This document shows positions 1-64,000 of a stretch of DNA of 64,000 nt, one piece after another (within the stretch, counting starts at the first letter, position 1; each line of letters starts with the position of its first letter). Location of the stretch: IMG/VR virus record IMGVR_UViG_3300035539_000076. One strand, written 5' to 3'. A program made the translations under genes and the position numbers. This DNA is from an uncultured virus (IMG/VR IMGVR_UViG_3300035539_000076). Taxonomy: Duplodnaviria > Heunggongvirae > Uroviricota > Caudoviricetes. The notes under the pieces are model-generated. The model saw only the letters and a list, made by a program, of their open reading frames with translations, was not told the DNA's origin and made no database searches.

Positions 1-2
1 AG

Positions 3-434
3 AAGATAGTAGCTGTTAGTTTAGGGCAGCATCACTCCTCAGCCATAACAGAAACGGGCAAACTCTATACTTGGGGCTTTAATAATTACGGCCAAATTGG
101 TGATGGCACTACAACCAACAGACCTACCCCAACGTTAATAGATGCTTTTGGCGGTGAGAAGATAGTAGCTGTTAGTTTAGGAGGTTTTTGGAATTCTTCG
201 TCTGACAATACATATCACTCATCAGCCATAACAGAGACGGGCAAGCTCTATACTTGGGGTAGAAATCATGTCGGGCAACTTGGGGATGGCACTACAACCA
301 ATATATCTACTCCAACCTTAATAGATGCGACTAGTTTTAGCGGGGAAAACATAGAATTACCTGTTAACAATATGACTACGTTAAAAACTGCTCAAACATT
401 AACCAAGAATGATTTAACACCAATATATAAGTGA
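3..434 (+). CDS. 3' end of RCC1/BLIP-II repeat protein (putative tail receptor-binding protein), 5' truncated by the window
   Basis: Manual translation from nt 3: KIVAVSLGQHHSSAITETGKLYTWGFNNYGQIGDGTTTNRPTPTLIDAFGGE..., TGA at 432-434; same 52-aa repeat as 8895..11399. Confidence 0.85.
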   Translation, partial: KIVAVSLGQHHSSAITETGKLYTWGFNNYGQIGDGTTTNRPTPTLIDAFGGEKIVAVSLGGFWNSSSDNTYHSSAITETGKLYTWGRNHVGQLGDGTTTNISTPTLIDATSFSGENIELPVNNMTTLKTAQTLTKNDLTPIYK

Positions 435-444
435 GGTGTAATTT

Positions 445-2352
445 ATGCCAATAATCGAGTACAGTGAGTTCACGAATATAATAAAACAAGACGAATATAA
501 AGATAGATATGTTTCCTTAAATGAAGATGGAACATTATATATATGGGCGTATGGTGATCCTACGCCCACAGTTTTTGCTACAGATGTAAATGATTTTCAG
601 TCTAACAGCAGAAACATTATAGTGTTTAAAAATGATGACACTATCTGGGTTGAAGGGAACAACGAACATGGGGTTTTATATACAGGAGATTTGTTATCAA
701 TTCCTGAATTGCAACAATTCATCCCCCCTGCTATAGCTCATATCACAAAATACGAAATGGATAGTTTTAATTTATTTGTATATGATAAAGACGATAATGT
801 TTGGGGTATAGGATATAATAATCCAATAGCTAAACTTTGGCCGAATAAATCAGAAGAGTCTATATTAGAATTTACCAAAATAGGTAGGTATGCTTCTATT
901 TCTTGTGGAGAAAAACATATAATTGCTCAAACCCCGGATGGTAGAATTATGGCTAAAGGTAGTAATGAAAATGGAGCACTTGGATTACATAAAGGGCCTA
1001 CTTATACTGCGACAAACTTTGAATATACAGGGATGATAACAGCTAGTTCTTCTAAACCTACAGCTAAATATTCAATAGACTTTCCAGATATAAAATCGAT
1101 TGATCAAATAGAAATGCAATACGGTTCCTCTGTTACTCCTTCTTTGTCTACAACACAATCATCAGTTTTAAATGAAGATTTTATAGATATAACAAATTGG
1201 GATATCACTAATGCCAACGGATTATATACATCAGATGGCAATGCCTTAGTGATAAATAATTCTAACATTGCCGATTCAAATTATTATATTCAAACAAACA
1301 ACTTATATAAACTTCCATTTAGATTGAGAACGTCCTTTGAAATAATACAAGGAATAGAAAATTCGAAGTTTATATTAGAATTTTTAGATAACACAGATAC
1401 TTTAATAGATTCAGTTGACTTAACATTAGATAAAAATGAAATGGGAGATACAAGTAGAATATTTAACAAGTACAATTATGGCGTTATCCCTGCAGGGATT
1501 ATTTCTTTAGAAGCTCATATAAGCTCATATAAGCAATTCTTTTTTATATATAATGAGAATGGTGTAGAACTATTCAAAACATCAACAGAAAGGCTTATAA
1601 CATCTAATATAAAGCTCAGGCTGAAGATAGTGGCTGCAGATAACAGTAAAGTGTTTTATATGATTATGGATAAAATGTTTGCAAAACAGGAGAATAGAAA
1701 CCTTAGGTTCAATGAAGATTTTTTATATAAAGTGGAAAAAGATTCAAACGGCAATATAAAAACTGATTGGAAACGTTTAAACCTCAATGATGTGAACTTT
1801 AAAGTTTTAAATAGTGACACTATGGTGGAAGTTGATTTTGATGTAGATAAAAAGAAAGAAGCTATTAAAATTAAAGAGCTTTCTACAACTCAATACTATT
1901 ATTTGAAATTATCAGCTCCACAAAATAAACCACATACTGATATTCCTGAAAATGTCACAACAGTTATTCCAGAAACTGTAGCGGTGACAGAAGAAATGCT
2001 TATGTATCCTTATGGCGGTAACACTTATAAGATATCCGGATACATGGAAAGCTCTAATTATGAAAGACCTATTATATTGGAATATGATTCAGTTGAGAAA
2101 GAATTGAAAATCAGGCAATGGCGATTCCCTGGCAAATTGGTAGATTTAAAAAACTTAACGAATATAGGCGCAAATGATAAAATAATAATAGGTAATAAAG
2201 AAACAACTATTGAACAGTATTGGCTAGAATATGCCAAAGTAAATAGTTATGTTAAATTACCTATCAGAAATGAAGAGTATGTTCCACTAACAGTTAAAAG
2301 AATTAGTATGGACAAATCTGAAGATAGTCAGATTTTTATTGACTTCGATTAA
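445..2352 (+). CDS. Putative tail protein with degenerate N-terminal RCC1-like repeats
   Basis: SD GAGGTG; motifs WVEGNNEHGVL, ISCGEKHII...KGSNENGALG; structural context. Confidence 0.6.
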   Translation: MPIIEYSEFTNIIKQDEYKDRYVSLNEDGTLYIWAYGDPTPTVFATDVNDFQSNSRNIIVFKNDDTIWVEGNNEHGVLYTGDLLSIPELQQFIPPAIAHITKYEMDSFNLFVYDKDDNVWGIGYNNPIAKLWPNKSEESILEFTKIGRYASISCGEKHIIAQTPDGRIMAKGSNENGALGLHKGPTYTATNFEYTGMITASSSKPTAKYSIDFPDIKSIDQIEMQYGSSVTPSLSTTQSSVLNEDFIDITNWDITNANGLYTSDGNALVINNSNIADSNYYIQTNNLYKLPFRLRTSFEIIQGIENSKFILEFLDNTDTLIDSVDLTLDKNEMGDTSRIFNKYNYGVIPAGIISLEAHISSYKQFFFIYNENGVELFKTSTERLITSNIKLRLKIVAADNSKVFYMIMDKMFAKQENRNLRFNEDFLYKVEKDSNGNIKTDWKRLNLNDVNFKVLNSDTMVEVDFDVDKKKEAIKIKELSTTQYYYLKLSAPQNKPHTDIPENVTTVIPETVAVTEEMLMYPYGGNTYKISGYMESSNYERPIILEYDSVEKELKIRQWRFPGKLVDLKNLTNIGANDKIIIGNKETTIEQYWLEYAKVNSYVKLPIRNEEYVPLTVKRISMDKSEDSQIFIDFD

Positions 2353-2367
2353 ACGAGGTGTTTATAA

Positions 2368-2955
2368 ATGTTCACAACAAATAGATTGAATAAATTAGTA
2401 TTAGAAGATAAAGAGATTCCAGTTGGGAGTAATGTTTTGTACATTGCTCCTTCTGAAGTTCTGAATGTAGAAGGTTTAGTGACTATAAATTCCACCGATT
2501 ATTTTTTTAAAAATATGTATGGAGTAGAGGCTATTCCTAGAATGGGAGAGGTAGATGCCGTTATAACTTCATCAGATAATAGGGTAGATGTAGTTGTTAT
2601 GGAAAGATATACAGAAAAATCAAAAGATAATGACTTATTTGAAATATTAGAAGCAACAAATGGACAAAAAATATTGGGATTGCAAGAAGACCTTGAAGCT
2701 AAATATTACGGACATTGTGAGAATAATATTTATGAGCAAGGCTCGGGATTACAGTATTGTTCTAAAGGAAGATTGGAATTTCAAACTACCAAATGTAATG
2801 CGAATTGCCCTTTTTATAAACAACAAAAGATAATGTTGGAAAATAATTTGAATGCTGGGATATATTCAACACCATTTGACATAAAAAATCTTTCTACAGA
2901 AAATAATCCTACTGAGGGGTTGTCTTCCTTTATAGTTAGAGGAGTTATCCTATAA
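2368..2955 (+). CDS. Hypothetical virion-module protein with a Cys cluster (C...C...C-x3-CPFY)
   Basis: 195 aa, SD GAGGTG, operon context. Confidence 0.6.
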   Translation: MFTTNRLNKLVLEDKEIPVGSNVLYIAPSEVLNVEGLVTINSTDYFFKNMYGVEAIPRMGEVDAVITSSDNRVDVVVMERYTEKSKDNDLFEILEATNGQKILGLQEDLEAKYYGHCENNIYEQGSGLQYCSKGRLEFQTTKCNANCPFYKQQKIMLENNLNAGIYSTPFDIKNLSTENNPTEGLSSFIVRGVIL

Positions 2956-4775
2956 TGCCTTATAATTATATTGGAATTAGCAATCCAGTTAATTATTATC
3001 AAAAGAAATATATACAAAGTATTCCTGTAAATAACAATGTTAAATATTATTCATACAATTATGTATCTATAAAAAACAAAGTTGTATATAGCACAGTCAA
3101 TAAAAGAGGGAATTCTTTTTTAAAAGTTAAAACACAAGGTTATAACATAACACCTGATCCAAACAATCCAGAGTCTTATAACTGGATTTCTTTTTCATTA
3201 CCTATAGTAACTGAAGCTGGTGCGAATGTTTATTCAAAATTAGATTTAAATAATATACAAACTTTTTATAATTATGTCAGAGTTTCCCCTAACCCTCAAG
3301 AAGAACTAAAAATGCCAAGAATACAGAGCATGTTGGAATTATCTGCTATAGAAAAAGATATACCCACTCCTTCTGAAACAACAATCAAACAATTAGAAGA
3401 ATTTAAAATTGGGGATAGTGTTTCTAAATTAACAGTAGCTGCTTTGAGAGTGTTTATAGAATATTTCTATAACATGTATGATTTAGGAGATCCTTTTCAA
3501 TATGATGAACTATTAGGCAACGTGTATAACATTTATAAAGATGAAGATAATTTGCAAAATATAGATTATGATACGGCTATAGGTTGGTTTAATTCTATAT
3601 TAACTAAAAACAATGATGCTTTAAAGAAAGTGTTTAATGTAATACAAGAAGAAGAAACTATAATAGAAAAAGGATTATTTAATATTTTATCTGGATTAAA
3701 ACATACTTCCAATAATGCATATTTCAACTTCTTGTTTGCAATGAAAAGAAGTTTAGATAAGACTATATCAAATTATTTAAGCACTTCTGATTTGGGAACT
3801 TTTGGGAAGGTTATACATTATATGGTAAACAATTCCTTTGGAAAGAGTTTTTTTATCATGAATAAGATGATAACTTCTGTTGTGGCTGATGAAAAATACG
3901 TGTTTAACTATTTAATGGCTAATGATATGAGACGAGATTCTGTAACGGAAAAATATATAGCTTTTAATAGAGTCAAATCATTAGCTACTGTAGAAAATAA
4001 TATATCTCCTAGTTCTTTATCCTCTTACAGACATTTAGGTCTAAGTGAAACTCTTATGGCACTTGAAAATCCATCTAATAGAAATGTGAATACGTTTATA
4101 TTTACAAACCAAATGGATGTTTTTAGGCAAATGTTATCTGATATACAGTTTGTTACCAATGATATTTCTAGAAAAACTGATAAGCTATTAATTTATAATG
4201 ATTCCAATTTAAATTATTCTTCTAAAAACTTTTTGATTAATCAAAATAGGAAATATAAATACGAATCTCTAACAAGAATAATAGATAGATTATCTTCGAG
4301 TATAGGTAATATGATACCGGATGTTATTCCAATGTTATACAAAAATATAGAAAAAGATGTTAAATTAACAAAATATAATTGGGTGAGAATAAATGCTAAA
4401 GCGTTTCTAAAAACTGATAAAGCATTTAACTGGATAAGGGTGATAACTCAGGCTACAAAGTATTATTACAATTATGTCAGGATTAGTTCTATGAAATATT
4501 GTCAACAACCTATACATGGTATAAGATATTTGATTTTCCCTTATAAAAAATGTGCTGACGTGACCAATGAAAAACTGAGAATTAAAGCTAAATTGTTCAC
4601 GGGGGAAACAATAACTTTCGATGTTAGGGTTCATAAATTAGGTAAGATAGTAGAATCGTTTGAAAATATAGAAAATAAAATAAACCATAAAATTGTTTTG
4701 AAAAGTAATACTAAAGGTTTCATTCCTGAATTCCCTGCTATATATTTAAAAGTGATGGACGGTGATGTACTATGA
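2955..4775 (+). CDS. Hypothetical virion-module protein
   Basis: 606 aa, TAATG coupling with upstream gene, repeated YNYV/YNWVR motifs. Confidence 0.65.
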   Translation: MPYNYIGISNPVNYYQKKYIQSIPVNNNVKYYSYNYVSIKNKVVYSTVNKRGNSFLKVKTQGYNITPDPNNPESYNWISFSLPIVTEAGANVYSKLDLNNIQTFYNYVRVSPNPQEELKMPRIQSMLELSAIEKDIPTPSETTIKQLEEFKIGDSVSKLTVAALRVFIEYFYNMYDLGDPFQYDELLGNVYNIYKDEDNLQNIDYDTAIGWFNSILTKNNDALKKVFNVIQEEETIIEKGLFNILSGLKHTSNNAYFNFLFAMKRSLDKTISNYLSTSDLGTFGKVIHYMVNNSFGKSFFIMNKMITSVVADEKYVFNYLMANDMRRDSVTEKYIAFNRVKSLATVENNISPSSLSSYRHLGLSETLMALENPSNRNVNTFIFTNQMDVFRQMLSDIQFVTNDISRKTDKLLIYNDSNLNYSSKNFLINQNRKYKYESLTRIIDRLSSSIGNMIPDVIPMLYKNIEKDVKLTKYNWVRINAKAFLKTDKAFNWIRVITQATKYYYNYVRISSMKYCQQPIHGIRYLIFPYKKCADVTNEKLRIKAKLFTGETITFDVRVHKLGKIVESFENIENKINHKIVLKSNTKGFIPEFPAIYLKVMDGDVL

Positions 4776-5779
4776 GTTATAGAGATATATTCAAACACTA
4801 TACAAGATTTAAACTGTCTAATGGTAGAAAGTTAAGAAAAATAGATAATTACTGTTATTTGGATTTATCGTCAGTTAATATTGATCCGGCTAACTATAAT
4901 CTATTAGATGATGGATTGTATAACTTGAAATTAACGAAGAATTTGGATGTGGTTTTTTTAGCACCGACACTTAGATTTTTCGACCCAAGTCCTTATAAGG
5001 TTATGATGTTGGATATCTTTAATGATTTTGTAGTTAGTATGGAAGATATTCCACCTGGCTCATTTAATCCGACATATAGAGCTATTTCATGGAATACAAG
5101 TATAAGTGATCCAGGTGTGTATTATACGAGCAGTTATACCCCGTTAGACGAAAATAGTACTAATAATATATTTGGGGAATTTTATGGTTCTTTTGATTAT
5201 AATGGCAGGAGATATTTAGGTGATGGTAAATATTTTTATCAATATTTAGAGATGATATTAGATTCTTATCCCAAAACAAATAATAGAGTTGTGTTAAACT
5301 ATTTTACACCTATGGCATGGGTAGATCATACCGTGGCAGAATGGAGCGATTTAGCAACGAGGCTGAGAGATGCTGGATATATTTTTAATATTTTTGATTT
5401 TGATGATCCTGATGTATCTAACTTAGACATCTCTGTTTATAGGCAAAAAGTATCTGCAATTACCACAATTACAGGCGGAAAAAGATATAATATAAACGAC
5501 GGTTATAATACCCATAAACAAGAAATATTTGACGCAGCTTTGTTGTATTTAGATGGAGTTGTAGGTTTCCAAACTCATAAATTGTTCTCAGAAAACTTAG
5601 AAGTAGTCATTGCCGATGAAATAGGTAATATCCAATTTTCAGGAACTATGGTTTCGAAGGATGGCTATGCAGCAATTACTCTTCCTGGTTTTTTAAATGG
5701 TATGACAGGTAAGATGAAGATATTTTATGAAGGTTCAAATATATTAATAAAAGAATATGATGTTTATATTAATAGTTAA
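4772..5779 (+). CDS. Hypothetical virion-module protein
   Basis: 335 aa, ATGA overlap with upstream gene. Confidence 0.65.
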   Translation: MSYRDIFKHYTRFKLSNGRKLRKIDNYCYLDLSSVNIDPANYNLLDDGLYNLKLTKNLDVVFLAPTLRFFDPSPYKVMMLDIFNDFVVSMEDIPPGSFNPTYRAISWNTSISDPGVYYTSSYTPLDENSTNNIFGEFYGSFDYNGRRYLGDGKYFYQYLEMILDSYPKTNNRVVLNYFTPMAWVDHTVAEWSDLATRLRDAGYIFNIFDFDDPDVSNLDISVYRQKVSAITTITGGKRYNINDGYNTHKQEIFDAALLYLDGVVGFQTHKLFSENLEVVIADEIGNIQFSGTMVSKDGYAAITLPGFLNGMTGKMKIFYEGSNILIKEYDVYINS

Positions 5780-5784
5780 GAGAG

Positions 5785-7548
5785 GTGAACATAATGGCAA
5801 TAGCAATATTAAATGAATCCAAACAAGTCACTTATGATACTCATGGCAGAATTATAGGTGCTGGTAATGGACAGGCGAAAATATCAGTTATAGATAAAGA
5901 TGGGAACACTAAAACAATAACTGGCATAACTGACACAAATCATGTAATAGAAGAAATGATTATCCCAATAACGCCTTATACTAATAACAAAAGTGTTGTT
6001 GCTTTCAATAACAGTAGAGAATTAGCGTTAGATAACGTGACGGGTATGAAGCCTCAGGATGTGGTTCAAATCTCACCTGTTGTTGGAGGAACTAAGCCAG
6101 ATGATTTAGGTGGAGGAACTTGGGATATAACAGAAATACCCGATTATACTTATTATGGGATTATAGAAGAAGTTGGGCTTGGAATAGTTAGTTTTAGATT
6201 GCCTATTCTAAACGCAAAGATATATCCAGGATTTGAAATATCAAAAACAAATAAAACAGGTATTTATAAAGTTAATGTAGAAGTTAAAGAACCCGATTTT
6301 GAAGAAGGAGATAAAATCATAATAGATGTTGTGAATGGTGATGTAAGGCTCATGAGAAGCCGAGCTGTTGCTCATGTTAGAATAAGTTTTAACGATAGAG
6401 TTTTACAGTTTTCCAGAAGCTTCTATAACATGGAAATGAGAGTCAATGATATATATGAAAATACAACAAGATCTATAACTATAAATCCTTATGATAATCA
6501 AGTTTATACAGCTAAATTGTTATCGTTTTTAGTTGAATATGATCAAGATATATCTAAACCAAAAATAACATATACCGATCCTAATGAGCCTAAATGGGCA
6601 GCTACTATGATTAGGAGAAAGATGACTGATTATCCACAAGGTATTCAAGATGGATATTTGGTATCTGAAACGGAAGAAAAAAATAAATATTCTGTAGCTC
6701 CTTTGGTTGATGATTTCCAAGTTGAAGATGGAGATACAGTATTTTATACAGCATTTCCTAAAAATACAAAAGATGTATATAATGTTTTATTGCCTGAAGA
6801 AAATTTATTTAAACTGATAGTTGCAAATGTTATTAATCAGGATATAGAAACAGGAATAGGCCATACAGTTGAGTTGACAACATCTGGTGAAGTTTATACC
6901 GAAGGAGATAATGACTACGGCCAACTAGGTCAAGGAATTAGTGATGCCACTGGTACATCTACTCTTATAAACGGCATAGGTGAACTAGGCGCTTCTGAAA
7001 AAGTTAAAAAGATCAAAGCGATGGATTATTCAACTATGCTCATGACCGAAGCCAGTTTGGTTTATGTATTTGGTAGAAACGATAGAGGACAGTTAGGTGT
7101 TGCTAGTTCTTCAAATTCTCCAGTAGAGAATACAGAATTTACAGGTGTTGCCAGAACAATAGCGGCTGGAGCTAACACTGGATATGTTGTGAAGACAGAT
7201 GGAACTGTATGGAGTTTTGGTGCTAATGATATGGGACAAGCTGGTATATCTGGTGGTTCTGATATCACTGTACCTACCCAAATTGCTGGTGATTTAACAG
7301 GTGTTAATATATTGAAAATAGCGGCTGATGCTAACCATGCAGTTGCTTTAGATGACCAAGGCTATGTATATACTTGGGGTGAAAATGTGTATCAGTTAGA
7401 AATAGAATCTGCTGTACCTGTTTATATAGAAGAACCGGTTAAATTACAGGCTGATTTATCTGGTGTGGATGTTCTTGATATATCTGCCGATACAAATTCT
7501 ATATTAGCTTTATCTAGAGAACGCGATGCTTACGCTTGGACTAATTAA
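5785..7548 (+). CDS. Multidomain tail protein: N-terminal domain paralogous to 12189..12995, central RRKxxxYP domain, C-terminal RCC1 repeats
   Basis: AILNESKQV..KISVIDKDGNTKTITGITDT matches IALNESKRV..SVRVQDKDDTVNKTITGLTDT; RCC1 motifs GDNDYGQLG, FGRNDRGQLG, FGANDMGQAG; start more likely ATG 5794. Confidence 0.7.
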   Translation: MNIMAIAILNESKQVTYDTHGRIIGAGNGQAKISVIDKDGNTKTITGITDTNHVIEEMIIPITPYTNNKSVVAFNNSRELALDNVTGMKPQDVVQISPVVGGTKPDDLGGGTWDITEIPDYTYYGIIEEVGLGIVSFRLPILNAKIYPGFEISKTNKTGIYKVNVEVKEPDFEEGDKIIIDVVNGDVRLMRSRAVAHVRISFNDRVLQFSRSFYNMEMRVNDIYENTTRSITINPYDNQVYTAKLLSFLVEYDQDISKPKITYTDPNEPKWAATMIRRKMTDYPQGIQDGYLVSETEEKNKYSVAPLVDDFQVEDGDTVFYTAFPKNTKDVYNVLLPEENLFKLIVANVINQDIETGIGHTVELTTSGEVYTEGDNDYGQLGQGISDATGTSTLINGIGELGASEKVKKIKAMDYSTMLMTEASLVYVFGRNDRGQLGVASSSNSPVENTEFTGVARTIAAGANTGYVVKTDGTVWSFGANDMGQAGISGGSDITVPTQIAGDLTGVNILKIAADANHAVALDDQGYVYTWGENVYQLEIESAVPVYIEEPVKLQADLSGVDVLDISADTNSILALSRERDAYAWTN

Positions 7549-7560
7549 GGTGGTGTTGAC

Positions 7561-8310
7561 ATGAGTGGAGGATTCGTAAAGATATCCGGTATAGAAAACG
7601 CTAAATCGATAAAAAATGGCTTTGTTTTGACTAATAAAGGGGAACTGTTTGCAGCGGTTTCCCCTACCAACATAATATCTACAACTAATAAACAGATAGA
7701 GATATTTTCTTTTTCAAAAAGTGGTTTGATAGTTAAAGATACGAATAAAGAATTAGAAATAATAGATAAAAACTTTGATCCTAATGCCGATCCTTATGAG
7801 GGGTTAGTTAATAACTTTGTTATCAAACAATATTTTAACGACAATGGAGGGCTAGCTTACATATATTTTCAAAACCCTGATGATCCTACCTGGAACTTCT
7901 CTGAAATCAGGAGAAAGTTAGGTTCATATCCTCAGAATAGAGATGATGGTGATTTTGTTGCTAAAGTATATAAAAATGGATTGGTGAAAGTGGAAGATAC
8001 AGACCCAATCTTCACAGATATTAATAGTAGTGATAAATATTTTTACACAGTTTTTCCAGTAAACAATGAATTCGTTGCTTCTGTAGGACATCCAGAAAAT
8101 GAAGGTGTAAACTCTTATATATTTTTAAAACCTAAATTCGAACAGTATGAAATTTCCTTGGATAACCCATTGGACAAAGAGATGTTGAATTACACTTTAG
8201 AATTACAATTATCTTCTGATACAGTTAGCAATGAATTTGATAAATTTGAAATTAATGTGATAAACAATGATGCACAGATTGAAAATCCACAACTAATACT
8301 TAATTTTTAG
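7561..8310 (+). CDS. Putative tail-associated protein
   Basis: Shares DPxWxxxxIRRKxxxYPQxxxDG..FYTxFP with 5785 ORF and C-terminal EFDKFEI..PQLxLxF with 8324 ORF. Confidence 0.65.
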   Translation: MSGGFVKISGIENAKSIKNGFVLTNKGELFAAVSPTNIISTTNKQIEIFSFSKSGLIVKDTNKELEIIDKNFDPNADPYEGLVNNFVIKQYFNDNGGLAYIYFQNPDDPTWNFSEIRRKLGSYPQNRDDGDFVAKVYKNGLVKVEDTDPIFTDINSSDKYFYTVFPVNNEFVASVGHPENEGVNSYIFLKPKFEQYEISLDNPLDKEMLNYTLELQLSSDTVSNEFDKFEINVINNDAQIENPQLILNF

Positions 8311-8323
8311 GGAGGTAATAATT

Positions 8324-8881
8324 ATGGCTTGGAATGTATTGTTACCTCAAACAAATTATGCAAATCCTTTTGTTATTGAAAGGGATTCTAGTGACAGTTA
8401 TTATTGTAATTTTTTGTTTGAAGATATAAATGGGAATGAAATAGATTTTTGGATAAAAGATATAGATTCAAAGGAAATAGTTTTGTTTCCTGAAAAACTG
8501 CCAACGGGAGTAACTAAATATTATCTAAAACCACATCCGTTAAACAGAAATTATGGCCGTGGTAATGAACCAGCGACAATCCCTGGCAGATATAAATATA
8601 CAGTTCCAGTTTTTGATCAGCAAAAGTCTACTGCGAATTATGAGGGTTTAAATGTTGTTGTCGGTACAGAAGAATTACCTATAACCAAACCTACAGTAAC
8701 AGAATTTGATAAATATGAAATCAATATAGATTCGAGTAGTTTTTCAGGTCTGCTTCATTATAGGTTGAAGATACAATTGGGTACTGCCACTATAGGGGTA
8801 TCTGAGTTTGACAAATTCGAGATAGTTGTTAATAATCCAGAGGTGACTGTAGAAAAACCACAGTTATTACTACAATTTTAA
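8324..8881 (+). CDS. Putative tail adaptor protein; N-terminal ~70 aa paralogous to the 8895 ORF
   Basis: YYCNFLFEDxNGNEIDFWI in both; SD GGAGGT. Confidence 0.65.
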   Translation: MAWNVLLPQTNYANPFVIERDSSDSYYCNFLFEDINGNEIDFWIKDIDSKEIVLFPEKLPTGVTKYYLKPHPLNRNYGRGNEPATIPGRYKYTVPVFDQQKSTANYEGLNVVVGTEELPITKPTVTEFDKYEINIDSSSFSGLLHYRLKIQLGTATIGVSEFDKFEIVVNNPEVTVEKPQLLLQF

Positions 8882-8894
8882 GAGGTGATATTGA

Positions 8895-11399
8895 ATGAGT
8901 TGGGATGTGTTATTACCAAAGCAGACATCAGGGCAACCTTTTGTGATTGATGTTGATGCACAAGGGAATTATTACTGTAATTTTTTATTTGAAGATGCCA
9001 ATGGAAACGAAATAGATTTTTGGATAGAAGATATTGAAACTAAAAAAATATTGTTATACCCCGGGCAGTTAGCTACAGGGACAACGAAAATATATTTGAA
9101 AGTGCAACCTAATTTAATAAATAAAAAAAGAGGTAGTGCTAAAATAGCTTCTCCTGATATGTTGACAGGATATAACCATACCTTTATATTAACTGAATTG
9201 GGTGAAGTTTTTGTCAGCAGTACAGGAGGGGAACCTTCGGGATTTGATGATTCTTTTGAAACAAAGTATGACTTTACACAAATCAAAAAAAGTATAGAGG
9301 GTAAAATAAAAAAAAGATTAGAATTATCTGGAACTGATGTTCTATATTTAACATCAGATAATCATTTATTCAATTGTGGTTATAACTATCAAAAATTCAG
9401 AGATTATGGAGATAGGGAGTTAATGTCTGAAGAAAAGAATAAATTGCCGATTGGTGAAATTATAGTTGATGTTGCTGGTAGAGGTTATCATAATATAGTT
9501 GTTATGGATAGCGGACGAGTTTTTGCGATTGGAGAAAATACCAATGGTGAACTTGCTGATGGAACTGGAATAGATCAAACTGATTGGGTTGAAATAACAT
9601 CTCAATTTCCAGATAAAATTGTAAAAGTTGAAACAGGTAGATATAATTCGTTCTTTTTATCTGAAAACAGCAAAATATATGCTTCTGGTAATTTGACTTT
9701 AGTTCCTGGGTCATCTGTTGATGCATTATCTCCAGTTGATATAACATCTTATTTTAATGGAGAAATAATTAAAGATATTTCTTCAACGGGGTCTATAGCT
9801 TTATTTTTAACTCAATCCAATAAAATTTACGGATTAGGAGACAATGGTTATTATCAATTTGGAACTGGAGATACAACCGATTTATCTTTACCTACAGATT
9901 TAACAAGTTATCTAAATAGTGAAGTCCCAGAAAAAATAAAAACTTATGAAAATAATATAGCTGTTATAACGACTTCTGGAAAGCTATTTGTTGCAGGTGA
10001 TAACTCTAATGGAAAATTAGGTTTAGGCAATGACACTACATTGCAGGATTTAACGGATATAACACCTTATTTTAATGGAGGTTTAATATTAGATGTCAGT
10101 ATAGACGACACACATGCTTTGTTTGTTACTCAGGATTATAAAGTGTTTGGAGCAGGTTTAAATGATTATGGACAATTAGGAACTAACGACACAATAGATA
10201 GTATGGATTTAGTTGAAGTGACAAATAATTTTCCTCAAAATATTAAAGAAGTGTATACTGCAAAACATTCTACTTATTCCTTTAGCTATTTTATAGATAT
10301 AAATGACAACATATATTCTGTTGGTTCTAACAATTATGGAACTTTAGGAGATTATGGTGAAACAAAAAAAATAAACATGATTTCAAGCGCTTTCCATGAA
10401 GAAAAAATAGTGGCGGTTAGTTCAGGACAAGACCATTCCTCAGCCATAACGGAGACGGGTAAACTCTATACTTGGGGTTGGAATCAATATGGCCAACTTG
10501 GCGATGGTACTACAACAAATAAAAGCACCCCAACTTTAATAGATGCTTTCAACGGCGAGAAAATAGTGGCTGTTAGTTTAGGGGCAAGTCATTCCTCAGC
10601 TATAACGGAGACAGGCAAGTTGTATATCTGGGGATATAATTACTATGGCCAACTTGGTGATGGTACTACAACCAATATATCTACTCCAACCTTAATAGAT
10701 TCATTTGGCGGCGAGAAAGTAGTGGCTGTTAGTTTAGGGTATTATCATTCCTCAGCCATAACGGAGACAGGTAAGTTGTATACCTGGGGATTAAATAACT
10801 ATGGCCGACTTGGCGATGGTACTACAACTCAAAGGAACACTCCAACCCTCATAGACGCATTTGGTGGAGAGAAGATAGTATCTGTTAGTTTAGGAACGCA
10901 TCACTCCTCAGCCATAACAGAAACGGGCAAACTCTATACTTGGGGCTTTAATAATTACGGCCAACTTGGCGATGGTACTACAACTCAACGAAATACCCCA
11001 ACCCTCATAGACGCATTTGGTGGAGAGAAGATAGTATCTGTTAGTTTAGGTGGCTATCACTCCTCAGCCATAACGGAGACAGGTAAGTTGTATACTTGGG
11101 GATATAATAATAATGGTGAACTTGGTGATGGCACTACAACTAGCAGAACTACCCCAACATTAATAGATTCATTTGGTGGTGAGAAAATAGTGGCTGTTAG
11201 TTTAGGGAGAAATCATTCCTCAGCCATAACAGAGACAGGCAAGTTGTATATTTGGGGATATAATGGTTATGGCCAACTTGGAATAGGGACAACCGATTCA
11301 GATCCTCACCCAACACCAATACTCATTCCTAATGTAGTATCATCGAGAATTTTTGAACAAACTGTGGTGTTAAACGAAATTGCTAAACCGGCTACTTAA
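8895..11399 (+). CDS. RCC1/BLIP-II beta-propeller repeat protein, putative receptor-binding tail protein
   Basis: Many GxNxxGQLG repeats; six near-identical C-terminal 52-aa units. Confidence 0.85.
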   Translation: MSWDVLLPKQTSGQPFVIDVDAQGNYYCNFLFEDANGNEIDFWIEDIETKKILLYPGQLATGTTKIYLKVQPNLINKKRGSAKIASPDMLTGYNHTFILTELGEVFVSSTGGEPSGFDDSFETKYDFTQIKKSIEGKIKKRLELSGTDVLYLTSDNHLFNCGYNYQKFRDYGDRELMSEEKNKLPIGEIIVDVAGRGYHNIVVMDSGRVFAIGENTNGELADGTGIDQTDWVEITSQFPDKIVKVETGRYNSFFLSENSKIYASGNLTLVPGSSVDALSPVDITSYFNGEIIKDISSTGSIALFLTQSNKIYGLGDNGYYQFGTGDTTDLSLPTDLTSYLNSEVPEKIKTYENNIAVITTSGKLFVAGDNSNGKLGLGNDTTLQDLTDITPYFNGGLILDVSIDDTHALFVTQDYKVFGAGLNDYGQLGTNDTIDSMDLVEVTNNFPQNIKEVYTAKHSTYSFSYFIDINDNIYSVGSNNYGTLGDYGETKKINMISSAFHEEKIVAVSSGQDHSSAITETGKLYTWGWNQYGQLGDGTTTNKSTPTLIDAFNGEKIVAVSLGASHSSAITETGKLYIWGYNYYGQLGDGTTTNISTPTLIDSFGGEKVVAVSLGYYHSSAITETGKLYTWGLNNYGRLGDGTTTQRNTPTLIDAFGGEKIVSVSLGTHHSSAITETGKLYTWGFNNYGQLGDGTTTQRNTPTLIDAFGGEKIVSVSLGGYHSSAITETGKLYTWGYNNNGELGDGTTTSRTTPTLIDSFGGEKIVAVSLGRNHSSAITETGKLYIWGYNGYGQLGIGTTDSDPHPTPILIPNVVSSRIFEQTVVLNEIAKPAT
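10401..11330 (+). repeat. Six tandem 156-bp coding repeats (RCC1 blades)
   Basis: Units begin at about 10401, 10557, 10713, 10869, 11025, 11181 (GAGAAxATAGTxxCTGTTAGTTTAGG...CAxTCCTCAGCCATAAC). Confidence 0.9.
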
Positions 11400-11481
11400 C
11401 CGTAGATGTTAACATGCAATGTTATAATATTTTTGTGTGTATTGAAAAAACTAATACTTTATAAAAGAGAGGTGGAAGAAC

Positions 11482-12174
11482 ATGGCAGAAAACTTTATTC
11501 TTAGAGAGAAAACTCCTATCATGTTGGATACAAACAGAAACTTTTTTGGTCTTGACGTGAAAGGTAGAATTTTAGCTCAAGATAAAACAGGCGCGTCAAA
11601 AACTGTCGCTGGAGTAACATATGATGATGCAGCAGCTCCAGAAATCACATTGACTGAGTATATGGATACAAACATATCTGATTTCTCAACTCCTCCTGCT
11701 GTACAATCAGATAAAGACATTACAGCTCAAGATGCAGATTTATATGCTGTATCAGTTGATAATGTTTACGATTTAGAGCCAGGAGATGTAATTTATTTTG
11801 GTTCAGAAGCAGTTGGTTCAAGAGATTGGAGAAAATTCAACGAAGTTGTAGACATTGTAGATCATTCAGGTAGTTACACAATTGTATTGAAATATGCTCT
11901 TAGAGCATCATTAACAACTGGTGATACAGTGCATAGAGCACAAAACACTGGTTATTATGAATATACATTTGATGTAAATGAAACTAACTGGACTGAAGGA
12001 GACAAATTAACTATAATTGTTGAAGACTTACAAGGTCAAACAAGAGAAGTTAAAAGTGTTGAAATCAGAAAATCAGAAGCAGACAATGCTGCTGTACTTC
12101 AATCTAGAGCAGATAGAATGCAAACTAGACTTGATGTAGTTCACGCTCAAACTCACGTTGAGATTCATATATAA
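11482..12174 (+). CDS. Putative virion structural protein, paralogue of 12189 ORF and the 5785 N-terminus
   Basis: QDKTGASKTVAGVT, NTGYYEYTFDVNETNWTEGDKLTI matches NTGVYELTFDVSEADFAEGDKVII; SD GAGGTG. Confidence 0.7.
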   Translation: MAENFILREKTPIMLDTNRNFFGLDVKGRILAQDKTGASKTVAGVTYDDAAAPEITLTEYMDTNISDFSTPPAVQSDKDITAQDADLYAVSVDNVYDLEPGDVIYFGSEAVGSRDWRKFNEVVDIVDHSGSYTIVLKYALRASLTTGDTVHRAQNTGYYEYTFDVNETNWTEGDKLTIIVEDLQGQTREVKSVEIRKSEADNAAVLQSRADRMQTRLDVVHAQTHVEIHI

Positions 12175-12188
12175 GGAGGTGTGTGTAG

Positions 12189-12995
12189 ATGGCTAATATA
12201 ATTGCATTAAACGAATCTAAAAGAGTTTTAGTTGATGCTGGGTTAAACTTCATGGGTAAAACTTTGGAAGCATCAGTTAGAGTTCAAGATAAAGACGATA
12301 CAGTAAATAAAACTATCACAGGGTTAACTGATACAGTTCAAACATTGAGCGAAGTCATGATGCCTCATGTAAGTGATTATTCTCCTGCAATAACAATTTC
12401 AAACGATATAGATGTTTTAACTTCTAGTGTTGGTATTTTTAATGTAGATGTATCTAATGGTGCTGGTGTATCTGTATCTGATAAAGTAAAAGTTGGACCT
12501 ACAAGTTCAACAGTTGTTGATGGTTCTGGAACTAGAACAGACTTAGTTGCTGAATTAGAAGCGAGAATTACTGATGCAGGCGGAACTTTAACAATAGATA
12601 CAACTACAACTTGGGGCGATGTAGAAGCAGAAGTTCCAGGTATAATTGATGAATATTCTCAATATATCAAAGTTGCAGAAGTTAATGGTAGCACTATCAC
12701 AACTAAATATTTCTTGAAAAAGAATATTTATTCAGGCTTCTCTTTCACAAGAGTAGCTAACACAGGAGTTTATGAATTAACTTTTGATGTTTCTGAAGCA
12801 GATTTTGCTGAAGGAGATAAAGTTATTATAGACATTAACTCTACAGACGGAACAATTGTTAGAGAAGGTATTTTAGGACATGTTAGAACATCTTCAGCAC
12901 AACAATACGAAGATATGGCGAATCAATTATCTTCAACTGAATCAAAAATTGATGATCTTATGGATCAATCATTTGCATCAAAAATTATTGTGTAA
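12189..12995 (+). CDS. Putative virion structural protein (paralogue family of 11482 and 5785 N-terminus)
   Basis: Shared motifs above; SD AGGAGGT; followed by terminator. Confidence 0.7.
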   Translation: MANIIALNESKRVLVDAGLNFMGKTLEASVRVQDKDDTVNKTITGLTDTVQTLSEVMMPHVSDYSPAITISNDIDVLTSSVGIFNVDVSNGAGVSVSDKVKVGPTSSTVVDGSGTRTDLVAELEARITDAGGTLTIDTTTTWGDVEAEVPGIIDEYSQYIKVAEVNGSTITTKYFLKKNIYSGFSFTRVANTGVYELTFDVSEADFAEGDKVIIDINSTDGTIVREGILGHVRTSSAQQYEDMANQLSSTESKIDDLMDQSFASKIIV

Positions 12996-13013
12996 TAAAT
13001 ATATACATAAAAT

Positions 13014-13043
13014 GGCCGAGTTGTTTAACAGCAACTCGGTTTT
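13014..13043 (+). terminator. Intrinsic terminator
   Basis: GCCGAGTTGT-TTAACA-GCAACTCGGT followed by T run. Confidence 0.7.
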
Positions 13044-13111
13044 ACTTTATTAATTCCTCTGTTATGATAAACTAATTATGAAGTGTACAAACAAATGGAG
13101 GTGTTACAATA

Positions 13112-13711
13112 ATGGCTAGAACTGTTAAATATCAAGTAGGTTGGGGTGATCCTGCTGTTGCAATAAACCATCATCCAGAAAATATTGATATATCATCGCC
13201 TAAACCTCTTCTTATATTAGGGGATGTAGATAATTATATAGATGGGTCAGATATCAATATGGGTGTCAAGATAGATCCTTCTAATACAGTTTATTCTATG
13301 CAGAGATATTTTAGGGCATGGTTTTTAGATGATGATACAACAGAAGTGTTAGGGGTTAAGTTTTCGTTTGATGTACCTTTTACATCATCTGAAGCAAGAA
13401 ACATGTACTCGCTTTATGCGGGTTTAGTAACTCCAACAGAATATGAAACGGGAACTAAAAAACCAGTAAAAACAGCTCCGGATACTTCATATATGACATG
13501 TTTTGCTGGAGCTGATAGAGTTTCAACTGATCCAGATTTATTGGTATCTAATGTCTACGGTGAAGATGTATACGACACTGACGGGACGACTATAATTGGT
13601 AAAAAATATTATACTGATTATGTAGCTTTACAGAGTAAGTTCGATAAATGCACGATGACTAACCCTGTTGGAGACACTAAAATCCTCATGATATATGAAG
13701 AATTGATATAA
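13112..13711 (+). CDS. Hypothetical virion-module protein
   Basis: 199 aa, SD GGAGGTG. Confidence 0.65.
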   Translation: MARTVKYQVGWGDPAVAINHHPENIDISSPKPLLILGDVDNYIDGSDINMGVKIDPSNTVYSMQRYFRAWFLDDDTTEVLGVKFSFDVPFTSSEARNMYSLYAGLVTPTEYETGTKKPVKTAPDTSYMTCFAGADRVSTDPDLLVSNVYGEDVYDTDGTTIIGKKYYTDYVALQSKFDKCTMTNPVGDTKILMIYEELI

Positions 13712-13725
13712 GGGAGTGATATAAA

Positions 13726-14463
13726 ATGGCAATAATTTTTCAAGATACATCTGGAGTGAACTTGAACAAAGATTGGTCGGTTAACCCGGCTATAGCAGGT
13801 AGCACTTATACTTTGCCAGAAGATTTTAGAAATTCTACTTCTAAAGGCGAATATAGATTAGTTATATATGATAAATCCAAAACAGGAGAAGATAAAGTCA
13901 ATAAGATTGTGTACGATGAGGGGACTTCTTCTTTTTCATTGCCTACAGGTTTTGTATATGATGATACTGCAGGTACATTAGAAATACCTTCAGGATTTAA
14001 CGGTGCAGTGTCTTTAATTAGAACTACAGGGAACCCTTTATTTGATAGTTCTGATCCTAATGACTTTTTCACGAAATCTGATATACCAGATAATAACAAT
14101 CAGATGATATCTAAAACTTTTAGGATCTCTTTTACAGATAACGATTATGAAAATGTAATAATCAGAGTTGAAGATTTGTTGGGGAATGCCAATGCAGATG
14201 GAGATATATATCCTGATATGGATACAATGTCTATTTCTATTTTGTCAAATGGTACAGAGATATTTTCGGGGCAAGGAACAGCAGGTTCTGATTTAAACTC
14301 TGGAGTATTATTACCTGAATATACTACAAATGGCTCTGTATTAGATGTCACTTTAACAATGGATTTATCCAACGATTTACAAGCTTGGAATGCTATAGAT
14401 AAAAGTTTGTTTTTCCTAAATTATAATATAAAGGCATCTGGTAATACTGTAGCGGTACTTTAA
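13726..14463 (+). CDS. Hypothetical acidic, beta-rich virion-module protein
   Basis: 245 aa, SD GGGAGTG. Confidence 0.65.
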   Translation: MAIIFQDTSGVNLNKDWSVNPAIAGSTYTLPEDFRNSTSKGEYRLVIYDKSKTGEDKVNKIVYDEGTSSFSLPTGFVYDDTAGTLEIPSGFNGAVSLIRTTGNPLFDSSDPNDFFTKSDIPDNNNQMISKTFRISFTDNDYENVIIRVEDLLGNANADGDIYPDMDTMSISILSNGTEIFSGQGTAGSDLNSGVLLPEYTTNGSVLDVTLTMDLSNDLQAWNAIDKSLFFLNYNIKASGNTVAVL

Positions 14464-14464
14464 A

Positions 14465-14998
14465 ATGATTTTGTTAAAAATAAATGGTGACAAAGCAGCG
14501 GAATCTTTTTTGTCTCCTGTAATAAAACCTCCTGTATATGTAGAACCGAATAAATATTATGGTACCACAATTACGGATCCAATGAACAATTTGGATCCGG
14601 TTGCTGTTATATATATGGGCGGTTCTGGAGAAATAGTGTCTATAAAACCATTGTCTGCAACATCGTGTAAATTCAATGGTGAACGTTGGGAAATACAAGG
14701 CAAAGTTTTTCAAGGAGAAATTAGCGATAGCTTGAAAATAATATTTTCCGATGTCAAAAATACTGGTGATATTTCTTTTACATATGAAATTGATAATCAA
14801 GAAATGGCAGATTTTACTTTTTCTTTAGAATTAGAAGGCGAATGTGAATTTGATGATGGAGCTACAATAAAAAAAATTAATTTGATATCCGGAGCATCGA
14901 GAACTTTTAATATTGTTTTAAATAGGGAAAATGTGTATTGCAAAATTAAGCCAGTTATAACAAGTGTGGTGGAGCTGTCGTGGGAACATTTATTTTAG
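14465..14998 (+). CDS. Hypothetical protein
   Basis: 177 aa, tightly packed in operon. Confidence 0.6.
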   Translation: MILLKINGDKAAESFLSPVIKPPVYVEPNKYYGTTITDPMNNLDPVAVIYMGGSGEIVSIKPLSATSCKFNGERWEIQGKVFQGEISDSLKIIFSDVKNTGDISFTYEIDNQEMADFTFSLELEGECEFDDGATIKKINLISGASRTFNIVLNRENVYCKIKPVITSVVELSWEHLF

Positions 14999-15465
14999 GT
15001 AGTACTATATGTGAACATACAACCGAAGAATTTATTTTAGGGGCTAGAATAAAATTATTTTCATACACTAGGATAAATGATTTAGAAGTTATAGATGAAG
15101 ATTTAAATATATTGGATTTTAGATATACCTCAGAACCATATGATTCAGGATATATGTATTATATAGATATTTATGATGTATTTGATTATATAGCCATATA
15201 TGTTTATAAAAAAGATTTTGGCACTGAATTACATGGATTTAAGTCCAAAAGTAATACAGCTCATTATTTTTGTGTGACGGAAGATGATTCTATTGATTTA
15301 ATAGAGGCAGTTAATTGGGAAAATGAAAGAATACCAATACCATATTATAAAAAAAGTATTGACGGGAAATGGTTTTATTCTGCAGAATTGGAAGATTTAC
15401 CAATCGGTCGATATTCTATCACTGTAGACAACGTATTTTCCGAAACATTCTTTGTAGGAAGGTGA
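14980..15465 (+). CDS. Hypothetical protein
   Basis: 161 aa, GTG start with GGAG SD. Confidence 0.55.
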   Translation: MGTFILGSTICEHTTEEFILGARIKLFSYTRINDLEVIDEDLNILDFRYTSEPYDSGYMYYIDIYDVFDYIAIYVYKKDFGTELHGFKSKSNTAHYFCVTEDDSIDLIEAVNWENERIPIPYYKKSIDGKWFYSAELEDLPIGRYSITVDNVFSETFFVGR

Positions 15466-15878
15466 TGAATATGGATATGTTTGAACAAATAATTACAATT
15501 GCACAAGCTGTAGGCGAAGTAGGCTTAATGCCGATTATAATTATAGTGCTGTTAGTTGTTTTGATACAGGTTATTAGATCTGATTCACAATCAAGAGAAG
15601 ATAATAGTAATAGTATAATTGAGCTATCAAAAATGTTAAAAGAAATTTTATTTATTCAAAGAATACAAAATGATACTTTGAAAATTATATTAGGCAATCC
15701 GGAATTGTTTAACTTAATTATTAAAAATTTAAAAAAAGAAGCAGTTGTACAAGCATATAACGATCAAGGAGAAGAATCAGATAGGACATTTGAAGCGATA
15801 GATAAATTAAAAAAAGCAAAAGAAGGGTTTGATGCTATAGAAGATAAACATGAACAAGATGAAGATTTAGGGATGTGA
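15465..15878 (+). CDS. Single-TM membrane protein, possibly BhlA/UviB-like holin
   Basis: GLMPIIIIVLLVVLIQVIR followed by SREDN..II..L; start moved from 15369 to ATG 15465/15471 behind GGAAGGTG. Confidence 0.4.
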   Translation: MNMDMFEQIITIAQAVGEVGLMPIIIIVLLVVLIQVIRSDSQSREDNSNSIIELSKMLKEILFIQRIQNDTLKIILGNPELFNLIIKNLKKEAVVQAYNDQGEESDRTFEAIDKLKKAKEGFDAIEDKHEQDEDLGM

Positions 15879-16306
15879 GTGTAATGGTTATTGAACTTTC
15901 TACATCAGAGTTATTTATAGTATTATCTATTTTTGTTATTATATATTTCTTTTTATTATATATTATAGTTGTTCTAAAGGAAAGGGCTAGAACTTTTAAA
16001 AAAGAACAAAAGGTATTTGATGAATATAAAAATTTAAGAAAACAGATTACAGATGCTCAGAAAAAAAATACAGAAGAATTTATAGGCACTTCTGTGTTAA
16101 GCAAATATAGAGATTTAGAGAATAAAAAAGGCAAAAATATAAACGATGAGGATATGTGGAATGCTAAAGTACAGGCGGAAGATGAATTTTTATATTTTAA
16201 AACATCTATTAAGAAAGATATGGCAAATGACAGATTAAAATATGATAAACAAATCAAACAAAATACAGGTGATGAAAAGAGGGTGAATAAACATGATATT
16301 AGCTGA
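15875..16306 (+). CDS. Single-TM membrane protein with coiled-coil tail
   Basis: LFIVLSIFVIIYFFLLYIIVVL then charged helix. Confidence 0.55.
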   Translation: MSVMVIELSTSELFIVLSIFVIIYFFLLYIIVVLKERARTFKKEQKVFDEYKNLRKQITDAQKKNTEEFIGTSVLSKYRDLENKKGKNINDEDMWNAKVQAEDEFLYFKTSIKKDMANDRLKYDKQIKQNTGDEKRVNKHDIS

Positions 16307-16955
16307 GGCGGGCGATATTGAGTTTAACTATTTATTCGGAATAATACAAATGATAGTAGGCGTAATATATTTATATGTATATATGAATTTGAATAAAGAA
16401 TATAAAAAAGTTAAAGTTAATCATGTTGAGTTTTCAATTCTTGCCATAGGAGTTTTTGCATTTTCTATAAATAGATTTTTCCCAATTTTATATTTTAAGG
16501 ATAATTTAATATCTATATATATATTTTCTTTTATATTTTTTCATATAATGTTGAACAGAAGTCTTATGAAAATGTTTTTTTCTTCTTTACGTACTCAACA
16601 TATACATCAACCAGTTATATTATTAATGACTTCTATGCTATTTTTCTTAGTTGATAATTTATTACTAGTATTTACAATAGCTCTGTTTATAAATTTGATG
16701 CAAATTGCAAATTTAATCTTTTGGTTTAGCATGGGGAAATATGGGTTGTATGTTATAGAAGAAAATCGAATTGCTGTTATGAAAAAGATTATATCTTTTT
16801 TTGTCATTAATGTTTTGAATTACGGAATATTGATTTTCATAAATGATTTTAACATAAATAATTTAATCTTTTATTCTATAATAGAGTTAATTGCTTCTTT
16901 ATTCTTTATCAGGTTTGTTAAATCTTTTTTGAAGATTTGGGGAGATTCTAACTAG
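16293..16955 (+). CDS. Polytopic membrane protein (about 6-7 TM)
   Basis: Repeated hydrophobic segments across 220 aa. Confidence 0.6.
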   Translation: MILAEAGDIEFNYLFGIIQMIVGVIYLYVYMNLNKEYKKVKVNHVEFSILAIGVFAFSINRFFPILYFKDNLISIYIFSFIFFHIMLNRSLMKMFFSSLRTQHIHQPVILLMTSMLFFLVDNLLLVFTIALFINLMQIANLIFWFSMGKYGLYVIEENRIAVMKKIISFFVINVLNYGILIFINDFNINNLIFYSIIELIASLFFIRFVKSFLKIWGDSN

Positions 16956-16972
16956 AAAGAAAGGTGATCTAA

Positions 16973-19489
16973 ATGGATGAAGTAGTAAATTTAAATATGT
17001 CTTTGAAAACAGACCGATTAGAAGGTTTCTGTACTTCATCTTTCAATAAAGTTTTCAGAGAAGAAATATATAAAGCTGGTATAAAAACCGATGTTTGGTA
17101 TGATGTATTAAATACGGACATTATAACTGAATATAAATTAAATGAAATGCAGAATAGGCCGTTTATTACAAACGGTTTTAATGCTATACGATTGGATTGG
17201 GATAAAAATATAGATTTTAAAAAAGCTAGAGTAAAAATAAAAACCAAAAGAAATAAAAGTTTGTTCATTAGAAACTATAGATACTTGAAAAAATATGGGG
17301 AAAAGTATTTGTTGATGTATATACCTCAAATTGCTAAATCGGTTGATATTGAAGTTATAGGATTTAACAACAAAAATAATATTGATTCTAAATTTATAGA
17401 TTACAACATACCTGCTAAGGATGGTACCCCAAGGAACTCTATTAATGATGATGCAGTTTCTTATAATATGTCATTTGAGGTAAGAAGTGATAGAGTTCAA
17501 GGTCAAAAGAAATTTACTCAAGAACGTAATTTAGAGAATAAGTTGATGCATCCTAATGAAACACATAAATTTTATTATGATGTTGATGGTATAAAGAAGG
17601 AACCAGTAAAAGCTTATATGGTTTTAAAAAATAGTATGGTTTCTCATAAATTAACCTTGCCTATACATTTTGAAAAAACATTCACTACAAAAGAAAATTT
17701 TTATTCATTGATTAGGGTATCCGATGATTATAATTTTGTATCTATATTTTTAGAGTACATAAATAATGAAAATGGTGAAATTGAATTTTTCAAAGATACC
17801 TTTAAAATAGGTAGTGGGGTATATTATCAAGAAGAGACAGATCCAATAAATTTAAACATAAAAATGTTGTATACTGAAGGTGGAGAATTAATAAGAACTA
17901 ATATGTTTTCTATGATTAAGACAACAGAAATTAGAGAAACAAAGCCATTATATCCTACAACATTGGAACAAGATATAGAAAGTTTATGGACTATGCCTGC
18001 AGTTATACCAGATGTAATTAAAATATCGCCATATGCCTTCATAAACGTATCTCATGTATCTAATAAAAGTATAAGGTATGCTGCACATAATATGGATAGA
18101 AATGATAAAACAAAATTGTTGAATATTTATTCTAGAAGAAATTGGTTCATGTCCACTGCTTCTATAATAAGATTTTACCCATATACTAATTTATTAACTT
18201 CTGATGATATAGAATTAAGAATTACAACTAAATACGGAAGTTATAAAATAAACAGCCAATGGAAATCACAATCTAACTCAGGAGTTAAATATTTTGATTT
18301 TGAATTATGGGAAGATGTCACACAAGTTTATGTAAAATATTCAGCTATGGTGTACGATGATGAGACTGATTCTTTAAAAAGTAAAACTGTTGAGGAAGTA
18401 TACAATGCCAATGAACTTTGGGGTAAAACTTCTGGCTATGAAATAAATGGTCAAATGTTATTTAAAAGAGTTGTTCCTGATGTATATAATTTAAATATAA
18501 TTTCTAAGGCAAAGCAAGAAAGTAGTTTTGATTATATGATAAAAGGGTTTGTGGATAATACCATACCTGTTATATTAGGAGTTAGAATACCAGTTAATAC
18601 TGAAGAAAAAAATAATTTATATATTAATGCACTTACTTACTTGTATCCAACGTTATATAATACAATATATTATAATATTCCTGTTAGCGAGCATGTAGCT
18701 GAAGTAAATTTGAGATTTAAAGAAACATTATTAAAATATACCAATCACGTATTTAAGACTAAGATTAAGAATGAAAATGTAGATATAATTCATGCAAAGA
18801 ACCTCACTTCTTTGAAAGAAGAAACTAATTTAATTGTGAATAGTTATGTGGATAATTCTCAAAAAAATGAAATTTATGCATCTAATTTTGTTTCTGGTGT
18901 CATTAGAAGGAATTATATTTATGCTTCTAATTTCAATTATATTAGTAAAGATACTAAAAGAGTTAAGAAAAGAAGTGTTATACAATTCAGTAATTTGACT
19001 TCTATGTATAAAGAAACCAATCCTATTCAATATGATCCTATAGCTATTTTTAAAGAGAAATATCCTCGAATTGATAGGTTTAGTTTCAATAGGGCTACAA
19101 CGGTTTCATTTAATAATTTGATAAATGATATTTTATTACTCAACACTGTAACCCTTTATGGTACAATTTTAGTGAGCTTTAGTGGCCAAGATCAAACTGT
19201 TAAAGTAAAAGGTGAGAATTATAATTTAAAAGCTGGAGAAAAATTAATCTTTCCATTCTTAATAGATTTTTCTGATATTGTTGGAGGATTTTATGATGTA
19301 GTTGATGTGATTAACAACGATATAGTAGAAATAAATCCGAATGGTATCTTAAGAGTGAAATATGGGAAGTTCAATTATATAATTAGAGATAAATATTCTA
19401 GAGAAAAATTAGACTTTGCTATACAAATGGAAACACCATTGCCACAGGAATACTGGAGTGAATTACACGATTATTATACAGGATGGTGA
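16973..19489 (+). CDS. Large hypothetical (probably structural) protein
   Basis: 838 aa, SD AAGGTG. Confidence 0.7.
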   Translation: MDEVVNLNMSLKTDRLEGFCTSSFNKVFREEIYKAGIKTDVWYDVLNTDIITEYKLNEMQNRPFITNGFNAIRLDWDKNIDFKKARVKIKTKRNKSLFIRNYRYLKKYGEKYLLMYIPQIAKSVDIEVIGFNNKNNIDSKFIDYNIPAKDGTPRNSINDDAVSYNMSFEVRSDRVQGQKKFTQERNLENKLMHPNETHKFYYDVDGIKKEPVKAYMVLKNSMVSHKLTLPIHFEKTFTTKENFYSLIRVSDDYNFVSIFLEYINNENGEIEFFKDTFKIGSGVYYQEETDPINLNIKMLYTEGGELIRTNMFSMIKTTEIRETKPLYPTTLEQDIESLWTMPAVIPDVIKISPYAFINVSHVSNKSIRYAAHNMDRNDKTKLLNIYSRRNWFMSTASIIRFYPYTNLLTSDDIELRITTKYGSYKINSQWKSQSNSGVKYFDFELWEDVTQVYVKYSAMVYDDETDSLKSKTVEEVYNANELWGKTSGYEINGQMLFKRVVPDVYNLNIISKAKQESSFDYMIKGFVDNTIPVILGVRIPVNTEEKNNLYINALTYLYPTLYNTIYYNIPVSEHVAEVNLRFKETLLKYTNHVFKTKIKNENVDIIHAKNLTSLKEETNLIVNSYVDNSQKNEIYASNFVSGVIRRNYIYASNFNYISKDTKRVKKRSVIQFSNLTSMYKETNPIQYDPIAIFKEKYPRIDRFSFNRATTVSFNNLINDILLLNTVTLYGTILVSFSGQDQTVKVKGENYNLKAGEKLIFPFLIDFSDIVGGFYDVVDVINNDIVEINPNGILRVKYGKFNYIIRDKYSREKLDFAIQMETPLPQEYWSELHDYYTGW

Positions 19490-19495
19490 TAACAC

Positions 19496-19948
19496 ATGAT
19501 TCATGATGAATTTATAAAAAGTGCTGCTATAACAAATAAAGTTATTAATAAAGCAGTAGGCAGTGCAGGAGATATAGACGGAAATTTATTAGATAAAGCT
19601 TTTAATTTTGGGAAAAAAAAGAAACCAGGTTTTTTCAAAAGGCAATCAGAAAAAATCAAATCAGGGTTTTCTAATAAAAATGTTAGAGAAGAAGCTTATT
19701 CAACTAACATAAAAAATAAAGTTGATAATCCAAATCCAGATGCTCAATATAGGTCTGCGAGCAGGAATTTTTCACAAGAAAATCCTCAGAGTGATAATTT
19801 CGTTCCTGGAGAATCTAAAGTTATAAAAGGGTTGGAAGGCATAGGAAATACAGCAAAAGGTATTGGAGCTGCAGGGTTATTCGGAGTATCAGCGTTAACT
19901 AATAATTTATCAGATGCAGCAACAAATGCATTCAATCCAAACAAATAA
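19496..19948 (+). CDS. KTA-leader family protein (MIHDEFIKSA), putative internal virion protein
   Basis: Leader shared with 41102, 41530, 42550, 63424; Gly/Ala-rich C-terminal helix. Confidence 0.6.
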   Translation: MIHDEFIKSAAITNKVINKAVGSAGDIDGNLLDKAFNFGKKKKPGFFKRQSEKIKSGFSNKNVREEAYSTNIKNKVDNPNPDAQYRSASRNFSQENPQSDNFVPGESKVIKGLEGIGNTAKGIGAAGLFGVSALTNNLSDAATNAFNPNK

Positions 19949-19995
19949 TAAAGGAGGTGAAAGTCGCATATAGTTTATATATGTGACGTATATAA

Positions 19996-20415
19996 ATGGG
20001 ATTTAAAACACAAGCTTTAATGACAGGTTTAGGCGGGGGAATGGTAGGTTCTATGATGGCACCTCCCGGTGACAAAAGCAAAGGGTTTGCTTTAGGAGCA
20101 ACGTTAGGTGTAGGTGGAAAAGTAGCGTTAACTAATCCTAAAGTTAGAGATTTAATTGGAGCAGATGAAATGATTGAAAATATGAAAAAAAGTAAAAATG
20201 GTCAAAAAGTGACTCAAACTTCTACAAACTCGAAAACAACAAAGGGCGCGCCTGCTGCTTCTGCTGATCCAGAAACTAAAGTGCAATCTTCAGCTACTAA
20301 AAAATTTAAAAGAAAAGGGCCTCAAAATCCTCCATTTGGTCCTGACGGGAAAGCTATAGAATTTGTTAAAAGACCCAAAAAAAGGTTTGTTCCGAAAAAA
20401 CGTAATAGTATATAA
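19996..20415 (+). CDS. Glycine-zipper protein with basic tail
   Basis: TGLGGGMVGSMM and GFALGATLGVGG; Lys-rich C-terminus. Confidence 0.6.
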   Translation: MGFKTQALMTGLGGGMVGSMMAPPGDKSKGFALGATLGVGGKVALTNPKVRDLIGADEMIENMKKSKNGQKVTQTSTNSKTTKGAPAASADPETKVQSSATKKFKRKGPQNPPFGPDGKAIEFVKRPKKRFVPKKRNSI

Positions 20416-20435
20416 ATAAATAAGGGGAGATAGAA

Positions 20436-20768
20436 TTGCCAATATATAAATATGAATGCCCTAAATGTGGAAGTATAGAAGAAAAATTTAGATATTCTAA
20501 AGAAAGAGATGATGCAGTTATATGCCCTGAATGCAAAACGGATATGAAAAGAACATATGGGTTGTCTACTATAGAATTTAGAGATCACACTACAGGTTGG
20601 GCAAAAAGGAATTATAAAGAAGGAACTAAAGATTATGTGAAGTTTACAAAAGATACTAATTATGAAAAGATATATAACAATAAAAAAGTATTTAATAAAC
20701 TTCCGAGACAGACTCAAATTCAATACGAAAGAGAAATAAGACAGCAGAGAACAGGAATAGAATATTAA
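20436..20768 (+). CDS. FmdB-family zinc-ribbon protein
   Basis: MPIYKYECPKCG...CPECK...MKR..G, TTG start with GGGGAG SD. Confidence 0.8.
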   Translation: MPIYKYECPKCGSIEEKFRYSKERDDAVICPECKTDMKRTYGLSTIEFRDHTTGWAKRNYKEGTKDYVKFTKDTNYEKIYNNKKVFNKLPRQTQIQYEREIRQQRTGIEY

Positions 20769-20773
20769 TCAAT

Positions 20774-20799
20774 TAGGGCAGAGACTGCCCTATTTTTTT
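20774..20799 (+). terminator. Intrinsic terminator
   Basis: TAGGGCAG-AGA-CTGCCCTA plus T run. Confidence 0.75.
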
Positions 20800-20813
20800 A
20801 TAGAGGTGATAAT

Positions 20814-23441
20814 ATGAAAACTTATTTTCGTATATTAATTGAACATGAAGAATTTTATTGTGATTCTGTACAGATAGTTGCTTCTGGTAAAACAATAAAT
20901 TTTAAAGCTTATTTTCCACCAATTCCTGCTCTTATGGAATTGCCCCCTAATACTTATGCTGTAGTACAAGTAAAAAATGATTTGTTTAATACAGAAGGGG
21001 AAGGATGGATAACAGCTGTAGATGGTTTGTTGAAAAGTGCTCAAAGAATTAAAAGGCCAACAAAAAATGAGATATCGTTAGATTTTGTAGCTCCATTTGA
21101 TTGGCCTATGAGTATAAAACTATTAAACTTCGATCAGTTACCAGATAACGTATCCAAAGAATTATTAGTGCGTAATCACAATTATCCAGATTTTAAAAGT
21201 TTAGGTCTTGGAGAAAACAACAGTGGAGTATTAGGTATTAATTATGTTTTGAATCAAATTATGAGTAAATATTTTGGGATAAATCAAGATGATAGTGAAG
21301 TAGTAGAGTTGAAAAAAGATACTTTATTTTTTTCCGTTATAACATATCTATCTGTCTTACAGAATGATTTTATGGATTTAGAAGATGCTTATCATTTTTC
21401 AAGAAGGATAGTATTTGGAGACCCTAATTTTTTAGAAGGTGCTGATATAAATTATCGTTCTGATAATAATTTTGCAACTGAAGGTACTAATAGTGAAAAA
21501 CAGCCGTATCAAAAAGGAGTATTAAAAGCATTATTTAATAAAAGTATATTAGATTTTGCTCAAAATGCTCAAGGTGAAACTTCTTTAATGCAAATATTAA
21601 GTGTTTTTGCAGATAATATGGAACATAATCTGTATGGACAATTATTTCCTAAGCTTAGCTCATATAATGCTAATAGTGAAGGTGAATCTTTTCCTAAACA
21701 AATTAAAAACATTAGAAATAAATACTATTCTGATTTATTAACTTTAGGAGAAGAAGATAAAAATATGGGCATAGGCCAATATTTATTTATTCCCCAATCT
21801 TTTGCTTATATACCTCCTTCATCTAATATAATATTACCTTCTCAAATATCATCGATTAATTTTGAGGTCCAGCATAAATATCCAACTAGGGTGGGAACAA
21901 CATTTGGCAGCACAAATGGAAATATTTCTTTATCTCCATATGTGACAGGCATTTATCCAGGACCTTTAAGACAATCCACTTACCCTAAAAAAGGGCTTAC
22001 GATGGATGAATTATATAGCATTAGAAATGATACGTCGAATGATGCTTTATCTTTTGATAAAATGAAAACTTTAGTTGCATCTAACAATCTTAATAATCGT
22101 GCTATGGGGACTTATTATTCCGAGCAGGTTGAATATAAGGATGTTATGAGTTATATGGTTAATATAGATAATGAAGAACAAGCAGATAATGAAGAAAGTG
22201 ATGAAATAATAACAAACACAGTTGATTCTGAATCGTTTAATGAAAGTGTTGCTGTAATTTCTAGAAAATCTTATAATGAAAATTGGGCCAAATCAAGAAT
22301 GATGCAAGTCCAATTGGATTTCAATCCTTATATAGCGAATGGTCTTCCAGCAATGATAATAACAAATTCTGGAATTTATTTTGGGCAGGTGAATTCTGTT
22401 TCTCATGTTTTCAATTCAAAAGGAGCACCAACCACATCAATAACTTTGAATAATGTCGATCAATTGAATTATCCTATTGAAGAAAACAAGTGGTGGTTAA
22501 CTACCGAGTCTTATTATAGAGTGAATAACCATGAGGAGTTTTATAGCCGTATAGGCTTACAATCTTTCGGTAAAGTTATATATGACCATCTTTCTGGATA
22601 TTTAGAAAGTGAATCGGATAATAAAGATAGTATTGTACAATTTTGTAATGAACATATAAAAGGATTGAATAAATTAGGCTATACTTTTAAAGATAATAAG
22701 ATAAATAAAATGAGCCTTGAAGAAAAGAAACAACACTCAAGGGTGAATAATGCTTTTGATATAATTAAATTGATGAAAGATTTTATTTTACAATATTTGC
22801 TGCCAAATCAAATATACAAAACTTCTAATTCATTTAAACAAACAGAAGATAAAAATATAGATATAGTAAAGTTATTATATAAGTTTAACGGAGATAAAAA
22901 TATTTTTTTATCAACTAACAAGTTGCAACATTTCTTGGTATCTTCAAATGATGAAAAAGAATTAGAGGAAGCTAAAAAAATATTAGAAAGTATGTCTACG
23001 GTAAAAAAAGTTACTAAAGACAATTTTAGTTTATTAAGTACTGATTATGTTAAAATTAATGATTTTAAACCTATTATAGATTCAAATGATATTTTAAATA
23101 AACAGTTAGAAGAATTTATAGCAGGCTTGGAAACAGGGAAGGACATAAATAATTCATTGACGTTGTCTTCTATAGCAGAAGTTAGGTATTTTATAATAAA
23201 ACTATTAAAACAAATGGTAGAAGCTTATACAACTATTTCTTATCAACAACTACCCATCTTTGCCTTAAATAACATGAATGATGCTGTATGGGCTGTATAC
23301 GAATTAGCAAAAGTATATCAAATATTACCGGTTATCAATAAGACAGGAGATTCAAACAGAGAAGTTAGATATATAGCTGAATTAAGAAAAGCAAAAGAAA
23401 TATTAAAATATATGCCTGAAACGGAGAGGAAAGAGGTGTAA
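20814..23441 (+). CDS. Large structural protein, possibly baseplate hub-like
   Basis: 875 aa; FNPYIANGLPAMI..GQVNSVSHVF..TTSITL resembles hub C-terminal beta strands; baseplate context. Confidence 0.4.
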   Translation: MKTYFRILIEHEEFYCDSVQIVASGKTINFKAYFPPIPALMELPPNTYAVVQVKNDLFNTEGEGWITAVDGLLKSAQRIKRPTKNEISLDFVAPFDWPMSIKLLNFDQLPDNVSKELLVRNHNYPDFKSLGLGENNSGVLGINYVLNQIMSKYFGINQDDSEVVELKKDTLFFSVITYLSVLQNDFMDLEDAYHFSRRIVFGDPNFLEGADINYRSDNNFATEGTNSEKQPYQKGVLKALFNKSILDFAQNAQGETSLMQILSVFADNMEHNLYGQLFPKLSSYNANSEGESFPKQIKNIRNKYYSDLLTLGEEDKNMGIGQYLFIPQSFAYIPPSSNIILPSQISSINFEVQHKYPTRVGTTFGSTNGNISLSPYVTGIYPGPLRQSTYPKKGLTMDELYSIRNDTSNDALSFDKMKTLVASNNLNNRAMGTYYSEQVEYKDVMSYMVNIDNEEQADNEESDEIITNTVDSESFNESVAVISRKSYNENWAKSRMMQVQLDFNPYIANGLPAMIITNSGIYFGQVNSVSHVFNSKGAPTTSITLNNVDQLNYPIEENKWWLTTESYYRVNNHEEFYSRIGLQSFGKVIYDHLSGYLESESDNKDSIVQFCNEHIKGLNKLGYTFKDNKINKMSLEEKKQHSRVNNAFDIIKLMKDFILQYLLPNQIYKTSNSFKQTEDKNIDIVKLLYKFNGDKNIFLSTNKLQHFLVSSNDEKELEEAKKILESMSTVKKVTKDNFSLLSTDYVKINDFKPIIDSNDILNKQLEEFIAGLETGKDINNSLTLSSIAEVRYFIIKLLKQMVEAYTTISYQQLPIFALNNMNDAVWAVYELAKVYQILPVINKTGDSNREVRYIAELRKAKEILKYMPETERKEV

Positions 23442-23444
23442 ACC

Positions 23445-24164
23445 ATGGGAGCATCTAACCCTAATTTAGTAAAAAATGTTAATGAATGGAAAAAAAGTAA
23501 AGATCCTAGAGTATTTGCTGAAATATATAGGGATTTGAAACCATATGTTAGTTATACGATAAGCAAGTATAGAGATTCCGGTATAAGCCCAACTTCTATG
23601 GATTTGGAAGCAAAAAAATTAATAGCGAAAGCATTGGAAAATTACAATTCTTCTAAAGGCGGAGTTGTCACTTATGTCAATCAATACTTACAAAAGATGA
23701 ATAGATTTGTGAATAACAACCAAGGAACATTGAGACTACCAGAGAATTATAATTTGGAATTTTCTACATTTCAAAATACATACAACGACTTAAAGTACAA
23801 ACAAGATAGAGATCCTACTACACTTGAATTAGCAGATTCTTTAGCATGGTCTCCACAAAAAATTGATGTTTTTAAGAGAAAAATGGGAGGCACTGTTATA
23901 GAATCAGAAAATTCGTTTAACAGAGTTTATAAAAATAACAATTTAAAGGTAATGGAAGCACTACAATATATTAGAAGTAAATATGGCCATGAAGGGGAAA
24001 CTCTTATTGCCAAATTATATGGACTAAATGGTGAACAGAAAAAAAGTTTAACTCAAATATCTCAAGAGATGGATGGTAATTATGCTAAACTTTATAAGTT
24101 GAAAAAAGAAGTTGAAGATGATTTTAAAGAGTATTTGAACGAAGACTCAGGGTGGTCTAGATGA
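23445..24164 (+). CDS. Phage-encoded sigma-70-family RNA polymerase sigma factor
   Basis: Region 2 (YVSYTISKY..DLE..LIAKALENYNSSKG.VVTYV), LRLP, region 3 RDPTTLELADSL, region 4 LYGL..KSLTQISQEM. Confidence 0.8.
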   Translation: MGASNPNLVKNVNEWKKSKDPRVFAEIYRDLKPYVSYTISKYRDSGISPTSMDLEAKKLIAKALENYNSSKGGVVTYVNQYLQKMNRFVNNNQGTLRLPENYNLEFSTFQNTYNDLKYKQDRDPTTLELADSLAWSPQKIDVFKRKMGGTVIESENSFNRVYKNNNLKVMEALQYIRSKYGHEGETLIAKLYGLNGEQKKSLTQISQEMDGNYAKLYKLKKEVEDDFKEYLNEDSGWSR

Positions 24165-25354
24165 TGTATGGGATTATTCCAATAATATCTAAAAATGATT
24201 TATTATCCGGAGATATAGTAAAATTGCTGAAAGAAGAAAATAGCCATATAGAATTATCACAGGGGAGATATTTATCTATTAACATGACGAAAAATATGAA
24301 TTTCACACCTGTAATTACTTTTGATGGTTTTATGTTTAAAGAGGCATCGGCGATTGAAAAGTCACAAATATCTTTTGATTTTTCTTTTCCTTTTTTAGAA
24401 GGTGGAATTAATGTATTGTCTGATTTTGCCAAAGGGGTTATTGAAGCTAATTCTATAATGTCAAAAAAGAGAGCTTATGATAATCATTATTTATTTATAT
24501 ATAAAAAATTAGAAAATTCTGATCAATATGAAGTAAGAATATTATCGGGATCATATAATAATTTTACATTTAATATATCTGCAGGGTCCCCTTTATACAA
24601 TGGGACCTCTACATTTACAATATTAGGTGTTAAAAACACACAATTTAATCAGAAAGATTTTTTGGAGATATTTAATAGGGATAAATATGTTTTTTCTCCT
24701 AAAAGAGACGATTATGACAAAATAAAAATAGGGGCTAAGGAATATGAAACAGAAGGAGAAAAGAGCTCAATTAAAGTTATTGGCGGTGTGTTAGATGAGC
24801 TTATACAATATAAAACTACAGTTCTAAATTATCAGATAAATTATTTAAAAGAAGATTTGTCTGAAGATGTGAGAATGAGATTTTATAAAGTGTTACAAAA
24901 GACTTTTGTGCAAAGCCTTAATTTCCAAGTGTCAAATAATATAGATGTTTTCCCGGTTAATAATAAGCCATTATATTTTAGAAATATGGCAATGCCATAC
25001 CAAATTAGTATACAAGGCACAGTTATACAAGTGTCTAATGATGAACAAAAATTTTTAGAAGAAGTATTTGGTATGTATGAAGATTTAGATACTTTAGAAA
25101 CATATAATTTAATATCAAACAAGTCAGAAAATTTGGATGGGGATAAAATTTATTCTGCTATTAAAAAAAATAATTTCATTTTAAAAGTTCCTTATTTGAT
25201 AAAACAGAATACTGGGGAAAAAGTCATTTCAGTGAAGAAAAATGTTGTTTTATATATACAACCACAAAATATTTCTGTTGTTAAAGCTGGGGATTATAAT
25301 AAGTATTATAAAATAAGTATTAATGGCATGATATCTAACATCAGGAAGGCGTGA
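24161..25354 (+). CDS. Hypothetical virion-module protein
   Basis: 397 aa, overlaps sigma stop. Confidence 0.6.
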   Translation: MMYGIIPIISKNDLLSGDIVKLLKEENSHIELSQGRYLSINMTKNMNFTPVITFDGFMFKEASAIEKSQISFDFSFPFLEGGINVLSDFAKGVIEANSIMSKKRAYDNHYLFIYKKLENSDQYEVRILSGSYNNFTFNISAGSPLYNGTSTFTILGVKNTQFNQKDFLEIFNRDKYVFSPKRDDYDKIKIGAKEYETEGEKSSIKVIGGVLDELIQYKTTVLNYQINYLKEDLSEDVRMRFYKVLQKTFVQSLNFQVSNNIDVFPVNNKPLYFRNMAMPYQISIQGTVIQVSNDEQKFLEEVFGMYEDLDTLETYNLISNKSENLDGDKIYSAIKKNNFILKVPYLIKQNTGEKVISVKKNVVLYIQPQNISVVKAGDYNKYYKISINGMISNIRKA

Positions 25355-25358
25355 TGAT

Positions 25359-26720
25359 ATGAATCAACAACAAATACAAGATGTGATGAAAACCGTTAGA
25401 ACGAATAGCCGAAATTTCGAAAATTTAATGAGTGATACTAATAAAACTGTACAGACTTTATCCGATATAGTTTCTTTAAAAAAGCCTGCTAAAACTGTTA
25501 CTGAATTAATTACCAAACAATTTAAATCAACATATAAAGAGAAAATAAATGATTCTGTCTCACAATTAAACGAAGGTAAAATTACCAGTATTCAGCATGA
25601 AAGAAATTTAAAGTATCAAAAATTACTTTTAGATACTAAAACAAGAATGATTAAAGGCTTTGTAGATTCTGTTTTTAATGGGATATGGAAAATGGTTCAA
25701 AAACAAGTTCAAGAAAATAACGTTGATCCAAGTAAGCTATTATCGGCCTCTTATTATCAAAGTTTGGCTAGACAATGGTATGAAGATAATATATATTCAA
25801 ATGATATTTTTCAAGCTTATATTGGAATACAGAAAACGCTAAGTAACGTTGGATCTATGAAAACATCAAAAGCTGTTGAAGCTAATGTGCTGCAATCATC
25901 TCAAGAAAATTTTAGAAGAGCTTATCAACAATTAACAGGTAAGGATATTGAATTGGATAATACAAATGAAGACCAAAATACTCAAAATAAAATCGATGAT
26001 TATTTTGGAAGTATGAATAAAGCATACACTGATAAACAACAACTTATGAAAATTGCCCAACAAATGACAGCTGGCAATGTCACAGGTGCATTACTAGGAT
26101 TTAATCAATTTTTACTACATAATAATATTAATTCCGAATATAATTGTACAGGTGCTTATTGGGGCACATATGCAGCGTTACTATTATCAGAAGTATTTAG
26201 AGATCAATTAGACAGTGCCACTCAAAGTGTTTCACAATTTTCAAATAACTTGAATGATATGATGATGTTTTTGCCTAATGCTTTTGCTTATCCCATGAAA
26301 ATATTAAACATGTTTAATTTTGAAGTTGTGTCTCAAGATGATCAAGAAAGGAGAAGGCTTCAAATATTATTATCAGAGATCAGCCAAAAGTTAAGTGATT
26401 GGGCTGATAGAGATTGTGCTATATATGAAATGGTAGCATATTTTGCTGAAATATTATTGCTAATGAAAACTAACGACATGTTGAGTTTTAATGTAAAAGA
26501 TGAAGAAGAACAAATACGTCTTTTAAATATGTTTGGTTCTAAAGATGCTTTAGATGTATTAGAAAATAGTTTAGAATTAGCTATCGAATCATATGTTGAT
26601 ATGAGCTTAGAAGATGCAGGCAATTTAAACATAATATATTTATTTATGCTTATATCATATTTCCCGTATATAATATCATCTTTATCGGGTGAATCTTTAG
26701 ATGTTCTACTGGGGGTGTAA
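25359..26720 (+). CDS. Hypothetical helical protein
   Basis: 453 aa. Confidence 0.65.
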   Translation: MNQQQIQDVMKTVRTNSRNFENLMSDTNKTVQTLSDIVSLKKPAKTVTELITKQFKSTYKEKINDSVSQLNEGKITSIQHERNLKYQKLLLDTKTRMIKGFVDSVFNGIWKMVQKQVQENNVDPSKLLSASYYQSLARQWYEDNIYSNDIFQAYIGIQKTLSNVGSMKTSKAVEANVLQSSQENFRRAYQQLTGKDIELDNTNEDQNTQNKIDDYFGSMNKAYTDKQQLMKIAQQMTAGNVTGALLGFNQFLLHNNINSEYNCTGAYWGTYAALLLSEVFRDQLDSATQSVSQFSNNLNDMMMFLPNAFAYPMKILNMFNFEVVSQDDQERRRLQILLSEISQKLSDWADRDCAIYEMVAYFAEILLLMKTNDMLSFNVKDEEEQIRLLNMFGSKDALDVLENSLELAIESYVDMSLEDAGNLNIIYLFMLISYFPYIISSLSGESLDVLLGV

Positions 26721-26723
26721 ACT

Positions 26724-28370
26724 ATGGCTACAATAAACGATGAGAAAAGTAGTGTAATAGATCAACTTAACATGTATAAGAAAAGGTTTGAAACTAATTC
26801 TGAAAATATTACTTCAAACTCTAACTATAAATTAGTTTTGAAAGACATAAAAACAAATAAACCTAACTTGTGGAATATTAAATATAGGCCTAATGCCTCT
26901 GCCAAAAATGAATGGGATGAAAGTATGAAAGATGATTTTTTTATCTACTATAGAAGTTATGTAGAACATCATGCGTTAGATGTATCTGAAGGTAATATCA
27001 TCGTTGGGGATAATGTTGAACAGATACTGTTGGAAATAGCTTATAAACATTTTATGTCTATTCAAGAAAAAGCTGGTTGGTATCAAATGCAAGAGATGTT
27101 ATTACTTAGATCTTATGGGAAAAATATAGCTTTAGAACCGTTGGTTCAACCGGAATATCCTCTATTACCTGTTATAGATGGCGGGAAAATGTATATTTTT
27201 AATACTTTTAACGATAGAGGCGCAAATACTGTATTAGATTTAAGACAGTTTAACCCGGTAATTGCGGATGATCTCGACAGAAGTTCTGACGATAAAATAT
27301 TACAAAAGATGACCTTTGAAATGAATATAGACATTAAACGAGATGAAGTGTTATCTCAAATAGATAGCACGGATAATTATTATTTTTCTTCAAACGATAT
27401 AACTTCTCCTTTAATACAAGATTATAGTTATCCTAGTAGTATTAATGCTCCTATCAAAGATTTTTTTACTCTATTCAACAAAGAGGTTGCTATGGATTAT
27501 CAACCGCCTTATATTGATTTGTATGGAGATCCTAATTTAAAAAATATCTTTTCTCAATTGAAAAATGAAGTGGATTTAAAGTTGAAAGAGATAGAAAATC
27601 AAAACTTTTATTTCACAAAAACTTTAGAGTTGCCAGATGTATCTTATGAGATAGAAAAGATAGAAAAAGGAAGGGCAATCTCTCAGTCAGATGAATATCA
27701 AAAGCTATTTGATAATCCTGTATCTGATGTTTCTGAATATAGCGTTGATAATCTTCCAGGATATAAACAATTAATATATCATTTGTCTCGCAGAGAAAAA
27801 ATATACTTGAAAAGTTTGGCAGAAGAATTTTATAATCCTAATGATAAATCTGTTGACTGGAATACTGCTGGTATAAATCCTTATATAACAGATTATTTTG
27901 TTTTATGGCTTTTACAAAAGAAAATCATACCTGCAATTCACGAACAGAATGTCAAGATATTAGGCCATATAATCGAAGGTATAAGAGGATATGTGTTAAA
28001 TAATCTGGCTGTAGAACAAAAAGAATTAACAGGGATGACGTTGGAGGAAAAAGAAAAATTCTTCACGAGTTCTCAAGAAGGTAAAAAAATATTAGATGAG
28101 TTTAAAAGTTTTAGTTTAGAAAATATAAACTTTTCTTATAAAGGTATTCCTTTAGAAAAAGCACAAAATGACATGTTTTTTTTAACTACACCTTTAGATT
28201 ATGATGCAAAAATAAATGATGTCATAGAAAATATGGAAAATAAAATACAATATTATATAAGATCTCAAGTTGAAGAAACAGAAGAAAAGGTTGAAACGGT
28301 AAAAAAAGAAAATAAAGTTGAAAATTATAGATCTTATCTGATATTTAAGTTTAGTAATAACAATATATAG
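26724..28370 (+). CDS. Hypothetical protein
   Basis: 548 aa, SD GGGGGTG. Confidence 0.65.
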   Translation: MATINDEKSSVIDQLNMYKKRFETNSENITSNSNYKLVLKDIKTNKPNLWNIKYRPNASAKNEWDESMKDDFFIYYRSYVEHHALDVSEGNIIVGDNVEQILLEIAYKHFMSIQEKAGWYQMQEMLLLRSYGKNIALEPLVQPEYPLLPVIDGGKMYIFNTFNDRGANTVLDLRQFNPVIADDLDRSSDDKILQKMTFEMNIDIKRDEVLSQIDSTDNYYFSSNDITSPLIQDYSYPSSINAPIKDFFTLFNKEVAMDYQPPYIDLYGDPNLKNIFSQLKNEVDLKLKEIENQNFYFTKTLELPDVSYEIEKIEKGRAISQSDEYQKLFDNPVSDVSEYSVDNLPGYKQLIYHLSRREKIYLKSLAEEFYNPNDKSVDWNTAGINPYITDYFVLWLLQKKIIPAIHEQNVKILGHIIEGIRGYVLNNLAVEQKELTGMTLEEKEKFFTSSQEGKKILDEFKSFSLENINFSYKGIPLEKAQNDMFFLTTPLDYDAKINDVIENMENKIQYYIRSQVEETEEKVETVKKENKVENYRSYLIFKFSNNNI

Positions 28371-28381
28371 GAGGAAATGAA

Positions 28382-28696
28382 ATGAATCCAATATTTAATT
28401 TCGATACTAAAAAGTTTGAAGAGCAATCTGGTATTTCTTATTTAGCTAATAATATTATTGTGGCATTACTTGAAAGAGTGATTCCTAAATACAATCAATA
28501 TACTAAAAAATCTGATTTGCTGACTTTGATGGAAAGTGAATTGAATAACATTAAAGATGTAATGACTGATTTTGGAAATTCTCCTGATGAGATGTTAAGC
28601 GATGCTTTTATAGAACTATCGCAAAATGGAGAAAATTATATAATTAATGTAAGCAACCAAAATGATGAAAATAAAATAATTGAAATTGAATTATAA
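28382..28696 (+). CDS. Small protein, possibly gp25-like baseplate wedge/sheath initiator
   Basis: 104 aa; GISYLANNIIVALL..PDEMLSDAFIE..YIINV pattern; directly upstream of a wedge-sized gene. Confidence 0.4.
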   Translation: MNPIFNFDTKKFEEQSGISYLANNIIVALLERVIPKYNQYTKKSDLLTLMESELNNIKDVMTDFGNSPDEMLSDAFIELSQNGENYIINVSNQNDENKIIEIEL

Positions 28697-28710
28697 AGGG
28701 GGACTGCCGA

Positions 28711-30330
28711 ATGTTTAAATATTTTGATCCAAAAACTCAATTGTTAAACACCTTTAAAACTTTAGGGTACGATACTCATGAAGAATCTATAAATTATAAA
28801 TATATAATACAGCCTATGGTTGAATTTTTGAATACAAATGCTAAAAAAGAATATTTTGATTTGAACACTTTTTTTGCTCTTATAAATGGAATAGAAGATA
28901 AAGAAGACTTACGAACAGTTATGGATGCAGAAAATAATGCAAGTGAAATATTAGATTTCTTTTTAAAGACAAAAGGATATACACAAGATTATATAACTCC
29001 TTATGAATACTATGTGGATTTATATATGAATGGTGAACAATATCAGACTATATTAGGGAACAAAAAACAATATACTGAAGGAGCTTTAAATGTACAAATA
29101 GGGGATTTAATATTGAAGAACAAAGAATTTGTTTTATCTTCTTCTGACTTTATTTCTTCCAATGGATTATATGTATCCAGAAAGAAAAAGTTTTACTCTT
29201 ATTCTTTGAATGCAGAACAGTTAAAAACAGGAGATGTTATAAATGTTGATGGATTTGATAAAGGAGTTATTGTAGGTATTGAGGAAGGATATTACGCAGA
29301 TACATTAGATGATAAAATCAACAAATTGTTTGATAGTTTCTCCATGTTTAAAACTTATAACAAAGATAATATAAAGACATATATAAAAGAAAAATACAAT
29401 ATAAACGCAGATATAGTGTCGACAGACGATTTACTAATGATTAGAGACCTATCACAAACTAATGATGGATTATCATTTCATGATGGGGGTAAAGTAGATA
29501 TTTATTATACAGAAAATACTTTTGGAATTAAAACATTTATAGGAAATGCCATTTCTACAGCTGGTGAAGAAGTTATGACTGCTGATTCAGCTTATTTTCC
29601 AAGTTTTGGGAACCCATTAAAAGATTATAAGTATCCTATAAATGACATTGATTTAACAGCGTGGAGCTCATTTTTTGATGTAAATGCAGATAAGTTTATA
29701 AAAAAAGATTTGTTTTATATTGAAATGTCTCAAAGCCAAGATCCGAATTTATATCCAGTTATGGGAATTGAATCTGTCATGAATAGCAGTGGAGAAAAAT
29801 TAGTTTATAATGAAGATTATATTTATATTAGTGTGGACAGAGGGTATACATTCACTGATAAAAATAAAGTATTAATATTTTTTAAGACGAATCCAGGGTC
29901 GGGTGTGTCTATAAAATATATAGCACCGTTAAAATATAGAGAAAATCAAAATAAGATAGAAAATGATCCATATATTGCACCAATAGGAGTAGATGTCAAA
30001 GTTAAAGTAAAACCTGTAGTATTTGCTCAGTTAAATGGTATATATAGTGGTTTAATTTCAGATATTGGAATAAATTCCGAAATAGCATCATTTGAAAACA
30101 TTTCAATGAATAGATTGAATAACTTATTGAAAACTAACGGGGCTCAAGAATTGTCCACAACTAAGATGACATTAACTGCTCATTCTTATTCGCTTGGTAG
30201 ATTTAGTTCAGAAACAACTAACCCTCAACATCAATTAAAAATGAATAATTTTTCTGGGAAAATGCCTTTTGATAATATGACTGATTTCAGCATTATGGCA
30301 GTAAATCCAAATGTAATTATAAGGGACTGA
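28711..30330 (+). CDS. Putative baseplate wedge (J/gp6-like) protein
   Basis: D-LMIRD..HDGGKVDIY motif like baseplate J GxVDxY; position after gp25-like gene. Confidence 0.45.
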   Translation: MFKYFDPKTQLLNTFKTLGYDTHEESINYKYIIQPMVEFLNTNAKKEYFDLNTFFALINGIEDKEDLRTVMDAENNASEILDFFLKTKGYTQDYITPYEYYVDLYMNGEQYQTILGNKKQYTEGALNVQIGDLILKNKEFVLSSSDFISSNGLYVSRKKKFYSYSLNAEQLKTGDVINVDGFDKGVIVGIEEGYYADTLDDKINKLFDSFSMFKTYNKDNIKTYIKEKYNINADIVSTDDLLMIRDLSQTNDGLSFHDGGKVDIYYTENTFGIKTFIGNAISTAGEEVMTADSAYFPSFGNPLKDYKYPINDIDLTAWSSFFDVNADKFIKKDLFYIEMSQSQDPNLYPVMGIESVMNSSGEKLVYNEDYIYISVDRGYTFTDKNKVLIFFKTNPGSGVSIKYIAPLKYRENQNKIENDPYIAPIGVDVKVKVKPVVFAQLNGIYSGLISDIGINSEIASFENISMNRLNNLLKTNGAQELSTTKMTLTAHSYSLGRFSSETTNPQHQLKMNNFSGKMPFDNMTDFSIMAVNPNVIIRD

Positions 30331-30335
30331 TTTGA

Positions 30336-31163
30336 ATGGGGATATTTAAACAAAATACAATTAAAGAAGTATCACATAAATTAATCCAACCAGTAAATTA
30401 TTTAACTAAAGATTTGTTGAAAAATTTGCAGGCGTTAAAAGGGGTGAAATCCATATTAGATATTCCAAATTATTGGGAGTTTGATTCTTGGAAAGTAGAT
30501 CCTTTTAATGCAGACTTTGACGTATCATATTCAGGTGGAATAGTTAATATTGATTTGGATATACCTTTTAACTTTACTCAAGCTATTCTGTATAACAATC
30601 ATCAGAAAGTAGGAGAAATAATTAATGATAGAGGACTGCCATCATATAATTCTGATTCCCCAAAATTAACTGGTACCCATTGGGAAATAGATTTTAAATA
30701 CTATGAAGAAGAAAATGATGTAATAGTGGAATTCAAAAACGCTAAGATAGCTAACGATATGATATTAAAAGCATATAATAATAACATTAGAAATACAACC
30801 AATGAATTGTTAAAATATGCCGATGGTATAGATAAATGGGATTTTTTTGCTAACCAAGTCAAGATAGCTATATTCCTTAAGGATAAACTACATATCAAAG
30901 AAAATATACAAAAATTTGTAAATATATTATTAGGGGTTCCAGGATTTCCCACAACAGGTATAGTAGACACATTTACACCAAGAAGTAATAGTCTCTATGT
31001 TAGAATAATAAAGGATGATAAATATTATGACTTTATTTTTCCTAGATTCATAATGATAGACACAGCATCTGTAGATCTTAATTCTTATATAGACTCTGGT
31101 ATAGAAGGTAGGGAGCTAAAAATAATAGGCGAAACATTGATAGAATTAGCACTATTGAGGTGA
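30336..31163 (+). CDS. Hypothetical baseplate-region protein
   Basis: 275 aa. Confidence 0.55.
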   Translation: MGIFKQNTIKEVSHKLIQPVNYLTKDLLKNLQALKGVKSILDIPNYWEFDSWKVDPFNADFDVSYSGGIVNIDLDIPFNFTQAILYNNHQKVGEIINDRGLPSYNSDSPKLTGTHWEIDFKYYEEENDVIVEFKNAKIANDMILKAYNNNIRNTTNELLKYADGIDKWDFFANQVKIAIFLKDKLHIKENIQKFVNILLGVPGFPTTGIVDTFTPRSNSLYVRIIKDDKYYDFIFPRFIMIDTASVDLNSYIDSGIEGRELKIIGETLIELALLR

Positions 31164-31167
31164 TGAT

Positions 31168-31482
31168 ATGAAAAAAGTGTTTTCTTTCCTTTTGAAGAAA
31201 ATATTGCTACCTGCTTTGACTTGGATATTATACAATTTGCTCAGAATTATTGTTGAGTTATTATTGAAAGTAGCACAACCTACTCAAGTAGCTAAGTTTT
31301 TTTCTAAAATATTTGCTCTTTATACCAAGCAAGAAAAGAATTTAGATAAGAAAGAAGAACAATTAGCAGATCTATTTACAGCAATATCAAAAGAATTAAG
31401 AAGATTACATGATGCCGAACATAGCCAAGATGATTATGATTTTTTAGACAAAGCTCTTGACAGGATTAAAAAGATAAAATGA
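31168..31482 (+). CDS. Small amphipathic/membrane protein
   Basis: 104 aa, SD GAGGTG, hydrophobic N-terminal helix. Confidence 0.55.
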   Translation: MKKVFSFLLKKILLPALTWILYNLLRIIVELLLKVAQPTQVAKFFSKIFALYTKQEKNLDKKEEQLADLFTAISKELRRLHDAEHSQDDYDFLDKALDRIKKIK

Positions 31483-31532
31483 TAAGGTCCCCCTTATATG
31501 AGTCTGGTTTCCCCTTTTGTAGTTCTGTGGTC

Positions 31533-31567
31533 AGCCCCTACTTTTTAAAAGTGGGGGTTTTCTTTTA
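31533..31567 (+). terminator. Hairpin ending the structural operon
   Basis: AGCCCCTACTTT-TTA-AAAGTGGGGGTT followed by T-rich tract. Confidence 0.6.
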
Positions 31568-31724
31568 CCATAATATATAAAATATGAAAAATAAGGTGCT
31601 TCAATCAAACCAATCATAATAAAGCGAACTTATTATAAGTGTTGTCCGTTTAAAATAGAATTTTATAAAACTTTAGTTGAAAGAAAAGGATGGTATAATT
31701 TATTATGATATGGGAGGGATAAAA

Positions 31725-32159
31725 ATGGATATAGTCACTCTAAATATAATGTTGGTATTTTTTTTTATATTGTTATTTATAGATTTGTTTACAGCTTATA
31801 AAAAGGAAAGATCAGGATTGGATGATATGACAAGAGAAGAAATTTTAAAAAGTTCTTATCAAAATTTAAGAAATCTAGTGATGAAAAATGCTAATATTCA
31901 AACATATATAGATGAAGCTGTGATGGCTTTAGATGATTTTATAAAAGCCTATAAAGATTATAATAAGATAAATATGAAAAAACATATTAATTTAAAAGAA
32001 GAAGCTGAATTGGAAGAAAAGGCACTACAAATGAAAATTATGGGCGGCATTTTGTTAAGCAGATTGAGATCAGAATTGAAAAATAAAGAAGAAGTTCCTT
32101 TATCTTATAAATTATTAGAAACAGATTTGAATGAATTGAGAGAGATGATTATTATATAA
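31725..32159 (+). CDS. Single-TM membrane protein
   Basis: Start at ATG 31725 behind GGGAGG; TGGTATAAT promoter at ~31691; TM IMLVFFFILLFIDLF. Confidence 0.6.
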   Translation: MDIVTLNIMLVFFFILLFIDLFTAYKKERSGLDDMTREEILKSSYQNLRNLVMKNANIQTYIDEAVMALDDFIKAYKDYNKINMKKHINLKEEAELEEKALQMKIMGGILLSRLRSELKNKEEVPLSYKLLETDLNELREMIII

Positions 32160-32160
32160 T

Positions 32161-32292
32161 AAAAAAACAGGGGACTTTATTCCCCTGCTTTGACTTGGAG
32201 TGGCGGATGTCTTCGATATTAAAAAGAAGATGTACGCCGATGACTAAATGCAACTACATAATAATTGTACCATCAGAACAGGCAAAAGTCAA
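32161..32292 (-). ncRNA. Candidate ~95-nt small RNA with own sigma-70 promoter and terminator
   Basis: TTGACT(32292-32287)-N17-TACAAT(32269-32264); internal GGCG..TCTTC/GAAGA..CGCC stem; CAGGGGA/TCCCCTG hairpin (32187-32168) + T7; no SD-led ORF inside. Confidence 0.5.
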
Positions 32293-32338
32293 TTAGATAC
32301 TGATGCTTTTTCATTTCTCCTTTAAGATATGTGTGGGT

Positions 32339-32378
32339 AAAAAAAAGGCTACTACCAATAAAGGTAGTAGCTATTTTC
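32339..32378 (-). terminator. Terminator of the minus-strand paralogue array
   Basis: GCTACTACC-N6-GGTAGTAGC with T run on minus strand. Confidence 0.75.
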
Positions 32379-32714
32379 TTATAATCCGCATAATACTTCA
32401 AACCGTTTTTTAGCTCCCTCATAAAAATATTCTGGGCTTTTACTCAATAATTTTTTTATTTCATATCCGTTTTTGATATCATTTATAGGCTGTGAAAAAA
32501 CATTTTTTATTGTGTAATCTATGAATTTTTTGTTGAACGATGGATATTTTTGCAATATTTTAATAGAGGGTTTTATATTGGGAACATTCAACAAATAGTT
32601 TTTTATGTTTTCACATAATATGTTTAAATGTACATTATCTGGATGTTCTACTGTATATTTTATTTTTTCTTCTAATTCTTCATTATTTGTAATGCTTTCT
32701 AAGAAAATTTTCAT
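32379..32714 (-). CDS. Array protein (KYxEHP subgroup; weak C-terminal motif SKSPEYFYEG)
   Basis: 111 aa, ATGA overlap. Confidence 0.6.
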   Translation of the reverse strand: MKIFLESITNNEELEEKIKYTVEHPDNVHLNILCENIKNYLLNVPNIKPSIKILQKYPSFNKKFIDYTIKNVFSQPINDIKNGYEIKKLLSKSPEYFYEGAKKRFEVLCGL

Positions 32715-33325
32715 TTTTTCCCCTCCTCTATATCCTTTTGAATTAATTTGTTTGTTAGATCTCCGTTGTTCAATAATTTAATTAGTTTCATAAATGTTTT
32801 TTTGTTTTCTGCTTTATATCCCTTCTTATCATTGGAAACGTATATTTCAAACAACTTATTCTCTATGTAGGTTGAAGACAATGCTTTTAAATACCACTTA
32901 TACACAGATACATATTTATTGTTTATGTAGTGTAATTGATCATGATCTTTGAATTTATATATGCTGTTATATATCAATCTAAAAATATTGAAACGTTGGG
33001 GATCTTTTTCTAAATCAAATATTTCATTTATAATTTCCAAATTTTTTAAAATTGAATATGTAGCAAATATATTAGATTCAAACTCTCCTTCAAAGGCAAG
33101 GAAGTTTGCTATAGCTTCATAATCAGGATCCCTGGATAAAGCTGATGGACCAGTATTTGATAAAGAAGTTAATAACCTTTTCAATAATATAATTATAACT
33201 TGGCTTTCATTATGTAGCTGTTCAGGATGTTCAATATATTTAGAAATATTTATTTTATTATCTTTTATTTCATTTTTTATTTCTTCATTTAAATCTTTAA
33301 AATGTTCTGGATGTTTCCAAAGCAT
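32711..33325 (-). CDS. Array protein (KYxEHP subgroup)
   Basis: 204 aa, SD GGAGGGAGG; KYIEHPEQ. Confidence 0.65.
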   Translation of the reverse strand: MLWKHPEHFKDLNEEIKNEIKDNKINISKYIEHPEQLHNESQVIIILLKRLLTSLSNTGPSALSRDPDYEAIANFLAFEGEFESNIFATYSILKNLEIINEIFDLEKDPQRFNIFRLIYNSIYKFKDHDQLHYINNKYVSVYKWYLKALSSTYIENKLFEIYVSNDKKGYKAENKKTFMKLIKLLNNGDLTNKLIQKDIEEGKK

Positions 33326-33336
33326 ATTCCTCCCTC

Positions 33337-33852
33337 CTAAATTAATCTTTTAAATGTATTTAAAAATTCTTTTGGTGTACCGTAATTGACAAATATATTG
33401 TTATTATAAATTCTGTTCAAAAATAAATCGTTTTCTAAAGAAGAAATAGTTATTTCTGATATTTCAATAGGCTTTTTGAATTTCTGTTCTAATTGCCTAA
33501 AATCATTGATCAAAGATTTAATAAATTTCGAATAGTATTCAGGGTTAATTTCATATGCTGTTTTAAGTAATTTCATAAGATTTACTGCTACGGTATTTGT
33601 TGTATAATCTGTTCTGTGTCTGACATTTAAAATACTTCGTGTGATATTTTTGGTAAAATATTCTGGATGTTCAAAATATTTTATATAATCTTGTTCAAAC
33701 AAATTATATATTTCCATGAGAGCTTCTTTCATAGTTATTTTCTCTTCTGTATATTTTACAAATAATATGGATAGAACTTTTTCTAATTTAGCACCTAAGT
33801 ATTCTTTATACTCTTGGTTAATTTCTAATATTGGCATATAATATCTCCTCAC
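33337..33852 (-). CDS. Array protein (KYxEHP subgroup; internal AYEINPEYYSKF)
   Basis: 171 aa track ORF; start probably MPILE behind GAGGAG. Confidence 0.65.
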   Translation of the reverse strand: MRRYYMPILEINQEYKEYLGAKLEKVLSILFVKYTEEKITMKEALMEIYNLFEQDYIKYFEHPEYFTKNITRSILNVRHRTDYTTNTVAVNLMKLLKTAYEINPEYYSKFIKSLINDFRQLEQKFKKPIEISEITISSLENDLFLNRIYNNNIFVNYGTPKEFLNTFKRLI

Positions 33853-34558
33853 TTTCCTTTATTATTTTATTGAAACCTAACATCCTTTCAAATATAATAT
33901 TGTAATTCTCCTCTATATATTTTGGGAAATAAGATTGAACGATCTTGGTATAATAGTGGAATGCCATTTTTGTATCTTTAGCTAAAGTTTTTTCGTTGGG
34001 TAATACATTTATTTTATAGCTTTCCCTTGCCGAAATAATAGCTTGTTTATATTCTTCTATTGTATCTTTATCTATAAACATATAACTATATACATTTTTA
34101 ATTTCTCTAGCTAAAATATAATTTGCTATATCATTTAAGAATCTCTCTCTTTCTGCTATATTTTTGTTGCTATTTAATGTTTTATACATCTTATGTGCAT
34201 GATGAGGTTGTAGAGTTTTTTGAGCTAATTTGTATTCAGGTTTGTCATAATATAATGTAATTTCAAACATTGCTTTCAGATATTTGATTGTTTTGTCAAT
34301 GCAATCGCCATCTGTATTTATATGTTGTGTATGAATGATATAATAAAAGTTTTCTATTCTTTGTAATGTAGCTTTCTTCTTAAAAAAATCTATTAGGGAA
34401 TGATGTGCATTAAATTGTATATTGTCCCCAAATATTAAAATATTTTTTTTAACTCTATCAACTTCTGCACTATTAGAACTGTTTGGAGCGTTGAATCCTG
34501 CAGTTAATTTTTTAATTGTCCATTCGGGTTTAAATTCTTCTAAATTGATTTTTATCAC
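33818..34558 (-). CDS. Array protein (degenerate motif SYFPKYIEENYNIIFERML)
   Basis: 246 aa. Confidence 0.65.
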   Translation of the reverse strand: MIKINLEEFKPEWTIKKLTAGFNAPNSSNSAEVDRVKKNILIFGDNIQFNAHHSLIDFFKKKATLQRIENFYYIIHTQHINTDGDCIDKTIKYLKAMFEITLYYDKPEYKLAQKTLQPHHAHKMYKTLNSNKNIAERERFLNDIANYILAREIKNVYSYMFIDKDTIEEYKQAIISARESYKINVLPNEKTLAKDTKMAFHYYTKIVQSYFPKYIEENYNIIFERMLGFNKIIKESEEILYANIRN

Positions 34559-34758
34559 CTCTCTTTTATTTGCCCTCTAAGACGTTATAGTTTATTCATG
34601 ATAGATTATACTAAAATTATATAAAAATATTTATTATGGCCTTATACAACGTTAGATTTTGATGTTTTTTATCTTTACCCTTTTAATTATGATAAGAACA
34701 ATTCAGTTTCATGAGCTATACAACTATCTCTATTATATTCATATAAAATGGATATACA

Positions 34759-35343
34759 TCAAACATATTTATTCTCCTTCAAAGCTATTAATCTTATATT
34801 TAATAAATCTGATTCATTTTTCTTATATGTATCAGGACAACAATTATAGAATTTCTTAAAAGATTGATTCACTATATCTGTATATATTAATTTTAATCTT
34901 TGAGAATTATCACGTTTGCCTGGTCTATATATATCCCCAAATTCATCTATTGAATTTATTAAAACAGACTGCCAATTTCTCCAGTTTTGTATAAAATCTT
35001 CGAAATACTCTTTTTCTAAGTTCCCTATTAAGTCTGTCATATATTCATTTTTATATTTACTAGCATGATAATTTGGATTATACTTATATACATAAAACGT
35101 TTTCAAATACTTATTAGTTGTTATCACTGTAGACTTAGTATACCCTATTCTTTCTGAGAATGAATTAGAAATTTTTGATTTGAAGTATAACCATTTGCTT
35201 TTTATATCTTCTATTTGGTCTGGTTGATAACGAGAATTATAAATATTTTTTAATACATTATAAGACTGCAAAACTTCTGTTGGTAAAGGAAGTTCACGAT
35301 TTTCTAATGGAAATATTTCATGTTCTATTTTTCGTTTCATCAA
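34759..35343 (-). CDS. Array protein with C-terminal motif FYNCCPDTYKKNESDLLNIRL
   Basis: 194 aa, SD AGGAGGTG. Confidence 0.75.
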   Translation of the reverse strand: MMKRKIEHEIFPLENRELPLPTEVLQSYNVLKNIYNSRYQPDQIEDIKSKWLYFKSKISNSFSERIGYTKSTVITTNKYLKTFYVYKYNPNYHASKYKNEYMTDLIGNLEKEYFEDFIQNWRNWQSVLINSIDEFGDIYRPGKRDNSQRLKLIYTDIVNQSFKKFYNCCPDTYKKNESDLLNIRLIALKENKYV

Positions 35344-35377
35344 ATAACACCTCCTAATGTCTTACATATACCAAAAA

Positions 35378-35992
35378 TCACATGTTTTTATTTAGCTGGA
35401 TTAGTAGAAATTCTTTGCCAAATTGCTTATAGTAATCAGGGAACCTTTCAAAAAAGTATCTTATAATAGAATAAAAGACAAGTCGTTTATTTTCAGAAGT
35501 TGGCTCGAAGGGTGAGAATCTTCTAGTAAATGCATCAGATATAGCTCGATCTAATTCAGTTTCGTTATTTCGTGTTTTTTGTTGTGCAAATAGCAAGAAC
35601 TCTTCTACTGATTTGGTTTTAACGTCGTTTAAAATATCTATAATATTTTCATTATTGTATTTCAGTTCAATGACATTAACTGTATCTAAAAAATCTTTCC
35701 AAGATTCAGAGTCTTTTAAAAAATCTTTCTGAGTTATTGCTTTTATTAAAAAATCTGCTGCTTCCATTTTTTCATATCCAACTATAATGTTTGATATACC
35801 TTTTCTCTTTCGTTCGTAAGTTATATGAAAGTTAATAGCTCTATTAAACACTTCATCGATTTCATCGTTTTTAATCCATTTGGCGAATCTAAATGCCAAA
35901 CGAGCTATATCACCAGAAAGATATTCTTTAAAAGACACTTTTGAAGATCCCACATAATCCATATAAATATAAATAGGTTCTTTATTAAACAT
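35378..35992 (-). CDS. Array protein with C-terminal motif FFERFPDYYKQFGKEFLLIQL
   Basis: 204 aa, SD AAAGGGG. Confidence 0.75.
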   Translation of the reverse strand: MFNKEPIYIYMDYVGSSKVSFKEYLSGDIARLAFRFAKWIKNDEIDEVFNRAINFHITYERKRKGISNIIVGYEKMEAADFLIKAITQKDFLKDSESWKDFLDTVNVIELKYNNENIIDILNDVKTKSVEEFLLFAQQKTRNNETELDRAISDAFTRRFSPFEPTSENKRLVFYSIIRYFFERFPDYYKQFGKEFLLIQLNKNM

Positions 35993-36046
35993 TATAAAAT
36001 CCCCTTTCTAATTTAAGCGGAAAAAACGCAACATTGACTGTAGGCA

Positions 36047-36628
36047 TCATAAACCTTCTTCCAATTTGTGTACTAGCAGTAAAGAACCAATTTTTTTGTA
36101 TTCATCTGGCATTAAGGTGTACATATGATTATCCAAAATGTTCATAAATTGTCTTGCCAATTGTCTTGATGGTATTAAACGTAGTTCGCTAATATTATTA
36201 ATTTGATTTATAATCTCATTAGATAAATTGTTAGATAGCCTATGTTCTATATATTTCATGAAAAAAAAGTTTTCTAAATCTTCGAATATACTAGAATCTA
36301 CATGTTTATTTCTCAATTTTTTAACAATGGTATAATCATAGGAATCTAATAGTGAAGCGTATTTGTCATCTAAAAGCATTTTCTTCAATAGTCTCAAAGC
36401 ATCTAATCCTCTATAAAAAACAACCGTTTGGCCTTTTATCTGAGTTTTATCTTCGTTTAATCTCAAATAAAAATTGAATTGTTGTATTCCTTTTTTCAAC
36501 CTAGTGATTTCATCATCAAGTATATATTGTGCAATACGTCCAGAAAATGTAATATGTTCTTTAGTCTTTTTGGTATTATCTATATCATTCAACACTGCAA
36601 ACACTTTCTTTCTTTCTATTTTTTGCAT
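36047..36628 (-). CDS. Array protein with C-terminal motif MYTLMPDEYKKIGSLLLVHKL
   Basis: 193 aa, SD GGAGGGG. Confidence 0.75.
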   Translation of the reverse strand: MQKIERKKVFAVLNDIDNTKKTKEHITFSGRIAQYILDDEITRLKKGIQQFNFYLRLNEDKTQIKGQTVVFYRGLDALRLLKKMLLDDKYASLLDSYDYTIVKKLRNKHVDSSIFEDLENFFFMKYIEHRLSNNLSNEIINQINNISELRLIPSRQLARQFMNILDNHMYTLMPDEYKKIGSLLLVHKLEEGL

Positions 36629-37234
36629 CTAACCCCTCCTTTTAAGTCTATATTTCAAAAACTCCGTTTCATATTTTTTGTAAAAATCTGGTTTAACCAT
36701 ATATAGATCTTTCAATAACATATTTTCAAATAAAATTACGAGTTCTTTTTCTTCATCTTTCTTATCTTTAAATACTGGGCGGAGATCATTTGTAAATTGG
36801 TTATGCATTTTACGAATTATTTTATTTTCCACAACTCCACTATTCAAGAGTTTTAAAAATGATTTGAAGTAATCATCGTATATACTATTGAATGTAAGTT
36901 TTTCATTTTTAATAAAGTCATTAGTATATCTTATTTCGTTTATTATCCATTCTCTTGTAGTTAGTTCTATGCCCTTTTTTGCCCAATCATCCAATGTCAT
37001 GAGTGAATATAATATTATATTACATGGCAAAGTAAATACATCTTTTTGAACATTATAGTGAATGATTGCTTGCATTGCGATAGGGTTTTTAGTTTCTTTA
37101 CCAATTTTATATATCTCCAAATCCTTTACATTTTCTGAAATTTTTTGATTAAGTTCTGCATGACTAATATCATTTGTATAATATTTAAACCTAACCCAAA
37201 AGTCATCTGTTTTGAATAAACTTTTTATCATCAT
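36629..37234 (-). CDS. Array protein with C-terminal motif LYMVKPDFYKKYETEFLKYRL
   Basis: 201 aa, SD AAGGAG. Confidence 0.75.
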   Translation of the reverse strand: MMIKSLFKTDDFWVRFKYYTNDISHAELNQKISENVKDLEIYKIGKETKNPIAMQAIIHYNVQKDVFTLPCNIILYSLMTLDDWAKKGIELTTREWIINEIRYTNDFIKNEKLTFNSIYDDYFKSFLKLLNSGVVENKIIRKMHNQFTNDLRPVFKDKKDEEKELVILFENMLLKDLYMVKPDFYKKYETEFLKYRLKRRG

Positions 37235-37300
37235 TAAAGTCTCCTTTTAATTTCAATTTCAATCAATCGTGTCCATCAGAATTGTGAATGATACCATCAT

Positions 37301-37879
37301 TTACTTTGAGAATTTAATCCTAAGATGTAGCAATTCATGCCCATATTGCTTATAAATATTTGGCATTACGTTGTACATAAATGAGAAAAAGTCATGTATG
37401 GCTTGACCGTAAGTCACTGGCATCTCTAATTCTGGTGTAAGAATTAATCTTTTTTTCTCTATAATTTTTCTTATATTATACGCTAATACAGGGAAATCTT
37501 TTATCAATTGTTTCATAAAGGCATGGTAGAGTAAATCTATTTTGAACTTTACACCCATATCCTGAGTTGTTTTATTTATTTTATTTAAATCTTGCAAAAA
37601 TTTGCTGGAATATATTATAGATATATACGATTTTTTATGGGTTAGCCCTGCTGATCCAAATCCGGTTATAGCATATTCATTATGTGTTATAAAGTTCAAC
37701 CTGACAAAATTTACAAATACATCTTTGGCATACTTTTTTATATATTTTTTTGATGTAAAAGAATTAATACTATTATCATTAGTATCTGTTATATTATTCA
37801 ATAGCTTTTCCAAAGAAGCAGATACTGGAATTTTATATTGTTGCATAGCTACTAACTGTTGTTTTTGTTTTCTACTCAT
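37301..37879 (-). CDS. Array protein with C-terminal motif MYNVMPNIYKQYGHELLHLRI
   Basis: 192 aa, ATGA overlap. Confidence 0.75.
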   Translation of the reverse strand: MSRKQKQQLVAMQQYKIPVSASLEKLLNNITDTNDNSINSFTSKKYIKKYAKDVFVNFVRLNFITHNEYAITGFGSAGLTHKKSYISIIYSSKFLQDLNKINKTTQDMGVKFKIDLLYHAFMKQLIKDFPVLAYNIRKIIEKKRLILTPELEMPVTYGQAIHDFFSFMYNVMPNIYKQYGHELLHLRIKFSK

Positions 37880-38445
37880 GATATGTATCTCTTATAATTT
37901 GCCAGTTTAAAGTTCAATATTTTATGTCCATTCAACTTATAAATATTTGGAATAGTTTTATATAATACTACCCATATATGAAATTCTATAAAATTTCTTA
38001 AATACATTTCAGGCTCTTTTGTTTCATCACTTTTAGATTCATATACATCATTGGTTGTGCCATTATATTTAACTGCGATAGTCTCAACAACTTTATCGAA
38101 CTCTTTAATTATTAAATCTATCAATTCTGTTAAAATATAGTTTGTTAATTCTGGTTTTAATTCATCTTCAAAAATCACACCATATATAGACAACTTTTCT
38201 ATATATCTATTTCTCATATATCCAGGGATAGGTACACTTTGAAAGATAGTACCTTGTGTACTTCCCCAATCGTTTAGCTCAAATTCATCTATTATTTTAT
38301 ATAGATATGTTCTCAATTTAGAATCATATTCTTTCTCACTTATAATATGATTATCTCTATCGTCTTGAATTGCAGATATTTGTTCCATTAAATTATGGAC
38401 ATTTTTAAAAATTTCATTTTCTGATTTATAATTAGTTATACTCAT
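37876..38445 (-). CDS. Array protein with C-terminal motif LYKTIPNIYKLNGHKILNFKL
   Basis: 189 aa, SD GGAGGAG. Confidence 0.75.
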   Translation of the reverse strand: MSITNYKSENEIFKNVHNLMEQISAIQDDRDNHIISEKEYDSKLRTYLYKIIDEFELNDWGSTQGTIFQSVPIPGYMRNRYIEKLSIYGVIFEDELKPELTNYILTELIDLIIKEFDKVVETIAVKYNGTTNDVYESKSDETKEPEMYLRNFIEFHIWVVLYKTIPNIYKLNGHKILNFKLANYKRYIS

Positions 38446-38573
38446 TTTGTCTCCTCCAATCTTGATTTAAGTATATTCCCGTCATAATGTTTATACATAT
38501 TGGGATATTTCTCATATAAAACACAGCAAACAACTGAATTTATTCTGTCTTTAAATTGGTTAAAATCACTCAT
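38442..38573 (-). CDS. 43-aa motif-only member of the array (not in ORF track)
   Basis: MSDFNQFKDRINSVVCCVLYEKYPNMYKHYDGNILKSRLEETK*; SD AAGGAG; ATGA overlaps with both neighbours. Confidence 0.75.
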   Translation of the reverse strand: MSDFNQFKDRINSVVCCVLYEKYPNMYKHYDGNILKSRLEETK

Positions 38574-38944
38574 TTCAACAACTCCTTTAATATCGCATGC
38601 CCATACTTTTTATATATATCAGGCATTACACTGTATAGATATTCCCTCATTTTACTAGCTACCCATTTTTCTAATAACTTCTTATAATTAATTGAAACAG
38701 ATATATCCGTGGTGATATTTGATACAGACCTTTTCACAACCTTTGAAAATTCCTCGAGGGTAGTCATTTCTTCCATTATTCTCTTCCCAATTATATCTCC
38801 ATCTTCACCATTTAAACTTTCTTCCAATTTATGGTTATATACTTCTTTAGGAAAAGTAATTACTTCCCCATCTACTTTTACTCTATCCCAATTATACATA
38901 GAAAAAGACGACAACACTTCCTCTACTTTTTTCTCTAAATCCAT
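38570..38944 (-). CDS. First array protein, C-terminal motif LYSVMPDIYKKYGHAILKELL
   Basis: 124 aa, SD AAGGAGGAG. Confidence 0.75.
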   Translation of the reverse strand: MDLEKKVEEVLSSFSMYNWDRVKVDGEVITFPKEVYNHKLEESLNGEDGDIIGKRIMEEMTTLEEFSKVVKRSVSNITTDISVSINYKKLLEKWVASKMREYLYSVMPDIYKKYGHAILKELLK

Positions 38945-39083
38945 TTTATCTCCTCCTTATTTATTTAATACTACCCATTACTTAACATATAATATATACC
39001 AATATATGTTTATATTTTACTTAACTATTCTACTTTTTGAAACATGATATAATTTCTTTATATTATAGGAGGGAAGTGATCCA

Positions 39084-41042
39084 ATGCTTAACCAATATAT
39101 AAACACAACAGATCCATTTAAAGTTTATATCCCTAAAATGAATTCAGTTGCCACTAAATTGACTTACCAGGCTATTAAACAAGCAATCCAATATATATTA
39201 GATAATTATAATAAAGGCTCAATACAGGGCTATTTAAATACCTTCTTGTCCCATCTTCCAAATGAACATCCCCTCAACAGTCCTGATGGTCTATCTTTCA
39301 AAGAACTGTTAATCGAAATTAAGGAAGTAATCACGGGTACAAAAGATTATGCTCAAAATACCGATAAACAGACTTATGTAGCCTGTTTCTTTTTTGCTGA
39401 GCTTATACAGAATTTCTATGGCACTCAAACATCAGATAATACAGGCATTGCACCATATGTATATGAAAACATGTGGGAAAATTCACTAAATGTTAACAGG
39501 TTCGGTGGAAGTTACAGGGCAGAGCTAATTGAAGACTTCTTCTTATTGGCTACAATCTTCTCTGCAAGGGTGTTTGTAAAGGAACACCATAAGGCATGGA
39601 ATAAAGATATTGATGTACAGGGGATAGGAGAATACAATGCCTTAAAGGCTATATATAACATGGCTAAAAAAGACGATTTAATAAAGGAATATTCTAAGAT
39701 TATTGTAGGGTTATTGGGGCAAAAGTATGCAATGCATATGGTGATGGAAAACAGGACGGCAGAGGCTGAAGAGTTATCTAATGATATAATAAGGTTTGGC
39801 GAAACTATCTATGGTATTGTAGATTTTGACAAATTGAATGAAGTAGATATAGATCAAATGAGCAAATGGGCAGATGACCTGGCCTTGAATATGAATATAA
39901 TGAATGCAAGTTCAGATAGCAACGAAGGCAAAAGAAACGCTATACTCAATGACCAACCGTTAAATGGTATAAAATATATAGTGCCGGAAGCACAATACGC
40001 TGATTACATACTGGATGAAAATGAAGAACCCCATTCGGCAGATGATATAGCGGTAGTTGGGCATGAAGATATATTGGATAGCCATTCTAAATACTTAAGG
40101 ACAACAGATCCTGTAAAAAATGTTCAGTATTTAATAGACAAAAATACAGGTGAAAGATACTTCCCAGATGACTTTGCATCAACCGATCATAACCACGATA
40201 GGCAGGGATATGCCAGGATTGAAGATTTGGCAGATATAGATGCAGAATTTCTGTTAGGGGAAAAAGTAGAAGAGGCAGAGTTAAAAGGAATATTGGAACA
40301 ATTGACAAACACAAAAGAACAATCAAGTGTAGAATATGTAGAAGGAATACCATACTTAAGCGACAAAGTTGAAGGCTCTTTTTTTAGGCTATACACAACA
40401 GATGACTTTGCAGAAATAGGGCACAACCATGATAGTGTATTAATGCAGGAAACAGACATACCTATAGGAGCTAAGAAATTCTATGACAACATAAGCGGAG
40501 GAACATATGGTATGGATGACTTTGCCTTAAAAGGACACAAAAGCCATTACGATGAAGATGGTAATGAAATACACTACCTATCTAAAGAAGATAGGGCAGT
40601 TGCCTCTTATAGGCTGGGTGGAAAGGAAATAGACGAATTTGCTTTGGAAGGGCACGACCATGATGAAAGATACTACAAGAAAGAAGAAATGGTTGAGACT
40701 TTCAGGGATAAAAGAAATGTGGCTGAGGAAGATAAATATGTATCTGGATTGAATATATACCATGATAACGGTAACAAAGATAGCATGGTCCCAACCCAGA
40801 TCAGAATAGGAACAAAAACACTTGGCCCTGGAGAAAGTTACCTTCTACCATACGATAATATAGACTTCGTGCACATTACAGTTGTAGGAGATATAGAAGG
40901 CGGAGGACTACCAATACAAGGCGATGATGAAGAAGTATACTACGACGAAAATGGAATAGAAAGAAAAAGAAGAAGAATCAAGGTGACAAACCCAACTGGA
41001 GCATATTTGAGCTACAATTACTTGATAACCTTTAAGATGTAA
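39084..41042 (+). CDS. Putative tail fibre-like protein with repeated D[DE]FAxxxHxH[D] motifs
   Basis: DDFASTDHNHD, DDFAEIGHNHD, DDFALKGHKSH, DEFALEGHDHDERYY; HxH motifs are typical of trimeric fibres. Confidence 0.55.
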   Translation: MLNQYINTTDPFKVYIPKMNSVATKLTYQAIKQAIQYILDNYNKGSIQGYLNTFLSHLPNEHPLNSPDGLSFKELLIEIKEVITGTKDYAQNTDKQTYVACFFFAELIQNFYGTQTSDNTGIAPYVYENMWENSLNVNRFGGSYRAELIEDFFLLATIFSARVFVKEHHKAWNKDIDVQGIGEYNALKAIYNMAKKDDLIKEYSKIIVGLLGQKYAMHMVMENRTAEAEELSNDIIRFGETIYGIVDFDKLNEVDIDQMSKWADDLALNMNIMNASSDSNEGKRNAILNDQPLNGIKYIVPEAQYADYILDENEEPHSADDIAVVGHEDILDSHSKYLRTTDPVKNVQYLIDKNTGERYFPDDFASTDHNHDRQGYARIEDLADIDAEFLLGEKVEEAELKGILEQLTNTKEQSSVEYVEGIPYLSDKVEGSFFRLYTTDDFAEIGHNHDSVLMQETDIPIGAKKFYDNISGGTYGMDDFALKGHKSHYDEDGNEIHYLSKEDRAVASYRLGGKEIDEFALEGHDHDERYYKKEEMVETFRDKRNVAEEDKYVSGLNIYHDNGNKDSMVPTQIRIGTKTLGPGESYLLPYDNIDFVHITVVGDIEGGGLPIQGDDEEVYYDENGIERKRRRIKVTNPTGAYLSYNYLITFKM

Positions 41043-41101
41043 AGTGTTATACGATTGTGGTCAATAGATAAACTTTTTTTATTAATGAGGAGGTAATTTA
41101 G

Positions 41102-41446
41102 ATGATAAATGATGAATTTATAAAAACGGCTTTTTGGTTTCAAAAAGAACAAAATGGCAAGAAAAGTCTTACAAAGCATCTTCTTAAAGCGAGAAAACCT
41201 CATATGTATACTTTCACTTCTGGAGATAAGGGCTCTGGGGATTATGAATCAATATCCGTAAGATTAGACAAAAACTCGATTGAAGATTTAATAGATATAA
41301 TTCCTGAAAATACAATCCAAAAGTATTTGAATATGCCACCAAATCAAGCGAAAGAATCTATAGAAAAATACATTAGTGAAAACGATAGTTTTCTTGTTAA
41401 AAATTTAATGCAGATGATGACAGGGGCTATTAACAATATTTTCTGA
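41102..41446 (+). CDS. KTA-leader family protein (MINDEFIKTA)
   Basis: Shared leader and upstream AGGAGGTAATTTAGATGATAA. Confidence 0.7.
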   Translation: MINDEFIKTAFWFQKEQNGKKSLTKHLLKARKPHMYTFTSGDKGSGDYESISVRLDKNSIEDLIDIIPENTIQKYLNMPPNQAKESIEKYISENDSFLVKNLMQMMTGAINNIF

Positions 41447-41529
41447 GATAATTAATTTTCCTATCATGAGGTAACTACAACGATAAAAAATATAAAGAAA
41501 TTATAATACGCAAACAGGAGGTAATTTAG

Positions 41530-42114
41530 ATGATAAGTGATGAATTTATGAAAACGGCTTATTCAGTAGAAGAACAAAGACAAAGGTTGAAAGAAATGTA
41601 CAGTGGGAACGATGGCCATAATGGTGTATTACCAGGAATGTTAATGGGTAGTCTTGCAACTGTTGGAACTGCCGCAGCTGGAGCAGGACCTGCTGCAATC
41701 CCTATTGGAGCGTTAGCGGGGCTTGGGTTGGGTGCATTATCTAGTGGAGCTAGCAAAGTGCAAGCCAAGAAGAGAAAAGATATTTATAACCAAATGATAA
41801 ACGAATTACCAGATGATGTAGTTATGGAAACTCAAAATGCTTCTCCTGAAAAAATAGACAAACTATTAATGAGAACACCTACATTTAAAAAACATTATAC
41901 ACCTATGAATGGGCCTACAAATCCTACCGTAGTAAGGCAAACCACAAAAAATAGACAAGATTTTATTGGACAACAAAATCAAGAAGGAACAAACCCAGAA
42001 TATAGTCAAGCTTTAGATAAATATTTGGAAGATAATAAATATACAAAAAAAGAAAATTTCCAAAAAAATATAGCCCCAACTTTATTAAAAGGTTTTGGAA
42101 GAGCTATTATATAA
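41530..42114 (+). CDS. KTA-leader glycine-zipper protein (MISDEFMKTA)
   Basis: Leader plus GMLMGSLATVGTAAAGAGPAAIPIGALAGLGLGALSSG. Confidence 0.7.
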   Translation: MISDEFMKTAYSVEEQRQRLKEMYSGNDGHNGVLPGMLMGSLATVGTAAAGAGPAAIPIGALAGLGLGALSSGASKVQAKKRKDIYNQMINELPDDVVMETQNASPEKIDKLLMRTPTFKKHYTPMNGPTNPTVVRQTTKNRQDFIGQQNQEGTNPEYSQALDKYLEDNKYTKKENFQKNIAPTLLKGFGRAII

Positions 42115-42131
42115 ATAAGGAGGCAATTGCT

Positions 42132-42536
42132 ATGTTGAAAACTGCAAGATACTATAAGATTGCTGCATCTACAGAAGAATTGATGAATTATATAGACCGT
42201 AAAAAGCCTTTAGGGTATCAAAGAGCATTGGAAGGTGGACTAACAGGTGGGTTAGTAGGGGCAGCTGGTGGAGCGATTGGTGGAGGGACTGGCGGTATTG
42301 CTAACGAAAATCTTCCAGCAAAATGGCAAGAAAGGGCTGCCGCAGGTGCTATAGTTGGAGTCCCTGTTGGCGCTGCTGTCGGTTCTGTAATAGGAAGCAC
42401 TGCAGGATATTTAGGAAACGCTCTTCATAATAATAAAATAAAAAGAAAAGCGAACAAATTGACAGATGAAGAGAGAGATCAATTGATGAATAGAAGTTCA
42501 GAATATGTGTACGATTATTTAAACAAAATAAAATAG
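42132..42536 (+). CDS. KTA-leader glycine-zipper protein (MLKTARYYKIA)
   Basis: Leader variant shared with 62984; two GxxxG-rich helices. Confidence 0.7.
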   Translation: MLKTARYYKIAASTEELMNYIDRKKPLGYQRALEGGLTGGLVGAAGGAIGGGTGGIANENLPAKWQERAAAGAIVGVPVGAAVGSVIGSTAGYLGNALHNNKIKRKANKLTDEERDQLMNRSSEYVYDYLNKIK

Positions 42537-42549
42537 GAGGTTAGTAAAA

Positions 42550-42804
42550 ATGATAAGTGAAGAATTTATTAAAACTGCAGCAAACACTCTTAAGGAAAAA
42601 AGTGCACAATCAGAACAAAATGCTCAAGAACTTAGAAGACTTCAAGCAAAATATGTAGCACAAGGTAAATCTAATAAAGAAGCTATGAGTTTAGCGTTGA
42701 GGGATTATAATCAAAGTAGACAGCCAAAGCAAGACGGTACTGGACCACATGGCAAAGGAGCTGGACCGGGACAAGGTAAAGCCGATGGCTCTGGAATGAA
42801 ATAA
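42550..42804 (+). CDS. KTA-leader small protein (MISEEFIKTA) with DGTGPxGxG tail
   Basis: 84 aa, SD AGGAGG. Confidence 0.7.
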   Translation: MISEEFIKTAANTLKEKSAQSEQNAQELRRLQAKYVAQGKSNKEAMSLALRDYNQSRQPKQDGTGPHGKGAGPGQGKADGSGMK

Positions 42805-42820
42805 AAACACGAAATTCAAG

Positions 42821-42849
42821 TTGACAAAGATTAATATGTATGATACTAT
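42821..42849 (+). promoter_or_regulatory. Sigma-70 promoter upstream of the RNA gene cluster
   Basis: TTGACA-N17-TACTAT with extended TG. Confidence 0.7.
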
Positions 42850-43015
42850 AATTAGGAAAGGCTGAATTGGCTTTTCCTAATTTTTTTATGATAATGCGTG
42901 ATTGTCTCGTGTGTTCTGGTTATTATCGGCCATCACTTCAGCGAGTGGTACCTGTTTATACAGGGGACGGCTCCGATGACTCATTAGGTTTTGGAGTATA
43001 ACTAAAACCTTATTT

Positions 43016-43446
43016 GGGGACGACCTGGTATCGACGGGCATTATCGGTAACACCTTGGGCAGCAGAGGTTGACTATCCTCTTAAAACAAGTTGCTTAAAT
43101 ATAAACAACGAAAAACCAATGCCAATGGCTGCCTAGTCGCGCCATTCAGTGTTATTAGTAAGTTACAGTCTACTGAATATAACACTGCCATTTTAACAAG
43201 ACTGTCGTATAGAAGATTGCCTGCGGTCTGACTCACTCTATACGTATTATACAAAGACCGTTCTGGCACTTTGTTGATCTCTTGAGGGGAAATCCTTTTC
43301 AAAGGCTAGACTAAATAAAAGAGATATACCAAATTCTCGGCTAACTACACCATGAATTGGTGAACATTAAAGTAGTTAAAGCTGTAAAGACAACCAGGGT
43401 GTTACTGAATGTTCGGACGCGGGTTCGAGTCCCGCCGTCTCCACCA
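43016..43446 (+). ncRNA. ssrA: tmRNA (about 431 nt), tag frame ...NEKPMPMAA*
   Basis: 5' GGGGACG-ACCTGG-TATCGAC; 3' GACGCGGGTTCGAGTCCCGCCGTCTCCACCA; G3-U wobble acceptor stem; tag ends GCT GCC TAG at 43128-43136. Confidence 0.93.
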
Positions 43447-43451
43447 TAAAA

Positions 43452-43539
43452 GGAGATATAGTCTAATTGGTAAGGCAGTAGGTTGCTAACCTACCGTGGT
43501 TAATCCCACTTGCTGGTTCGAATCCAGCTATCTCCGCCA
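43452..43539 (+). tRNA. tRNA-Ser(GCT)
   Basis: Acceptor GGAGATA/TATCTCC, anticodon arm GTAGG-TTGCTAA-CCTAC, long variable arm, GCTGG-TTCGAAT-CCAGC, discriminator G, encoded CCA. Confidence 0.95.
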
Positions 43540-43544
43540 AAAGC

Positions 43545-43702
43545 GGCAGTCTTTTTTAGTTCTTGTTTTTGACTGCCATGTAATAAAACAAGAAACCCAG
43601 ACGATTAATGTCTCAACTTATTATAGTTGCATAGTGCTCGACTGTGGGGAAAATCGGGTAGACATTACTCGGGGGTTGGTCTATAAATAACTCCGTTTTT
43701 CC
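43545..43702 (+). ncRNA. Candidate structured RNA with pseudoknots downstream of tRNA-Ser
   Basis: Several complementary helices found by eye (see findings); no SD-led ORF; terminator at 43755-43786. Confidence 0.4.
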
Positions 43703-43754
43703 TAATATCATATAATACACATAAGACTTCTGTCTTATCTCCCATAAGAGTATT

Positions 43755-43786
43755 GGGGTAGGGGATCCCCCTGCCCTCTTTTTTTT
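43755..43786 (+). terminator. Intrinsic terminator of the RNA cluster
   Basis: GGGGTAGGGG-ATC-CCCCTGCCCT then T run. Confidence 0.75.
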
Positions 43787-43829
43787 ATTAAATTGGTTAA
43801 AGGGTAAACCAAAAAAACCCTAAAGGAGG

Positions 43830-44978
43830 ATGTATATGAAAGATTATGAAGGAAAAGTTGTTATGGATTTTGTTGTAAATGAAAGCGATTCGGATCAGCA
43901 AATAGGATGCGTGGTGTTTAACAAGGATGATAAAGCCTATATGAAACAAACATTTGATCTACAGGAGTTTCCTAAAATTCTTTATCCATTAAAGATGGCT
44001 TTATTGCAAAAAGTATTATATCCTGTGTTATATTTGGAACATAAAGCAGTTTCATATTCTGTATTTCTTTCAAGAAAAGAGGGAAGTTATTGGAATGAGT
44101 TTTATAGAAATGGTAATAGAACAAAGCCTGTTTTATGGGGCGTGTATACGGAATTACTACAAACTAATTTTAATATCACTCGCTCATTCCACGATATAAT
44201 AAACACCCAGGGTGGAGATCAAAAATCGTTTGACTATGCCGAAAGGAATTTTTCCAGTCTTATTAAAAGGTCGCTGGAAAAGGAAGAAGATGATATATCT
44301 GGAGATTATTTGATGAATTTGTCAAATGATTTTGTAGATTATATAAAGGATGAATATGCATACGAGCTATCTTATATCAACTCTTTTTATATTCCTGCTT
44401 TAATAAGAGAATCACAAATATCCTCACAGACATTTGAGATTAGAGGCGTTGGGGATGTACAAATGCAGTTGTATAAATCCGGATTGAAAACTCTTGCAGA
44501 TATACACCAAATACCTATTATTGATATGAAAACAGCAATATCTAAGTTATTTACCGAACAAGAAATATCTGAAATAAATAAAGTCTTGGATTTTTATAAA
44601 CATAGAGCAGTTGGAGCGACTATAGAAGATATATTGAGTAGCTTGTTTGGCCAACAAGAATTCGTGTATGATTTTAAAAAACAAAGGCCAAAACTAGATA
44701 AAATTTTTGAACCTATAATAGATTTTCTAACTTATTTCAAATTATCTAATACAAGTGATTTTACAACAACTAAGTTTTTGATTAAAAAAATAGAATCTAT
44801 GATAGATGATTTAAATGATCTCTCTAGCTATTTTGAAAGAGTGTTCGACGAAATAGACGGAATAAAGAAGATAAAGCCACAGACGCTAAATTTCGAAGGA
44901 TTTGGGTTAAATATAGATGGATATACGATGGATATGGAAAATTATGTTCAAGGAGGAAAAATTGAAGAAAAAGAATAA
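43830..44978 (+). CDS. Hypothetical protein
   Basis: 382 aa; SD GGAGG at 43825-43829 favours ATG 43836. Confidence 0.7.
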   Translation: MYMKDYEGKVVMDFVVNESDSDQQIGCVVFNKDDKAYMKQTFDLQEFPKILYPLKMALLQKVLYPVLYLEHKAVSYSVFLSRKEGSYWNEFYRNGNRTKPVLWGVYTELLQTNFNITRSFHDIINTQGGDQKSFDYAERNFSSLIKRSLEKEEDDISGDYLMNLSNDFVDYIKDEYAYELSYINSFYIPALIRESQISSQTFEIRGVGDVQMQLYKSGLKTLADIHQIPIIDMKTAISKLFTEQEISEINKVLDFYKHRAVGATIEDILSSLFGQQEFVYDFKKQRPKLDKIFEPIIDFLTYFKLSNTSDFTTTKFLIKKIESMIDDLNDLSSYFERVFDEIDGIKKIKPQTLNFEGFGLNIDGYTMDMENYVQGGKIEEKE

Positions 44979-44990
44979 GGAGATGTTGAT

Positions 44991-45449
44991 ATGATTATTA
45001 GTGGATTCCCTGGTATTGGGAAAACTTATTATGCAACAAATTTTGAAAACGCAAAGGATTTAGATTCAACACCATTTTCAAAGTTGGATAACGGTGAAAG
45101 AAATCCTGAATTCCCGAATAATTACATAAATAAACTAAAAGAAATTAAAGATGATTACGATATTATTTTTGTATCTTCACACAAAGAAACAAGAGATGCG
45201 TTAGCAAATGCCAACCTAGATTATATAGTCATCTATCCAGATTTGAAATTGAAAGGTAACAAGGAAGCATTTATGAAAAGATATAGAACAAGAGAACATC
45301 ATACCGATAGAGAAAGCTTTTTAAAATTAATGGAGAAGAATTTCGAAAAATTTGCAGAAGATTTGATGATGGATAAAAATGCACAAAGAATAATAAACAT
45401 AGATATAACAAAAGAAAATTTATCTGATATCATTAAAAATGATATATAA
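44991..45449 (+). CDS. P-loop NTPase / nucleotide-kinase-like protein
   Basis: IISGFPGIGKT Walker A, DLDS, YDIIFVSSH. Confidence 0.75.
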   Translation: MIISGFPGIGKTYYATNFENAKDLDSTPFSKLDNGERNPEFPNNYINKLKEIKDDYDIIFVSSHKETRDALANANLDYIVIYPDLKLKGNKEAFMKRYRTREHHTDRESFLKLMEKNFEKFAEDLMMDKNAQRIINIDITKENLSDIIKNDI

Positions 45450-45464
45450 CCAAATCTGGAAAGG

Positions 45465-45800
45465 GTGAATGATATGGATTTTCCTACAATATATTTCCCA
45501 GACTTCAAACAATTAGAAGTGTTGTTTTATTATGATGGTCCGAAACAAATCCTGGCTGAACGTAATGGTGTTAAACATGTGTTGCTGCATTTAGAACAGG
45601 ATGAAGAAAAACAGATATGGCTTGCTATAGAGTTGAATGAAGATGAATACAAGAAATATTGTGTCGAAGACTCGGTAACTCTTAGAGAAGTGATGGATGA
45701 TAAGTCCGAGTTCACCAAGATGGTTTTGGAGAACAACGGGTTCACGACTTATTCTAAGATCAAATACGATGATCTCGATGAAAGATATTTTCCTAAATAA
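45465..45800 (+). CDS. Hypothetical protein (LFYYDGP motif, DUF6575-like)
   Basis: 111 aa; family call tentative. Confidence 0.5.
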   Translation: MNDMDFPTIYFPDFKQLEVLFYYDGPKQILAERNGVKHVLLHLEQDEEKQIWLAIELNEDEYKKYCVEDSVTLREVMDDKSEFTKMVLENNGFTTYSKIKYDDLDERYFPK

Positions 45801-45845
45801 AATATTGGGGGCTACGGCCCCTTTTATAATACAAGGAGCGATAAC

Positions 45846-46124
45846 ATGACAGAATTAATATTGAATAACAAAGAAGAATACGATAAATTTGTTGAGCAAA
45901 TAGAGAAATCGGGGAAGAGGTTTATATGGAGTGCCCAGGAAGATTATAGGCCTTTGCAAGAAAGAAACCCTTATAACTATTTAAGTAACAACAAAGCTAT
46001 AATAGTGTATAAAGCGGATATGGGAAGCACATCGGGAGAGACTGAAGATGTCAAAGTATTGAGTTGGCGGGTCGATGATCATTATACTATAGATACAGCC
46101 AAAGAGTTTCTTGGCGTTATATGA
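45846..46124 (+). CDS. Hypothetical protein, distantly like the 57135 ORF (NNxxE..F.W..NPY)
   Basis: 92 aa, SD AAGGAG. Confidence 0.6.
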   Translation: MTELILNNKEEYDKFVEQIEKSGKRFIWSAQEDYRPLQERNPYNYLSNNKAIIVYKADMGSTSGETEDVKVLSWRVDDHYTIDTAKEFLGVI

Positions 46125-46131
46125 ATGAGTG

Positions 46132-46224
46132 TGGTATAATATAAATAACCAAACCGTGGCAAATGGACGTTGGTTTAATAATAATTTATTCTTTGTATTG
46201 CAGGGCTAATAACCCTGCTTTTTC
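46132..46224 (+). ncRNA. Candidate ~75-nt small RNA unit
   Basis: TGGTATAAT (46132-46140), AACCAA/TTGGTT stem, terminator GCAGGG-CTAATAA-CCCTGC-TTTTT; no ORF. Confidence 0.4.
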
Positions 46225-46263
46225 TTTACCTTTTTACACCTCATTTTATTATACTTATGTATG

Positions 46264-46437
46264 GTGGGGAAAAATTCCCCATAGTGTACAACTGTATGTG
46301 AGGAAAAATTCCCCACCCTCAACATATATCTGTTAATAACATTATAGAGAAGTGGGGAAAAATTCCCCAGGTGTATAAATGTATAGTGGGGAAAAATTCC
46401 CCATAGTGTACAAGTGTATGTGGGGAAAAATTCCCCA
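46264..46437. repeat. Five 18-bp palindromic repeats GTGGGGAAAAATTCCCCA
   Basis: Copies start at 46264, 46298 (one mismatch), 46352, 46386, 46420; periods 34, 54, 34, 34. Confidence 0.92.
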
Positions 46438-46499
46438 CCCTTGATACGGTAAAAAAAAGAGGGCAATATGCCCCCCTTATTAAGAATATTTTATAACAT

Positions 46500-47150
46500 T
46501 TATTTCATTAACAATCTAATAGTTTCTTTACCTTTAACAGTTACTAGTGTTTGGACTGAAGCAAAGTTTCCGCTTTTAAAATCCTTATATTCGAATAAAC
46601 CGTCATTTATGTGGTGTTGGTATGCTTTTAGTTTTTTATTTTTATCTCTGTATAAGAAGTCGTTATCCAAAAGCCAAGTTATCAATTTCTTTTGGCCCAT
46701 GTCTAATTCTTTAGCTGTATCCCTAAAGTTAGTTAATAATTGTCTGTCTACTAATTCGTCGAAGTATTCAGCTTTCGGTTTCATTGACCTATTTTCTAAT
46801 TCTAAGACTTTTCTTTTTTCTTGTTCTTCTTTTAGCTGTGTTGCTAATTGTATTAGGAAATCTGGGTCAGTCAATGCTTTTTCAAGAGTATCTTCAGTCA
46901 TGTACGCTCCGTGTTTTCTAATACTCGGCAATACTTCGTGAGTTACCCATCTTTTAAATTTCTTTGCTTCCGGAAGTTGGCTGCCGAAAATAGATGAATA
47001 TAAACCGCTTTCGTTTATTAGCATTAATGTGAAAACATTTGGATTGTTTTCTAATTTTACGATAGTTCCATTTTCGCACAACCCTTGGTATTCCTTGCTT
47101 TGAGGGTTTATTTTTATTTTGTCTTCTTCATCGACATGATCATACATCAT
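46500..47150 (-). CDS. BRO-N/ANT(KilAC) phage antirepressor, N-terminally truncated
   Basis: HVDEEDK, INESGLYSSIFGSQLPEAKKFKRWVTHEVLPSIRKHGAY, PKAEYFDELVD..NFRDTAKEL..QTLVTVKGK. Confidence 0.85.
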   Translation of the reverse strand: MMYDHVDEEDKIKINPQSKEYQGLCENGTIVKLENNPNVFTLMLINESGLYSSIFGSQLPEAKKFKRWVTHEVLPSIRKHGAYMTEDTLEKALTDPDFLIQLATQLKEEQEKRKVLELENRSMKPKAEYFDELVDRQLLTNFRDTAKELDMGQKKLITWLLDNDFLYRDKNKKLKAYQHHINDGLFEYKDFKSGNFASVQTLVTVKGKETIRLLMK

Positions 47151-47345
47151 TTGTCAATTTCATACCCTCCCTATTTTAAGTTAATAATTTCAATATTTTT
47201 TCTTTTCATATAATCGTATAAAGGTTCAGATTTAGTCTCATAGAAATAAAGCGAAGTGCCTTCGTTGTATTCTACAGAATAAAATATATATGGTTCTTTG
47301 TTAACAAATTTAATATATTTACAAAAAATAGATTTTTCCATATAA

Positions 47346-47543
47346 TTACTCCTTTAAAAAATTTATATTTGGAAACCAAGAAACTTCATTTTGAGTATAT
47401 TCTTTTCCATTTTTATCTTTGAAAACTGTTGTTATTGAAAACTCATAACATTTTTCACATATAGCCTTATCGTTATCAACTATTATAAAATTTCTCCTAT
47501 GATCGAGCTCATATCCGCAAATAGAACACTTCAAATCAATCAC
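47346..47543 (-). CDS. Small zinc-finger protein
   Basis: CSICG...ICEKC. Confidence 0.55.
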   Translation of the reverse strand: MIDLKCSICGYELDHRRNFIIVDNDKAICEKCYEFSITTVFKDKNGKEYTQNEVSWFPNINFLKE

Positions 47544-47589
47544 CCCTTTTTACTTTTGTAATGTTGTTTTTCAAAACTGAAGAATATAG

Positions 47590-48114
47590 TTATAGTTCTA
47601 AAATATCTTGTATAGTATTATTTAACATATTATCTATAGATTTATTAGTAGATAAAAACACAACTATACTTTCTATATTGTATTCATCTAACGGATATTG
47701 TTCATAAAATATTTGTTCTAATACTTTCCAATAAAGGTAAACCCTTTTTGCTTTTTCTTGAATCGAAAATTCATCGTTATTCATAACTTTTTTAAAATAA
47801 TCCTCTAATTCATCTTCTATTTCTTGTTTGGTTGTTATAAGTAAATAGACATCTACTTCGTTTTCATTATGATTAATGACTATATTGCTAATTTTATTAA
47901 CTGGGATATAACTAGTAGTTTCACCATTAACTACCCCGTATAAACGTTTTTCTCCTTCTTCCTCTATAATTTCAAAATCATCTAACAGTTCAGAAGAGCC
48001 TATCATACCAGACATCATATATGTAGTTAAAAAACCATACATATCTTTTATTTTTTCTTTTAACACTTTAAAATTACCTTCTATATTATATATTCTAGTT
48101 ACATCTACATTCAT
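47590..48114 (-). CDS. Hypothetical protein
   Basis: 174 aa, SD AAGGAG. Confidence 0.6.
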   Translation of the reverse strand: MNVDVTRIYNIEGNFKVLKEKIKDMYGFLTTYMMSGMIGSSELLDDFEIIEEEGEKRLYGVVNGETTSYIPVNKISNIVINHNENEVDVYLLITTKQEIEDELEDYFKKVMNNDEFSIQEKAKRVYLYWKVLEQIFYEQYPLDEYNIESIVVFLSTNKSIDNMLNNTIQDILEL

Positions 48115-48127
48115 TCAATTCAACTCC

Positions 48128-48634
48128 TTATAAATTATCATAATAACCACCAGATTTGTTTAAATTAACATTTTTAAAACTGCATCCCACTATTTTATTA
48201 TCAATAACTTTAAAATTAAAAGATATCTTTTTACCAGTTTCATTAGTAGCTGATGTATCTATTAGTTTTATTATAACATTTTCCTCTTTAATAGTTTCTA
48301 TATTCAAACTTTTGAAATTATACTTACTAAAAATTTCCTGTATTTCTTCATATCTTGTATAAAAATTTCTATTTAAAGATTCCTCTCTTGTCTTTTTTAA
48401 AAATTCAGTCAAATCACTAGCCAAATCAGCTTTTATTTGTCCAAGTTCTTTATAAATATATAAACCATTTATATAAACTTCAGAATCTATAAAATCGGTA
48501 TCTTTGTATTTTTTACCTATTCCAACCTTCACAGCATTTAAATCAATAACAAATATCATTTCGCCTTGATGTATAATTGGATTTTCTTTTTCCCAATTAT
48601 CTTTATAATCTCTTTTCAACAGAAAATGAGTCAT
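48128..48634 (-). CDS. Protein with Mtd/hyaluronidase-N-like N-terminus
   Basis: KRD..NW..ENPII..GE..F..D...KVG.G resembles the NPxLxxGExxxExDTxxxKxGDG motif. Confidence 0.5.
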   Translation of the reverse strand: MTHFLLKRDYKDNWEKENPIIHQGEMIFVIDLNAVKVGIGKKYKDTDFIDSEVYINGLYIYKELGQIKADLASDLTEFLKKTREESLNRNFYTRYEEIQEIFSKYNFKSLNIETIKEENVIIKLIDTSATNETGKKISFNFKVIDNKIVGCSFKNVNLNKSGGYYDNL

Positions 48635-48709
48635 TTATATACCACCTTCTAAATTTAATCTAAAAAACATTGAGGCTTTAATAATATATTAATTAAATAT
48701 GAAATCATT

Positions 48710-49063
48710 TTAAGCATCAACGTCTTCACTATCATCAACAGATTGGTAACTTAAAACATTATATTTAATAGACTGAACAATTTTAGAAATTTCATCAATA
48801 TACTTATTTGTTGTAAAAACAACATACTCATCATTAACAGTAGAAAATATTTTAACGCTTATGTAATCATAACCATCTTCATCTTCTATTGGAACACAAA
48901 CTGAAACTTTATTAACCGTATCTGGAAAAACATCACTTACATCCATCTTTATTTCCTTTAAAGAATCTTCACCAAACAATCCAATTAAAAATCCAACAAA
49001 ACTAGAAACATCTTTAAACTTCTTTTCATTTTGATTTGCCATATAAAATTCCTCCTTAGACAA
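48710..49063 (-). CDS. Hypothetical acidic protein
   Basis: Start probably MANQ behind AAGGAGG. Confidence 0.6.
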   Translation of the reverse strand: MSKEEFYMANQNEKKFKDVSSFVGFLIGLFGEDSLKEIKMDVSDVFPDTVNKVSVCVPIEDEDGYDYISVKIFSTVNDEYVVFTTNKYIDEISKIVQSIKYNVLSYQSVDDSEDVDA

Positions 49064-49125
49064 ATTTTACCATATAAATAGTTATTTAAAATAAATAGGG
49101 TGGCTCACGCCACCCATATATAAAA

Positions 49126-49893
49126 TTAATATACACTTTTTAATTCGTCATAATTTAAAGTTTCACCAATTACATCCTCTACTGCTTTATATAGACCATT
49201 TTTATTAAAGTCAGAACCATAAAAAACTCCAATTACTTCAATATATTCAACTTCTCTTCCTGGCTTATTCTCTAAATCAAAAACAGTTGCAAAAAATACT
49301 TCGCCAGCTACATGATTTTCTAATTCTTTAATTCTATTATTTAAAATCTTTTCACATTGTTCATAACTCAACCCAAATTCTTCTTGAGTTTCTTTTGGTA
49401 TAAATGCAAAACCTATTTGTCCTGAATCCCAATCATTGACAACTCCTTTACAAACAAATAATCCAGAATGATCCGTCATAGAAATTGGTTCTATAACGAC
49501 AGGTTCAAAATCTTCCATAATATTTTTTTCCATATCATCCCAATTTTCAAAATTATCAGAAGTAAAATCTACATTGTTGGGTAGATTATAACTATTATGA
49601 AATAATGCCAACTTAACTATATCATCTTCAGATACAAAATCCATAAAATAATCATCACTATAATTTATATCTATATAATATTTATCGTTATAAACACTTA
49701 AACCATGTCTGTTAATACTCAACTTTCTTTTATATACACATTCTATTTCTTCTTCAGTCAATCTATCATATGTTTTTAACGCAACTCCCATAGGTTCATC
49801 ATCTTCATGAACAATTATTTCCCCCAAATAGGGTTTATTTTTATAGCCTTTAAACTCGCCAGATTTAGCAAAAACTTTGTAAATATCAAACAT
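49126..49893 (-). CDS. Hypothetical phage protein (DHSGL..WDSGQIG motif)
   Basis: 255 aa, SD GGGAGG. Confidence 0.65.
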   Translation of the reverse strand: MFDIYKVFAKSGEFKGYKNKPYLGEIIVHEDDEPMGVALKTYDRLTEEEIECVYKRKLSINRHGLSVYNDKYYIDINYSDDYFMDFVSEDDIVKLALFHNSYNLPNNVDFTSDNFENWDDMEKNIMEDFEPVVIEPISMTDHSGLFVCKGVVNDWDSGQIGFAFIPKETQEEFGLSYEQCEKILNNRIKELENHVAGEVFFATVFDLENKPGREVEYIEVIGVFYGSDFNKNGLYKAVEDVIGETLNYDELKSVY

Positions 49894-50086
49894 ATAAAAA
49901 CCTCCCTTTATAGTTTATAAATTAATTTCCCATGTGTTAAATACTTAAAATCAATGTTAAATTGTTCACTTATTTCATTAGCTAAAAATTCATTGCAATA
50001 ATTGCCTCCTTTTTATAATTGAAAAAATTCCATTGTTAATTTATCCCCAATAAATTTTATTCTCTGTTCATATAAATGTTTTGATA

Positions 50087-51085
50087 TTATATAAAAACTT
50101 CCCCTAAAACATTGGCTTTTTTACATCTTACCTTTCCATTTTGAACAGTTATAATGTCTTCTAAATCTATTTCTGCCGCTATTAATATATCCCCCTCATT
50201 ATAATAATCTGGATCTGCAAAATGTAAACCAGACGCACAAGACTCTCTTATATCTGTATCAAAATCTAAGACTTTAACAATGCCTTTTTTATAATATCTA
50301 AAACTCTTATCATAATTACTACTCCAATCTTTATTTATTTTTTTATATAAAATAACTTTATTGTTTATTGGTAAAATGCCATAAAGATTATATAAAGCTT
50401 GTTTCCAATCTTTTTCTTTAAAAACATTATTTTTCAGAGTTCCGTATCTAACAATTTGATGATGATAAACTTTTGCATCTCCAAAAACTCTTGCATTTCC
50501 AGAAACTATTGCACCTCCAAAAATTTTTGCATTTCCAAAAACTTCTGCATCACAATAAACTTTTGTATTCCCATAAATTTCTGCATCACCATAAGCCCAT
50601 GCATTTCCAGAAACTTCTGCATTGCCATAGACTCTTGAATTTCCATAAACTTCTGCATTTTCAAAAACTATTGCACCTTCAAAAACTTCTGCATTTTCAC
50701 AAACTCTTGCATGCCCAGAAACTTTTGCGTGCCCAAAAACTTCTGCATGTCCAAAAACTTCTGCATTTTCAAAAATTTTTGCGCCTCCAAAAACTATTGC
50801 ACTTTCACAAACCTTTGCATCACCAAAAACTTCCGCATCGTCAAAAACTTTTGCATCATCATAAATTCTTGCATTTCCGTAAACTTTTGCATTGCCAAAA
50901 ACTTTTACATTCCCATAAACCCATGCGTTACCGTCATTAGATAAATTACTTTCATTTTCTAAATAACCACCCAAGTCTCCTTTTTTTATATCATCAAAAT
51001 TTTGCAACGCTTTAATTCTATACAATGTACTTCCCATAAACTCTATAGTATCTTTAGTTAATTCAAATTTTTTATCCATTTTCAT
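50087..51085 (-). CDS. Hexapeptide-repeat (VxGxAx) beta-helix phage protein
   Basis: LYRIKAL..GDLGGYLE.E.NLS..GNAWVYGN N-terminus, long VFGNAK-type array, C-terminal CASGLHF..KVRC domain. Confidence 0.85.
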   Translation of the reverse strand: MKMDKKFELTKDTIEFMGSTLYRIKALQNFDDIKKGDLGGYLENESNLSNDGNAWVYGNVKVFGNAKVYGNARIYDDAKVFDDAEVFGDAKVCESAIVFGGAKIFENAEVFGHAEVFGHAKVSGHARVCENAEVFEGAIVFENAEVYGNSRVYGNAEVSGNAWAYGDAEIYGNTKVYCDAEVFGNAKIFGGAIVSGNARVFGDAKVYHHQIVRYGTLKNNVFKEKDWKQALYNLYGILPINNKVILYKKINKDWSSNYDKSFRYYKKGIVKVLDFDTDIRESCASGLHFADPDYYNEGDILIAAEIDLEDIITVQNGKVRCKKANVLGEVFI

Positions 51086-51348
51086 TCCTCCTTTATATTA
51101 TCTAAGTTCATTTTGTTATTTTTAATTTTTTCTTTTGTTTTTCTTTTCATTATTAATCCTCCTCGTGGGCTTCTACTTTATAGATGTTTACCCTTCCATT
51201 AATTGTTAAGTATTTTTTAAAAACATCTTTAATAACTGTTTCTACAATTAAACCCTCTTTTTCATCAATTAAATACTGGTTGTACTCTTCAAATGTCATC
51301 TTTCTCCTCCTTATTATTGTAATATTAACAAGTAATATATACCAATAA

Positions 51349-51651
51349 TCAGTCTTTTTTTTTCGGTTTAGAATCTAATTTGGCTATATGCATATTTATG
51401 TATTGAATGTATAAATATGACATATAACTAATCATAACTACGAATATAAGAAATGGGGCGAATATCAGTTCCTCTGATAGCCCCAGCAATTTAGCTATGT
51501 ATATAGCAATGATGTTGTATATAGGGAATGTGAATAATTGTTTGGATGATTTGAATATCAGACTTCTCTTCTTCTTCCATTTATCGTTGGAAAATATTAT
51601 AGAACTTTTCAATTTATGAGTCAAAGCCACCAAGTTCATGTTCAAGATCAT
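51349..51651 (-). CDS. Two-TM membrane protein
   Basis: Two hydrophobic segments. Confidence 0.5.
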   Translation of the reverse strand: MILNMNLVALTHKLKSSIIFSNDKWKKKRSLIFKSSKQLFTFPIYNIIAIYIAKLLGLSEELIFAPFLIFVVMISYMSYLYIQYINMHIAKLDSKPKKKD

Positions 51652-51665
51652 AATGGCTAACGAAC

Positions 51666-52157
51666 CTAATCCTTTAAAAGTTCTTTCGCTCTTTCTATAT
51701 ATTCATCACTCATCAATTTACCATGAGTGTTGAGTTTTATGAATACTTGAATTTCTTCTTGCAGTGTAGGGTTGTTTATTTCTATTAACGGCAGAGATAA
51801 ATTGTTTATATGCCTCTGATCTTCATCTTCCAATTCAGAGAACTTAAATCCTTTATAACTCCATTTATCATGTACGTAATCTATGAGAGTTCTAAGCCTT
51901 TGTTTCCCGTCTATTATATTCAGTGAAGAATCTTCTTTCTTTTGATTTATAGTTTTACTTCTTGTGATGACTCCTATCGGAACATCTGCAAAAACACTGT
52001 CCAATAACTTTTCTTTATCTTCATGATCCCATATATCATCCCTCTGATACACAGGATTGAGATTAAGTATACCTTCTTCGTATTCAAATACAAAGCTCAT
52101 AAAATTATATGTGTATTTGTTGTAAGTCCTTTTGCCAATTAGTTTCTTAGAAAACAT
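51666..52157 (-). CDS. DUF262 (ParB-like, GmrS-type) domain protein
   Basis: PVYQRDDIW, IIDGKQRLRT, FIKLNTHGK; TTGACT-N17-TATAAT promoter at 52241-52213. Confidence 0.85.
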   Translation of the reverse strand: MFSKKLIGKRTYNKYTYNFMSFVFEYEEGILNLNPVYQRDDIWDHEDKEKLLDSVFADVPIGVITRSKTINQKKEDSSLNIIDGKQRLRTLIDYVHDKWSYKGFKFSELEDEDQRHINNLSLPLIEINNPTLQEEIQVFIKLNTHGKLMSDEYIERAKELLKD

Positions 52158-52260
52158 TCAGATCACTCCTTCATATTAATAAAAAAATAGGGAAGCGCAA
52201 TGCCTCCCTATTATTATACAGCTTTAACTTTCGAAAGTCAAACCTAAATGGGGTTTCGCG

Positions 52261-52500
52261 TTACAGCGAGAAGAATAGTAAAACCGCAGTCATATCTATA
52301 ACACCCAACACGATTCCGCCTATGGCTTTGCCGTATCCAATTTGTTGACTTGCATTGATAGCTACCCCTATAATACCTGTAATGATAGCTATTAGTCCAA
52401 ACAACAAGCCTATTACAAATAATCCTACTATCCCTGTGATGATAGAAATTATAGAAAATACCTCTCCTGCATTACTTGGTCTGTTATCCACTGTGTACAT
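52261..52500 (-). CDS. DUF4190-like small membrane protein
   Basis: SIISIITGIVG..LFGLIAIITGIIG..KAIGGIVLGVI. Confidence 0.7.
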   Translation of the reverse strand: MYTVDNRPSNAGEVFSIISIITGIVGLFVIGLLFGLIAIITGIIGVAINASQQIGYGKAIGGIVLGVIDMTAVLLFFSL

Positions 52501-52565
52501 ATAAATCCCTCCTAATATGATATGTTTATATTTTATGATATAATTACCGTTTTGTCAAGTTGAAT

Positions 52566-53042
52566 CTATATTTCGTTTTCTGATAGCTCAACTAATAACT
52601 TCCCGTATATAAATATACAAGGCACTACATGTTTTAAATCTTCGTATATTTCTTTCAATGTTGAGTAATATTGTTCTGAGTGCGGTAACAAATTTTCATA
52701 ATCATCGAATATGAATCCTTTTGATGCTTCAGTATATTCTGCCCACAAAGGCCTTGCATACTCTGTTTCTTTTTCTGGTGATAACTTTGTTGTTATAAAA
52801 TCTAAAAAATTATCTTCAGTTACTGGCCTATATCCTTCGGCCATTTTGGCTAATAGATTTAACTCTCTAAATTCTTCTTCTGTATCTGGGTTTATAATTG
52901 CCAGAGTTCCGTTTTCAGTATCAAACAATACAACTACATCTTTCCCTGTAGCAAAAGTTGATATAATATGGTCTGGTAATATATTTATTATTGTTTCTTT
53001 TATCAATGGGGTGAATGTTGTGAAAACTTGGTCAGACATCAT
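52566..53042 (-). CDS. Hypothetical protein
   Basis: 158 aa, SD AGGAG. Confidence 0.6.
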   Translation of the reverse strand: MMSDQVFTTFTPLIKETIINILPDHIISTFATGKDVVVLFDTENGTLAIINPDTEEEFRELNLLAKMAEGYRPVTEDNFLDFITTKLSPEKETEYARPLWAEYTEASKGFIFDDYENLLPHSEQYYSTLKEIYEDLKHVVPCIFIYGKLLVELSENEI

Positions 53043-53278
53043 AACCCACTCCTTTCTATATCATTGATCTTTTCCATAAGCATTGCATGCGGTATCCTTT
53101 TGCTTTTATTGTCGCTTATCATGTTTAAATGTTTCCCTGTAGTTCTGGAAAATTCGTTTTCTGATACCCAGAATTTGCCATTATGTCTTACAGCTATAGG
53201 TGTGTTGTAGCTGATATAAAATGTTGTTTTATTTATTTCTATTTCATAAAAATTAGCTTTTAATAGTTTGACTTTCAT
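53039..53278 (-). CDS. Small phage protein (SYxTPIA..SRTTGKHLN motif)
   Basis: 79 aa, SD AAGGAG. Confidence 0.7.
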   Translation of the reverse strand: MKVKLLKANFYEIEINKTTFYISYNTPIAVRHNGKFWVSENEFSRTTGKHLNMISDNKSKRIPHAMLMEKINDIERSGL

Positions 53279-53382
53279 TTTTTCATCTCCTTATTTATTT
53301 GAATTAAAACCTTATATTCATTTTCTTCTTCATTTATTTAATAATAAAACAGTAGAATTATTTTATTGAAATCCAATTTCTT

Positions 53383-53835
53383 TTATATATTTAGATATAA
53401 TTTTCTAGTTAATTTTCTTACTTTTATTTTTGAAAACCAACTAGTTGGATCTTTCTGCAATTCACTAATAGATTTTTTGGTAATAATATATACGGTTGTC
53501 TTCATGGGTGTGTTGTTGTTGATTGTTATTTCTCCGTAGAGTTTATGAGTTTTATACCCTAATATAGTGAATGCATGAATCTTTTTAAAGTCAGGGAATT
53601 TATTGATTTCTTTTATAACATCAATTTCTACATGCAATTTTGTTGCCTTGTTAAAAATGATTTTAAGAAATAAAAGACAAAATATAAATACTATTCCCCC
53701 TATTAATAAAGGCATTGTGCCAAAAACTAATATACTGATTATCCATGCAATTAAATAATACGGCAATATATAAATTACCATTTGGCCTAATAAATTCATT
53801 TTAATCCTCCTCTTTTTCAACCTTTCTACCTGCAA
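53383..53835 (-). CDS. Two-TM membrane protein
   Basis: Start probably MNLLG behind GAGGAGG. Confidence 0.6.
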   Translation of the reverse strand: MQVERLKKRRIKMNLLGQMVIYILPYYLIAWIISILVFGTMPLLIGGIVFIFCLLFLKIIFNKATKLHVEIDVIKEINKFPDFKKIHAFTILGYKTHKLYGEITINNNTPMKTTVYIITKKSISELQKDPTSWFSKIKVRKLTRKLYLNI

Positions 53836-53895
53836 AAACGGATAATACTAAAATTAATATCAACAAAGATACCAGTAACATTTTTCTCTTTATTC

Positions 53896-54414
53896 TTATT
53901 TCGCCTTATGATTAATTTTTAAATTTCTAGCTTTTTCTTCCATTTGATTTTTAGTATCATCACGAAGTCCTAATATAACACTGTCCAATCTATCTAGTTC
54001 TTTTCTAATACTTTCAGCAAGTTCTATTTCCCTTTCTTTCCTTCTTCCCGCAGTGCGTATATAATCTTTTATTTCATCTACTGTGTTTATCTTAACTAAA
54101 ACATCTGAAAATTCTTTAGAATATTCGAATTCTTGTTCGAATTCTTGTTTATTTATTACTACAGTTTTGCCATTGGAAAAAATATCTGTGCCTTTTATCT
54201 TTAATATACAGACAGGTTTTTCCACAGGGTTTTTATCGGGATCAAATCTATACAAAGTTTCTTCTATGAATTCGTATAATTCCCCTGTTCTCTTTTCTAC
54301 GTAAATGCCTTTTCTCATATTTGCTTTCTCCTTCTTTTTATTTTTTCTACTTTCTCTTGCTTGAAATAAAAGCTCATAGTTTGAATCTTTATAATTCATA
54401 TAGTTTGGACACAT
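53896..54414 (-). CDS. Hypothetical protein with coiled-coil C-terminus
   Basis: Start probably MRKGIY behind AAGGAG. Confidence 0.6.
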   Translation of the reverse strand: MCPNYMNYKDSNYELLFQARESRKNKKKEKANMRKGIYVEKRTGELYEFIEETLYRFDPDKNPVEKPVCILKIKGTDIFSNGKTVVINKQEFEQEFEYSKEFSDVLVKINTVDEIKDYIRTAGRRKEREIELAESIRKELDRLDSVILGLRDDTKNQMEEKARNLKINHKAK

Positions 54415-54418
54415 ACAA

Positions 54419-54919
54419 TCATGTCCATTGAATTACACCATATTTTGTTTCAGTGTATTCCCCTGAGGCTTTATAATCTTTGACTATTTGTTCTATATTG
54501 AATTGTATATCTATGTTTTTGGCTTGGTTTTCTGCAGCAGCCATAATCAAATCTTCTATTTGTTCTTCTGCATATTCTCTTGCCAAATCTTCTAAAGTCT
54601 GATCAGGATAATAATTATAGTTGAAATAATTTGGTATTTCTTTGTAGTCCCCTAAAGCTTCTATAAGAGCTAGAGCTTCATTTTCAACTAACCCATCTAT
54701 GTATTCTAATACTTCAAAAAGTCTTTCAATGTCATCATCTTTTTTTACTTCAAATGGAATGCCTTCGGTTTTTCCTATATAGATTTTGTTTGGATCATCT
54801 ACTCCAAATTCTTCCATGAAGTCTTGTTCCATATCTTCCCAAACATTGTCAAAAGGGTATTCAAACCATTTACCCCTTTCCTTGCCTTCTTTGCCTAAAC
54901 ATGCAATAAATACTTTCAT
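54419..54919 (-). CDS. ardA: ArdA-like antirestriction (DNA-mimic) protein
   Basis: MKVFIACLGK..GKWFEYP N-terminus, acidic body, C-terminal KDY..GEYTETKYGVI; start at 54919 behind AAGGAGG. Confidence 0.7.
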   Translation of the reverse strand: MKVFIACLGKEGKERGKWFEYPFDNVWEDMEQDFMEEFGVDDPNKIYIGKTEGIPFEVKKDDDIERLFEVLEYIDGLVENEALALIEALGDYKEIPNYFNYNYYPDQTLEDLAREYAEEQIEDLIMAAAENQAKNIDIQFNIEQIVKDYKASGEYTETKYGVIQWT

Positions 54920-55052
54920 TTTACTACCTCCTTTAAGTTTGTGATTATAACATATAATATATTCCAAAAATTATATGTGTTGATATAAAAATAACCCTGC
55001 CGTGGCAAGGTCATTTGAGTATATTGAATTCAGTGTAATCTTTAGTAGGCTT

Positions 55053-55985
55053 TTAACTATCTTGTATTTGAATATAGTGATAATCTTCATCTTTTTTTCT
55101 TATATAGAGTTTGTATTTATGCACTCCCATACCGCCTTGATAACGGTCTGTTATTATAAACTCTATTTTATCCAGATCTAACCTTTTCAAATATTCCTTT
55201 ATATCTTGATAGGTATCTCTCTCTGGGGCGTAAATGGTTAATTGAAGACTGAACCTTTGATTTTTAAGATCATCTTCAGACACAACCTGTTCTTTAACCG
55301 TAGTTATATCATTTGTATTATTACATATATGAAAATCTATATATTCTTCCACATTTTTTTTCAAACAGTCATTACATACATAATGATCTTCAAATAGAAA
55401 ATCACCTTCATTGTAAAAATCTTCGTTTTTTAATATCTTGTCGCATTCATCACACACTATATAACTTTCAGTGGCGTCTTTATGATATTTGTTAAAAATA
55501 CCTCTCTTTAAGATAGATATTATTTCATCATTATGCACATCGGTGATTATATATATTTCGTCTTTAGTGCCTTTATTTGCGATGTGAAAACATTTTTTAT
55601 ACTTTTCCATACAAATACTCTCAAGTTTATTTTCGTATTCGTCTATGGCCTTTCTAACCTCTTCTGATATATCATGCTCGTTTCTACCTTCGAAATCTAA
55701 CATATAATCCCATCCTATGTACAGATGTTCTCCATCGTGGGCAGGACGTGTTCCTTGATAACTTATACCACCAAATACATCCAGTTCTATATTTGATATG
55801 TTGTTACTGGTTGGGAATAAATCTAATTCTTCTTCAGTAATTTGGATATAAGCACAGAACCAATCTTGCCTTTCATCTTCTTTTTTTAGTATATTCCTTT
55901 CTATAACCCAGTATCTTCCAAAATGATGTCCATGCATAACGATAGTGTTGTGTGGTTTTGTTTGTTTAATTTCCATTTTTTTCAC
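55053..55985 (-). CDS. Multidomain hypothetical protein with CxxC..CxxC zinc finger
   Basis: WFCAYI..GGISY..IGWDY domain, CDEC..CNDC. Confidence 0.65.
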   Translation of the reverse strand: MKKMEIKQTKPHNTIVMHGHHFGRYWVIERNILKKEDERQDWFCAYIQITEEELDLFPTSNNISNIELDVFGGISYQGTRPAHDGEHLYIGWDYMLDFEGRNEHDISEEVRKAIDEYENKLESICMEKYKKCFHIANKGTKDEIYIITDVHNDEIISILKRGIFNKYHKDATESYIVCDECDKILKNEDFYNEGDFLFEDHYVCNDCLKKNVEEYIDFHICNNTNDITTVKEQVVSEDDLKNQRFSLQLTIYAPERDTYQDIKEYLKRLDLDKIEFIITDRYQGGMGVHKYKLYIRKKDEDYHYIQIQDS

Positions 55986-56075
55986 CCCTTTAAAATTTGT
56001 AATTATAACATATAATATATACCAAAAAAATAGTAATTTTATAGTATACTTTTATGGTATCACGTTTTTTTATGT

Positions 56076-56104
56076 TTGACAATAAGGGTTTCGTGGTTTA
56101 TAAT
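56076..56104 (+). promoter_or_regulatory. Consensus sigma-70 promoter
   Basis: TTGACA(56076-56081)-N17-TATAAT(56099-56104). Confidence 0.85.
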
Positions 56105-56137
56105 AATAAAGACCCTATTATATGGAGGTTGATATAT

Positions 56138-56608
56138 ATGGCTATAACAGACATTTTGAATATCATTGCAATTGTTGGAGTAATAATAGCTTTATGGATT
56201 GTAAGGAAATCTATTTTTGAACAAAGGAAAAATCAAGATAATGTTTCTCAGACCATAAAAGAAATAAAAACTTTGTATGAACGTAATTTGATTGATTATA
56301 ATGAAAAATTTAACCAATTGCAAACAGAATTTGTAAAGGAACAAATTAGAGGAGATGAACTTTTTAAACAAAAAGAAACTTTTGAACATAGAGCTTTGGA
56401 ATATAAGAAAAATGCGCAGGAACATTATGACCAATTTTTACTTTGCAGAGAGAAGAATTTGAAGTTGAAAAGAGAAAATGATATACTTAAAAATATAATG
56501 AAACAAACATATAATAAATGTGGAGTAGAATTACAGAATTTTATAGAACAACAGTTAAACAACACCAACATAACAGATGTAGTTGGCAAAGAAGAAGAGG
56601 GGGAATGA
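56138..56608 (+). CDS. Single-TM coiled-coil protein
   Basis: Start at ATG 56138 behind GGAGGT; TM ILNIIAIVGVIIALWIV. Confidence 0.7.
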   Translation: MAITDILNIIAIVGVIIALWIVRKSIFEQRKNQDNVSQTIKEIKTLYERNLIDYNEKFNQLQTEFVKEQIRGDELFKQKETFEHRALEYKKNAQEHYDQFLLCREKNLKLKRENDILKNIMKQTYNKCGVELQNFIEQQLNNTNITDVVGKEEEGE

Positions 56609-56937
56609 CTTTGTTTATAACACATGGGGAATATTTAGAATGGAAAGATAAAGAAAAGGATATGTCTTTTGAAGAAAAAATGAAATTAGAGAAAGTAGAT
56701 GAAGATCCTCACATATTGGAACTATATAAGAACTCAGCAGGTAAATATTATTTAAAAGTATTGTATGCAGAACCTAATTGTTGGGAGACTTTTACTAAAG
56801 AAGCTCAAAAGTATTTAAAAGATAGTAATGAACAACAAATATTTGATACAATTGCCATACTCTATGAAATGCATGAAAACCATTTGACCAAAATGCAAGA
56901 TCATTTTGTAAAAGTATTTGAGGAGAAAGATGTATAG
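56605..56937 (+). CDS. Hypothetical protein
   Basis: Start MTLFITH behind GAGGGGG, ATGA overlap. Confidence 0.6.
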   Translation: MTLFITHGEYLEWKDKEKDMSFEEKMKLEKVDEDPHILELYKNSAGKYYLKVLYAEPNCWETFTKEAQKYLKDSNEQQIFDTIAILYEMHENHLTKMQDHFVKVFEEKDV

Positions 56938-57154
56938 GGTATGTCAAAGATGCGGTAGACTACTTACAGATCCTGAATCTCAAGCTAGAGGATATGGCCC
57001 AGAATGTTATGAAAAAGAGTTTGGGGTTTCAGCTCATGGTGTTAGACATCATCATACCTCTCATAAAAAGGTTCCAGAAAATCAACTATCTTTATTTGAC
57101 AACGAAAGTGAGGCTGAACAAGAAGATGTACATAATGGTAAACAACAGAGATGA
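56930..57154 (+). CDS. DUF6011-like zinc-finger protein
   Basis: CQRCGRLLTDPESQARGYGPEC. Confidence 0.8.
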   Translation: MYRVCQRCGRLLTDPESQARGYGPECYEKEFGVSAHGVRHHHTSHKKVPENQLSLFDNESEAEQEDVHNGKQQR

Positions 57155-57443
57155 ACTAAAAAGAGTAATACAACTACTGAAAAAAGATTTTGTTTGGAGA
57201 AACGGCCAAGAACTAGATAAATTCAACCCATATGATACCAAGTTTTTTAAGTTCTTAGAAGGGGAACAAAAGATATTGTTGGATACCAACAGTATAGTCA
57301 AGTTCGAAACTCCGACAGGTAAAAAATCTACCATAGAATGGTCGGTGAATGTTGCAGATGTCGAAGATGTTGAAAACTTGTACAAACAGCCAGATGTCAT
57401 AAAGGTGGGTAACATGTCTTTAGAAGATAAGAGCTGGTTATAA
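57135..57443 (+). CDS. Hypothetical protein
   Basis: 3' part of track ORF 56994..57443; exact start uncertain. Confidence 0.5.
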   Translation: MVNNRDELKRVIQLLKKDFVWRNGQELDKFNPYDTKFFKFLEGEQKILLDTNSIVKFETPTGKKSTIEWSVNVADVEDVENLYKQPDVIKVGNMSLEDKSWL

Positions 57444-57559
57444 TGATGGTTTATCTCGGGGTAATATTGTTTTCTATTTTTATAATTGTTTTGGTAGTGG
57501 GGATCAGAATAGATTTAGATATAATTCAACAGAACACAAATTTAAAGGAGGAATGTTCA

Positions 57560-57850
57560 ATGGTTAAGTACATTACTGAACAAGAAAAAGAAATGTTGGA
57601 TGAGGTGACTAATTTTTGTAAAGATTATATCGGAACAACGCTTGAAGAGATGTTATCTGCTTTACAAAAGGAATTTCATATCTCTGCCAATGACATCAGC
57701 AAAGAAAGTGAAAAAAGAGGAATTACTGAAGACAAAAAAATTAAACAAGCTGAGGGAATATTGGTTCTTACTCAACCAAAAAGCATTTTCCTTATCGTTC
57801 AAAAAACAAACGGCAAAATAACGTCTATGGAAATAGAAACGTGTTCATAA
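57560..57850 (+). CDS. Tandem paralogue A
   Basis: MVKYITEQEKEMLDEVTNFCKDYIGTT..; SD AAGGAGG; upstream in-frame extension from 57443 possible. Confidence 0.7.
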   Translation: MVKYITEQEKEMLDEVTNFCKDYIGTTLEEMLSALQKEFHISANDISKESEKRGITEDKKIKQAEGILVLTQPKSIFLIVQKTNGKITSMEIETCS

Positions 57851-57882
57851 CAAAATCACTCAGACAACAGGAGGGGAATTTA

Positions 57883-58170
57883 ATGGCTATCACTAAGGAA
57901 AACGAAAGGTTGTTGGATTCAGTTACTAATATTTGTAAAAATTATATTGGAACAACAACTGATGAAATGTTATCTGCTTTAACAAAGGATCTTGGTATTC
58001 CGGAGGGAAATGTTAGCAAAGAATTTGATAAAAGAGGAATTACTGAAGACAAGAAGTTAAAACAAGCTGAAGGGATAATAGTTTTTACAGATTCAATAGA
58101 CATTCTTCTTATTATCCAAAAAACAGACGGCAAAATAACATCTATGGAAATAAAAAAAAGTCTACAATAA
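57883..58170 (+). CDS. Tandem paralogue B
   Basis: MAITKENERLLDSVTNICKNYIGTT..; KRGITEDKK.KQAEGI and QKT.GKITSMEI shared with A. Confidence 0.7.
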   Translation: MAITKENERLLDSVTNICKNYIGTTTDEMLSALTKDLGIPEGNVSKEFDKRGITEDKKLKQAEGIIVFTDSIDILLIIQKTDGKITSMEIKKSLQ

Positions 58171-58332
58171 AATCACTTGATATATATGTTTTTTACCAAG
58201 GCAGGGGAACCTGCCCTTTTCTTTTGCCTTTTCATATGGTATAATTTGTATAAGATATTCTTTCTAAAAACTGCTTTGCAGTTAATATAAAAGGTTTGGA
58301 GTAAACCAAAAACTCTGAAAGGATGTGAAATT

Positions 58333-59154
58333 ATGTATTACAAAGACAGTTTAAGTGTTTTGCCTGAAGAAGGTATATTACCGGTTGATGTGAGGTTTGA
58401 ATTGTTGGTGAAGATAGTGGGAAACATCTTGTATTTCGAGAAGAAAGAAAAAGGTGTAAAACACTTTCTGAACAACCACATCTACAAGTCTTTCGAGCAA
58501 AACAAGAAATCATCCAACTTGATGTGGGCTGCAATAGCTGACTTTATGAATTCAGGCGTTTCCATGATCAACGATTCCATCGATGAGAATCAGGCTAAAT
58601 ATTCCGCATGGGATTATCTAGAAACGGTATACGATATACAAATAAACGGCAAAGCCACTCATCAGAAAAGGTATTTTAACGAAGATATGATTAAGTATTT
58701 AGCCGACAGGATGGATAACGGAATATTAACAGACGATATCATGGTCGATTATTTGGATAGTAGTTTGGAGTTCACATATGTGAGGGATAACAAGAGGTAT
58801 ATCCTGGTAGCTAATGATTATATAAATCAACTAAAACCTTATTTTCCTAACGGCGAATACAACATCATTGTGGATATATACAACTCCAGATACGGTGTTC
58901 TCGAGGAATTAGAAACTGATTTGTATAAGGTAATACAGTTCTTGAATTATGCCGAGTTTTCCGTGCAGGATGACAAACATGTAGATACTTCTCGTCAAAT
59001 GCAGGGAATAATATTCACAGCAAAAGGTTCTGTTGAACGATTAGAAAAAACTGTACAGAAATTCAGGAGAGTGATAGAAGATAGTAGGGTTGTGAAAGAT
59101 TATAAGAATATAATCCCTTATGCAGAAATTTTTGACAATTATGAAGATAAATGA
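58333..59154 (+). CDS. Hypothetical protein
   Basis: 273 aa; TGGTATAAT promoter at ~58237. Confidence 0.7.
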   Translation: MYYKDSLSVLPEEGILPVDVRFELLVKIVGNILYFEKKEKGVKHFLNNHIYKSFEQNKKSSNLMWAAIADFMNSGVSMINDSIDENQAKYSAWDYLETVYDIQINGKATHQKRYFNEDMIKYLADRMDNGILTDDIMVDYLDSSLEFTYVRDNKRYILVANDYINQLKPYFPNGEYNIIVDIYNSRYGVLEELETDLYKVIQFLNYAEFSVQDDKHVDTSRQMQGIIFTAKGSVERLEKTVQKFRRVIEDSRVVKDYKNIIPYAEIFDNYEDK

Positions 59155-59408
59155 TATAATTTGTATATAATAATACTACCTTTACTAAATATTAGTAAAA
59201 TAGCTGGCAAGACCTAAGGGTCTTGCTTTTTCTTTATCTATATGTTATAATAAAAATAATCCATAGTGAAATTTTTTTAAAATTTCCTTTTGCTCGCAAG
59301 ACCTTAGGGTCTTGCTTTTTCTTTATCTGTATGTTATAATAATTTTGTCATTATTATATGCGAGACGCCGATATATTTTATATACGCAGGGCTATTGTCC
59401 TGCATTTT
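59132..59408 (+). ncRNA. Three tandem promoter-terminator units, candidate small-RNA array
   Basis: Promoters 59132-59160, 59223-59251, 59312-59340 (all N17, TGn-TATAAT); hairpins 59207-59226, 59296-59315, 59386-59403. Confidence 0.55.
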
Positions 59409-59588
59409 CTATTTTTTAGAGTAAAAACCACCACCACGTAATACAAAATCCATCTTTCCATAAAGTCTTTCCATAACATCGCCACATCTTCCACATATAA
59501 CTGTTTTTTGTTTATCATATTCCTCTATAGTCATACTTACTTTAGATACATGTCCACAGTTAACACATTTAAAGTTGTAAGTTGGCAT
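59409..59588 (-). CDS. Second FmdB-family zinc ribbon (59 aa, not in ORF track)
   Basis: MPTYNFKCVNCGH...ICGRCGDVMERLYGKMDFVLRGGGFYSKK*; SD AAGGAG. Confidence 0.85.
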   Translation of the reverse strand: MPTYNFKCVNCGHVSKVSMTIEEYDKQKTVICGRCGDVMERLYGKMDFVLRGGGFYSKK

Positions 59589-59715
59589 ATAAACATCTCC
59601 TTATATAGTATTCTTCTATATTATACAACAAGATCATGTGTTTGTATAGGTAAAAAAAGAGGCGCGTGGTGCGCCGTCTTTATTCTTCACCCGACAAATC
59701 GGGCTGAGTAAAAGA

Positions 59716-60120
59716 TTATCTGATATACTCTATACATATTCCTCTGCCATTGGTTTTTAAAAAATTTTCTATATAACGATTTAAATCTTTTTCATCTTCA
59801 TCGTCAGTAGGAACTATTGAAATTCTTTTTACTTCTTCATCTCCGTTTCTATATTCTTTATAACCAACCAAATTATAATGAAGTTCTTGGTCTTCATATG
59901 CTTGTTCTGGATCAACCATAAATCTTTCGTAATAATCCTCAATAAATCTCCTAATTTCTTCAGCTTGTTCTTTTGAATACATTTCATATTGGTCTGCTCT
60001 ATCATTTCTTAAAAATGTGAAATTTCCTTTCGAACCCCAAATTCTTTGGTCTTTTTCTCTTGTTTCATAGTTTTCATCAAAATCTCCTTCAATTATTTCC
60101 ATAAAATTAACTAATTTCAT
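59716..60120 (-). CDS. Acidic hypothetical early protein
   Basis: 134 aa, preceded by repeated leader cassette. Confidence 0.7.
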   Translation of the reverse strand: MKLVNFMEIIEGDFDENYETREKDQRIWGSKGNFTFLRNDRADQYEMYSKEQAEEIRRFIEDYYERFMVDPEQAYEDQELHYNLVGYKEYRNGDEEVKRISIVPTDDEDEKDLNRYIENFLKTNGRGICIEYIR

Positions 60121-60211
60121 ATTAAAACTCCTTTCCTCAGCCAGCCTTGCGGTCTGGTCTTACGAGGGCAGATTAGAATATTTTCTAATCCTTACATATT
60201 ATATATACCAA
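60118..60211 (-). promoter_or_regulatory. Promoter + structured leader + SD cassette, copy 1
   Basis: 94-bp direct repeat of 61021-61114 with 6 mismatches. Confidence 0.8.
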
Positions 60212-60259
60212 GAATTTTCATTTTTTATTTTCTGTATAGGTAAAAAAAGAGGTGCGTGT

Positions 60260-60559
60260 TCAGCCTCTTGAAATTTTCTTTAAATTTGCCAAGGCTATTT
60301 CTTCAGCCCATGACAAAATGTTAAAATCATTTAATTCTTCTAGGCCATAACGGCCTATTTTGTCTTTGATTCTTTCTAGCTCAAGTATTTCTTGAGCTTT
60401 TTTCTTTTTTGCATCTTCCGCAATTAAATGCGGAAATAAAATTTCTTTTAATTCTTCCTCAAAATCGTCAAAAGACGATTTTGGGATACTTTCTACTTTT
60501 AATTCATATTCCTTTTTCATCCATGATTTGATGGAATCTACCTTATCTTTCAATGTCAT
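60260..60559 (-). CDS. Hypothetical early protein
   Basis: 99 aa, SD AAGGAGGG. Confidence 0.7.
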   Translation of the reverse strand: MTLKDKVDSIKSWMKKEYELKVESIPKSSFDDFEEELKEILFPHLIAEDAKKKKAQEILELERIKDKIGRYGLEELNDFNILSWAEEIALANLKKISRG

Positions 60560-60629
60560 ATAATAATCCCTCCTTCGGGTATTATTGATTTGTCAGAATT
60601 ATAGGCTTCCGACACGTAGCCTTTGTTAC

Positions 60630-60695
60630 TGACCTGTCTCATCAGTGGCAGGAGGTCATCCCTACCAGACGAGGGCAGAACCCTCGTTTCGACAG
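60630..60695 (-). ncRNA. Type II hammerhead ribozyme
   Basis: Minus strand CTGTC-GAAA-CGAGGG(TTCTG)CCCTCG-TC-TGGTAGG(GATGACCT)CCTGCCA-CTGATGA-GACAG-GTCA: intact core and three stems. Confidence 0.9.
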
Positions 60696-60699
60696 TGGC

Positions 60700-61023
60700 T
60701 TAAACGTACTTAACGAATCCGGGCACAGCCACAATGTGCCCTTTTTCATTTCGAAGAGCTTCCCCAGTGTTTGGGGATACTACATCGTTTCTATCGGTAG
60801 CTTGTGCTACCATTGCTGATACTACGTAGATGGTATCTTTTTCAGGTGCAGGTAAACCTTCTACACCTGTGGATCTTGATTCTTTAACTTCAAAACCGTT
60901 AAGTCCTTCAACGGTTTTTGTTTCTGTTTTTACTCTGGGAATAATCCCAGAGGGTTGGATGGTTATTGTTTCTGATCCTTTTTTAATATTTAATGGGTGG
61001 GGTGTGCAATTTATTATATTCAT
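60700..61023 (-). CDS. Phage protein with N-terminal NxTPH motif
   Basis: MNIINCTPHPL..IQPSG..RV..GLPAP..IYVVS..RNDVVSP. Confidence 0.75.
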   Translation of the reverse strand: MNIINCTPHPLNIKKGSETITIQPSGIIPRVKTETKTVEGLNGFEVKESRSTGVEGLPAPEKDTIYVVSAMVAQATDRNDVVSPNTGEALRNEKGHIVAVPGFVKYV

Positions 61024-61114
61024 ATTAAATCTCCTTTCCTCTGCCAGCCTTGCGGTCTGGTCTTACGAGGGTGGACTAGAATATCTTCTAATCCTTACAT
61101 ATTATATATACCAA
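61021..61114 (-). promoter_or_regulatory. Promoter + structured leader + SD cassette, copy 2
   Basis: Direct repeat of 60118-60211. Confidence 0.8.
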
Positions 61115-61194
61115 CATTTTTTGATTTTTTTCATTTTATTATATGTTAGTTTATATAGGTAAAAAAAAGAAAGAGAGCTTTCGCTCTCCCTTTT

Positions 61195-61374
61195 TTATAT
61201 TATCAGAACTAGTAGCAATACTGCTACTGTTCCAACTTGCAGCACACCAAGTGCTGCAAGCGGTCCTACAAACACAAGAACAAATAATACTGGTACCAAT
61301 AATAATAAATACGCAGGTCCAACAATAACTAACATCAATAAAGAAAACAAAACAGAAATTAAAAAATTAAACAT
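61195..61374 (-). CDS. 59-aa fully uncharged membrane protein (not in ORF track)
   Basis: MFNFLISVLFSLLMLVIVGPAYLLLLVPVLFVLVFVGPLAALGVLQVGTVAVLLLVLII*; SD AAAGGAGG; third leader copy upstream, terminator downstream. Confidence 0.75.
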   Translation of the reverse strand: MFNFLISVLFSLLMLVIVGPAYLLLLVPVLFVLVFVGPLAALGVLQVGTVAVLLLVLII

Positions 61375-61530
61375 ATAATGTCCTCCTTTAGCTGCCAGCC
61401 GATTGGTCTGGACTTACGCTAATTTTTTCATGTTACATATACCAAGGATTTTCTAATTTTTATTTTACCGTTCAACAACAACCTTTCGTGATACAATCTA
61501 TAATGAACATAGACTAGGGAGGTTTTATTA

Positions 61531-62970
61531 ATGAAAAGTTTAACAAAAATGGCTTCCCAAATGGTTCCTCAAGGATATGGTGTAGAAGACCATTTGGATA
61601 GAGATATATACCAAGAATATTCGCAAAAACAGAGAAAAAAAGATAAAAAAAGAGTATTGAAAAATAATGCTATGGGTGCTGCTTTAGCTGGTGGAGCAAT
61701 AGGTGCTGGGCTTGGTGCTGCGTTAGGCCACAAAGGACAAAAAGCTTGGCAACAAGCTGGAGTTGATTTTCCTTGGCTTAAGACAAAAGCGGGATTATTA
61801 GGTGGTGCCGCTGGAGCTGGTATTGGTGCTACTTCAAGTATTGCTGGATTAGCCAACGCTACAAACAAAGAAAGAAAAAGACAGGAGAAAACAGCTAGTA
61901 TAAATATGCAAAAGATAGCTGCATTTTCTGCTGGAGTTGATTATGTTTTATACAATGACAACGTAGAACCTATGTTAAAACTTGCCAAATTAACTGAGAT
62001 AGAAAAAAGAAAATTACAAGATATGAGGGCAAGAGATTATCAAAGTATGAGTGATGTAGATCGAAGATATTTTAATGATTTTAAAGAAAATGAAAAAAAG
62101 TGGAATAGGGAAGAAACATGGAGAAAGCTTTTAGGGGGTATGGGAACTGGTGCATTAGTAGGAGCCGGTGCTGGTGCTATAAGAGGGGCTACAAAATCAA
62201 TACCAACAGACAATAATGCGCCAAATCCAGCAGATAGACTTCCGGGGGTTGTACAAAAAAGCATAGCTGGAGTAGATACTATTACAGGGGCGGGTTCTCC
62301 TGATCAAAATCAAACCCCTCCTCAAGCAAACCCTAGTAATACGCCTAACAAATGGGGTAATGCATTAAAAGGTGCTGCAGGCTGGGGAGCTGCCGGTGCT
62401 GCTGCAGGTGTTGCTGGTGGATGGATAGCTGATCGTGTAGCCAAGAAAAAACGTCAAGATCAAATAGACGAATATTCTTACACTAAAGCTTTAAAAGGTG
62501 GAAGTCCATATAGGCCTGCATATGATGCGGCTATGAATAGATTGAAAACTGCTTCAGACCATAGCATATCTGCAACTGTAAAAATAGAAGATGACTTTAA
62601 GTTTGCTAAAGAAGCTTATGCCAACCTTGGAAAGTTCATGCAATCTTTGAGAAATACTAGTCAAAACGCTGGCAAGTCTATGCAACAATTAAACAAAGCT
62701 AAAGGTAAGTATAAAAATTTCCATTCTGATTTAGGCAAAGGATATTTATCTAAATCATTAAGTTCACAGGCTTCTGGAGCTAAAGAGGTTGGAGGTTATA
62801 ACAAATTACATAAGGTGTATAACAGCAATAATATGTCAGGGAAAAAAACTCAAATAGCTGAAAGTAGAGATTTGAGAAAAGCTCAAATTGATCTTGAGGT
62901 TTCTAAAAAAACAAACAAAAATCCATATAGTAAAAAAATAGATTATGATTACGCTTTAAACAGAAAATAG
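61531..62970 (+). CDS. Large glycine-zipper protein with several internal KxA motifs
   Basis: TKMAS, EKTAS, QKIAA, LKLAK, LKTAS, FKFAK; four GxxxG-rich segments; SD GGGAGG. Confidence 0.75.
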   Translation: MKSLTKMASQMVPQGYGVEDHLDRDIYQEYSQKQRKKDKKRVLKNNAMGAALAGGAIGAGLGAALGHKGQKAWQQAGVDFPWLKTKAGLLGGAAGAGIGATSSIAGLANATNKERKRQEKTASINMQKIAAFSAGVDYVLYNDNVEPMLKLAKLTEIEKRKLQDMRARDYQSMSDVDRRYFNDFKENEKKWNREETWRKLLGGMGTGALVGAGAGAIRGATKSIPTDNNAPNPADRLPGVVQKSIAGVDTITGAGSPDQNQTPPQANPSNTPNKWGNALKGAAGWGAAGAAAGVAGGWIADRVAKKKRQDQIDEYSYTKALKGGSPYRPAYDAAMNRLKTASDHSISATVKIEDDFKFAKEAYANLGKFMQSLRNTSQNAGKSMQQLNKAKGKYKNFHSDLGKGYLSKSLSSQASGAKEVGGYNKLHKVYNSNNMSGKKTQIAESRDLRKAQIDLEVSKKTNKNPYSKKIDYDYALNRK

Positions 62971-62983
62971 GAGGTAATTTTTT

Positions 62984-63367
62984 ATGATTAAAACAGCAAG
63001 ATATTACAAATTAGCCGAAGATGAAAAAAAGAAAAAAAGAATTAATCCATGGTTAGCTGGAGGATTAGCCGCTGCAACAGCTGCCGGCGGATTGGCATAT
63101 GCTAATCACAGAATGGATGGAGCTTTAGTGGATAAAGCTAAAGGTTGGTTTAATGGTGGAAATCAGCAAACACAAGGTGGCAGCATGGAATCTAATCCTA
63201 GAGGGGGGGTACCTCAAATGTCTAATCCTGATTCAGAAAATGTTCAAGTGCCTAAATTACAACAAGCCCCTGATCTATCGCAACAAATAGATTCTCAATC
63301 CCCAACTCAGTTTGCCCAAAATACTACTAGAAATCAAATGCGCAATTCTTTATTTGGCAATAGATAA
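62984..63367 (+). CDS. KTA-leader protein (MIKTARYYKLA) with Gly/Ala TM helix
   Basis: KKKKRINPWLAGGLAAATAAGGLAYA; Gln-rich tail; terminator at 63379-63402. Confidence 0.75.
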   Translation: MIKTARYYKLAEDEKKKKRINPWLAGGLAAATAAGGLAYANHRMDGALVDKAKGWFNGGNQQTQGGSMESNPRGGVPQMSNPDSENVQVPKLQQAPDLSQQIDSQSPTQFAQNTTRNQMRNSLFGNR

Positions 63368-63423
63368 AGATAGATAAGGCAGGAGCAAAACTCCTGCTTT
63401 TTCTGATATTGGAGGGTTATGAC

Positions 63424-64000
63424 ATGATAAACAATGAATTTATAAAAACAGCTGCAGGAACTAATTATTTGAATTATTATGGAAATCAAATGACAGAGCC
63501 TGTCAATATAAGAGGAATATACCATAGTGATGAAGATGAAGATTTAATGAGAACAAATACGTCTCAAGCTTTGTCTTTGGAAAATCAAAGTAGAAAAAAG
63601 AAGAAAAAAGGTGGTGCCGTTGGAGGGGTAACTGGTGCTGTCTTAGCCGGGGTGCCAACAATAGTGGCTGTGGGAAATGAAAAGGGCCTTGGAGCTGGGC
63701 TCGCTGCTGGAGGCGCTGCTGGTGCTGCTGGAGGATTGCTAGGCTATTTTACAGGCAAAAAGGTTAGCGGCAATAAAGAGAAAGAAAAAGCCAATAATTA
63801 TAAGCAAACTAATACAATTAATTATGTTGGAATAGTAGATAGGAATTATAAGAAATCAAATCAAGATAAAAATAAAATGCCTATTCCTAGAATAGAAGGC
63901 AATGAAAAGAATAGAAATTTAACAAAACAACACCATCAATCTGCTATCAATATGGCTGAATTATTTGGGAAATTAGATGGATTAAGGGCACAATATAATC
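63424..64000 (+). CDS. KTA-leader glycine-zipper protein (MINNEFIKTA), 3' truncated by window
   Basis: Manual translation: MINNEFIKTAAGTNY...KKKKKGGAVGGVTGAVLAG...GLGAGLAAGGAAGAAGGLLG; SD GGAGGG. Confidence 0.8.
   Translation, partial: MINNEFIKTAAGTNYLNYYGNQMTEPVNIRGIYHSDEDEDLMRTNTSQALSLENQSRKKKKKGGAVGGVTGAVLAGVPTIVAVGNEKGLGAGLAAGGAAGAAGGLLGYFTGKKVSGNKEKEKANNYKQTNTINYVGIVDRNYKKSNQDKNKMPIPRIEGNEKNRNLTKQHHQSAINMAELFGKLDGLRAQYN

Follow-up and report, generated by a model that had tools for sequence, protein, structure and literature searches.

A chain of three promoter-terminator units with predicted small-RNA cargo in an uncultured phage

What does a phage encode in a gap between two converging genes that is filled with promoters and terminators and carries no protein gene? 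This question is raised by a short segment of the 64,000-nucleotide sequence of an uncultured virus of the Caudoviricetes that we analyzed (hereafter, the window). The daisy-chained array of promoters and terminators noticed in the initial annotation of this DNA is confirmed: three successive promoter-body-terminator units follow at the 3' side of an ORFan gene, with sigma70-type promoters at 59132, 59223 and 59312, and about 40 bp lie between each promoter and its intrinsic terminator that are free of open reading frames and mutually unrelated. We consider it quite probable that discrete RNAs are made from this array, more probable than any single function that one might assign to them. Our reading, which we put forward as possible rather than probable, is that the three chained units yield three different small RNAs that would base-pair with mRNAs in trans; while the anatomy is directly seen, transcription is predicted from it, and base-pairing is suggested by analogy to sister units at other loci.

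Anatomy of the array and its neighboring genes

The features of the locus are as follows.

58333..59154, + strand: 273-aa ORFan gene, with terminator 1 as the predicted end of its transcript
59132..59160, + strand: promoter P1, a perfect TTGACA-N17-TATAAT with an extended -10 box, overlapping the last codons of the 273-aa ORF
59167..59206, + strand: predicted body of RNA 1, with a start at about 59167 as deduced from the spacing to the -10 box, and an AU-rich hairpin at 59181-59199
59207..59253, + strand: cassette copy 1, with terminator hairpin (59207-59226), T5 and promoter P2 (-35 at 59223-59228, -10 at 59246-59251)
59258..59295, + strand: predicted body of RNA 2, with an AU-rich hairpin at 59268-59286
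59296..59342, + strand: cassette copy 2, with terminator hairpin (59296-59315), T5 and promoter P3 (-35 at 59312-59317, -10 at 59335-59340)
59347..59385, + strand: predicted body of RNA 3, weakly structured
59386..59417, + strand: terminator 3, a distinct hairpin (59386-59403) with a T-rich tail that overlaps the stop codon of the convergent gene; no promoter follows
59409..59588, - strand: gene of 59 aa for an FmdB-like zinc-ribbon protein, convergent and last of the leftward block (PF09723, E 7.7e-9; phrog_385 and phrog_1076)

Most of what the initial annotation had described in this gap was borne out by the sequence and by a script check. This holds for the perfect promoter P1, for the 47-bp cassette repeated with a period of 89 bp and two mismatches (one loop base and one tail base), for the TTGCTT box located exactly 17 bp in front of TATAAT in both cassette copies (59223-59251 and 59312-59340), and for the third hairpin that closes the set. 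A TG dinucleotide precedes the -10 boxes of P2 and P3 as well (extended -10). The embedded -35 box is composed of the last four bases of the stem and the first two T residues of the tail; the further statement that each terminator contains the -35 box of the next promoter is therefore true of terminators 1 and 2 only, as terminator 3 has no promoter downstream. Shuffling the surrounding 20 kb 200 times never produced three chained TTG-N20-TATAAT boxes on either strand, and the 183.5-kb record introduced below contains only three perfect consensus promoters, P1 among them. The predicted RNAs are about 63-65 nt long, and the three units fold with predicted z-scores of -4.2, -4.2 and -2.2. The absence of open reading frames from the unique segments also stood: none of the 15 start codons in the array, on either strand, is backed by a Shine-Dalgarno site (best pairing, -3.1 kcal/mol). 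No likeness was detected among the three bodies, since 162, 469 and 433 of 500 shuffles scored equally well.

A search for further copies of the 47-bp repeat, which the initial annotation had proposed, had a mixed outcome. The repeat is absent elsewhere in the 77-kb assembly to which the window belongs, but the 183-kb record contains one further site of the hairpin pattern with three mismatches. The sole match in a scan for the exact cassette pattern was the identical 183-kb record, and metagenome scans by protein alignment and with the cassette pattern gave no matches. Rfam yielded no match at gathering score over the array (best overlapping match, E 1.7), GenBank phages yielded none to positions 58200-60700, and no homologs of the bodies were found by sequence in GenBank phages, in the genome records G005-G008 or in Rfam. 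The -10/start region of P1 (59151-59172, + strand) is 86% alike over 22 nt to 58236-58257 (+ strand), the corresponding region of the promoter preceding the 273-aa gene, which may point to a shared origin or an operator.

Over 65,650 bp, the 77-kb assembly and the 183.5-kb IMG/VR record G001 (82% complete) are 99.998% identical, and the runs in which the sequence is best represented are labeled as oil-field metagenomes. No RNA dataset is listed among the 22 runs with the sequence, which speaks neither for nor against transcription. The host likely belongs to the Thermotogota, as judged from homologs of two phage proteins: the best PDB match of the phage ThyX is T. maritima TM0449, and four of the 45 matches among SSB homologs carry a taxon name, three of these being Mesotoga or Kosmotoga. 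The array fills the entire gap between its two convergent neighbors. The 273-aa ORFan belongs to no Pfam or PHROG family; it has three relatives with 89, 70 and 48% identity, no further ones among 1.8 billion representatives, and no usable match among structural look-alikes. In a related 185-kb phage (G005; terminase 74% identical), it has no tblastn match and hence would not be a needed partner of units such as these. A scan with the FmdB-like protein retrieved, besides itself, only relatives with 33-40% identity.

Conservation at the locus and recurrence of the design

Relatives of the locus were compared in four runs, from contigs only. The X8 contig aligns without gaps over 59065-59658 with 26 differences; among the 15 that are listed, one falls into the array (59132-59408, 277 bp) and nine into the 5' 66 bp of the FmdB-like gene, whereas the 114 bp at the 3' end of that gene are free of them. 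The upstream flank of X8 is a diverged allele, by eye the 70%-identical P0003. The array thus appears to be retained beside diverged flanks, yet the invariant block exceeds the array and extends 114 bp into the FmdB-like gene, so that the conservation may reflect a recent recombination tract. Three substitutions were seen among the relatives, at 59180 and 59392 (both in X11) and at 59310 (X8). The change at 59310 weakens hairpin 2 from -12.9 to -7.8 kcal/mol, that at 59392 weakens hairpin 3 from -11.4 to -7.3 kcal/mol, and that at 59180 breaks the CTACCT tract, a proposed anti-Shine-Dalgarno element. All three are uncompensated and consequently count against tight constraint. A 61-nt contig of X11 aligns only from 59280 and possibly represents a variant of unit 2, which is partly covered in X5, X6 and X11. 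No gene between these two cassettes was seen in the contigs of the four runs.

Is the design restricted to this phage? When pairs of TTGCTT-N17-TATAAT boxes spaced by 45-75 bp were searched for, six loci emerged: the array itself, three records from a single phage family (6-7 chained units), a chain of 4-5 units in a temperate phage, and one locus that is not an array. Four of the five non-self loci are chains of promoter-body-terminator units. In the phage family, one cassette of about 50 bp is used twice, and the TTG box is embedded in several different hairpins, two of which had been selected by the scan pattern itself; between relatives, the arrays of this family differ by one entire unit, and they have no Rfam match. 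A generic scan for three promoters returned more than 123 matches. Among the 80 loci fetched from it (81 strand matches), two, the present array and the L018 contig, carry terminators in both intervals as judged by a strict filter that misses bulged or large-loop hairpins, and most of the others are promoter stacks without terminators, or chance. L022 and L297/L299 were rejected as arrays.

Longer daisy-chains of 4-7 units are present in unrelated phages at L018:1400-2190 (- strand), L019:1040-1720 (+ strand), L020 and L021:1280-1700, several of their bodies having C/U-rich tracts; they offer better material than the present locus for a study of the family. At many of the loci L023-L102 (e.g., L046, L060, L069 and L086), in large phages, two or three near-consensus promoters are stacked at a spacing of 70-100 bp and terminators are lacking; purine-rich tracts often accompany them.

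Two loci closer to the array deserve attention. In G005, unit A, unit B, a gene for a cytosine methylase-like protein (named from its sequence by eye) and unit C follow each other with a repeated terminator (G005:C1:156433-157983, - strand; L287:16433-17983). This chain adjoins a homolog of the gene at 61531 and lies in the same plastic neighborhood as the present array; its -35 boxes are located outside of the hairpin, and its bodies are not homologous to the present three. A solitary unit resides in G001 (G001:C1:158258-158416, - strand; L014:18258-18416) between co-directional genes. The strand opposite to it carries, by eye, a 28-codon ORF with a Shine-Dalgarno site. The cassette had been called expandable in the initial annotation, and the number of units indeed varies in arrays elsewhere, as gut-phage relatives differ by one entire unit (7 vs. 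6) and a gene has been inserted into the G005 chain. At the locus itself, however, the X8 contig spans the array without gaps.

Terminator/promoter junctions in this phage and in known systems

In this phage, terminators closely trailed by a -10 box also join protein genes, several of them without a TTG at the -35 position, and a nearly identical tail of T-tract and extended -10 box, likewise without TTG, lies between two genes of an unrelated phage. Judged by these junctions, the embedded -35 box is a frequent economy, neither required nor defining.

Junctions, units and spacers of this kind invite comparison with several known systems. CRISPR arrays, viral mini-arrays and type III antitoxin repeats have a repeat-spacer architecture, and the array, with its unique segments of about 40 nt, resembles a CRISPR array in look. 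Each of its repeats is a terminator plus a promoter, so that its units would be made by transcription, unlike processed CRISPR RNAs. We rejected a CRISPR array or mini-array because there is no Rfam match and no cas family among the scanned neighbors, and a type III antitoxin array because the bodies differ, each ends in a terminator, the downstream gene is convergent and no toxin family is present among the scanned neighbors. The phage antisense RNAs oop of lambda and sar of P22 are short promoter-to-terminator RNAs of 60-80 nt; they are single and cis-antisense to a known gene. The predicted RNAs of the array are also short promoter-to-terminator phage RNAs, but three of them are chained and they overlap no translation start. 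To our knowledge, few phage-encoded trans-acting small RNAs are known, and a literature search, with most subscription papers outside of its reach, turned up no report of phages with chained small-RNA units. In the tandem sibling small RNAs PrrF1/2, OmrA/B and AbcR1/2, sequence is common to the siblings, and a longer RNA, PrrH, can arise when the first terminator is read through (PMC4211561). The array likewise consists of small RNA genes in tandem; its bodies are unrelated, and it is the promoter and terminator that are repeated instead. The word "phage" does not occur in the review on sibling RNAs (PMC4211561).

The PeSL (promoter-early stem-loop) cassettes of the T4-type phages RB49 and phi1 are repeats in which a sigma70 promoter is fused to a terminator stem-loop that can extend over the -35 box (Arbiol et al. 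2010, PMC2839356); the embedded -35 box is hence a known economy and not a novelty. According to the same report, PeSLs end in a Shine-Dalgarno site and a start codon, flank protein genes at about 50 copies per genome, and populate a plastic, ORFan-rich region in which recombination between the copies shuffles the cargo (PMC2839356). The cassette of the array is, too, a sigma70-like promoter with a stem-loop terminator overlapping the -35 box. Its bodies, in contrast, contain neither a Shine-Dalgarno site nor a gene, the cargo being non-coding segments of about 40 nt; the exact cassette exists in two copies as opposed to about 50, with junctions of different sequence present elsewhere in the phage; and the phage is unrelated, a sequence likeness of PeSLs to the array cassette not being shown. 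PeSL-like recombination between copies was not seen at the present locus, and a one-unit indel was seen in the analogous gut-phage array. What is new relative to PeSLs is the cargo without Shine-Dalgarno site or gene, whereas the principle of the terminator/promoter junction was already known. With due reserve, the units of the array might be described as PeSL-like cassettes with small RNAs as cargo, the latter plausibly being base-pairing regulators.

Possible functions of the predicted RNAs

The initial annotation had interpreted the array as a source of three RNAs of about 60 nt that act as antisense regulators or decoys, and our analysis supports this in part. Three short RNA units are supported by the anatomy and by the recurrence of the design. 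In the base-pairing model, the sigma70 polymerase of the host would fire at the three promoters, each transcript would terminate at the next hairpin (transcription, termination and early timing are all predicted), and the resulting three RNAs would pair in trans with mRNAs, most likely those of the host. Base-pairing is the weakest step of this model, as it rests on sister units rather than on these three.

Other explanations have to be weighed against it. The units could be empty or decaying gene cassettes of the PeSL type, i.e., junctions remaining after small-gene loss or local duplication that are perhaps transcribed into functionless RNA. The same junction tail does precede protein genes in this phage and in another one, the methylase gene sits within the G005 chain, recombination among PeSLs is on record (PMC2839356), and changes that weaken the hairpins are tolerated at a locus whose conservation may reflect a recombination tract. 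Yet PeSLs end in the Shine-Dalgarno site and start codon that the array bodies lack, their excision leaves one junction and not three with unrelated 40-nt spacers, no relative with a gene between these cassettes was seen, and the -10 boxes and their spacing are intact in all three units. We regard empty cassettes as unlikely, if still the foremost of the alternatives. Next to it in rank, and unlikely as well, is that the array acts in cis at the point where the gene blocks converge, by blocking leftward read-through or by soaking up host RNA polymerase, with the RNAs as by-products. This would suit an array that occupies the entire convergent gap and starts with one of so few perfect promoters; moreover, the leftward transcript of the FmdB-like gene finds no U-tailed terminator at hairpins 3 and 2, the minus strand scoring at hairpin 1 only. 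However, one bidirectional terminator would suffice for such a task, the solitary G001 unit sits between co-directional genes, and chains elsewhere carry 6-7 units with distinct structured bodies.

Least probable among these alternatives, in our judgment, are RNAs that serve as decoys for proteins, for instance as Hfq sponges or as mimics of an RNA that restrains a host defense nuclease. For units 1 and 2, the predicted fold is an AU-rich hairpin followed by a terminator hairpin that ends in a U tail. Of 300 shuffles, 299 are more available for pairing than unit 2 itself, a property that suits a structural ligand better than a seed. The bodies share no common motif, though; Rfam, CRISPR repeats and antitoxin RNAs included, gave neither a match at gathering score nor an E-value below 1.7; and a dedicated partner gene is lacking, with the upstream ORFan missing from G005.

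To assess base-pairing itself, we scored the accessible contiguous helices that each unit can form at predicted translation starts and compared the scores with those of dinucleotide-shuffled sequences. For the three array units, 90, 299 and 212 of 300 shuffles were as good against 204 starts of the phage itself, as were 15, 17 and 19 of 25 shuffles against 446 candidate starts (195-kb union); whole-duplex energies without accessibility gave nothing either (6, 16 and 11 of 40 shuffles). Antisense action through the two pyrimidine tracts pointed out by the initial annotation found no backing in these results, as the own-phage translation-start targets do not exceed chance and one relative alters the CTACCT tract. 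Since the three units fail on starts of their own phage, any targets would belong to the host or to the part of the phage genome that the record lacks. Among the sister units, the solitary G001 unit reached -19.6 kcal/mol on its own starts (2 of 300 shuffles) and mirrors the ribosome-binding sites of several own genes. Over 18 nt, unit C of G005 is perfectly complementary to the start region of a gene 52 kb away, at G005:104658 (1 of 250 shuffles), and it scores -21.6 kcal/mol on its own gene set vs. -14.8 on a foreign set; unit A is borderline (15/250), and unit B is negative (75/250). Among the 14 bodies taken from G002-G004, which were parsed automatically and in part faultily, one passed as well (1/60 shuffles). 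Of the 21 units tested in all, 3 passed at about 2% or better, against an expectation of 0.4 (P about 0.01 by a hand estimate), the shuffle null leaving room for inverted remnants of ribosome-binding sites. The class thus likely includes anti-translation-start RNAs, the array's own three units not being among those that passed.

Because the cassette is the same kind of junction as that found between the protein genes of this phage, recombination between copies would allow RNA cargo to be gained, lost or exchanged. A bolder version of the base-pairing model, doubtful to us, would view the array as a battery of regulatory RNAs that can be edited by recombination, the cassette being the repeat and each spacer of about 40 nt a guide that has a transcript of its own and is directed at a different host mRNA. 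If so, the phage could add, drop or swap host targets one unit at a time. The same design, with up to seven units, exists in unrelated phages. If real, such arrays would add to the phage's control over its host a modular layer that has been overlooked and that annotation pipelines count among intergenic DNA. They are detectable from the nucleotide sequence alone, each unit can be tested as a 90-bp construct, and the terminator/promoter junction, being compact, lends itself to the multiplexed expression of small RNAs.

Further elements were noted in the window. Small ORFs (135 and 109 aa) form a tandem duplication at 57443-58170 (+ strand; about 80% DNA identity), and a repeated structured 5' leader with a promoter motif precedes three leftward genes (60118-60231, 61021-61134 and 61372-61465, - strand). 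A phage-encoded tmRNA followed by tRNA-Ser(GCT) lies at 43016-43539 (+ strand), and a type II hammerhead ribozyme (RF02276; 42.1 bits, above gathering) is found between two small leftward genes at 60628-60694 (- strand).
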